DNA of 64,000 nucleotides from the human T2T-CHM13v2.0 reference genome, Homo sapiens, in assembly GCF_009914755.1 (NCBI RefSeq), contig NC_060932.1, one strand, 5' to 3'. Numbering within the stretch: position 1 is the first letter of the stretch; every line of letters starts with the position of its first letter. A program made the translations under genes and the position numbers. Below, in pieces: positions 1-64,000 of this stretch. The notes below the pieces were generated by a model. The model did not search any database. It saw only the letters and a program-made list of their open reading frames with translations, and was not told the origin of the DNA.

Positions 1-354
1 AGAAGAACAGCATATGGTCCACTGATCAGATATGTTTAATGAAGCAACGTCTTAGGTAAGAGTCGGTGGTGTGGTCATCAAGCTTATCTTCCGGGGCATT
101 GGTTTCTGCTCTGGACCAATCCTTAGGGAGAATCCAGGAAGGGGCCTCGGGGATTACTTAATCCAAACCCCTTACTTCACACAGAAAGAGGAAACGTGTT
201 CCACGGGTTAAGCGACCTACTCAGGAAAGATCAGGAAAGCTTCCAGAGCTGGAAAGGGTCAGGGCAGGGACTAATACATCTTTAATTCTAGGTTCTTTAG
301 ATAGTTCCCTGAGGCTAGGAGAGGTATGCGTGTGTATGGTGGGAGGTGGGGTGG

Positions 355-640
355 GGTGGGATGAGGAGAGGTTGGTTAATGCATACAAACATACAGTTAG
401 ACAGAAGGAATAGGTTCTAGTGTTCAAGAACATAGTAGGGTGACTATAGTTAATAATAATATATTGCGTACTTCAAAATAGCTACAAGAGAAGATATAAA
501 ATGTTCCAAACACAAAGAAATGATAATGATGACGGATACCCTAAATACCCTGACTTGGGCATTACACAGTCTATGATTGTCTCAACACATCACACGTACC
601 CCATAAGTACATGCAAATACTAAGTATCAATTTTTAAATT
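355..640 (+). mobile_element. L1MA-type LINE-1 3' end fragment
   Basis: gagaggttggttaatg...gggtgactatagttaataataat...ttcaaaatagcta motifs of the L1MA 3'UTR. Confidence 0.7.
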
Positions 641-1424
641 TCATACATTTTATACAGTGTTACCCTTGTACGCAGGATTTTTTTTTTTTTTTTTACCTTG
701 AAAATAGCGAATCCTACCTCATTTTTGTTAGAGGGAAATGGCATAACTTACCGTCAGTTTTAAAATTAGAGCATTTACAAGACTTGTACCCTCTGCATTT
801 TCTCCTCCTCCTCTGCCAGCCCATCCCTTTCTCCCGGACTACAGTCAGACGCACTCTTTTTCCGCAGCCTCAGCATGCTTACGTGACAGAAGCGGTTGGA
901 TGCTTCTGTGTTCCTCACTCTGACTCTGCCTTAGCTTTTCAAAAGCGGCTGCAGTAGAAGAATCCCCTTTGTGTACCGGAAGCTCTTTCAAACCTGTTTC
1001 CTGAGCCATCAATAAAGTTTATACCCTGCATATCCCTGCATGTAAGTCTAGATTTCTTTTGAAATCACTGACTCTTCCTAAGAATCTTCTAGAATAAATA
1101 GCTTTGAAGTTTCTTTGAATATAAGCTCATCTAATGTTATCAAATAGCTAGAGGGTCTCCCAATGACATTATTTGCAGAAGGTCTCACTGAGAGATCCAC
1201 ACATGTACTTTCTAGAGCTGGCCAGAGATTTGAAGTGGAGAAAAGCTTTGCTTCTGCAGTCTCAGAGTATAAACATGAAATGAAAACAGTGGTACTAAAG
1301 GCAGAAGCAGCAAGGAAACAAATTTTTTTCAAAAAGACAAAGGTTGGGGTAAGGCTGGGGAGAAAGGACAAATGTGCCACAAGAAATTTCAGCTTCCAAG
1401 AGATTTGTACTTTTCAGAATTGAC

Positions 1425-2035
<611 letters not shown>

Positions 2036-2334
2036 GTGATTTTTTTTTTAAATAAAGTCTTCACATAAAACTCTAATCCTAATTGGTAGTTTCCTTCTTT
2101 TTAGCTTAGACCACCAGAAACATCCTGGACTTCATCCGTATGTCAGATTTTAGGATGGTAAAACAAGACGCCAGTAAGCAAAGCAGTTGTTTTACACACC
2201 TTAGAAAGCACATTGCCAGACATGAGAAGGATTCCCAACCTGTGTTATTTCTCTGGCTGCTGAGTACTTGAATGACTCTAAAAGGCAACTGAGAAGAAAA
2301 ATTCCATACTGATAAAGGAGCACACACAACTTAC

Positions 2335-2430
2335 CAAATTTGCTTTTTCTCTTGCTCTTCTTTTTTGTTCTTCTGATTTCAATTTTTCATTTAAAGCATC
2401 ATTTTCACTCTTCAGATCATTGATTTGCTT
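2335..2430 (-). CDS. MTUS1: MTUS1 coding exon (96 nt, phase 0-0): [32 protein letters not shown]; last exon inside the window
   Basis: Minus strand ttttag|AAGCAAATC...AATTTG|gtaagt; in frame with the preceding exon; matches recalled MTUS1/ATIP coiled-coil sequence. Confidence 0.95.
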
Positions 2431-2573
2431 CTAAAACACAATGAAATGTGGAACTTAAGTTAACAAGAAAACCCCAGAAACTCAGCATACGTACACAGAA
2501 ACATTAAAACCAAACAAAATCAAAAATGATATTTTTTTTTGTGGGGGATACTGGGATATTGACATTCACCCAC

Positions 2574-2647
2574 CTCTAGCGATTCCTGCTTCTCAGAAAG
2601 TAAATCTTCAAGCGATTTCTTTTCTATTTCATGGCCTTTCTTAATTT
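2574..2647 (-). CDS. MTUS1: MTUS1 coding exon (74 nt, phase 1-0): (E)IKKGHEIEKKSLEDLLSEKQESLE
   Basis: cccag|AAATTAAG...CTAGAG|gtgggt; phase fits both neighbours; followed by a 143-nt intron. Confidence 0.95.
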
Positions 2648-3709
2648 CTGGGAAAATAAACGGATATTTTTGAGGCAATAACATTCTATGAGATCAATGT
2701 ACTCTAAAACAGTTAAAGCATATAGATGTAGGGGTTGATGATGAAGCCGTATGACGTTACTTTACATCTATAGTATGCTTTTATGTAAATTGGCCATCTG
2801 TTCTCAAAATGGCCTTGAGAGGTGGTTAGGGTAGACATTCCCATTTTATGACTGAGAGCCCTGAGGCCCACTGAAGCCCACCATGGCCCACAGAGGCCAT
2901 GCGACCTTAGGACAACACTGAGTGCCATTTCAGGGCAGGCTCCCATAAATGCCACTCCAGACTCCTGGTCTGGAAACCCTGTGCTCTTTTCAATTTGCTC
3001 TTCATAACCTAAACATAAGTCTAAAATTATACTCATTTCTAGCAGGAAGGAAGAAAAACAATGTTCACTACAAGTCTGCCTGGAGCCAGTCACTTTTACA
3101 CATTATCACCTCTGCCTGACTTTGGGCAACTCTATTTTTGTGGTGAGAAAGTCCTTGCTGAAGGTCACACAGCCGGTTCTTAGCACTCATCCACGCTGCT
3201 CTGTAAGATGCAACTGGTTTAGTAGAAAGACTGTGAGCGACACTGCCGATTCTGTTCTGAAAGCAATGGCTTACACCCTCCCACTGATGACAGATGAAAA
3301 ATAGAAAAGACTATTTTTCTATTCAATAAGTGGCATCGACATTTCACAGCAACACTGCTGTGCAGGAGCACTTGGGGTGGATCCTTTACTGTGGATTACA
3401 AGATAGAAACTTGTACTTGCCACTTCCCAGGGACCTAAGCTGGCAACCACCACCGCCAAAATGGCCTTTACAGTCTTCCAAAGCCCATCCTATTTAACAC
3501 AAGGCTGGCATTTGTAACTATTATTTGCATCCTTAGTGGGAAAAGGCATCTGTTAACAATAAACAACGCAAAAAGGAACCAAGAACACCCCAGCCTGAAG
3601 GCCACAGGGCATTCGCTGAAGCAGGAAGTTATGAATCATTTCCATCTTAAAACATCATGTGGTTCCTTCAGATTTTATTCTGTTTAAAGAGGAAAAAAAG
3701 CATCCTTGC

Positions 3710-3815
3710 CTGAAAGGGAGGCTTCATAGGCCTTCTTTAGCAATTCAAGTTTCTCTGAGTGGCTAGCTTCAATTTCCAACTTAGAGGTTTCATGCGCAGC
3801 ATTTAAGTTGTCAAA
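3710..3815 (-). CDS. MTUS1: MTUS1 coding exon (106 nt, phase 0-1): [35 protein letters not shown]; ends at a GC donor
   Basis: ttacag|TTTGAC...TCAG|gcaagg; part of ORF 3684..3890; the phase joins the next exon only at the GC site. Confidence 0.95.
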
Positions 3816-3956
3816 CTGTAAGCAACAAACAAAACCGTGGTTTAACAGTAAAACCAAATGTCCTAAGTTGAATACGCAAAGCAACCACATTAGGAGACGT
3901 CACAGCTTCACAGGTAAGCGTGGGCTCTAGTTTAAAGGCTCCTCAACACATACAAA

Positions 3957-4072
3957 GGTCAGGGCAGTGGTTCACACTTGTAACCTCAGCACTCTGGGAG
4001 GCAGAGGTGGAGGATCACTTGGAGCCCAGCAGTTCAAGTCCAGCCTGGGCAATGTCGCGAGACTCTGTCCCC
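3957..4072 (+). mobile_element. Old Alu left monomer (FLAM/AluJ-like)
   Basis: gtggttcacacttgtaacctcagcactctgggagg...cagcctgggcaa. Confidence 0.75.
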
Positions 4073-4637
4073 ACATGTGCACACACGAAGAATGCATGAA
4101 GAGCAACGCAACTGGGATTCACCGCTCAACTCTCCTCTGTCTCCTTCCCTACCCTCAGGAACACAGACACAGAGGCTCTCCAGGGTGACAGATGGAAATG
4201 GCTGCATCAGTCACAAGGAATGACCAGGAACGAGGATATGTTTCACAGTGACAGGGCCACATGCTCTGCGCCTGTCACTTGACCACTCAGGCCCTAGCAT
4301 GTGCCTGGCCTGGAGTAGGCACTCTGTAGATATTTACTAAATGAAAAACTGAGTTAAAAAGGGAGCTACAAAATTAAAAAGGTTTGATATTTTATTCAGT
4401 GAAAAAAAAAAATGGGATATTTAAACAGATGCCACTAAAAAAAAAAAAAAAGAAAGAAATGCAAAACAATAGTTTGGCAACACACCACCAGGATGTTTAC
4501 AAGGGATTATTTCTGGGTAGAAAGAAAGGGTTGTTTTTTCAATTTTATCTTTTCCTCCTCCTTTTCTTCCCTTCTTTCACTTAACATAATACATTCCTTT
4601 GGTCATAAGAAAACTATTCAATTAAAAAGATACTGTT

Positions 4638-4890
4638 TCCAAGGCAGGCGGATCACCTGAGGTTGGGAGTTTGAGACCAGCCTGGCCAACATGGTGAAAC
4701 CCCGTCTCTACTAAAAATACAAAAATTAGCTGGGCATGGTGATGGGTGCCTATAGTCCCAGCTACTCAGGAGGTTGAGGAAGGAGAATCACTTGAACCCG
4801 GGAGGCAGAGGCTGCAGTGAGCCAAGATCAAGCCACTGTACTCCAGCCTCCAGCCTGGGAGACAGAGTGGGACTCTGTCTTAAATAAACA
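4638..4890 (+). mobile_element. AluS, 5'-truncated
   Basis: Alu consensus from ccaaggcaggcggatcacctgagg onwards. Confidence 0.85.
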
Positions 4891-5013
4891 ACAACAACAT
4901 GCTTTTTATACCTATTAGACTAAAAAAGAGAAGCTCATCAAGATGTGAAGAGCAACCAGGATTCAAGTAAGCAGCAGAGGCCTCAGACAAGCTCTGGCTG
5001 CAAAAGCACAGAC

Positions 5014-5216
5014 CTGCTCTTGCAATTGCATTTTGTACTTCTCTGCTTCTTCAATGTAAGTGTCCCGAAGCTTTTCATACTCCCTGGTGTAAAACTCTTT
5101 AAGCCGATTCTCTCGTTCTGTTTTTTCAGCCTGGTGCTGCTGGACGAATGCTTCATACACTGTTTGTAACTCATTCCTGGCTTTTTCTAATTTCTCACAG
5201 GTGGTTGAAGCAGTGA
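5014..5216 (-). CDS. MTUS1: MTUS1 coding exon (203 nt, phase 1-0): (V)[67 protein letters not shown]
   Basis: Polypyrimidine tract + ttttcag|TCACTGCT...GAGCAG|gtctgt; overlaps ORF 4963..5160; heptad-rich. Confidence 0.96.
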
Positions 5217-5395
5217 CTGAAAACAGAGGAGAAAGAAGAGGGAAGAGGTCATTTTATTTGTGAAATGTCCTATATTCATTACAGTCACACACAGCTGTGA
5301 TGACACCTGAAGCATACACCCATGATGTCTTGGGTCTCTAGTGACCATGTCTTCAAATATAACAGTATGGAAGTGAACTGTAAAAAGGAACACGA

Positions 5396-5768
<373 letters not shown>

Positions 5769-5941
5769 CTAAGAGAAGATCCCCTCTCATGTGGTGACCA
5801 GTCAATGCAGTGGTCAAGAAAAGAGCCTTGGCCAGGCAGAGACATTTCTTAGGACAAGCGACTCCTCCCTCTCCCAGCCAGCCAGTGTGGTAGAAGCTCA
5901 CACAAGAGCAGGAAAGACGAGGGATAAGAAACAAGTGGACC

Positions 5942-6311
<370 letters not shown>

Positions 6312-6389
6312 TTAGCCTCTATTAAACGCAAATCACCAGAGCACAAATATCTTAGGGAAAAAAAAACACATCTTAAAAGCACCCACATA

Positions 6390-6972
<583 letters not shown>

Positions 6973-6999
6973 GCAATATAAAATGAAAGGTTAAAAAAA

Positions 7000-7460
<461 letters not shown>

Positions 7461-8581
7461 GTTAATATATTTTAAAAGGGCAAAGTAATCTGATACACAT
7501 AATTGAAAATCAGAACATCTTAGCTCTTCCCTACAACTACCAAAAATAGAATGACTAACAATATAATACATGGCAGAACACAACCAAAGATATATGTACA
7601 CACACTACAATAAATCCTAGAAAATCTTGAATTCCTTAGGAAGCCTGACTTTGGACATTCCCAGTCTTCTGTCACCGATGTGTAAATACAGGCAGACAGG
7701 GTACTACTGTAACTGTCAGGGATACACATGCTGTCCACATCCCCAGAGTACTCGTGGATTAATACGACAGGGTTGCTGGCAATTCTGTTAAATTAACCCT
7801 TACCTCTCTTTGGAAAGGAATAACATATCAGGAGTTGAAGGAAGAAGATTATTTTAGGGCACAGAAAAGGACAATTTAGATCAATAATTATTTGGCCTAA
7901 GGAACGTGAAAATGGCAGGTTCTTAGGAAGATTTCCTACAATGGTGTCAACTTGTTATCTCAGGAACCTGCCATGTGGTGGTAGAAATACCCAAGTCACT
8001 TGCCCCCAGTCAGTATTCTTTCAGAGGAAAAGGAGGCCACATTGAAATAATGGCAGGAATAGTGTCTGCCAAAGAGAACCCTTAAAAATTAAATCAATCT
8101 ACAAATGTTTATTGAAGGGCAAAGATTTAACATTAAAAAAAAAATCCCCAAAACAAAAACTATTTCTCGTTGCCTGGCACAGAATGGGGCTCTTTATCTT
8201 GTTTAACCCTCACAGAGGACCCTCCTAAACATATAGATAAGGAAACCGCCACAGAGAGGCTAAATCATCTGCCCAGGGGCACAGAGCTGGCAAGCGCGAG
8301 AGGATGGGTTTCGGTGAGCAGTCTGAATTCTGATTCTGCCTGCACCCAAAGCCCGTGCCCCTTCTTTTCTACCAAGCTGTTTCTTGTGCTGGGGCTGGCA
8401 AGGCGCATGATGGGGCCTCTACTGGAAGAGACAACAGACAGAGGAGAAGTGGCAGGACCAGGCCAGACCTTGGGGCCCAGGGAGTGGCACTCAGGATAGT
8501 TTACGTCCAGTCAGGGTGGACCAAAGGTTTGGTCAGATTTTTAAAACAATTAAAAAATAAATAAATAAAAACTGTGATGAG

Positions 8582-9930
<1,349 letters not shown>

Positions 9931-11206
9931 TCAGTAGATTTTCAAATTAAGCCATATGACAGAAATAAAATTGAGGCATCAAGGATGAAAATCCTATCCC
10001 AGCATGAGCAATGATGGGCGACAGAACGGTGAGCCTTGGTGATTAAGAAACTCACAAAGCAGAGAAGATAGAACCCAAAAAGACAGACGGAGGCCAGATT
10101 ACAGGGGCCATCGCACGCAACTCAAGCCTTTGGGACTGAATATTAAAAGTTTCTTTTCTCCTTTAAAAGAATTTAGTGAAAGATAGTGATGGTCTTGACT
10201 GCTGGAGAACATTCTCTGCACATTCACTTTTCCTTCTATTACACTAGTAACCACAGAAGAAAAAATGACTCAAGAAGTCCAATGTTAGTCAAACGAGTAA
10301 ACACTGCATTAGCTTCTGCCAAGTAACTTTCCGACTCTGAAGGCTCCTCGTGTGAATCTCGTATTAGAACTTTCTATGAAAACCTACAACAGAAACATAC
10401 TTTGCAAGCCGTTGGTGAAGGTATCAAATAGCTTCTAGTCAGAGAAATTCTAGTTTCACGCAGGCTTTTCACTTGCTTCTCTTAAAATTTCCGGTATTTC
10501 CAAAGTTAAAAAATAAAAAAGCAGGAACAAGATCTGAACCCATCTGGAAGCTCATATCTGGGACAGAAACATCTAAGTGAACTCAGGGACTCAGCAATAA
10601 ACAAGAGACTGCCTCCAAGCCCTGGGCTAGAAGAGCTTCGAAGCTGACGTTAATAGCAGACTACCCTGGCTGATTTTAACACATCTGTTTATGATAAAAA
10701 TACTGTCGGTTTGAATATGTAATTGTGGCACATCAGCCTTTAAAACCAAATAGGATACACAGAAGTCCTTTCCTATTAGCCATGGGACAGGGCTGTTTCC
10801 CTCTATTCACCAAAAAAAAAAAAGGCAGCTCTGACGTTTTGATAAGTGAGGTGAAGAGAGGACACATGGGAAGAAACGGGAAAGAGAAAGGGAGAAAATG
10901 GGTCAGATGGGGGAACAGGAGGTTCACTGCTGTTATTGTAATAGTCCAAAGCAGCAGGCCCAGCCCCAGACAGTGACATCAGCCTGCAGCTGTGCACAGA
11001 CCTTTGCTCTGTTTACTGGCCCGGTGTGCTGCTGGGGAACAGCTGGGCTGCAGTAATCGCTCACACTAATGGCTTTCGTTTGAAGGAAGTGGCCTGGGCT
11101 GCGAAGGAAACATTTATTTGGCATAAAGACTCATGAAGTATTTTTTAAAGGATGCACATGTAAACGCTGTATTAAAGGTTCTCAGAGTGCTCCTCGGCAG
11201 CTGTGA

Positions 11207-11816
<610 letters not shown>

Positions 11817-11999
11817 TCTGTTGTTTTAATCATTCCATTAGTCTATTTTTTAAAAAAGCACATATATGATTAGGAACACCAACAGACCGCCATCTGTAGG
11901 AGAACTGCTGGGCAACTTTTGTATACATGTTTGTAAACCATGAAAGCTATCTCCAGCAATCTAGCTTAAAAGAGGAAGTACAGTTCTCAGGATTTAAGG

Positions 12000-12080
12000 A
12001 AAAAGAGAAAAAAAAAAAGAAAAAGGAAGAAAGGAGGAAGGGAGGGAAGGGGAGGAAGGAGAAGAAGGAAAGGAAGGCAA
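12000..12080. repeat. Polypurine (A/GA/GGAA) tract
   Basis: About 80 nt essentially only A/G. Confidence 0.9.
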
Positions 12081-12659
12081 ACTCATGTACAAAAACATCT
12101 CTAAAATGTAAGGCCACATTGAGATTAGAAGTCAGTATTTTCACTCTGCAATGAATCACCCAAGAAGAATTCTAGGCCAGTGACCCTCCCTGACAGTTTA
12201 AATCATGGATATCTCAGCAAGAAAAAAAAAATCGTAATCAGTGAAATGCTTTAAGTTTGCTTTTCAAGTAATTATCAAGATGATATGTGGAAAATGCCCA
12301 GTGCCACAGTCAAACATAATCTCTGGAAAACAGAGCTGGAGTCCTCCCAGGTCCTTCATTACTTAGCCCTGCAGAACTGGAGTGGAGCCATTACTTAATT
12401 AGTCCTCAAGGCTTTTTCTCAGAGGGGAAGGTCAGACTTTTATTATTTCCATCTCACAGAGACTCATTTCCCTTTGTTGATTGATAAATGTACTGTTTAC
12501 AGAGAAAAGCATTACACAGCCATGGCCCGACATTGTTAATATTCTTTTGAAATGATACAGTGCTTTCCTAGTTTTTATATCTGAGTAGCATGGTTCATTA
12601 TGAGACGACCAAAAATATTTTAATGCTCAAGAACATAAATAAATGTCCTAGTAGGATAG

Positions 12660-13056
<397 letters not shown>

Positions 13057-14689
13057 CTAAGCCTACATTTCTTCATTTTTAAAGTGGAGATATTATTAGT
13101 CCCTTCTCTAGAAGATGAAATAGCACAGGTGAAGCACTCACCCCAGTGCCTGACCACAGTAACTTTGCAGATAAATTGTATAACTGTTACGGCTTGCAAG
13201 AGTCCATTGATTCCAGTGTGTTTGAAGACTCCTGGAAGACAGGCTTAGGGTTCCATAACAGAAATATAACAGTTAAAAAGCAGCATTGCTGGCCTCGTAT
13301 TCAAATTTGATGCATATGAACACACAGACATAGCTATTATGGTGGAGTGTACACTCACTTCAAGTCTTTCCCTTCCGCTACTATTGTTCTTGACATTATA
13401 CGCAATAGAATTTTCCTAATTTGGAGGAGATTTTATGTAAATCAGAACTAAAATATAAAAAAGAAAAGTGCCAGGCAAATTTTCATAGCGCCACATAAGA
13501 GAATACCATAGAAAGAAGAGACGAACAGGAAAAAGAGATGATTCCATTCCCAAACTGCACACATACTCCTTTCCCAGACGCTCTGGCCAGCCTGCTGTGG
13601 GTGGCGACTCTCCCCCACCCCACCCCGAAATCCCCCTCTCTGCACCATCTAGGATGGAGAAGAGCAGCCTGCTTCCAGCTCTGCCTGCAGTGGGCCCCTC
13701 ACTCTCTCTTGGCCGCCTGGGAAACCGGCCTCCTCCTCTCAGTTCTGGGCTCCTTCACTTCTTTCTTCAACAGTACATACCCATTACACTTCTCGGGGTA
13801 AACAGAACTGTCACTTCTCTTGTGCCCCACCCCCAGAAGCAGGAGGGGACACTACATTCTACCGTAGGAGTGTGATGATGTCATAACATTCTACTAAGGG
13901 AAATCCGAGGAAATCCGATCCTGACACACGTCCATGGCAAGCGACTATGTAGGTGACCCCCTTAAGCCAAGGTCTGATCTGGTTTGAAACTGGAGGTAGT
14001 AACATCACTGAACAAGTAACCAAGAAGTCATTTTTAAACATCAAATTGATGCTTTGTGGACAGGCAGTGGCCTAAAGAAGAAAAAAAAGGTGGGACCCAG
14101 ACTATCCCACAAATAGGCATGTCCAGTTTCCTGGGCCTCCGTGTCCTGATATGGAAGGTAGGAACAAATACCACCTGTTCTGCCAACAGTATAGATTGGT
14201 GATAGTAAAGTGAAACAGAGTTACTCTTATGCTTGGTAGAAAGTCTTCCCAGCCTGTGGAATAATCCCCTACTCACATAGTGCCAGGGTTTGCCTCTCTA
14301 AAGATACTTTGTCAAATGACCAAGAAATTTTGCAGACAAGTGGTAGACCAGGTTCTTTTTCTACATTTCCAAATTATCTCCAAATGCCTTTCTGATTACT
14401 CCTGGGCATTAAATCAACAAATCACTAAGAGCTCATTTCAAAGTCTTCCATAAATCATAAATTATTAGGAACTTGCTTTTTACAAAAGGCCTGCACAATC
14501 AAATCAATCCTCCCATAAATGCCACTTCACCTTTAAAACTCAGTTCATACTTTACAAGGTGCTCTCACATTTGTTTCATTTAATGTAACAATGCTCTGAA
14601 CGAATAAAATAGGTATTATCAGACATCTCATTTTACCAAAGAAGAATGGAAATAACGGAGCTGGATCTACAACTCCAGCCTCTTTGTTG

Positions 14690-14825
14690 TTGTTGTTGTG
14701 TTTTGAGTAGATATGGGGTTTCACCATGTTGGCAAGGCTGGTCTCAAACTCCGGGCATCAAGCGATCTGTCCACCTCAGCCTCCCAAAGTGCTGGAATTA
14801 CTGGCTTGAGCCACTATGCCCGGCC
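14690..14825 (-). mobile_element. Alu monomer (FLAM-like)
   Basis: Reverse left arm only. Confidence 0.8.
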
Positions 14826-15689
14826 CTAGAACTCCAGCCTCTTTGAGAGCCTAACCACAGAACACCCAGCGGGATCTGACTGGCTATTTTTCCCAGCCTG
14901 AGATGTAGAAGACAAAGTTAATTCACACGTACCATGGATGCCTCAGGGTAGTAGGGCTTAATTCTCTTGTGGAAGCACTGCTGAAAAGATTCCAAGATAA
15001 GGCAGGTAAAAAAATGACCTTTCCCCCCCTATACTGGGTAGTGCTGACAAAGTGTGACTCACAGGTGGGAAGACAATTCCACCCAGCCAGCCTGTCTTCC
15101 ATCTCCATCTTGGTGCCTAGGTACCAGCCGGGCCTCCCCTAAGGTTCTAGCCTCTCCCTGCCAGTGTTCCTCCTCCCACCCTTGAAGAGAAGCCTGCAAA
15201 GGCCATTTGCTGTTTTTCAGCTCATTCACTGGCCAGCATGCTGCAGAACAGATGCTTTTTTTTTTTTTTTTTTTTTTAAATCACAACAGCAAACACTCCA
15301 TGTATAAACGAACACATTTAGGAATAAAAGTGGGTTGGAGGCGAGAGCACAGCTGAATATCTGACAATATGTTCTAAGATTCAGGCCTGAGAAAAAGTGA
15401 GGCTGACTTTAAAGGAATCCTGTTTCAATCAACAGTTTCAATGTAAAAAAAAAAAAAAGGATGATTTTAAGTCAGGGACTATTCATTCTGCCTCTTCTCC
15501 TCACTGACGGATCATTTTTAGAGCACGAGGGTCAAAAAGGCTGCTAAAAGTCCTTGGCATGTGTAAAATTTAAAAGCTTATTTATAAGAATGGACTCAAT
15601 TCACTCGGAGTTACTTCATATTATTCTTACTATGCTTGAGATATGTATGTATTTTTTTACATAAAAGAAACAACATTCTAGGCAGCTAG

Positions 15690-16170
15690 AGCAGTGTCAA
15701 AGGGTAGTCCTGGGGCACCTACATGAGAACCACCTGGATGATCATTAAAAGTGCAGATTCCTCCTCAATTTCCATTAAGGGAAAGGTTTTGCTTTATTTT
15801 TCTTTGCAGGTAGCCAAAGCTGTACTCAGATATTGCTAATAAGGAAGAAAAACTGGTCTCCTGTTAACCTGAGGACACTAGGGCCAGAGGTCAGGAAGAG
15901 GGATCACCTTCCCCATCAACACAACATCTTTTTAGAAGTGCTGCCTCTCCTTCTGTAATTGGGAAGCACCTATTACTATTCCTTAAAGCCCAAAGAGGGG
16001 TTAGTAGGATGATGGGTATAGGAGATGTTGGGGTTTAAAAAAAACAAAGTGCAGATTCCTGGACTTCATCCCCAGCCAACCAAGTCAGAAGCAATGGGCA
16101 TGAGAACTGAGGATCTGCATTTCAACCAGGTCTATTTTCGTACACAATAAAGTTTGGGAGCCACTATTCT
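15690..16170. mobile_element. MER5A/B-like hAT-Charlie MITE interrupted by a 283-bp insertion
   Basis: agaaccacctgg...ttaaaagtgcagattcctggac...cagaa...tctgcatttcaaccagg...aaagtttgggagccact. Confidence 0.65.
15763..16045 (+). other. Non-repeat retro-insertion with short A-tail and 15-bp TSD
   Basis: AAAGTGCAGATTCCT at 15748-15762 and 16046-16060; A8 at 16037-16044; TT/AAAA target. Confidence 0.7.
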
Positions 16171-17281
16171 ACACAATAAGGTATTAAATTAGGAAAATCC
16201 CAAGTTGAGAGACTGGAGTTAGGACAAGGAACAGGACAAGGAGGAACAGTCAGTGGGTTTCAAACACAGGTACCACTGGTAAAACTGCATATCTGCAGGT
16301 GAAAGAACATGGCCTTTTACTTATAAATACAGCCAACCAAAGTCCAAATTGAGGGCAGATGTGGATAGGAAGAGAATGAGCTAAGTCTGAGGTGGCTATC
16401 AACTCAGTCTTCAAACAAGTCAGGGAGATAAACAGCCCTGTTTTGGTGTACAGTTGGTTTTCAGTGTATTAATAGATTTTTCATTAAAGCCTACTTCAAG
16501 AAAAGTCACTTCTGGAATTTTACAACTCAAAAGTGACTTACCTGTAAAGAGTTTAAAAATTATTTTAAATACATAGCCTTGTTAAACCAAAATTGTAGAT
16601 AAAAACGGAACAGTGAATGAATCAACACATTCCATATGGCGTGAGGCAATGTGAAGTTCATAGACACTGGGTTAAGTGTTGGTTAGGCAATGTGTATACT
16701 GCTTTTGGCAATGTACTGTTTTTTGCAAGTTACTTTCCTCAGTAAGATACATTTTAACAATATTTCTTAAACTCTTGATTAGAAGAAAAATATTCCAAAA
16801 GTAGCTATCAATGCAAATGAGCGTTTATTTCAAATAGTTTTCCAATCTTTTAAATCATTTCATCAAACTTTCCCTGTGGTGACTACCAGAAGATTGGTGG
16901 TCTAGCCATCTTGGGTTCTTATGCAAGCTCTTTGCTTTCCAGCTTCCCTTGGGAAGTTACTTAACCTCTGAGCCACAATTTATTTTTTATAAATACAATG
17001 CAGAGAAGTAGACTGAGAGCTGAACATTGTTTGTTAGGGATGAGTAGGCACCAAACACACGATGTTGTTATACCTAGCTCATAATTTTCATGCACAAAAA
17101 TCAACTGGTCTTTTTACACTATTATAGGAAGGGCAAGCATTTTTAGTGAATTAAGGATTAAAATCTTGTTTCACAAAATAGAAATAATCAGGACTAATGT
17201 ATAAAAAGATGAGAGTTAGCTGTTAATTGTGATGGCTCAAAAATAATTTTGAAATACAAAATAATCTTCATTAATTTAGAT

Positions 17282-17494
17282 CAAGCTTGTCCAACTCACA
17301 GCCTGTACGTGGCCCAGGACAGCTTTGAATGCGGCCCAACACAAATTTGTAAACTTTCTTAGAACATTATGAGATGTGTGAATTTTTTTCTTTTCGTCAT
17401 CAGCTATTTGCTAGTGTTAGTGCATTTTATGTGTGGCACTAGACAATTCTTCTTCCAACGTGGCCCGGGGAAGCCAAAAGATTGGACACCCCTG
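17282..17494. mobile_element. MER30 (hAT-Charlie MITE) with 8-bp TSD ATTTAGAT
   Basis: TIR-like ends caagcttgtccaa / ttggacacccctg; TSD at 17274-17281 and 17495-17502. Confidence 0.9.
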
Positions 17495-17839
17495 ATTTAG
17501 ATGAAAAGTCTGATTCCAAGGATTAACATTAATGAAAAGCAAAAAGAACTCTAAAGATCATAATCATGGCCCTCTATTGCACCAGCTGTTATTCAACATG
17601 ACTCTGGAAAGAATCTTATCCTAGAGGCAAAATGTCTGCTGCAGATGTAGACCATTTAACTGTAATCTATTTCAAAGGCTGACACTTTCAAAATGATCTG
17701 ATTAACTGGGATTGTCGGACATAATATAAAATGTATCCAAGAGAGTTACAGCTCTCCTTTATGACTATGCATTCCTAAAGGACAATTATCTTTTCTTTTC
17801 AAGATGTGGATTTCATTTTTTAATTATTCTGACTCTGCT

Positions 17840-18050
17840 TTAAACTTTTATTTTAGGTTCAGGGGCACATGTGCAGGTTTGTTATTTGGGTCAACTTGAA
17901 TCACAGGGGCTTGTTGTACAGAATATTTCATCACCCCGGTACTAAGCCCAGTACCCGATAGTTATTTTTTCTGCTCCTCTCCCTCCTCCCGCCCTCCACC
18001 CTCAGGCAGGCCTCAGTGTCTGCTGTTCCCCTCTTTGTGTCCATATGTGT
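17840..18050 (-). mobile_element. Old L1PA/L1PB 3' end
   Basis: ttttattttaggttcaggggcacatgtgcaggtttgtta...tatttcatcacc. Confidence 0.8.
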
Positions 18051-18638
18051 TTGTCATAGAAATGTTAAACGGTTTATAGAAAAACATTTGTGCATAAAAA
18101 ACACTGAGTATTAGCATATTTTAAGAAGAAAACTACCTTTCCCTAGCTACCACTGTTGGTAATAAAATCATTCACTGATTGAAGTCTAAGCACCTGGTAA
18201 GTGCCAAGCACAAGGTGGGAGAACTACAAAAATTAAGGAGCTATTGGCCTTGCCCTTGAAGAGTTCCTAATTCTAGATGGCAAGAAGAGGTCTATAAACA
18301 AATCACTGTAAGAACAAAATCTTAAATGTGTACAGGGTGCTTTGAAAAGCACACTAGAAGGCACAGTTAACTTACTTGAAAGATTTGGGTGAAATTCAAC
18401 TGAAGATATTTTAGCTAAGACTTAAAAACTGAGTAAAAGAGAAGGAGCATGAGGGGTCCGCGACGGGAGGGGAGTGGAAAGAGGAGAGTGCACTCCAGGC
18501 AGAGAGGATACCGTGCAAAAGATGTGGACAAGAGGTGCAAATGAACCCATGGCCGGGGCCTGGGAGGGGAAAGGAGGTCTGAACAAAGGGGAAAGAGTGC
18601 CTAGACGTGAATTTGGACTGGAAGATTTCAATCAGTCA

Positions 18639-19027
<389 letters not shown>

Positions 19028-19705
19028 AATGTCCAGTAGAGACACATGTCGGCCTGACTCTAAGTACAGATCCTGGCCGCAAGTGGAGTTGGGGGCGCAG
19101 GCCTGGAGGCAAGGTGACCCATTGGGTAGCTGTTGCAGTATCTTCCAGGTGAGAAATTGTGGGACTTAAAACAGCAGCAGCCAGAATGCTGAGCAGGGAT
19201 GGATCCAAGTGGCATTTAGGACACAGACTGACATGCACGTGGAGGATGGGGGAACAGGAGTATGATTTCAGTTGTTAGCTTGGGTGGTAAGTGAATCATA
19301 TCGACCCTGCCAAAGCTGAGGAACAGGGGTGAATGAGGAGACGCTGCATGGCGCTCAGGAAGGAAGGGGCTGGACCATCAGGAAGGTCTGATTATACTGG
19401 ACTGGCTCAGCTGGGGGCAGCCCCTCACTGGGAAGCATCTGCAGCTTGGGAAGGAGAGAACTAGAAAAATAAATCTGTGTCACTGTTGTATAGGTAGTAG
19501 CGGAAACCATGGGAATGGATGAGAAAACAGCTGGCAATGAAACCCTTGCTATATACTATGACACTATTTAAGGGGTAAGTGAACGTATGGGACAGCCACT
19601 TGACAGACTTTCCCCCAGCCCATTAAAGGTGATCATAATGAAGACTATGAGGCAATGTGGAAAAGTGCTTGACCTATCCAGTGAAAAAGATCACAGCAGA
19701 CATCT

Positions 19706-20027
<322 letters not shown>

Positions 20028-21429
20028 TCAAAAGTATTATGAAACAAGCCAGAGACAAAAAACAGCATACTATATCTTTCCATTTAAATGAGAATCTAGT
20101 TCAGACAAAACCTTTGATAATAAAGGTTAAATCAGTGTTTGCTTCTAGGGGGAGGGGTGTTCCACTGTGAAATGGCATGAGGGAATTTACTGGATTGACA
20201 GAAATAGTCTATGCTTGATAAGGATGTAGGTTTTAGGAGTATATGTCTGTCAAACTGATGGAATAATTAGCATTCCGCTGTATGAAAATTACACCTTAAT
20301 TTAAAAAATCGTAGTATGAAGTTGTATATATTCATATAAACTAAGAAAAGGGAATATGCAAATAAAGTTATGTCAGGGCAGTGGAGCTGCCGGCTGTTTT
20401 CTTTTCACTTAAAAATCTTAATTTTCATACACTGTTCTAAAAAAAAAAAAAACTTTAAAACTTAAAATACCCAAAAATATTTATCGAGTACCCAAGAAAA
20501 CAGAAAGCATATTATATTATTTTTCCATAGGAAACAGAAAAGAATCCCTACAATTATGGACTTTATACCTGAAGGTAACAAGAAAACACGAGACAGTAAA
20601 GACATCAACGTAGAGTATCAAAAAATCACTGGACCAAAGGGACACTTTTAAGAGTTTCTGCAGAAGCAAAGAACCAGTGCTTCCATGAAGGGAGTGTGGC
20701 TCAGACAGTGGAAACACACAGGCTGCTTTGGACACTGCCACAGTGAGACTGAGGGAACAACGGGAAAGTCAGTGGATGCTGGGACAGCTGGAGGCTGTTA
20801 GATGCGGAAGGTGGAAAGCACAGACTCTACCTGGGTTTCAGTGCTCCTGAGTTTATGAACTGTCCTTTTTCTTTGCAGTTCTTAGTAGTTTGGGTACCTT
20901 GTCTCAACTTTCATTGAGAAGGTGAAGAAAAATTACCCAATGGGAGAGTGACACCAACTCCCATCGCCCCACCCCCATTATTTTGGAGGGAAGAAGTGGG
21001 TGCTTTGATGACGGCGATAGTGGCAGCTCTCTTTTCTTGAGTTGCTGTGATGGGCCAGGCACTACACCACTGCTTTATATGCATTACTATTTTATTCAAG
21101 CTCCACAATAACGCAGCAAAATACATACTGATTTCATATCACCAGCGAAAAAACCATACTCAAAGAAGTTAGGTAACATCCAACTAGGAGTGGATGGACA
21201 AAAACCTAGGCTTTGACTCCACACACCACACTCTACTGGATCAGGAGAATACTCTGATGAGGTCTCATTTCCACTTGAGTTTGAAGAGCCTGTCGTTTGG
21301 GATTTCTAGGAATATTTAGTCTAATGATTATTCCTTTCTGTAGCATAGATGATGCCCTCACAAAACAGCCAGTGTGGTTAATTACTACACAGCTGTCAAG
21401 CTGCATACATCCTAATACCTATTATTTAA

Positions 21430-21640
21430 TAGCAGTTAACACTTGGTGCTAGATGCTTTACAATGCATTACCTCATGTAATCCTCACACCCACCCTTGGG
21501 GCAGACAATTAGCATCGCCATTTTTACCGAGGATGAAATTGGGACAGAAGAGATACAAAGTGACTTGTCCTAAGTCACTCAGTTACCACAAATGTGGCCC
21601 CGGACAGTGTGACAACATCAGCCTAACCACTTTACTGCCT
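21430..21640 (-). mobile_element. MIR
   Basis: catttttaccgaggatgaaattgggacagaagagatacaaagtgacttgtcctaagtcac. Confidence 0.6.
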
Positions 21641-22555
21641 CAAAATTTAAAACTGGGTTCCCAACTTTGCTATGTCAAAGTCAAAGTTAGTTTCATGCTG
21701 AAACTAACAATCCCACTGGCAGCCTTGAGAGTGTTCTTCCTGGACCGCTTCATCACAAGTGTTTACAGGTTTCGCTTCCCTCCACTTACAGAACCAAAAC
21801 CCTTCTCCAAACGGAGAACGGTTACCATCAGATGTATGCCTGCTGCAACAGCAGCAATGACACATTCCCTAAGAAGCCAGCACTGGGTGACTGAGGATCT
21901 GGATAGGCCACCCACTGTACCAACACTCGGGAGGTAGGAGAAGCAGTGCACCAGGACAGCTTCCTTATCAAGGATAGGAAGGTGACAGTGGGCACAGACT
22001 GTTACAGCTATTTCCTGTCAGGCTACCTGACTCACTGGAGGTGCTGAATCCCTGGGCCCCAACTGCGGTTGCTTAATTGTGCTGTCCACTAAAATGTAAA
22101 AAGAGCATCCTTCATTGAAGCAGAGCGAATGGGCACAGTGTTCCATTCTCATTGCTGCCTTGTCTTCGGAGAGAGGCTGAAATGTGAACCTCTAGGTAGG
22201 CTCACCTCCACTTCCACTGGGTTATAATGAACTCTGAAACACACACAAAAAGGCCTCTTTCCTGATCTTCTAACTCTGTTAATTATGTTATTTAAGGCAT
22301 GGACAAAAGCAAGTTGGGTTGGTCATTTAGGTAATCATAAGGGCTGCTGTCAAGTTAAGTAACATGGCAGAAAGCCTGCAAAGTCTGAGAGCTGGGCTGT
22401 CTCTCAGCTGGGATTTCCTTGAACTGTTTCACCAGAACTCTCAAGTCTTTGGGATTCTGAAGTTTCCATCTGTCTTAAAATTACTTTTCCATAAAGAGGC
22501 CTTCATTTCCACAGCCTAAAATAAAGTGAGGACTGATGTCTTGGCTAGGTATTAA

Positions 22556-22918
<363 letters not shown>

Positions 22919-23192
22919 CAGACAAAGTCTTGACCCCACATTCACTGCCCTTTGATTTCTGCTGTGGTGAAGGTGGGAGAATTAAGAGTGTTCAAATCCA
23001 GCAAATCAGGTTGGCAGTGTGGTCTTGTCCAAAAGAAAAAAGGGCAGTTTCTCCTAGAGTTGGGTGAACACAATTTGCTTCTCTGGATGTTACCTTGCAT
23101 TATTCATACAACATACCTGGGCATATTTTGGTGGAGACTGTAACACACACAGAAAACTGCAAAGGGCAAGGAAATAAGCCCTAGAATGGTCA

Positions 23193-23684
<492 letters not shown>

Positions 23685-23701
23685 CTAAAATAACAGCGTA
23701 G

Positions 23702-23809
23702 CCTGGAAACTGGAGGGCTGGGTGGTGGGTGTTGAGACCTGGAAACTGCAGGGCTGGGTGGTGGGTGTTGAGACATGTAAACTGCAGGGCTGGGTGGTAG
23801 GTGTTGAGA
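23702..23809. repeat. 36-bp G-rich minisatellite x3 (CCTGGAAACTGSAGGGCTGGGTGGTGGGTGTTGAGA)
   Basis: Units start at 23702, 23738 and 23774. Confidence 0.92.
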
Positions 23810-24349
23810 CGTGGGGCTCCCTGTGGAGCGGGGAGGTGGTGAACCATCAGCCCCCCTCCAAATAGTAAGATTAGCATAGAACGTGCCTTTTTCAGCCAGG
23901 TTGCCTTCATGGACAGCATCCTTTCAACTTCATACTCACTACTCACAAACCAACCCTTGGAAGTACAATGGATTTACTGTTTATCAAGAGGGGAAACTTT
24001 CACTATTCTCATATGAAAAGTGCTTCAGAAAAAAAAATGACAACATTATTTAACAGGAATTCACACAATTACAAAAATAACTCTGTCCCTCTCTTCAGCA
24101 AGAGAAATGTTTTGCTCATCAGAAGTTCTGCTAGGCTTAGTCAGATCAGTGCCAGGAATTCTGTGAACTGAAGGTCAAGCTGCCAAGATTCAAAAGAAAT
24201 GTCGATAGTAAGTGTTTGCCCAGATACCAGACAGGGAGTGCCAACAGCTCCCAGCATGCAACTCCAGCCACAATGCAGACAGGACAACCACATTTTCCAG
24301 TGTTCCCCTTGTCCCATAAAATTTAACAACAACAACAAAAAGCTCTTAC

Positions 24350-24416
24350 CTAGCTCTCCCCGGAGGTTAACAAGTTCTTGAGATAGGGTTTTGTGTTGTT
24401 TCAGTGCTTCCTCCCG
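24350..24416 (-). CDS. MTUS1: MTUS1 coding exon (67 nt, phase 0-1): REEALKQHKTLSQELVNLRGEL
   Basis: ttttccgcag|CGGGAG...GAGCTAG|gtaaga; overlaps ORF 24141..24431; phases fit. Confidence 0.95.
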
Positions 24417-25439
24417 CTGCGGAAAACACACATCAAGTTACTCATGCTTTCAAGAGGGTCCCTTTCAGTAAGGTACACATTTGTTATCACTAGGAAAATG
24501 AGACCCAGTATTGGGAAGCCAAGATATGAATCATTTAGGCTAACAATTTGTGTTGTTAAAAGAAACACAGTTGTCCCTTAGCTGTTAAGGAAATTCGTAA
24601 TTCAAAAATCTGTATTTTTGCAGGTCCCAGTGAAACTTTGGTTTGACGCAGTGAATGGCCCATTTAGAAATATTTACTTTGAGCCAGTGCTTCACTGCTG
24701 ATCCATAGAACCTTTCGGCTAATGCATACTGTACTTAAGATGTAATGCGTTCTCCTCCTCCAAGGGCAATAAACATCTAATCAGTTTAAGATAAATATTT
24801 AATGTTCTAAACATAAGCACATATATGCACTTTGTCCTATATTTGCACATAAAAAAGTTTCGTTACAATGCCAATCCTTCTAAAAGAAAGACAAAAAGTT
24901 TGTTAGAAAGCTATAGCAGAAAGATAATCCTTTAAAGACAAAATTAAATTAATTTTTTTCAGCTACATACCATTTTCTAAGGATTATGATATTTTGGATC
25001 AGTGATAATTCTAAATCGACGTTAGAGAAACAAACCAAAGAAAACCGGATGGCTGTTTTTAGTATCAGAGAATCAAGTATCAACCTTGAGCTGAAGAATA
25101 ATGTTCAAGTTACCAGCAACTCACGGCAATCACACATACACACATACTTACACAAATACAGTAATTACATACAGTTCCTTAAAAGGTAGATTCCCTAGCA
25201 CCAGGGAGTAACTAAAAAAAAATTGAAGAATTTCAAAGCTCGCTGAAAAATGCCCTCACGAGGATCACCCAAGACGGAGCTCCCACCGCATCCTGATCAC
25301 AGCGTTGCAGAGATCATGAGACCCGGCCTTTGCAGGCAAGAGTTGCTTGTCATTCAAAGCATTTTCCCTGAATTCCAGACAGCCTCTGCAGTAGTCCTGA
25401 CATTCTTCCAGAAAAGCACTATAAACAAATACTAATTAC

Positions 25440-25493
25440 CCTTGTTGCTGCACATGGAGAATAGAGGCACAGTTTGCTGCTGGGGCAGCCCAT
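25440..25493 (-). CDS. MTUS1: Alternative first coding exon of a short MTUS1 isoform: MGCPSSKLCLYSPCAATR (18 aa, phase 0), splicing to the 24416 acceptor
   Basis: ggaaaATGG (strong Kozak, A-3/G+4), 18 sense codons, then AGG|gtaatt donor; phase 0 matches the phase-0 acceptor across a 1023-nt intron; sits in a locally CpG-richer, non-repeat segment. Confidence 0.8.
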
Positions 25494-25800
25494 TTTCCAG
25501 CTTCTGTCTCCAAGTCCCCCCACCCCTCGCACTGTGCAAGAAGCATACAGGTGGCCGCGCCACCCACCAGTCGGGTCTGTCTACATTCAAAGCTCTAGCA
25601 GGAGGCGCGCCATTGGCCCTCGGGCGTCTTACTTCATGTCCTGCAGGTTACCGTGTGCCTCGGATTCCTCACTCACAGAAGCTGATACTGCAGCTTCTGC
25701 CTTTGGCACAGGCAGCCTGTGATTACTTAAAGCCACAGCCTTTCATTTATGAAAAACGAGAGGCAGGCATTAGACTGATCGATTGCCATTTAGTTAAATA
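25494..25800 (-). promoter_or_regulatory. Putative 5'UTR/internal promoter of the MGC-isoform exon
   Basis: Repeat-free, GC/CpG-enriched (GGCCGCGC, GGCGCGCC, CGGGCG) relative to AT-rich flanks, directly upstream of the ATG; TSS not determinable. Confidence 0.5.
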
Positions 25801-28359
25801 TCAGCTGCAACGGAGGAAAGAAAAAACTGACCCCCTCTGCATGGATAATGGAGTTATTTTTAGACTTGTGAGCCTTTTTCCTCCCCTCTCTAATTGTGGT
25901 CATTATTTGATCACACTTACTAATAGAAAAGGGAAACTTGTTCTTCAAAACCCATATACTAAATGAGGTTATGAACTAGGTGAAGAGCAAGGAAAGGGGC
26001 ATGCTGTCGTTTACAATTTTAAATGACATTATGAAATGAGAGGTGTTTCAAAATAAGTCTGAAGTGCTGATCTGAGAGTTGGAGATCCCATATATTTTTA
26101 ACTTTTACTTTGTTCTCACCTCTCAGTAAGAGCTACAGAAGTCAAGTCTAAACGCCAGCACTGAAACGTGGTCAGCAGGGACTGGGATTTAAGACCCACT
26201 TTTCACTGAGTACCTTTCTGGCTTCAATGGTATTCTAAATGCTTGGTTTTTAAAAATATGGCATTAAGTTGTTCTGAAATCACCAGTGAGTCAGAGTTTC
26301 TTAAAATAATAAGTAATTGGTTTTCTAATGTAGAAATTAAAGCCTGAGGAAAATCAGCCCGCATAATAATGGAAGAAAAACATAAAAATATGTATCATAA
26401 ATACTTCTCGTAATATCAAATTTAAGCCTGAATTTTGTTTAGTAATCTACTTCAAGTAAACACCAGGAAGCTTTACCACTCAAGTAACAGGAAAAACAAG
26501 ACAGCTTTACTAAATGCCCACAAACAATCCTGAAACTCATTTGGTGAATTTGCTTAAAATTCACTTTTCAGTAGTAACCAACTTACTAACAGAAGGAAGA
26601 GATGGCAAGAAAATTCAATCATTTTTCAAATTTATGGAAACTAATGGGAGGATGAAAAAAATTAAAAATTACAGTTAGTATAACTGCAAAGAATAATTGT
26701 GTGAAATCATTACGTTCTACTGCAAAAATACACCAGGTGATATTTTTGCTTATTAAGGGAGGTTTTGGGAAAGGGAGTTTCACCAAGCATGTCGACATTT
26801 CCCCAAACTTCAACTCCACTGCACTCCACGTTCCTGTCCTTAATGCCTCAGAAACTACTGACATCTTCCAACCTCTGTCAGGCACAGTAACAGTAACAGG
26901 AAAACCTTGAGTTCATCTTTCACTCTTTGTCTAAATGGGTTGTGCAAAAGTCAGTTGGTTCTTCCCTTGTAATGTGACACCATTCCCCTCCTCCAAATGC
27001 ATAGACCATTTACCCTTCTAAATTGGTTGGTAACTTATTACTTCAAACTAATTAACTAAGCATTTTTCATAGCAGATGCTGTGAAAATATAAAAGAAATT
27101 TAAGACATGGTCCCTGTCTTCAAGAAGCATGGGGCCTACCTAGAACTAGAACATCCAGGCTCAATTCTTTTGGTCATCTATCAAGGCAGATGACCTCATC
27201 GGATGGGAAGCAGTAATGAAAAAAACCAAGGGCTTTAAATACCATCCACAGATGAAATGCTGACCCCAGTGCCCATACTGTAAAAGACACATACTAAGGG
27301 TTAGTTTCTGCCTGACTCTCCCTGGTAGCTTGGCCTTTACATGTACTTACCCTTTACTTGTAGATGATAAAATGCATTATGTCCTTTAGATACTGATTTA
27401 CTGTTTCTTTTTACTCAGCTGCTCCTAGATCAGTGTTTCTCTCTTAGATGATAAACTCTTAACCGTCTAGATAACAGGTTGATTCAATTCTCTTTGTATT
27501 GTAACATGCAGAATTACACACAATGTGAAAAAAGAGAAGGTGGAAATCTGGATATAAAGATGCCTTTATGCTCATGCATTAAATATATGAAATGCTCCAA
27601 GAAAAAAAAAATGGATTCACCATAATTGAATTAGGAGTCCCTGGGACACAGGCACTTAGTCTCTGGCTGTGGTCCCATCGGTGTGCCTGCATTTTTGCTA
27701 GCCACTGAGTAGCATCAACAGCATAGAGCATCTTGCAGAGAACAGCCACATCAGATGGCTCAGACGTGTGCTGCATCTGACCTCCTCCCCATCACCCACA
27801 CAGTGAATTTGCTCAATGCATCTATGTTTTTTTGTTCCAAGTCAACTTTACTGCTAGTGCCATTCAAAATTCACCTTTGTTCAGGTGCTACTTTAGGTTA
27901 AATTCCACTTGCAAAAAAAAAAAAAAAAAAGATGTGGAGGCATTTTGAAGAATTAGAGGTTTGGGGAGGGTGACCTCAGCCCTGTTCAAGTTTACCTAGA
28001 AAGTCACCCAATAGACCCTTTTAGGAAGAAGCTTAATTACTACCATCAATACTGTTGTTCACTTTGGCTGTCTGTGCAGAATACCGTCTAACTAAGCAAG
28101 GATAAACCAAGAATTAGAAAAAAACTAAAATAACTTTAGTGTGTCTTCTGCGAAACAGAGTGTGACATTAGTTCTCAGATTCATGAGACATCAGAATGTC
28201 TGATGTGTAATGAAATATGTCTGCCACTACAGTGGGAAACTTATAGTTACTAAGTAGACTTGCAACAAAAGCATGGTAGTTGCAAGATTCTCTTAACCAT
28301 TGTCACCCCATAATCGAAGGCTCTAAAGCCATTTAGAAAAGGTTAGCAATAACAAAAAA

Positions 28360-28954
<595 letters not shown>

Positions 28955-29231
28955 CTCCAACTGTTTTATAATAGTACTCAGTATACATTACACAATCAGT
29001 AAATATTTGCTGATTATAAAATAAAGAGAGCAAAGAACATTTACATAAGACTTTATGCTCATCCTACATCTGGAATTCCATCCTCTCCGTTCATATGTTC
29101 ACTCACATATATACTGTGTTGACTATTAAAGCTGCTGGGGTGGTTTCATAAGAAAGAACTAGATGCAGATCCTGCCTTCAGTAAATTTCCTGTCTTAAAA
29201 AGCAAAAACAAGCATTAAACCGGTATCTCTA

Positions 29232-29640
<409 letters not shown>

Positions 29641-30077
29641 GCGGGTTCTGGAGCTGTATTCAGTGCAGTCACAATTCCTTGGCTGTCAGGACCTAAATTT
29701 AAGTATAAGGTGAAATTCACACACAGTACAATTGTCTGGGAAATTCACTAGGAGCTTGCCATGTTTGTGGACAATGCATCTCTCTGTAGATCCAACCCAG
29801 TGAATTTTTTTCCTCTAGCGTTGGATCAACTCTCTCTATAACTGAGCACCTGATAAAGGCCTCGGCTTGTGTTTAGAGGCCAGGTTGTATGAGGGAAAAC
29901 TATCTTTAAACACTAAGATAGCAGAGAGTATAGAATGCTCACGCCACAAGAGGTGTTCGGGGACTGAGCAGACACGTGAAGGAAGGGTGGACTCCTGACC
30001 TTCATCTCAAATTGACTCCCGGGCCTTCGTTCACTGGAGGGAATACAAGGTGGACCTGTGTTCTTCATTTAATTTGC

Positions 30078-30378
30078 TTTTTTTCTTTTTTTTTTAAGTT
30101 GGAATCTCGCTCTGTTGCCCAGGATGGAGTGTAGTGGTGCGATCTTGGCTCACTGCCACCTCCACCTCTCAAAGTAAAGTGATTCTTCTACCTTAGCCTC
30201 CCGAGTAGCTGGGACTACAGGCACATGCCACCACACATGGCTAATTTTTGTAGTTTTAGTGGAGATGGGGTTTTACCATATTGGTCAGGCTGGTCTCGAA
30301 CTTCTGACCTCAGGTGATCCACCTGCCTTGGCCTCCCCAAGTGCTGGGATTACAGGTGTGAGCCACAGCGCCCGGCCT
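30078..30378 (-). mobile_element. AluSx-like
   Basis: Reverse dimer. Confidence 0.88.
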
Positions 30379-30721
30379 GCATTTTTCTTCCTTCAGTTGT
30401 TTGTGTACTGAATCTATGTAAATTAAATGCAAGTGGTGATGTGATGCTGCTGTAAAACCGACCTGAACATGTAGGTATTGTGGGCAAGGACAGCAACCCA
30501 GTAATGATACGTGAACAATGGATGACGTACAGGAAGTTTACAGGACATTTTTAGTTGATAGCTTCCTAGACCTAGGTTTACGTCCTGGTTCTCCTCTTGC
30601 TAGCTGTCTGATAGCAGGCAAATTACCTAACTCTATGCCTCAATTTTCATATTTGTAAATTCCAACTCGTGTCTTTGGTGAGGATTTAAATAAGGTAAGT
30701 AAGAATATCTGGCACTTAGTA

Positions 30722-30801
30722 AATATTAGGCTGGTGCAAAAGTAACTGTAGCTTTTGGCATGATGGCAAAACCGCAATTACTTTTGCTCAAACCTAGTAT
30801 T
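30722..30801 (-). ncRNA. MIR548V: MADE1 (Hsmar1-derived MITE) hairpin = pre-miR-548v; mature about 30732-30753 (AGCUACAGUUACUUUUGCACCA)
   Basis: 80-bp imperfect palindrome TATTAGGCTGGTGCAAAAGTAA...TTACTTTTGCTCAAACCTAGTA, typical of MADE1/miR-548; matches my recall of hsa-mir-548v inside MTUS1. Confidence 0.85.
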
Positions 30802-30926
30802 CAATAAATCCCTCTTGCTTCTCCTCCATCTCTTTATGTACGGCTACAGCATCTGGGCATGATAATAACATTAAAAGGGGCAGTTGTTGCCAAATGATAA
30901 AGAGCCTTATAGTACCAGTTGAAAAC

Positions 30927-31235
30927 CAGACTCCCCAAAACAAAATAACATGAGTTACGTAATTATAAATTTCCTAGTAGCCACGCTGAGAAAAGTTGAA
31001 AAAGATGAAGCTAATTTTAATAACGTATTTTATTTAACCCAAATATATATATAAAATAATATTTCAATATATTCAATATAAAAGTTGTTAATGAGATATT
31101 TTACATCCTTTGTTTTCATTCTAAGTTTTTGGAATCCAAGTGTATTGTACACTTACCACACATCTCAATTCAACGGATTTACATTTCGAATGCTCAGTCT
31201 CATATGGCTAGTGGCTACCACACTGGACACATCAG
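30927..31235. mobile_element. MER33 (hAT-Charlie)
   Basis: tttcctagtagccac...ttttatttaaccca...cacatctcaattc...atatggctagtggctacc. Confidence 0.75.
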
Positions 31236-31377
31236 CTGTAGATAAGGGAGAACCACTGGAAGATTTAATCAGCAGCGTGGGATGCTTTGGTAAGAGGACG
31301 CTGTCAGCAGTGCTTGGGATGGATTATAGGGGAAAAACAGTACAAGCCTAATCATTGGTTAAAAAGGTGCTATCACA

Positions 31378-31687
<310 letters not shown>

Positions 31688-32134
31688 CTATCATGATCTA
31701 GTGGAAGCTATCCAGGGTCTGAGCAAGGATGGCATGAATGGGGACAGCAAAGACATAGGAAGGGGAAAAGCACTGTGAAATGAGAGTTCACAGGACTTGA
31801 CTGACGTCATGAGGAGGATGAAAGGAGAGAAAACAGTTGAGGATGGGGGCTATTAGGCTAGATATAATAAAATAAAATAATTGGTTTATTTCTAAACATA
31901 AAAACTAATTGTTCCCCACATTTGATAGTATACAGTTTCTAGTTAGCTTACTTGGTTATATAAACACACTCTTGATTCCTTTCTTACAAATGAAAGAGAA
32001 ACAAAAATACCATATACTATTACCGTTACTAAAACCCTAAGTAGTCTCCAACTTCCCCTCAAAAAAAACAAAAACAAAAACAAAAACAAAAAAATCTGGA
32101 GAAAGCTGTAAAATACTCATCAAGAAATCATTAA

Positions 32135-32615
<481 letters not shown>

Positions 32616-32619
32616 TTAA

Positions 32620-32736
32620 TTTTTATTTTTTCCCTATGTTGCTCAGGCTGGTCTTGAACTCCTGACCACAAGCGATCCTCCCTCCTCGTCTTCCCAAAAT
32701 GCTGGGATTCCAGGCATGAGCCACAGTACTGAGCCA
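32620..32736 (-). mobile_element. Alu monomer (FLAM-like)
   Basis: Reverse left arm. Confidence 0.75.
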
Positions 32737-33471
32737 GTCTTTTTTTTTCCCCTTTGCATTATCATGTATAGCCATCTTTAAAACTGTGATTAAAAAAATG
32801 TCTGAAGAGCTCAAGTTGTATTCTTATCAGTTGCCCCCTGAGATAATTACAGCTTTTATTGCTATGTCAGTAACATGTTGATATAAACTTGGTTTTCTCA
32901 ATGAATTTTAGCCAGTTCCTGAAATAACATCCCTGAAGAATATTAGGGAAAAGTAACAACACGGCAAATCTGCTTTGCTTTTGTTGCACCACAGAGATTG
33001 TTTTAGGAATAAACAGAACTTTCAGAAAGAATCCCCAGATATGATTCAGGGAGTTAACTCAAAAGTGCTCTTTAATCCATAAATATAACTAACGTCATTT
33101 TTCAAAGCATTAAACTAAGTGTGATATGAAAAGCTACACACAGACAAACACACAAATTAAGTGAAAAAAATGCTAATGCTAGTTTAGGTCTAGAGGCATA
33201 CACCGGCGTAAGAGGCAATTATGTTTTTTGCTGTTGCCATTCTAACCAACAGACTCTAGGGGAAAAAAAGGAAGTGAGAAAATGTTTCCATCCCAAATTG
33301 CTAGAGACCGACTCAAGTATCTGGTGAAGTGACAAAAATGTAATGGGATGAATGACACCTGATCTTTCCCATCATTTACCTAGATATTCCCAAGGCCAGC
33401 GTGTGAGCAAGTCCTCCCCGTGCTCCCCCGACCTCAAGTAGAAAGGCTCTTTCTAGGATGCACCTCCTTAC

Positions 33472-33686
33472 CTCAGACAGCAGGTGCTGAATCACAACTG
33501 TCAATGCCTCAAACTTGGTATTACCACAGGCAAGAAGCTGCTTGAGCTGCAGGATAAATCCACTTTGGTTTTCACATTTTGTTTTATATTGCGTCAATTC
33601 AAGTGTTTTCTCAGGGGGCAGCGCATCGGGAGCCGTCTGTGGCTGGATACATAAGCTTCGAGGATTCTTTTGCCTGCTCTTTTCAA
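33472..33686 (-). CDS. MTUS1: MTUS1 coding exon (215 nt, phase 1-0): (V)[71 protein letters not shown]
   Basis: ttttgcag|TTGAAAAG...TCTGAG|gtaagg; ORF 33376..33705; can accept either the 46401 or the 62367 donor (both phase 1). Confidence 0.97.
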
Positions 33687-36600
33687 CTGCAAAACGAATT
33701 AACATAGGTACAAAGATAGGTGAGGTTAATTTTTAAAATCACCACCACAAGGATTCAAAAACAACCAGATAAGCCACAGAAATCCATTTAAGTTATGTTG
33801 CTGTAAGGAATGCATATGGATGAGAACTGGAATGAATCGGAGATCTAGACGGTTGGAATTCATGAACAGGGACCGTGGCTTCATTTATGACTTTAAAAGA
33901 TTTATGGGGAACAGAGAATTAGGAACATGACACAAATGGATTTGGCAACCCAGAAACACAAAAACTGGGTGCAAAATGTTGTTCTCCTCGTTTCTCATTT
34001 TCCAGTTAAATTGGTAGAGAAACCTTGACTGAAGAGAAGCCTGACTTTTCTGATCTCATATGCTGAAAGGAACACACAAATCACTGGACTTTAAATTAAA
34101 TGCCTTTCTCTCCTCCCATACATTTTCTACAAATCTTTTACCTTTTCCCTGATGATGGCCTAGCCATTACACAGATTTATACCGCAGATGAGTCATTTCC
34201 TAATCTCTAATAAATCATAACATACATCGAAAATATACTCAGATTTTGCCTCTTTAAGTTCACTGTTAGGAGTACTATACTGTTGACTATACTATTCCAT
34301 TTTCTATCGAACACAAGCTTTGTTGGTCTTTTTTCCCAAGTAGTAATAACGGCTTACACAGTTTTTTTTTAAAGCACATGCTAACACTCCAAATCCACCC
34401 AAAATGCCACGCTAAGTGATTATTCCCTTCCTGTGCAATGGTGCCCTGGGTATTACTCTGTTTTAAATAAAAAACTGTTCAGTCTTGGAACCATTCCAAA
34501 TGTGTCATTTTGAATATCAAACAGAATTGGAAAAACAGGACATCAATTGCTTAGGTTCTTGAAATAAACAAGCCAAGTAATCCAAACAAATGTAAATCTG
34601 GAAAAAAGACACAAGAAACTAAAAAAAAAAAAAAGTTTCCTTATTCTAACAGTCTTTCATTACAGCATCCACGTTCTGTGGTAGCAAATCTGAAACAACT
34701 TTTAAAGAAATTTAGTAATTACTGTCTCTAATTTTTCAGGAAAAGGCAAGCTACTACAGTGATTGCTTAAAGAAACATCAGTACTCACTTTCTAAGAACA
34801 AATGGCTAAATATATTGAATAAACTAAGTTAAAAACAGGGAAAAAAAGGCTCTTATTTTCTATGGCTGCATTACATGGTTAAATAAGTCATATTTGTATT
34901 AATACTTGATAATTCTCAGTTCTAAAATCACTAAAATATCCATTGTCCCACTGTGTCTCTGTAATACTTGATGAGAGGAAGTATTTATCCATTACTCTTT
35001 ATTATTAGCAATTATTAGTAGTAGCTTATGAATAATTGTCACTTGCATAGATGTAGAAAATAGCCAAGTTAATATCGTAATATTACAGCCCTGAAGGAAG
35101 AACAAATTATTAGTTACATACTAATGAAAAATAATCTAAATATTTGACCATGAGATTAGCATTCTTTCATGTCATTTCCTAAATGTTTTTAGAAATTGTC
35201 ACATAACACATAACAATTCCACAGTGTTTCGCTCATCACAGTGTGCTCTCACTTTCCCTTTCTTTTCATCCTCCCAATAACCCCAGATAGGGAAGAGAAG
35301 GCTCACAGGTGTGAATGTCTTCCCTGGATGTAGACAACTTCTATGGGAATCCAGATTCAAAGTCAGAACCCAGGCCTCTGATGCTAAGCCTCTTCTGTTC
35401 CCACACATTTTGGAAAGCGGATTAGGTGGTGATGTAATATATGACATACATAAAAATAAATATTTATGCAACAAATGTAATAATATCTTGCTATAATACA
35501 TATAAGCCCATTATCTGATAACTCATTTTAACAAACCTACATATAAACATCTATGTGTTATATAACTTTATAAACAAAAATGTTCAAATTCTTTCACTAT
35601 CTAGAATTTACTGTAACAAATATAGACACAGTTCATTCTCCTGATATCATTTGTATATGTCCTACCGAAACTTACTTAAAAATTCATTTATTGATAACTC
35701 CTTTATCATTTCCTGAGTCCTGAGTAACATTTGCCTCTCTTTCTAGAATTTCTATGCTAATCAACGCTATTTTTAACACAATTTCAGAGCTTTAAAACTG
35801 TTGGTTTATAATTATTTACAAAATCTGAGAGGTGAGTCTTTTATATTAATCTTTTGGAGAAAATATTCTTCAAGATTCTTGCTTTTTGCTTATAAATCCG
35901 TAACAAAAATATCACAGAATACATGTAATTGTACTAACAATGTTTACTTTTGAAGGGAAGGTAATAGGAATCAGACAGCTAAAAAGTATCCTGAAGCATT
36001 TTTTATACTTTTTAACCATGGGGTAAATATATTACCTATTCAAAAGTTAAATATAAGAAGTAAATAAAATCACTTTTAACAGACAGTTAAAGTGAAATTC
36101 GAGGACATACATTTTTTATATAATACTTAGCTATGAAGGAAATAGTCTATGCAGAATTTTTCCTTGGGGAAACTACACAGGAATCTAAACATTACGCAGG
36201 GTTTGTAAGTGATTACTCAGGATAGCTTTATGATTAAGGAGGAAAGAACACATTGATGTATTCGTCTAAGAGTACGTGTCTTCAAATTTTAAAATGAGAG
36301 CAAATGAGCCAACAGACTGCCCTCTCCGTGGCGCTGGAAACTCGTGCTGTGCAGTCACCATCTTCCGCTCCATATACTGTGCTCCCTAAGGATGAAGTGT
36401 GACCGCATGGCAGCCGATGACCCAGTTTCCACATGCTTCCCACTCTCAGCACTCCTGGCTCAGCTGAAGATCAGAGATGATGCAAAAATCTCCAATGACG
36501 CTCAAAACCCCAAGGCTCATCAATACGTACTTCACAGTACTGAAAAGCCAGGGGTTCCCTTAAATCCTGCAGGATTCATTACTAACGTGAAATTAGCATA

Positions 36601-38073
36601 TTATCAGCCAAACTTTGCCCTTACCCTTGCTTATTAGCATGTTACTGTTTTGATAACAAAGGTTTTATACAGAAGTATAAATTATTTTGTTTACTGTACC
36701 TATTAACAGAACATGTTCTGATTTTAAAGGGCCAATTTAATCAGAAACCTTAAAATTAAACGTCAACTTCTATATCGATTCAGATTTATCTCAACAAGAT
36801 AATTACCACCATCAGCTGTGATCCAGCCTTACTGGGACTCATTCTAATGAAATGGCAGCCTCCATCAGGAAAACGAAGGCCAGAACCAAAGACATTTGCT
36901 CATTTGGAAAGCAGCTGGATGACCCTGTTGGCTATCTTTGTTCTTTCTATTCAGAAACCTCAATTTAATAAGATTTAAAACTAGTGCAATGAAGTCATGT
37001 ATCATCTTCTTAAAGAAAGTAGTTGGTTAATGAGGAAGATGCCCATTTCTCAGGCTCAAATCACTTAGGCAAATAGACCTCCAAATCCCAAGACCAAAAA
37101 CAATTTTGAGAGAAAAACCTAACCATTAAGACATGGACTAACCGTAACCACATACTAGCAGCTGAGGACACATTCATTCTAGGCTGAAGAAGCCACACAT
37201 TTCCTCAATCTGCTGGCTTTTCCAATTATTAAAATCAAGTTAGAGACCAGACCTACTGAGGGAGTTTGCCTTGGGTTCCGTGAAACACAAACTAAACACA
37301 GAATTTGGAAACGAACGTTGTCCACTTTTGTGTATACTCATTGACCTACTCACTCACTCATGAAATATATTTATTAAAATCTACCATGAGGGCACTGCTG
37401 TGGTGGGTGTGCACCTGCCCTGGTGCTTTGCGGGGACAGGAGAAGTATCACATAAGAGGGTGGTATTGCTCAGAGAGGCACAAAGACACCAAAGATCTCT
37501 GCTGACTCATGTTTCCCTAGTGCTCAGCTCTTCAACTCCAAATCTCAACCTATCTGTATAAAGGTGACAGTCACTGACTGGATGGTAAGTCCTTTCTACA
37601 ACATATTGCATTAAAAACCGATGTTTGTGGGTTGACAAAACATAGGTTATGAACTCAGAAGCTAGTGAGAGGTCTCTCTCTGCTAGCGGCATGGACAGAC
37701 AGAAAATTCCCTTTTTTCTGCCTTAATCTAATCGTACACATCTAAAAGCCCTCACAGGGACACTGACACAGAAGTTCTTTCAGTCAGTTTCCCCAGCATC
37801 TGGTGGCAGGTGCTTATCCTGCCTATGCAATCTTACATACAGTTTTTTAAAGTTACCATTCATGTCAATTATTAGTTTATGTTTGTATAAAGTTTTCTAG
37901 TGTTCATTAGCTGTTTACTCTAAAAGAGTTAACAGTAATAATTTAGGAGACATATATTTTTCTATTTACATATAATATTTTTCTATTTCTAGGTAGACAT
38001 GGCATTTACTGAAAATGGAAAATTTTAAGCTCAGCAAAGCACAGTGTTTAGACATTTAGAATTACCCAAGCCA

Positions 38074-38383
<310 letters not shown>

Positions 38384-38794
38384 CCCCAAGCCAAGCCCAA
38401 TTATTTGTAGGGGGAGGGAGGAGGATTTAGGATGCCTCACCATTTAAACTTTTCATTACTATATTGGTAGAATTCGTTGCAATAGCTCATATTATATCAA
38501 AAAGGGTTCTACTTCTTTTCTTCACATTAAAAGCAGATTAGAGAATAGAAAGCATATTCGAGAATAGAAAGCATATTCATATAAAAAATTCCTGTTTGGG
38601 TTAATTACGCTTATAAAATTTTTCCTGAAGCAACAGTCCAAACTTGCCCTAAACTATTTTCCATATAGCTGGCAGGAAAAAACCAAATTTCTCATACTCT
38701 TATGTACCTAAAATGGACTCCTAACTCAAAGAAGAGTTAATATAAATTCACCACATTCAGAAGTACTTTTAAGAAGGCATTGCCTCTCTCCTAT

Positions 38795-39710
38795 AGCAAC
38801 CAAAAAAGCATGGCACTGGTCTAAAAATAGACACATAGATCAGTGGAAGAGAACAGAGAACCCAGAAATAAAGCCACATGCTTACAGCTAATTGATCTTT
38901 GACAAAGTCAGCAAAAATACACACAATGGGGAAAGGACACCCTATTCAATAAATGGTGCTGGGAAAATTGGAACAGAGAAACTGGAGACCTATCTCTTAT
39001 CATATGCAAAAATTAAGACAGATTTAAGACTTAAACGTAAGACCTGAAAAAATAAAAATTCCTGGGTGGGGGGAGGGAACTAGAAAAAACTCTTCACAAC
39101 ATTGGCCGACGCAAGGAATTCATGACTAAGATCTCAAAAGCAAATGCAGCAAAAACAAAAATAGACAAATGGGACTTAAACTAAAAAGGTTCTGCACAGT
39201 AAAAGAAACAGTCAACAGAGGAAACAGACAACCTATAGAATGGGAGAAAATATTTGCAAACTATGCATTTGACAAAGATCTAATATTCAGAATTTACAAG
39301 GAACGCTAGCAACTAGCAAGAAAAAATACAACCCCAATAAAAAATGGGCAAAGGACATGAACAGATGTTTCTCAAAAGAAGACACAGAAGCAGCCAACAT
39401 ATGGAAAAAGTAGAACATACGAAAAAATGCTCAACATCACTAATCATCAGAGAAATGCAAATGAAAACCACGATGAGATACCATTTCCTATCAGCCAGAA
39501 CGGCTATTACCAAAAAGTCAAAAAACCACAGATGTTGGCAAAGATGTGGAGAGAAGGCAATGCTTATACACTGTTGGTGGGACTGTGAATTAGTACAATC
39601 TCTATGGAAAACAGTATGGAGATTCCTCAAAGAACTAAAAACAGAACTACCATTCACCCAGCAATCCCACTGCTGGGTATCTTCCCAAAGGAAAAGAAAA
39701 ACACAGACTA
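38795..39710 (+). mobile_element. L1 (L1PB/L1MA) ORF2 3' fragment, decayed
   Basis: ORF 39344..39718 [21 protein letters not shown]...[23 protein letters not shown] corresponds to the L1 ORF2 C-terminal cysteine-rich region. Confidence 0.92.
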
Positions 39711-41339
39711 TCTTATAACAGAAATGAAAATTAAAATAGCCAATTAAAACATTAAACATTAGAAATATTTACAATACAAACAATAAATAAAAAGAGAACA
39801 TCATTCTCAAAATACTAAACTGTCGACAAGCAATTTGGAAGAAACGTGCCTAGGACTCAGGTCACCAGGGAGAAAAAAGGCAAATCTCTCACCCCAAAAG
39901 AAAGCTCTATTACTCTTAATTTTCCACAGAGCCACATAATTGCTGATGTTTATAAAAAGGACCCTCGTGTACTAAAATGACCCAAAGTATTGCCTAAGAT
40001 AAATACAGAAATATGATATTCAATATTAGATACCTCTAAAATCACACCTGTTGTGTTTCTAAGAAAATAATATGCATATACTATTAATAAAATATTATTC
40101 TTAGCTCTGAAAGAGGCTTTAAAGCTCATAAAAAGCATCATTACATTAATTTATAGGGTAATTATCTATTAATTAACCAGAATAAATTGTTCTAACAAAA
40201 CAAGTATTTACTTATATACAGCTTGCCATATTCCTCCAGTGTCTCTTGATGAAAAACACTGCTATCCTTCCCATTCTGAATGCAACTCTAAACCGTAATT
40301 TATTACTTACTTTCCATTTTTGTGTAAAAGTAGATACTACATTAAAACATAATTTAGTGTAGTAAAACTCTAGTTATCTGAAACTTGTCAAATTAGGACA
40401 TACTGTCCCTTTCAACATCTCACTTTTAAAAACTTATCAAAATCTTACCTATTGTGAGCAAAACTTGCCATTCAACACTTTATTGTCTTCTTCAATTGAA
40501 AGCTGTAACTACAAAAGGGCAGATATTCATGTCACGGCAAAGCTACAGCTCTAAAACCGCCACAGCTACCGAAGCTTGGAATCAATCCACGACAAAACGT
40601 TTTCAGCATCATGCCATTCATCACACCAGTTCTTAGCAAATGCTTGTCTATGTGGCAAGAGGCCAGCAAAATCTTTCATGACTGCTTTCAAGGAGGCTGA
40701 AAGGAAGAATCTGGATTCACAGTAAGATAACTAAGGGGCAGTGAAAGACTACATCTCTCGTTCTTCTTCACCTTGGTCCTTTTGATTTCTTCTACATTCT
40801 ACAAATCCCTGAATTTTACCTTTTCACACGCAAATGCTAATATATGTGTTTTTTTTTAATGGAAGCTTTCTAATATGGCTTCATTGACGTCTACATTTTG
40901 TAGTACGAAAAACACAAGAGAAATTGAAGTTTACTTACTGTCACCTTAACAGTACATGAATAAATGCCCTCCTAATCCATAACACATCCATAAATGCGCT
41001 AATAACATATTAAGCATACAAAAGCCACATTTAAAGTTGAACACATTCTTCCCAATGTATTTTATAACTGAAAATTCATTCAAGAGATCAAAAATCAAAT
41101 GTTAAGACTTACGTCCAAACGACAAAACAACTTGAAAGTTTAATGGAACCATTACACACAGGTAATCAATGCCCCTCCAAAACGCAAAGAATAGAGAAAA
41201 AATAGCAAGGCCTGTTGCAAGATCCAACTTGTTAAATAATACACTCCCCTCATTTATAATCGGCCAACATCCGCTTGAGAAATACCTGTTCTGCCTTCTC
41301 TGTGGCAGATATTCCAATAGAGCTCTTATAACATTTTAT

Positions 41340-41645
41340 ACCTGTCTGTGGGACAGAGACTAGAGAAGTCACACGCTCTATTTCCCAGCCTCCCTTCCAG
41401 GTCGAGTCATGTGACTAAGACCCGGCCAATGAGACGGAAGCTTAAGCGACCTGGCACCACCCCTTCCTCATTTCTTTTTCTTCCTTCCTGGAGCAGCTAC
41501 TGTGAGATCATGAGGCAACAATCATGAGGACACGGCTAAGAAGACAGCAGAGATGAGTATTCCTGACACGGCAGAGCCACCGAACAACCTCAAAGCTGCT
41601 TTTCTTCAGGTGAGACAAGTTGCTTCTTAGTGAAGCTGTTAATTC
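41340..41645. mobile_element. Ancient ERVL LTR fragment (LTR16/LTR33-like)
   Basis: tatttcccagcctcccttcc...catgtgactaagacccggccaatgagacggaagc. Confidence 0.55.
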
Positions 41646-41769
41646 CATCTAAAAAGAGTCAAAAGTGAATACCAAATGCGAGAACATAATTTGATGAATT
41701 TCATCCTAATTAAACAAACGCATTCACATTCTGCCTGCCTGTTACTGAACACTTCTTTAAAACGGTTCT

Positions 41770-42015
41770 CTTCACGAACACAAAGAAGGGAAACAACAGA
41801 TGGGGGTCTAATTGAGGGTGCAGGGTAGGAGGAGGGAGATGAGCAGAAAACAATAACTTGGGTGCTGGGCTTAATACTTGGGTGATGAAATCATCTGTAC
41901 AATAAACTATTTATCGTACAAGAATCTGTACAATAAACTCTGTGACATGAGTTTACCTATATAACAAACCTTTACATGTACCCCTGAACCTAAAAGTTCA
42001 AAATAAAATAAAATG
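41770..42015 (+). mobile_element. Old L1PA 3' end
   Basis: gggtgatgaaatcatctgtaca...tttacctatataacaaacc...catgtacccctgaacctaaaa. Confidence 0.8.
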
Positions 42016-43239
42016 GCAAAAGTAAATGGAAATATTTTGTTCTGATACTACCTCTGCCATCCCTCGATACGTACGTACACATGTTCCTCCCTTGCGCTGC
42101 AGTAATCACTTTTAATGTCACTAGCTCAGCAGAAAGAATTCTGTCTTTAGCGTACTGAATTGCCTTCACTGGAGTCAAGAAGGAAATTAACCTGTGAGGT
42201 TCAAATGGCACTCTTCATAGCAATTAATACAAGAATTTCCAGCTTCATAGAAAAACTAAATGCTAAGTGGCAGGGAACATTTCTTAGCAAAGTCTTTTCC
42301 CTCCACTAACTCATTATAAAAATAGAACTAATATGTTGAGGTAGAATTCCGAAATAGACCGAGTTTAATACTTTGGTAAAAAGACTATTGCTGACCCTTC
42401 TCCATGTCAGTGACGTCATCAATGGACTTCTTAGATTTTCATCTGTGCCTAATGTCCTGCAACATCACGCACAGTTCCTGACAAATTCACTCTTTTCCTC
42501 CTCTCCCCTGTTTAAAGAGGAAAGATAACCTCGATCCAACAACACGCTTTGCCAGTGATGGATACCACCCAGTAATAATATATCAGAGTGCCCAGTGCCC
42601 TCTGCGTGGGATCAATCAGAAAGCTTATTCTGGCCGGATCTCTACAATGACCAGCCCCCGTCCCACCACATTCTATGCTCAGAAATACTACAACTCTTTT
42701 GTTTCCTTGAAGGAGCCCTTCCTCAAGCCCCTCAAGGTTTTTACATGCTGTTTTCTCTGTCGGAAACACTTTGTTTCTTAGTAAATTCTCCATTTCCTGA
42801 GGACCCAACTTAAAAGGCACTTCTACTGGAGGACCTGGATTAAAGGTACCTCCACCTGCTGAGAGCTGCTTGGGCACAAGTCCACACCCTGCATTATTAA
42901 CTGGTGCTCTGTCTCCTTCTGTTAAACAGTGGGCTGTGTGAAGGCAGGGTCCATGTGGGACTTAGTCCCAGTCATACTTTCAGCACCTACCATTATGCCT
43001 GGTACACAGTACTCATCTAACGGGTACTTCTTTATGAAACGAATGAATTAATCTGTAATGTGAAAGACAGTCTAGAAGCAAGGGAAAGGCTGGAGGCACA
43101 GACCAAATACTAAGCTCTTCAGAAAGCCCAGTCAACATCTTAGGCTGGATTATACAAAACTGTTCCTATTTGGCTACTTTTGACTTATTATACAAAAGTG
43201 TTCATATTTGGCCACTTTTTACCTATTAATTTTTTGTGT

Positions 43240-43370
43240 GTGGTTTTTTAAATAGAGACAGGGTCTCATTAACTCTCCAGGGCTGGTCTCAAACTCCTAG
43301 CCTTAAGTGATTCTCTTCCCTTGGCCTCCCAAAGTACTGGGATTATAGGTGTGAGCCAGTGGCACCAGCC
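43240..43370 (-). mobile_element. Alu monomer (FLAM-like)
   Basis: Reverse left arm. Confidence 0.75.
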
Positions 43371-43526
43371 AGGAAGAGCAGTTTCAATGCTTCAACATGA
43401 TAATGCCTGGACTAGGGTAATGGCAGGTGGTAAAAACAAATCAAGATTTCAAATGATGGAGTCTTAGAGTTTTCAACCAATTGATTGTGGATAAATCAGG
43501 ACAAGTAATGATTCAAAGGTGAGGTT

Positions 43527-43873
<347 letters not shown>

Positions 43874-46400
43874 TCATGAAAAGAAACAGATAATTCATGA
43901 GTATTAACTGAATTTAGGAGGTAAAAAAATAAGGAGACAAATCATTTAGATAAGATGAATTTCCAAGCAGAGTAATACACTGAGGGTTTTCAAATCTTCA
44001 GCCAGAAATTCACAGATTTGGAGGCTAAGGGGAACCTGGAAGTCATCTCTTGTGGTTCCCTTATTTTGTAGCCGTGTGAGGTTAGGTGCACAGGGCTATT
44101 CACTTGGTCACCAGCAGAATCAAGGCTACAATCCAGGCCTCTTGGGATCCAGGTCAACACCACTGCACTGAGGCAACCAACACCACTTCCTTCACTAAGG
44201 ATACCAACCCAAGTTACTGCTGACAGTCCATTCAGATAAGAGTCACCACGACGGCATGAATTACCCACTTGACGGACGATTTCTCGGACGTTAAAATGAC
44301 ATAACATGGATAAGCCCATCAAAGACTGATATTGGGAGTAAGCAGAATTATATTCCTTACATGATTTTAAAAAGCCTCCAACACACAAAACGCTTCCTCC
44401 ATCCCTGCTATTCCTTCGATCTAACAAAATTACAGCAAAATTTGCAGCTGGAAAATATGTACGCCAAAAATTCTAAATAGAAGTCCCAGGTTTTAGTCCT
44501 ATCTCTGGCACTTACTGTGTGCCTCTGGGCAAGCGAATTCACTTCTCTGGGCCTCAGACTTCCTGGTATAAGACAGATTAGATCACCTCTATGTGAACTC
44601 TAGCTCAAAAAATTATGACTGCAAATAAGCAGAAAATAGTTTTATGTAAGTTTAGAAAATAAAATGTGTCCAATACATCACTATCAACTAAACCCTGGTA
44701 ATAGAATCCTTGTGTCGTTTGCTTACGCTGTCTTGGAAAGCTATCTGCTTCACAACAACACTACAGACAACTTAGAATGTCTACTACTAGAGCACTGGTT
44801 AAGTAAATCATGACTTACCCAATAATGGAATGTTACAGAACTATTTTTTTTAATGAGGTAGATAAACATGTGATCACATGCAAATCTAAAACACATTAAC
44901 TTTAAAAAGGTATAGAATATATAGTACGCTTTTATTTCTGTATAACAAAAAAGAATAAAAAAGACCTGCATAGATTTACATGTGACTGGAAACGTGCAAG
45001 AACACTATGCAAGCAGCTGAGAGCGGCTGTCTCCACGGAGAGCAGACAGGGACTCTGGGTAAGAGAGAGGCTTGCCTAGGACTGCACAACCTTCCATACT
45101 GTTTGATTTTTAACTTGGAGCGTGGATTACAGTATTTTTAAAAGAACTCTTTAAAATTAAAAGCTATTTGGAGCTACTTTAGATCAGACAAATTATTGCA
45201 AATATAGGGCACCCTTTGTTATTTTTCCCCCCTATTAATTTGTTCAGTTGGAAGGGCTGCAGCGGCCCTGAGCTGGGAGAGGAGGGCCACTGCTGACCCG
45301 CTCCTCGCTGCCTCCCCCCATTTACCGTCAGCTCAGACTGAAAGGGAGAGACTGGCAAAATCAAATGACAGGTCAAGGGGAGTTATGAAACACGAGAGAG
45401 AGGTGCTGGAAAAAATGAGAATTCTCCCACAGAGAAGGGAGATGCCTCTGGGAAAACTAAAAATAGTCAGCTGAAAACAAATCACCAGGGACAGAGATGA
45501 GCCACGTGGAAAATAAGAAACACGAGGGGTCACGTGCACATGAAGCAGAAACAAAAATCTATTTACATCCTCATCAAACATTCCTGTGACACCTAACGCT
45601 ATTCAGCCCAAAACAAATATAAAAACACCCCAGCTAACATATTTTACAGAATAAAACTGATTTAATTTACTGTAGCTGTAAAATCATCTAGGACAAAAGT
45701 AGCAACATAGGCCAACCCAATGCCCTAAAAGTGAGCAGACAGGTCACCACGTGCCTAAAATATATACTAAATTTATTTTCATCTTAGGCACCGAAAATAA
45801 TAAGCAGATACAAACATAAACCTCAGGGGAAGTATTTTGAGACTGCACACACTTTTATTATGAAGATTGGAAAACTAGATTTGTGATTCACTTACTACTT
45901 CCCCATAACCATTAGGATGTTTTCTGTCAGAAGTGTTTAGTATACAGAAATCTTTTAGCATATTAAAATTAACTGTCAAATCTGACTGAGAAACTATCCA
46001 ATGAAAAACGATGGGAACCTTCTCATCTACACAGGCGAACAGGAAATATTCTTCTAAATTTACCTGTGTCCTATTTCCCAAACACTGGAACTAAAATATA
46101 ATTTAACAGGTGCTGATTTTCACACATTTGGCTGGTGATGGAGAAAAGAGCTAGGGAACACCAAGGCAACAATTCTGCCTTCCATCAACACAAACAACAC
46201 AATCTGCTGCCAAAAGTAAAAGTACTATGCACTTGTGCTGAAGCAACAGAAAACAATTTTTAAATTAAGCCTCATCTCTCATTAGAGAGAGCTTTTTTCC
46301 TCCAATTATCTGTCTCCTTGGAAAAACCTCTGATAAACATCTGCAAATTAATGAAGACATCCCCCGTGCAACACTAAACAGAGATCTATGCGAGACAGAC

Positions 46401-46521
46401 CTGTGTGGAAAACAACAGTGCTTCTCCTAAACCCTGAAGGAAGTCGAAGGTTTCGAAGCAATCCTTTGGCCGTCAGTCGTATGTGAATGGTGGATAAGGA
46501 GAATTTGGGAGACAACAACAT
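46401..46521 (-). CDS. MTUS1: ATIP1/MTSG1 isoform first coding exon: [40 protein letters not shown] (40 aa + 1 nt)
   Basis: gacATGTTGTTG...CACACAG|gtctgt; 121 nt, phase 1 fits exon 33686; matches the recalled ATIP1 N-terminus; missed by the ORF track. Confidence 0.95.
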
Positions 46522-46900
46522 GTCTTCGGAGCAGGTGGCGAGATTTCACAGAAGAGGCAATTTCCATGGACTGTCACATACTGTCTTTTTAAACTCAGTA
46601 CTCTTCAAGGCCAAGAAATACAGTCAGAGGAAAGATGCCTACACAGCAAATGTCATTCCACCAGAGAGGCATAGAAGAAAAAAATCCCCCAGGGCTGGCC
46701 AAGTGTTTCTGGCTTCCGTTTTCACTTTCAGATGTTGCCAAAATGATGCTCTTCCTCTGAATACAATCTCCCTCCTGCAGGTCTAGAAGCTGCCTCTGAA
46801 CCACATCACACTGTGCATGCTTGTGGAGTTGTTATGGTTTTCATCCGAGATGGTAAAGGGGAGGAGAAAGTGGGTGGTCTCAGGAGCTTTACAGAACCAC
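46522..46900 (-). promoter_or_regulatory. ATIP1 5'UTR / internal promoter region with several upstream ATGs
   Basis: Unique sequence contiguous with the ATIP1 ATG; minus-strand ATGs at 46567, 46579, 46656, 46672, 46806, 46818, 46844; TSS not visible. Confidence 0.55.
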
Positions 46901-48351
46901 CAATAATGTCACAGATCCTGTAACCACTTGAAAGATCGCTAGGGGAAATTAACTACTTCAAGTGCCTAATGTTTCTTTCATAATTAGAAAAAAATTAGGA
47001 TTTCCTGAAAGTAAACTGTGTCCTGATTTTAACATTTTTCACTCCTTATATTCACACTGATAACATGAGCATTTTTTCTCTAGATATTTTACATGTAAAC
47101 TACATTTAAACCTGGTATTTTGGAAAAGTTTTTTTTTTAAAGACTTCAGGCAATAAATGTTCTCAACTACAATATTTAAGAAAATTTCTATTCTAATATA
47201 TTAATGACAGATTGTCAAAAGGTTAAAGTTCAACTTTAATTCCCACATGCTGAGGACCTCACAAATAATCAACAGTAAAAGATTAATACGGTTTCTCTAT
47301 CAGATGTAATATCAGAGTTCCAGAAGAATAGTCCATCAGATAGGCATATTCTAAAGACTACATTTATTGCATGAGTAATTGCATTTATAGAACATCATGT
47401 GGTCTCTTATAGTGGTCTTTCAAGACTAGGAGTGTGAGGAGGGCACAGTTATGAATATCTTTTGCCAGTTATCTACTAATTTTTATTTCAGTAGAGTGGC
47501 TTGTAAAAGTATGTTAAAACACGATAGCAAAAACCAAAAGAACTTGAAAAACAAAGATATGGTTATAAGAATTAACAACAACAATATGCCCACTTAAGCT
47601 AATTCCATTAAACCACGAATAGCCTGAGCTCTTAACATTTTTAAAAATGTTATAAACAAAACAATGTTTTAAAAATGTCCTATGCCTGTTTCCAAGATTT
47701 CCTAGAAAATAAGACTCAGAAATAAATGCAGAATTGTTACCATAAATAACACTATTAAGTGCTATTAAAACTAGCAGGAAGCAGTTCTTTTAGAAATTCT
47801 ATAGAGTAGGGTATGAAGCAGGGAAGAGAGAGGGAGGAAGAGAAAATTTAAATAAGTTCTCTTCCCTCAAGCCCCCTCCCTCTTCACTCAAGCCCCCAAC
47901 TTGCCATTTTAGAGGTTGTCAGCAAGAGAGACAGACCCAATAACCTGTCCAGGGTTCCTGTGAGAAAGATACACCTAGTTCATACACTGACGAAAAACCT
48001 GCTACATACATTGCACCACAGCAACTGAAGCTAAATGATCAAGGAATTAAAATCAAGGCAAGCTGCTTCTAGGTGTTGCCTTTTACTTCATCCCAGTTTA
48101 TTATTAAAAAACCTGAACACCTTTTCCTTCCAGATTCTACATACTAAAACTATACCAGAACCTTTTCCTCTACCTCCCAAAACCTTGTAAAAACCAAGAA
48201 ACCAATCAGCATTAAAAACAAATAGAAGAACAGAGTCAAATTTTGCCATGATTAAAAACAGACATGCCACCACTCCATATAGTAGGAGGTGGTTTTTCTT
48301 TCTTTTGGTTGTGTTTGTTGTTTGTTCAGTAACAGCAAATTCTAAATTATC

Positions 48352-48657
<306 letters not shown>

Positions 48658-49324
48658 CTTAAATTATCCTTGTTAAAAGGGAAGTTCTTTAGACTCCCTA
48701 AAAGAAGAAATTACGATCTAATCACCGATTAATCAGATTCATTAACATTTTTACTTGAATTACATTAAGCTATAACCACACATATTGAAAATAAACATTG
48801 TTAATGATATCTCTTAACAGCAGAGCAAGAAGCTGCAGGAATAAACTAAATTCAGTTCTTTCCCAAACACAGTCTGCCTCCTGGTGGCCGTGCAGCACAA
48901 GTGCACCAAAGCAAGGGAGCTGCCTTGGCAGTCCATAAACAAATGGCCATCGCTTACAATCTACTGCTCCAAGCACTCTCTTACACACTTTACGTTTGCT
49001 CATTTAAATAACTGGATAAGCAATTACTTTCAGGTCACAACTATTTTTATACTATATATGCCTCTGGGGGGAGCCAAGATAAAAAATTGGTTCCAAAAAA
49101 TTCTTTGATTATTTGATCATCTGTTACCAGTTAGGAACTCCATATTTTCTGAAATTGAACGAATGTGAGAAGTACCTAAAAAAAGCATCTTTGTTATTTT
49201 TAAAAGTCTTAATTTAAGAGGAAAAGATAGGCATCACCAAGGACAGTAGAGGAAAAAATAAGGAAATTTTAGTGCCTAAAGTACAACAGTTTGTAGTTGT
49301 AAAACTTAGCTATGAGTCTTTATG

Positions 49325-49638
<314 letters not shown>

Positions 49639-50625
49639 GATGAGTCTTTATGAAGCAGAGCCTGTGTCAGGATGTCAGTGGAAAACAAAAACATGATTTA
49701 AAATTTTATGCAATGTAGGATCTCAACATTAAACAAAAAGGATTAAGTATATTGGAGCAAACATGCCAGAATGTCACCAATGCTCTGGGAGGTAGAAGAG
49801 GGAGGATTTCTATTTTTTCTTTATTATATGTTTTTGTATTTTCCTAATTTTTTTTTTCAAAAATCATGCAGCCAGAAAAAAATTAAAAAGTTTAAGTGTT
49901 AGAATAATTTTATAGAAAGCCTACAAAATGAGCCGAGTTTTCATAATGACACAAAGAAAAATAAACGATGTGTAAAGTCTATACTAAGGCTTAAATAACA
50001 AAAGAGGATGATACAGAATGTTTCATAAGTCAGTATGTTGTAACATCACAGTATATTCAAACAAACAAATTCCACTGGTCTGCATAGAAATGTGTTTTTT
50101 TAAATCAGTGATTTAGAAAACAATGATGTCATGATTCTAGACAAGATTCTAGCATAATCTGTATAGGGTGCTTAGATGCTACAAAATGCCTTCAATTTAT
50201 CTGTTATTGTTTGTTGTTGTTAATGATCATAAAGAATGAGGAAGAAGATTAAAATTTAAACCAAGTGACTTGTGTGGAGATTCAAGCATCTCTATCCAAC
50301 CAATCTTCCTTAGCCTAATATGGAATATTAATCTTTATATTTATCTCCTTACTTTCCCTAACACAGCATTAATTGCAACATTTTCTTCATTTTACTCCTC
50401 ACAGTCTTTAATGTAGTAAGTTCAATTCTCTATTCCAGTTGTAGAAACTTCAACTTAAGGCCCAATTTTTCCACACTATCCTCTTCCTCAGTACGAAGAT
50501 AAATTGTAATTATCAAAAAATTAACACAAAGCAATTAGAAAAACAATCAACTTCCACCCACCTGTAAGATGATAAGCTCTCAAAGAACAGTGACATTGCC
50601 TTTTATTTTGCAATAAGCAAAATAA

Positions 50626-51003
<378 letters not shown>

Positions 51004-51977
51004 AGAATTTTTTTTTCAATTTAAATTACTTACACATCAGACTGCTCTCCAATTTGTTTTTAAACTTAACATAAGCTTAATAAACTTATTAAACTTAAAA
51101 ATTTCACACTTATCTTTCCATGGGATTAAATAAGCATTTATATTGTTATTTTAATGGCTTCAAAAATGTCTTTAAAATGTCAACAAACTTAATTCCTGTA
51201 AGGTATATAGGTTGTTTCCAATTTTCCCCCATTGTAAACAATTCTGAAAAGCAGTCAATAAGTAAATAAATTACTTTCCTAGAACCAATTCTGAAAAACA
51301 GAATTCCCGGGTGGAAGGTGTTTGCTCTCTGCTACAGCTGCTGTAATTTACCAAGGAGCTGTACATATGAGTGCTGTTTCTTATTCTTCGCCAGTACCAG
51401 GTGCTACCATTAAGAAATAAGCAAGAACTGAGAGCACATTATTTTAACTCATATTTGGTAAACATTTTTCATATATTCCTTAGTCCTTCATATATTTCTT
51501 TTCTGTCCATCCACTTATTTTTCCCTTTCTTTTTGTTTAGTTTTTTTAATTGTGGCAAGAACACTTAATGAGATCTACCTTCTCAACAAAATTTTAAAAG
51601 AACAATATAATATTGTTAACTGTAGGCACAATGCTGTAACAAACATCTCGAAAACCTTTTCGCCCTTGCATAACAAACCTTGTACCATTGAACATCAAGC
51701 TCCCATTCCCTGGCAACCACCACTCTACTCTGTTTCTGACTTTGACTATGTTAGATGCCTCCTATAAGTGGAATCATACAGTATTTGCCCCATGACTGGT
51801 TTATTTCACTTAGCATAGTGTCCTCCAGCTTTATCTGTATCACAGCATATGGCAGGACTTTCTTCTTTTTAAAGGCTGCGTAATACTCCAGTGCACATAT
51901 ATGCCATATTTGCTTTATCCTATGGACACATTTAGGTTGTTCCCACATCCTGGCTATCATAATGTGGCAATGACCAT

Positions 51978-53287
51978 TGTTGCAGGGAGTCAGGGACCCC
52001 GAATGGAGGGACCGGCTGGAGCCACGGCAGAGGAAACATAAATTGTGATGATTTCATGGACATTTATCACTTCTCTAAAAATACTCTTATAATTTCTTAT
52101 GCCTGTCCTACTTTAATCTCTTAATCCTGTTATCTTTGTAAGCTGAGGATGTACGTCACCTCAGGACCCTGTGATGATTGCATTAACTGAACAATCTGAT
52201 TGCAAAATGTTTATTTGAACAATATGAAATCAGTGCACCTTGAAAATGAACACAATAACAGTGATTTTAGGGAACAAGGGAAGACAACCATAAGGTCTGA
52301 CTGCCTGCGCGGTCGGGCAGAATACAGCCATATTTTTCTTCTTGCAGAGAGCCTATAAATGGACGTGCGAGTACGAGAGATATCGTTAAATTCTTTTCCT
52401 AGCAAGGAATATAACATTAAGACCCTAGGAAAAGAATTGCATTCCTGGGGGTAGGTCTATAAACGGCCGCTCTGGGAGTGTCTGTCCTATGCGGTGGAGA
52501 TAGCTTGGCCGGGTGCGGTGGCTCACGCCTGTGATCGCAGCACTTTGGGAGGCTGAGGCGGGCAGATCACGAGGTCAGGAGATCGAGACCATCCTGGTTA
52601 ACATGGTGAAACCCCGTCTCTACTAGAAATGTAAGAACTTTGCCTAGCGTGGTGGTGCGCACCTGTAGTCCCAGTTAGTAGTCCCAGGCAGGAGAATGGC
52701 GTGAACCTGGGAGGCAGAGCTTGCAGTGAGCCGAGATCGCGCCACTGCACCGCAGCCTGGGTGACAGAGCCAGACTCTGTCTCAAAAAAAAAAAAAAAAG
52801 GACTGAGAGAGATACGCCCTGGTCTCCTAGTCTCCTGCAGTACCCTCAGGCTTACTAGGATTGGGAAACACCAACCCTGGTAAATTTGAGGTCAGACCGG
52901 TTCTCTGCTCTCAAATCCTGTTTTCTGTAAAGATATTTATCAAGACAATACGTGCACTGCTGAACATAGACCCTTATCAGGAGTTTCTGATTTTGCTCTG
53001 GTCCTGTTTCCTCAGAAGCATGTAATCTTTGCTCTGCCTTTTTCCCTTTGAGGCATGTGATCTTTGTGACGTACTCCCTGTTCATACACCCTCTCCCCTT
53101 TTCAAATCCCTAATAAAATCTTGCTGGTTTCGCGGCTTAGGTGGACATCACGGACCTACCAATATGATGTCACCCCTGGAGGCCCAGCTGTAAAATTCCT
53201 CTCTTTGTACTCTTTCTCTTTATTTCTCAGACCGGCCAACACTTACGGGAAACAAAAATAACCTACATTGAAATATTGGGGGCGATA
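51978..53287 (+). mobile_element. MER11 (HERV-K11/HML-8) solo LTR with 6-bp TSD GACCAT, containing an AluY
   Basis: Begins TGTTGCAGGGAGTCAGGGACCCCGAATGGAGGGACCGGCTG; TATAAA near 52355 and 52458; AATAAA near 53112; GACCAT at 51972-51977 and 53288-53293. Confidence 0.88.
52507..52799 (+). mobile_element. AluY-like nested in MER11
   Basis: Alu dimer with local rearrangement at about 52665-52690. Confidence 0.88.
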
Positions 53288-54133
53288 GACCATGGGAATG
53301 CAAGTATCTCTTCAACATCCTGATTTCTATTATTTTGGTAAATAACGCCTTATCAGACGTATGGTTTGCAAATGTTTTCTCCTATCTCATAGGCTGCCTT
53401 TTCATGCTATTAAATGACTGCTTTGCTCTGCAGATTTTTAATCTGATGTACTCCAACCTGTCTATTTTTGCTTTTGTTACCTGGGCTTTTGGTGTCATAC
53501 CAAGAAAAATGACATGAAGTTTTGCCCCATGTTTTGTTTGAGGTGTTTTATAGTTTCAGATCTTATATTTAAGTCTTTAATCCATCTCGAGTTGATTTTT
53601 GTGTACTGTGTGAGATAAGGGTCCAATTTCATTATTTTGCTTGTGGATGTCCAGTTTTCCCAGTACTATCTACAAAAAGACTATCCTTTCCCTATTGTGT
53701 ATTCTTGGCACACTTGCTGAAGATTAGCTGACCGTATATGCACGGATTTATTTCTAGACTATTTTATTCCATCGGTCTATGTTTCTATATTTGTGCCAGT
53801 ACCATACTCTTTTAATTACTGTGTGTTGTAATATACTTTAAAATCAGGAACTGTGATGCCTCCAGCTTTGTTCTTTGTCAAGATTGTTTTGGCTATTTGC
53901 AGTCCTCTGTCATTCTATATGACTTTTGGGATTGTTTTTTCTATTTCTTTAAAAAAATGACACTGGGATTTTGATAGGGATTGCACTGAATCTGTAGATC
54001 TCTTTGGGTGGTATGTCCATTTAGCTTCTATTATAGAGTTGTCTTTATCTTGCTGATTTGACAGAGCTCTACACAGAGTATGTGCTAATATAACCTCAGT
54101 TTGTTCTTTGCTTATAAATACTGTTTCTAATGA

Positions 54134-54454
<321 letters not shown>

Positions 54455-56699
54455 TAAAGCTTTTGTTGTCCTAATTATTAATCGTTTCTATTATACTAGT
54501 GTTCCTGGAAAGATCTTTTCTACTTAAGTCTATATTCTTAGTGTTTTAATTACTTTGTGTGTTTAAAACTAATTTATCTGAAATACTTTGTATATATGTG
54601 AAAAAGATCTAGCTCCTGCTAAAAAGGTAGTCACTGTCTCAAGAAGATTTACTAAATGATCCACTCCTCACAACCCCCAACACCAATTTGAAACAAAAAT
54701 GTATCCCATATGAAAAGAGCATCTGTGTTTTAAGTATAGGGGGAAAGTTATGTTAATCATAAAACAACAGTGAAAAAACAGCCTTCTCTCTACTCTCACC
54801 AGAAGAAACCCTGGCAGCCTCGGCATCACCTCATCAGCAGGTTTGCAACTTGCAACCACTTCCCAGCACTTGGCAAAAGAAGGCAAGAAAGCCGCCCTGT
54901 TCTCCTGTGATGTCTTTACTAAGTAACTGCGGAAGGACCAGTGCATTTTCTACCTTCCAAGGCAGACACTCTGGCACCTGAGAGTGATGATCTTGTGTAA
55001 ACCAATCAGGGTACTGGATAAATACAGCTCTGATGCCTCTGGTATGCCAGTGGCTTTAGTGTATGGTAGAACCAAGGTAATAATAGTATTCTGTGGTATG
55101 TGTGACATCTTCCTTATCAGCAGTAAGCCAAGATTTTTTTTAGAGTCAATATCAACTACAATCTTGCAGCGTCATAACGTTTAAATAAATTACAACAGTT
55201 AGACCCCAAGAGGTTGGTTCTTGACTTTAAGCAGTCTTTCCTGCTTGCTTTAGAGATTTAAAATAATTCAACTTCCTGGAAAAGAACCCTAAAAATAAGC
55301 CCCTAGAATTATAAAAACAATGTAAAAGATCGCCATCATTACCGTTCCTAGCAGCTGACTTAACTATTATTTGAGAACCTTTTATAAAACAATTCTATGA
55401 TGTCATACTATTGCCTTTCTGGGAATTATTTCCCCAATATTCCCATGTCTCCAAACGAGAAATTTGAGACTTGGAGAGGCTTAGCAACTAGCCCAAGGTC
55501 AGGACACAAATAGAAAGCAGCAGGACGAAGGTTTAAACCAATATCCCGTGCCTTAAAAGTTCGTTCTCCTCCTGCTTTTCTACATTGTCTTATGAGATAA
55601 TGTAATTTCTTTAATTGATAAAGGTCAAGCTAAAACAATGATGTAACATTTTAAACTATTATGTTAGTCAAAAAAATTTAAAAATAATATCCAATGTTGA
55701 CCCAAGGTATGATGAAGCCAGGTGTCTTTTATGTCAACCACGGTATAAAATGATATGAAGCTTTTGGAAAACAATTTGGCTATTTGAGTGAAGTGACTGT
55801 AAATGGGTACATATTGTGATTTCCTGATACTACTTTTAATAATCTATCACAAGAAATTGAAAGTTGAAAGTGCTAATTGTATACATGTTCATCATAGAAT
55901 CATTTATGAATGTGATACAGAAGCACCCTAAATATTCAAAAGTAGTTAAATGTTACTGTATCTGCTAAATGTAAAAGTGATTACTATATGTTAAATGACA
56001 AAGCAGGATATACACTTATCTAAATTTCATTTAAAACGACAAATTTTAAAAAGCTGAAGGGTGATTTCTAAACTACATGCTAAACTTTTTGAAGTTTGGC
56101 AAACTGCTATAATTAAAAGTGATTATTTTACTAGAACTAAGGAATATGAAGTTGGTCAACTCAACTGTAATCTCCACCACTACTTACAGCTTTAAAATAA
56201 AAATATCTCAAAGCCATAGTACAACGATTAAAAATTTACACTCAGAGGAACATGTTTATGTGTGGAGGCAATGTCTTCTGTATCAGCTAAAATATGACTC
56301 ATTTCCAGCAGAATATGAAAAAAGTCAAGGTGATTTTCAGTCACAGAATATCACAGTAGGGAGAAATCTAGAAATCCACCCTTTCAGTTACATAGAAAAC
56401 TATTATCAAAGAGGTTCAATGATCCACCCAAAGTCACTGGCTTTTCAGCATCATTTTTCAGCATCAAAGTCGTCTTTCCAAAGCAAACACACTTTGTTGT
56501 GGTCCTCTGTCCACACAGTAACTTTTCCTCACTAGGCTCCTCATAATACCAGGTTAGTCTTAAGTCATGATAATAACTAACCATCGAGAAGAACCTGGGA
56601 AAGTCATGCTTATGGTTTCGGGAAAATACAGAGGCCTACCACACAATCTAGATTAAGCTGCAATGTTGACCCCTTAGAATACATTCTATATATACAGAG

Positions 56700-57740
56700 T
56701 CATCTATAGATTCAATGTAACAGAAATTATTAGAATTGGAATTATTAGATTACATTCCTAAAATCTCACCTGACTTCATTACAGAGATTGACAAGCTGAT
56801 CCTAAAATTCATACAGAAAATCAAGGGACCCAGAATAGCCATAACTATCTTGAAAAAGAAAGACGTTGAATGACTCACATCCTGATTTCAAAACTTACTA
56901 ATCAAGACAGTGTAGCACTGGCAAAGGTAACATATAAATGCAAAGAACACAATTTAGAAATCAGAAATAAACCCTCACATTCTTAACCAATTATTTTTAA
57001 CAAAGGTGCCAAGGCATTTAAATGGGGGAAATACATGTCTTCAACACCTGGATGTCCATGTGCAAAAAAGAATTAGACCTTCTATCTCATACCATATAAA
57101 AATGTAACTCAAAATGAATCAGAAACCTAACTATAACAGCTAGAATAGCAAAAAAAACTTAAATGAAAACACAGGCTTAAATCTTCACAACCTTGGATTA
57201 GGCAACTGTTTCTGAGATACAATACCAAAAGCAGAAGCAACAAAAGAAAAAAAGTTGATAAAGTGGACCTTGTCAAAATTTAAAACGTTTGTGTTTCCAA
57301 GGACATTATCAAGAAAGTGAAAACACACCCAAGAATTGGGAGAAAATATTTGCAAATGATAACTCTGACAAGGGTCTAATATCAGACTATACAAGAACTC
57401 CTACAATTCAACAATAAAAATGACCCAGTTTAAAACCGGCAAATGATTTGAATAGACACTTCTCCAAAGAAGATATACAAATGGCCAGTAAGCACACGAA
57501 ATGACACTCAATGTCACTGGCTGTCAGAATGCAAATTGAAACAACAATGAGGTATCACTTCATACCCAGTAGGGATAGCTATAATAAAAAAGACAGACAA
57601 AGCCAAGTGTTGGCAAGGCTGTGGAGAAACAGGATTCTTCATACACTCCTGGTGAGGATATAAAGTGGTCCAGCCACTTTGGAAAACAGCCTGGAGGTTT
57701 CTTAAACTGTTAAACACAGAGCTACCAATTGAGCCAGTTT
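56700..57740 (+). mobile_element. L1M ORF2 3' fragment, decayed
   Basis: gacaagctgatcctaaaattcata...caagggacccagaatagcc...caaagaagatatacaaatggcca. Confidence 0.85.
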
Positions 57741-58009
57741 TCTGATAATGGTTAACTAATTTTTAAACAAAGCCATTCCATAGAATATTAGCTATCTTTT
57801 TTCCCCAGATATTAGGATGTACCAGAAACTTAAAAGGAAATAAAAGCCTAAATGTGTACAGCAGAGTTTCTTCTGCATTTTTACCCTATAAAGGCTTTAG
57901 TAACCACATATATTCACACTCAGCATCCTGGGGATCTTTAGAACTTAGATCATTCTGCATGGCTGTCTTCCTAGCTTTAAGAGCCTACAAAAGGTTACGA
58001 ATTCTGAGA

Positions 58010-58398
<389 letters not shown>

Positions 58399-58719
58399 TC
58401 ATGTTATTCATGATGTAATGTTATCCCACCCTGTTTTCTTTACACAACAGGCTCAGAAATTTATACCTCTTGCCCAGGTTTCCCTCACATGACAGCCTTC
58501 AATCCGGACCTCTCTTCTAGGACAAGACAACCCTCCTTCCTAGAACTCAGTGCATTTGTGATTCATGTCTATTTGAGCAGGTTTTTTATTTTATTTTTTT
58601 AACTATCCTATTAGCTCTCCAGAGACAAGGCCCCTGCTCATTCTTCGGTCAGGACTGCATCCTTAACACCTGACACTCACAATGTGTGAACAAACTGTAG
58701 TCAACATTCTGTAACATTA

Positions 58720-61355
<2,636 letters not shown>

Positions 61356-61478
61356 TACCTTCGTTTCTTCTGATTTGCTCTTCTAATCTGCCATGGATTT
61401 AGAAGGCACATAACTGTTTTATCACTGTATATAAAATAAGACAATGTAGGCAGTGTACAGGAGACCTTATCTATCTAG

Positions 61479-61985
<507 letters not shown>

Positions 61986-62366
61986 TAAAAATATAGGCTG
62001 CTGAACTGGGAAAAGGTGCTAAAACCAAATATTGAGACCACTTAAAAATTAAGGAATATCCAATTTCAAAATAGCATTGATCTTGGGGGAAGTACATTTT
62101 CCATTTCATTTAGACCACATTAACAAAATCATTTTTTAAAAGACTATAACTATCTATTAGTAATACAATGTCCTTTCATGCATTAGATGGCCAGTCATGC
62201 TTACCGTATTTTAATGCTATGCGACCCGTCATAAAAAGTTAGGTTTACACCTCAAATTGGAAATTCTACTTATAAGCACACCAGTAAAAAATCACTGTAA
62301 ATACTTGTAGTAACATAACTTTACAAAAAGATTCTTTTTATCGCCATCCATAAAGTGGTCACTCAC

Positions 62367-62405
62367 CTGCATTAAGAGCTGTAAATAAATTTTTTCTCGA
62401 AGGAC
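62367..62405 (-). CDS. MTUS1: MTUS1 39-nt internal exon of longer isoforms (phase 1-1): (G)PSRKNLFTALNA
   Basis: tttcttttatatcttag|GTCCTTCG...AATGCAG|gtgagt; gives ...[20 protein letters not shown] when joined to exon 33686, as recalled for long ATIP isoforms. Confidence 0.92.
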
Positions 62406-64000
62406 CTAAGATATAAAAGAAACATGTAAAATACATATGTTTTATTTGACATATCACATAAAAACAAACCATGTTGATAAGAATTATTTTCAAAAACAAT
62501 CAATCGCTACATTTCAGGTTCCCGGTGGGAAATATCACCGAGATTCAACCAACTTTTGTCAAGTGCATTTTAAATATAAGGTGATATTTCACATAACATC
62601 AAAATGTTTAAGTATGATATGAAGTCACCACAAATTAAATAGGACCAGTTTTAAAAGGAAAAGCCGCAGTATTTTTTCAGTCAAGAACAGCTGAAGTTCA
62701 AGTTTTAACAGTACTGAATTCACAGACTGTGCACATATGCCATTCTGCTGCCGGGAGAGCAGAGGCCAGACTTCACGAAGGACAGTCACTCCCGTGTGCT
62801 TTCCGAAACTACCCGTTTCTATTCAGCTATGAAGAAAAATAGAAGTTTTTCCTCCAAACTGATAAAATATAAAATCAGGAGGGGTAATAGGTACACAGCT
62901 GTAAGTCACTAAAAGAAATCTATGATGCTTCTACTTAACATGAAATAGTTGTTTCTAGGACATAATCATCTGCAGATACCAGTCAGAACAGCTACCATGT
63001 TCTATCTGAAATTTTACAGAGATGATGATCTCTTAAAATACGTGGCTGTTATCAATGGAAAGCACTGATTCCCACACAGGTAAAACTGTTGCGACATAAC
63101 CTATCCATTCAATAGTGAGGCATTTTAGAATTCTGAGTCTCCTGTTCTACAAAGCTGTCCATGGAATCTCATTCTCTGCAAGTTATTTTAGTATCAAAGT
63201 TCAACAGCGTTAACTTCATTATTGCTGTGTGGATCATGGGGCTTTATCATCATCAATAAAAAACCACAGTTTTCCAACCTGATGTCAACTCAGCAAGAGG
63301 TCATTTGGTGCCTCCGAAATTTGATTAACTCCCTAGGCAAATGACAACCTGCTGCACACTGAAGAATTCAACCCACTCCTAAAATTCATGCCTATTTTCT
63401 CTTCAATTCAGTACAAAGAAAAGGTATTGACATACATTAACCAGCCTCAAGGTACCATATTATCCTTTAAACACACACACAGAGAGAGAGAGAGACATGT
63501 TAAGGAGGATGCTGTGACAGAGTAACATCTCTGAGAAAGTTACTAATAGATATTAACAATCCAAAGAGTTTCATGCAGGTTAACCCAGTAATTCCTCCTT
63601 CTGGGATATCCACAAGTAACCAGAATCTGAAACAATGAATCTTGACTCACATTTGAAGAGGTTCATCTCAGTATTAATAAACCCCAATAAAAGTCAGAAG
63701 TTGCCCACTATAAACTGAAGTGGACAACCATAGAATAGCCATTTAAAGTGAAGAAGCTCTCCTGATACACTACTAACTTAATAAAAAGCAAGATACAGAA
63801 GAGTATATTCATTATTACCTCAGTTTTGCTGGAATAAAAACAAAACAACATATACATACAGAGGAAAAAAGTCACAAGGAAATGTGACAGCAATTGCTGG
63901 TTGACAGAATTAAGGAAGACTCTTTGTTTCTGTGTTTTCCAAATTCTCTAACATAAATGTGGGTCTCATTTTATAGGTCAAGTTTCTCACTCACAATTAT

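What the first reader, a model, noticed from the sequence alone, without database searches (positions are those of the whole stretch)
25440..25493. Hidden 18-codon first exon encoding an N-myristoylation/palmitoylation anchor (MGCPSSKLCLYSPCAATR)
Seen: strong-Kozak ATG, 54 nt open, GTAATT donor, phase matching the 24416 acceptor, giving MGCPSSKLCLYSPCAATR-REEALKQ...; unspliced read-through stops after 6 more codons. Established: M-G-C-x-x-S-K fits the N-myristoyltransferase consensus (Gly2, Ser6, Lys7), and Gly2+Cys3 is the dual acylation signal of Fyn/Lck/Yes and G-alpha-i; Cys9 and Cys14 are extra palmitoylation candidates. From memory, related proteins also begin MG plus Cys (CCDC69 MGC..., short MTUS2 MGHCCC...), and a roughly 342-aa MTUS1 isoform may be annotated. 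Inference: a lipid-anchored ATIP isoform that places the coiled coil at membranes next to the AT2 receptor, or recruits other isoforms by dimerisation. I know of no functional description of it.
Basis: partly seen in the sequence, partly recalled or inferred. Interest (0 to 1): 0.8.

Follow-up and report, generated by a model that had tools for sequence, protein, structure and literature searches.

The report
Annotated lipid-anchor first exon of MTUS1
This short exon is a real, already annotated alternative start of the human MTUS1 gene, and its 18-residue cap looks like a fatty-acid membrane anchor that has been kept from fish to humans, yet I found no test of it in print.

Summary
The sequence observation is correct. 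On the minus strand there is an ATG at 25493 with A at -3 and G at +4, then 18 codons (MGCPSSKLCLYSPCAATR). The donor is AGG|GTAATT after 25440, and it joins in phase 0 to the acceptor at 24416.

The exon is not hidden. It is the 3' part of the RefSeq exon 25440-25656. It yields a 342-aa isoform that UniProt already listed without an ATIP name (PMC3994487, Table 3).

New here is how deeply the cap is conserved. The same 18-residue cap, joined to the same coiled-coil position, heads 342-355-aa MTUS1 forms in primates, a rodent, a shrew, a tenrec, a bird and 15 named teleosts. Gly2, Cys3, Ser6, Lys/Arg7 and Cys9 are kept in 23 of 24 such forms.

The paralogue CCDC69 has a near-identical cap in sharks. 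Human CCDC69 has been shown by experiment to be myristoylated on Gly2 and held at the cell cortex (PMC11621681).

Best reading: a co-translationally myristoylated, probably palmitoylated, membrane-anchored CCDC69-like MTUS1 isoform. Acylation, expression and any link to the AT2 receptor remain untested. No paper found describes lipidation of MTUS1. Interest is moderate.

The parts
25494..25656 (-). 5' untranslated part of the alternative first exon (RefSeq exon 25440-25656). It holds four upstream ATGs.
   Evidence: Hub annotation for the exon limits; upstream ATGs at 25637 (MK*), 25613 (8 codons) and 25586 (M*) are in frame with the main start but are followed by stops. The one at 25546 is out of frame, has a weak context and overlaps the main start; when spliced it runs 40 codons.
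25440..25493 (-). Coding part of the exon: 18 codons, MGCPSSKLCLYSPCAATR, a candidate N-myristoylation (Gly2) and S-palmitoylation (Cys3, possibly Cys9 and Cys14) cap.
   Evidence: sequence, start context. (100% match to residues 1-18 of P0002, Pan MTUS1, 342 aa). (conservation).
25431..25439 (-). Splice donor, GTAATTAGT, directly after the AGG that ends the exon.
   Evidence: In the unspliced ORF of an unnamed contig (P0001) the six read-through codons VISICL are identical, so the start of the intron is conserved too.
24417..24436 (-). Pyrimidine-rich tract and CAG acceptor of the next exon.
   Evidence: TGATGTGTGTTTTCCGCAG|CGG.
24350..24416 (-). Second exon of the short isoform (shared coding exon), where the conserved coiled-coil module begins.
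   Evidence: Hub annotation. (phase-0 join). (the same junction in six amniote proteins).
5014..5216 (-). Shared downstream coding exon.
   Evidence: Hub annotation. (frame stays open).
3710..3815 (-). Shared downstream coding exon.
   Evidence: Hub annotation..
2574..2647 (-). Shared downstream coding exon.
   Evidence: Hub annotation..
2335..2430 (-). Shared downstream coding exon. The remaining exons lie outside the window.
   Evidence: Hub annotation..
25500..25699 (.). Local G+C and CpG peak over the annotated transcription start, a candidate core promoter of the short isoform.
   Evidence: GC is 0.59 and CpG observed/expected 0.60 here, against 0.41 and 0.31 for the whole window. Its flanks, 25300-25499 and 25700-26099, have CpG observed/expected of 0.18-0.32; further out, 24900-25299 reaches 0.63-0.67 on only 3-5 CpGs. 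That it acts as a promoter is inferred, not shown.

Best explanation
Positions 25440-25493 are the coding part of an annotated alternative first exon of MTUS1, and the most 3' of the two alternative first exons listed in this window. It lies about 1 kb upstream of exon 24350-24416, inside the 9-kb intron that follows exon 33472-33686. Transcripts that start here encode a 342-aa protein: an 18-residue cap fused directly to the coiled-coil module that defines the MTUS1/MTUS2/CCDC69 family.

Proposed mechanism (inferred, not shown): methionine aminopeptidase removes Met1. N-myristoyltransferase then attaches myristate to Gly2 during translation, favoured by Ser6 and Lys7. The weakly membrane-bound protein is next S-palmitoylated on Cys3, and perhaps on Cys9 and Cys14, by a membrane DHHC enzyme. 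That fixes the coiled coil at the plasma membrane or Golgi.

The isoform is co-linear from residue 1 with CCDC69. In CCDC69 the myristoyl anchor holds a microtubule- and KIF2C-acting coiled coil at the cell cortex. I therefore read the 342-aa form as the CCDC69-like, membrane-tethered version of MTUS1. The cap is probably an old feature of the family, not a human oddity.
For: Anatomy. Annotation: the hub table, plus PMC3994487 Table 3 (passages seen), which lists a UniProt MTUS1 isoform of 342 aa and 38 kDa with '?' in place of an ATIP name.

Orthologues: a search with residues 1-40 of P0002 scored 99 candidates. Six clusters, holding 47 member sequences, matched over the whole 40 residues. 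These are 342-347-aa MTUS1 forms of Pan, Aotus, Thomomys, Sorex, Echinops and Numida, and all start MGC. The other 89 listed hits matched only the part after the cap and carry other N-termini. A profile search (best 120 of 886 listed) added 345-355-aa 'MTUS1 homolog A' forms of 15 named teleosts and 3 unnamed contigs with the same cap.

Of these, 46 start with Met and reach the coiled-coil anchor within 60 residues; 38 of the 46 start MG and 28 start MGC. Among MTUS1-clade forms with exactly an 18-residue cap, 23 of 24 read M-G-C-x-x-S-[KR]-x-C; the exception is P0271. Cys14 is kept in 21 of the 24 MTUS1 rows.

Paralogues: shark CCDC69-like proteins start MGCSSSKLCCC or MGSSSSKLCCC, and turtle CCDC69 starts MGC. 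P0208 aligns to the query from residue 1 to 314. The tree gives three well-supported clades, each containing MG-capped short forms.

Experiment on the paralogue: human CCDC69 is myristoylated on Gly2. The G2A mutant, the NMT inhibitor IMP-1088 and N-terminal tags all abolish its cortical localisation (PMC11621681; abstract and passages seen).
Against: Nothing here shows that the human transcript is expressed, translated or acylated. No CAGE, junction-read, ribosome-profiling or proteomic data could be consulted.

The annotated human 5' UTR carries four upstream ATGs. One of them opens a 40-codon overlapping reading frame, which could limit translation.

Most orthologue records are automatic gene models ('isoform X'), not cloned cDNAs.

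MTUS1, MTUS2 and CCDC69 are all absent from the 5 supplementary files of the HeLa myristoylome study (Thinon 2014). This is weak evidence, because the proven substrate CCDC69 is absent too.

The third paralogue clade starts MGH, which fails the recalled PROSITE rule at position 3. Myristoylation may therefore not be common to the whole family.

In one unnamed contig (P0001) an upstream in-frame ATG is not followed by a stop. If that ATG were transcribed and used, Gly2 would be buried.
Confidence: 0.7

Rival explanations
1. The cap is a cysteine-based module that is S-palmitoylated only, or that binds a metal or acts in redox chemistry across the coiled-coil dimer. On this reading myristoylation of Gly2 is absent or incidental.
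For: Cys9, Pro13 and Cys14 are conserved about as well as the myristoylation positions (Cys9 in 25 of 25 rows, though Cys9 was part of the selection pattern; Pro13 in 23 of 25; Cys14 in 21 of 25). The third paralogue clade has MGHCCCK, which is rich in Cys but has His at position 3, disallowed by the recalled PROSITE pattern.
Against: Gly2, Ser6 and Lys/Arg7 have no role in palmitoylation alone, yet they are kept in 23 of 24 18-residue MTUS1 caps. Teleost mtus1b-clade caps drop the cysteines but keep MG..SK and add a polybasic run. That points to Gly2 acylation as the common element. CCDC69 is proven to be myristoylated (PMC11621681).
Confidence: 0.12
2. The transcript is real and conserved, but in humans it is translated little or only under particular conditions. 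The upstream reading frames gate the main start, so the exon acts mainly as a regulated promoter and 5' leader.
For: There are four upstream ATGs in the 163-nt annotated leader. One is out of frame and overlaps the main start. The isoform has no ATIP name and no functional paper was found.
Against: Three of the four upstream ATGs terminate within 1-8 codons, which allows re-initiation, and the overlapping one has a weak context (T at -3, C at +4). The main ATG has the strongest context. The pattern of peptide conservation (function-specific residues kept, others free) indicates selection on the protein.
Confidence: 0.1
3. Annotation noise: an occasional cryptic start site whose first ATG fits an acylation motif by chance.
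For: The motif occurs by chance at 9 of 2232 ATGs in the window. Another candidate, at 27276 in the same intron, has the motif, a strong start context and a phase-0 GT.
Against: The identical cap length, junction and key residues are found in mammals, a bird and 15 named teleosts. A near-identical cap heads shark CCDC69-like proteins.
Confidence: 0.03

Closest known systems
CCDC69, the small paralogue of MTUS1 and MTUS2
   Same: P0208 is co-linear with the 342-aa MTUS1 isoform from residue 1. The shark caps MGCSSSKLCCC and MGSSSSKLCCC nearly match the MTUS1 cap. Human CCDC69 is experimentally myristoylated on Gly2 and anchored at the cortex (PMC11621681).
   Different: CCDC69 is a separate gene with a single architecture. 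Its cap is followed by a basic stretch that the authors read as a nuclear localisation signal. It forms a separate tree clade (98% SH-aLRT support). The MTUS1 cap is one of several alternative N-termini and has the extra conserved Cys9-x3-Pro-Cys14 stretch.
Dual-acylated N-termini of the Src-family kinase (SH4) and G-alpha-i type (names recalled, not tested here)
   Same: Met-Gly-Cys start with a small residue at position 6 and a basic residue at 7. The expected order is myristate on Gly2, then palmitate on Cys3.
   Different: There is no sequence homology beyond the motif. The cargo is a coiled coil, not a kinase or GTPase. Acylation of the MTUS1 cap has not been shown.
ATIP1 and ATIP4, the named short MTUS1 isoforms from alternative promoters
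   Same: They come from the same gene, use the same principle (an own first exon spliced to shared 3' exons) and share the C-terminal coiled coil (PMC3566609). The first coding exon of ATIP1 is in this window, with its ATG at 46521.
   Different: ATIP1 and ATIP4 both include exon 33472-33686 (72 residues), which the 342-aa form skips. ATIP1 starts MLLSPKF and ATIP4-type forms start MT[VI]PGGF. Neither has Gly2, and ATIP4 is predicted to have a transmembrane segment instead.
Short MG-capped forms of the third paralogue clade (probably MTUS2)
   Same: An MG start and a Cys-rich cap of about 18 residues are joined at the same coiled-coil position (P0234, anchor at residue 29).
   Different: The cap reads MGHCCCK. 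His3 fails the recalled PROSITE myristoylation pattern. The MTUS2 name rests only on an Atlas lead and on being a distinct clade.

Membership tests
Annotated MTUS1 transcript/isoform (RefSeq, UniProt) | Exon limits and protein length match a catalogued isoform. | tested here: met
   The hub annotation lists exon 25440-25656 among exons of other RefSeq transcripts. PMC3994487 Table 3 lists a 342-aa, 38-kDa UniProt isoform without an ATIP name.
MTUS1/MTUS2/CCDC69 coiled-coil family | Carries the family's C-terminal coiled-coil domain (Pfam PF27558, named MTUS1_CCDC69_CC2). | tested here: met
   PF27558 is precomputed on P0002-P0007. A full-length phmmer search found 472 proteins at E<=0.001. The local Pfam copy lacks this model, so my own scan found 0 families for P0002.
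N-myristoyltransferase substrates | Initiator Met followed by Gly2. | tested here: met
   Gly2 is present in all 24 MTUS1-clade rows (the selection pattern included it) and in 38 of 46 short forms selected without regard to it.
N-myristoyltransferase substrates | Position 3 is not charged, aromatic or Pro; position 6 is small (Ser preferred); position 7 is not Pro (pattern recalled from PROSITE PS00008). | tested here: met
   Cys3, Ser6 and Lys7. The pattern holds for every one of the 24 MTUS1-clade MGC caps.
N-myristoyltransferase substrates | Myristate is actually attached to Gly2 in cells or in vitro. | not testable with these tools
   No labelling data were found. MTUS1 is absent from the 5 supplementary files of Thinon 2014.
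Dual-acylated (myristoyl + palmitoyl) N-terminal anchors | A cysteine next to the myristoylated glycine (Cys3). | tested here: met
   Cys3 is present in the human exon and in 28 of 46 short family forms. The teleost mtus1b clade replaces it with Ser/Ala plus a polybasic run.
Dual-acylated (myristoyl + palmitoyl) N-terminal anchors | A thioester-linked fatty acid on the cysteine, and membrane localisation that depends on it. | not testable with these tools
   41 papers hold both 'MTUS1' and 'palmitoyl'. None of the 20 listed titles concerns MTUS1 acylation. I opened two of them.
AT2-receptor-interacting proteins (ATIP) in the functional sense | Binds the C-terminal tail of the AT2 receptor. | not tested
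   PMC3566609 places the binding domain in the shared 395-residue C-terminal region and states that only ATIP1 is proven to bind. The 342-aa form lacks the first 72 residues of that region.

The most novel reading that the evidence does not exclude
The acylated cap is the ancestral N-terminus of the whole MTUS1/MTUS2/CCDC69 family and predates the duplications that produced the three genes. MTUS1 has kept it for more than 400 million years as a separate promoter-driven isoform. On this reading the tumour-suppressor locus MTUS1 encodes a so far unstudied membrane-tethered, CCDC69-like regulator. It could hold KIF2C-acting or microtubule-binding coiled coils, or heterodimers with ATIP1 or ATIP3, at the cell cortex. 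It could also be the form best placed to meet the AT2 receptor.
Probability: 0.45. Interest if true: 0.6.

Novelty: new member of a known kind. Interest (0 to 1): 0.45.

Why it matters
MTUS1 is studied as a tumour suppressor and as a partner of the AT2 receptor almost wholly through ATIP1, ATIP3 and ATIP4. How its soluble coiled-coil products reach membranes is unclear.

A conserved lipid-anchored isoform would give a simple route to the membrane. It would also parallel the recent finding that membrane tethering of CCDC69 protects the microtubule network.

There is a practical warning as well. N-terminal tags, pan-isoform antibodies and 3'-exon probes all hide or destroy such a form. N-terminal tagging did exactly that for CCDC69 (PMC11621681).

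The idea can be tested directly with standard G2A and C3S mutants and clickable fatty acids.

Tried and rejected
- Earlier findings of this scan were not open.
I replaced it with the 53-codon open frame around the exon.
- Full-text searches found no description of lipidated MTUS1: MTUS1 + myristoyl (6 and 7 papers, only the CCDC69 paper relevant), the peptide string (0 papers), and MTUS1 + palmitoyl (41 papers, 20 listed, none on MTUS1 acylation by title).
- A search for recalled accession numbers and 'isoform 6' produced only the UniProt isoform table.
- Myristoylome resources: the Giglione and Meinnel 2022 review is not held. Thinon 2014 supplements hold no MTUS1, MTUS2 or CCDC69. A general 'myristoylome' search was unproductive. 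The main text of one preprint has none of the names. Supplements of a further paper could not be opened, so predicted or peptide-array myristoylome tables that may list this isoform were not seen.
- The local Pfam scan gave nothing, because the family model is newer than the local copy.
- Mtus1 appears in a mouse lipid-raft protein list (PMC2997345). I rejected this as evidence: the isoform is unknown and the list also includes mitochondrial ribosomal proteins.
- The MTUS1 hit in PMC11193767 is only the lncRNA MTUS1-DT in a gene list.
- A classical CpG-island or TATA promoter was considered. Only a 200-bp G+C/CpG peak is present.

Full report

Yes. On the minus strand the ATG at 25493 sits in TGGAAAATGG, with A at -3 and G at +4. 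Eighteen codons follow, reading MGCPSSKLCLYSPCAATR. The exon ends AGG at 25440 and the intron opens GTAATT. Unspliced read-through stops after six more codons.

The next annotated coding exon begins after ...ttttccgcag at 24416, and the join is in phase 0. Joining the annotated in-window exons by coordinates gives 200 codons without a stop. That product differs at 3 of 200 positions from a 342-aa chimpanzee MTUS1 protein, P0002.

**2. It is not hidden.**

The hub annotation lists 25440-25656 as an exon of other RefSeq MTUS1 transcripts. The finding is therefore the coding end of a catalogued alternative first exon.

A 2014 paper tabulating the seven UniProt isoforms lists one of 342 aa and 38 kDa, with a question mark where the ATIP name would be (PMC3994487, Table 3; passages seen). 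The CCDC69 paper also speaks of seven MTUS1 isoforms.

Within the gene, the first coding exon of ATIP1 has its ATG at 46521, inside exon 46401-46814. It splices to exon 33472-33686. The MGC exon lies further 3', in the 9-kb intron before exon 24350-24416. The short isoform therefore skips the 72 residues of exon 33472-33686 that ATIP1, ATIP3 and ATIP4 share (PMC3566609).

**3. Chance.**

Of 2232 ATGs on both strands of the window, 9 start a peptide that fits the N-terminal myristoylation pattern (recalled from PROSITE PS00008). Two of these have Cys3. One other candidate in the same intron, at 27276, has the motif, a good start context and a phase-0 GT. The motif alone would therefore not carry the claim.

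**4. Conservation carries it.**

The exon is too short for the protein search. I used the 53-codon open frame around it instead. That search returned two proteins:
- P0001, an unspliced ORF from an unnamed contig. It has cap MGCPSSKMCLSPPCAATR, an identical six-codon intron read-through, and an identical nine residues' worth of leader just before the ATG.

Searching with residues 1-40 of P0002 scored 99 candidates and listed 95. Six clusters, holding 47 member sequences, matched over all 40 residues. These are 342-347-aa MTUS1 forms of Pan, Aotus, Thomomys, Sorex, Echinops and the bird Numida, and all begin MGC. The other 89 matched only the shared exon and carry ATIP1-type, ATIP4-type or bird-specific N-termini.

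A phmmer search over 1.84 billion representatives found 472 relatives at E<=0.001, of which 150 were listed. Ten of the 150 start MG, seven of them short forms with caps (P0150, P0199, P0208, P0223, P0234, P0236 and P0241).

A profile of those seven found 886 proteins, of which 120 were listed. It also supplied names:
- P0150 is anchovy 'MTUS1 homolog A'.
- P0208 is white-shark 'CCDC69-like'.
- P0241 is turtle CCDC69.
- 345-355-aa MTUS1 forms of 15 named teleosts carry caps such as MGCSGSKVCLNAPCAGHR.

**5. Counts.**

- 25 match M-G-C-x-x-S-[KR]-x-C: 24 in the MTUS1 clade and one shark CCDC69-like. In these rows, positions outside the selection pattern are still constrained: Leu10 in 23 of 25, Pro13 in 23 of 25, Cys14 in 21 of 25 and Arg18 in 23 of 25. 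Positions 8, 11, 12 and 17 vary freely.
- To avoid circularity I also selected every Met-initiated protein whose coiled-coil anchor motif lies within 60 residues, whatever its N-terminus. That gave 46 proteins, of which 38 start MG and 28 start MGC.
- The 8 exceptions are four fragments starting inside the upstream shared exon, two truncated models and two different predicted first exons.
- Among MTUS1-clade forms with exactly 18 residues before the junction, 23 of 24 carry the motif. P0271 does not.

**6. The family picture.**

I built a quick maximum-likelihood tree of the coiled-coil region. It used 45 proteins hand-picked out of the 355. Two were dropped because my anchor pattern missed them, leaving 43 rows. 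It shows three clades:
- MTUS1, 99% SH-aLRT support.
- CCDC69, 98% support.
- A clade with MGHCCCK or MGRL caps, 100% support.

The Atlas places P0223, a member of that third clade, beside MTUS2-named clusters, which is a lead only.

Within acanthomorph teleosts the mtus1a-type clade keeps the MGC cap. The mtus1b-type clade has MG[SA]xxSK followed by a run such as RKKKRKR. That is a myristoyl-plus-polybasic design in place of myristoyl-plus-cysteine.

All three paralogues thus have short forms in which an MG cap abuts the same point of the coiled coil (alignment A1). The shark CCDC69-like cap is nearly the shrew MTUS1 cap. I infer that the cap is homologous and old. Exon-level synteny could not be checked.

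**7. Mechanism.**

Shown by experiment, for the paralogue only: human CCDC69 is myristoylated on Gly2. [quoted passage not shown] Its C-terminal coiled coils bind microtubules and act through KIF2C (PMC11621681; abstract and passages seen). That paper compares CCDC69 with ATIP3A, ATIP4 and TIP150. In the passages I saw, it does not mention the MGC isoform of MTUS1.

Inferred for MTUS1: Met1 is removed, Gly2 is myristoylated co-translationally, and Cys3 (perhaps also Cys9 and Cys14) is then palmitoylated. The result is a membrane-fixed coiled coil.

Only ATIP1 is proven to bind AT2, and the short form lacks 72 residues of the shared region.

**8. Evidence against, and gaps.**

- No expression, translation or acylation data could be consulted.
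- The annotated 163-nt leader has four upstream ATGs. Three are followed by stops within 1-8 codons. One is out of frame, has a weak context and overlaps the main start, running 40 codons when spliced.
- Most orthologues are automatic gene models.
- MTUS1 is absent from the HeLa myristoylome supplements, but so is the proven substrate CCDC69.
- The MGH clade fails the recalled pattern at position 3.

**9. Novelty and verdict.**

The exon and the isoform are already catalogued. The lipid-anchor reading, its conservation from teleosts to humans and its equivalence to the CCDC69 cap were not found in print by full-text searches. Those searches cover open-access papers and preprints only.

I file it as a new member of a known kind: an N-terminal myristoyl/palmitoyl anchor. 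It is of moderate interest and can be tested directly.

Noticed in passing
window 25494-25656 (- strand): The annotated leader of the short isoform holds four upstream ATGs (25637, 25613, 25586, 25546). The first three are in frame with the main start but are stopped within 1-8 codons. The fourth is out of frame and overlaps the main ATG.
   Followed up: partly
P0001 (unnamed contig): In this orthologous unspliced ORF the upstream in-frame ATG, equivalent to human 25613, is not followed by a stop, so the frame runs open into the MGC start. If that ATG were transcribed and used, it would bury Gly2. The nine residues' worth of leader just before the ATG, and the first six intron codons, are identical to human.
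   Followed up: no
P0199, P0252, P0266, P0278, P0288: The teleost mtus1b-type clade has a different cap: MG[SA]xxSK without cysteines, followed by a polybasic run. This looks like a myristoyl-electrostatic design replacing the myristoyl-cysteine one of the mtus1a-type clade.
   Followed up: partly
P0223, P0234, P0236: A third paralogue clade, probably MTUS2 by an Atlas lead, has short forms that start MGHCCCK or MGRL at the same junction. His3 or Arg3 fails the recalled myristoylation pattern, so these caps may be palmitoylated only.
   Followed up: partly
window 46401-46814 and 33472-33686 (- strand): The other 'exon of other transcripts' is the first exon of ATIP1: ATG at 46521, 40 codons plus one base, beginning MLLSPKF. 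It splices in phase into exon 33472-33686, which encodes the 72 residues that the MGC isoform skips.
   Followed up: yes
window 25500-25699: There is a 200-bp G+C (0.59) and CpG (observed/expected 0.60) peak over the annotated start site, in an otherwise AT-rich, CpG-poor intron.
   Followed up: partly
PMC2997345: Mtus1 appears in an appendix list of gene symbols and names in a paper on mouse brain lipid-raft proteomics. The isoform is unknown and the same list includes mitochondrial ribosomal proteins.
   Followed up: no
window 27276 (- strand): A second ATG in the same intron also fits the myristoylation pattern (MGTGVSI). It has a strong start context and a phase-0 GT after codon 9. No annotation or homologue was sought, so it is probably chance.
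   Followed up: no
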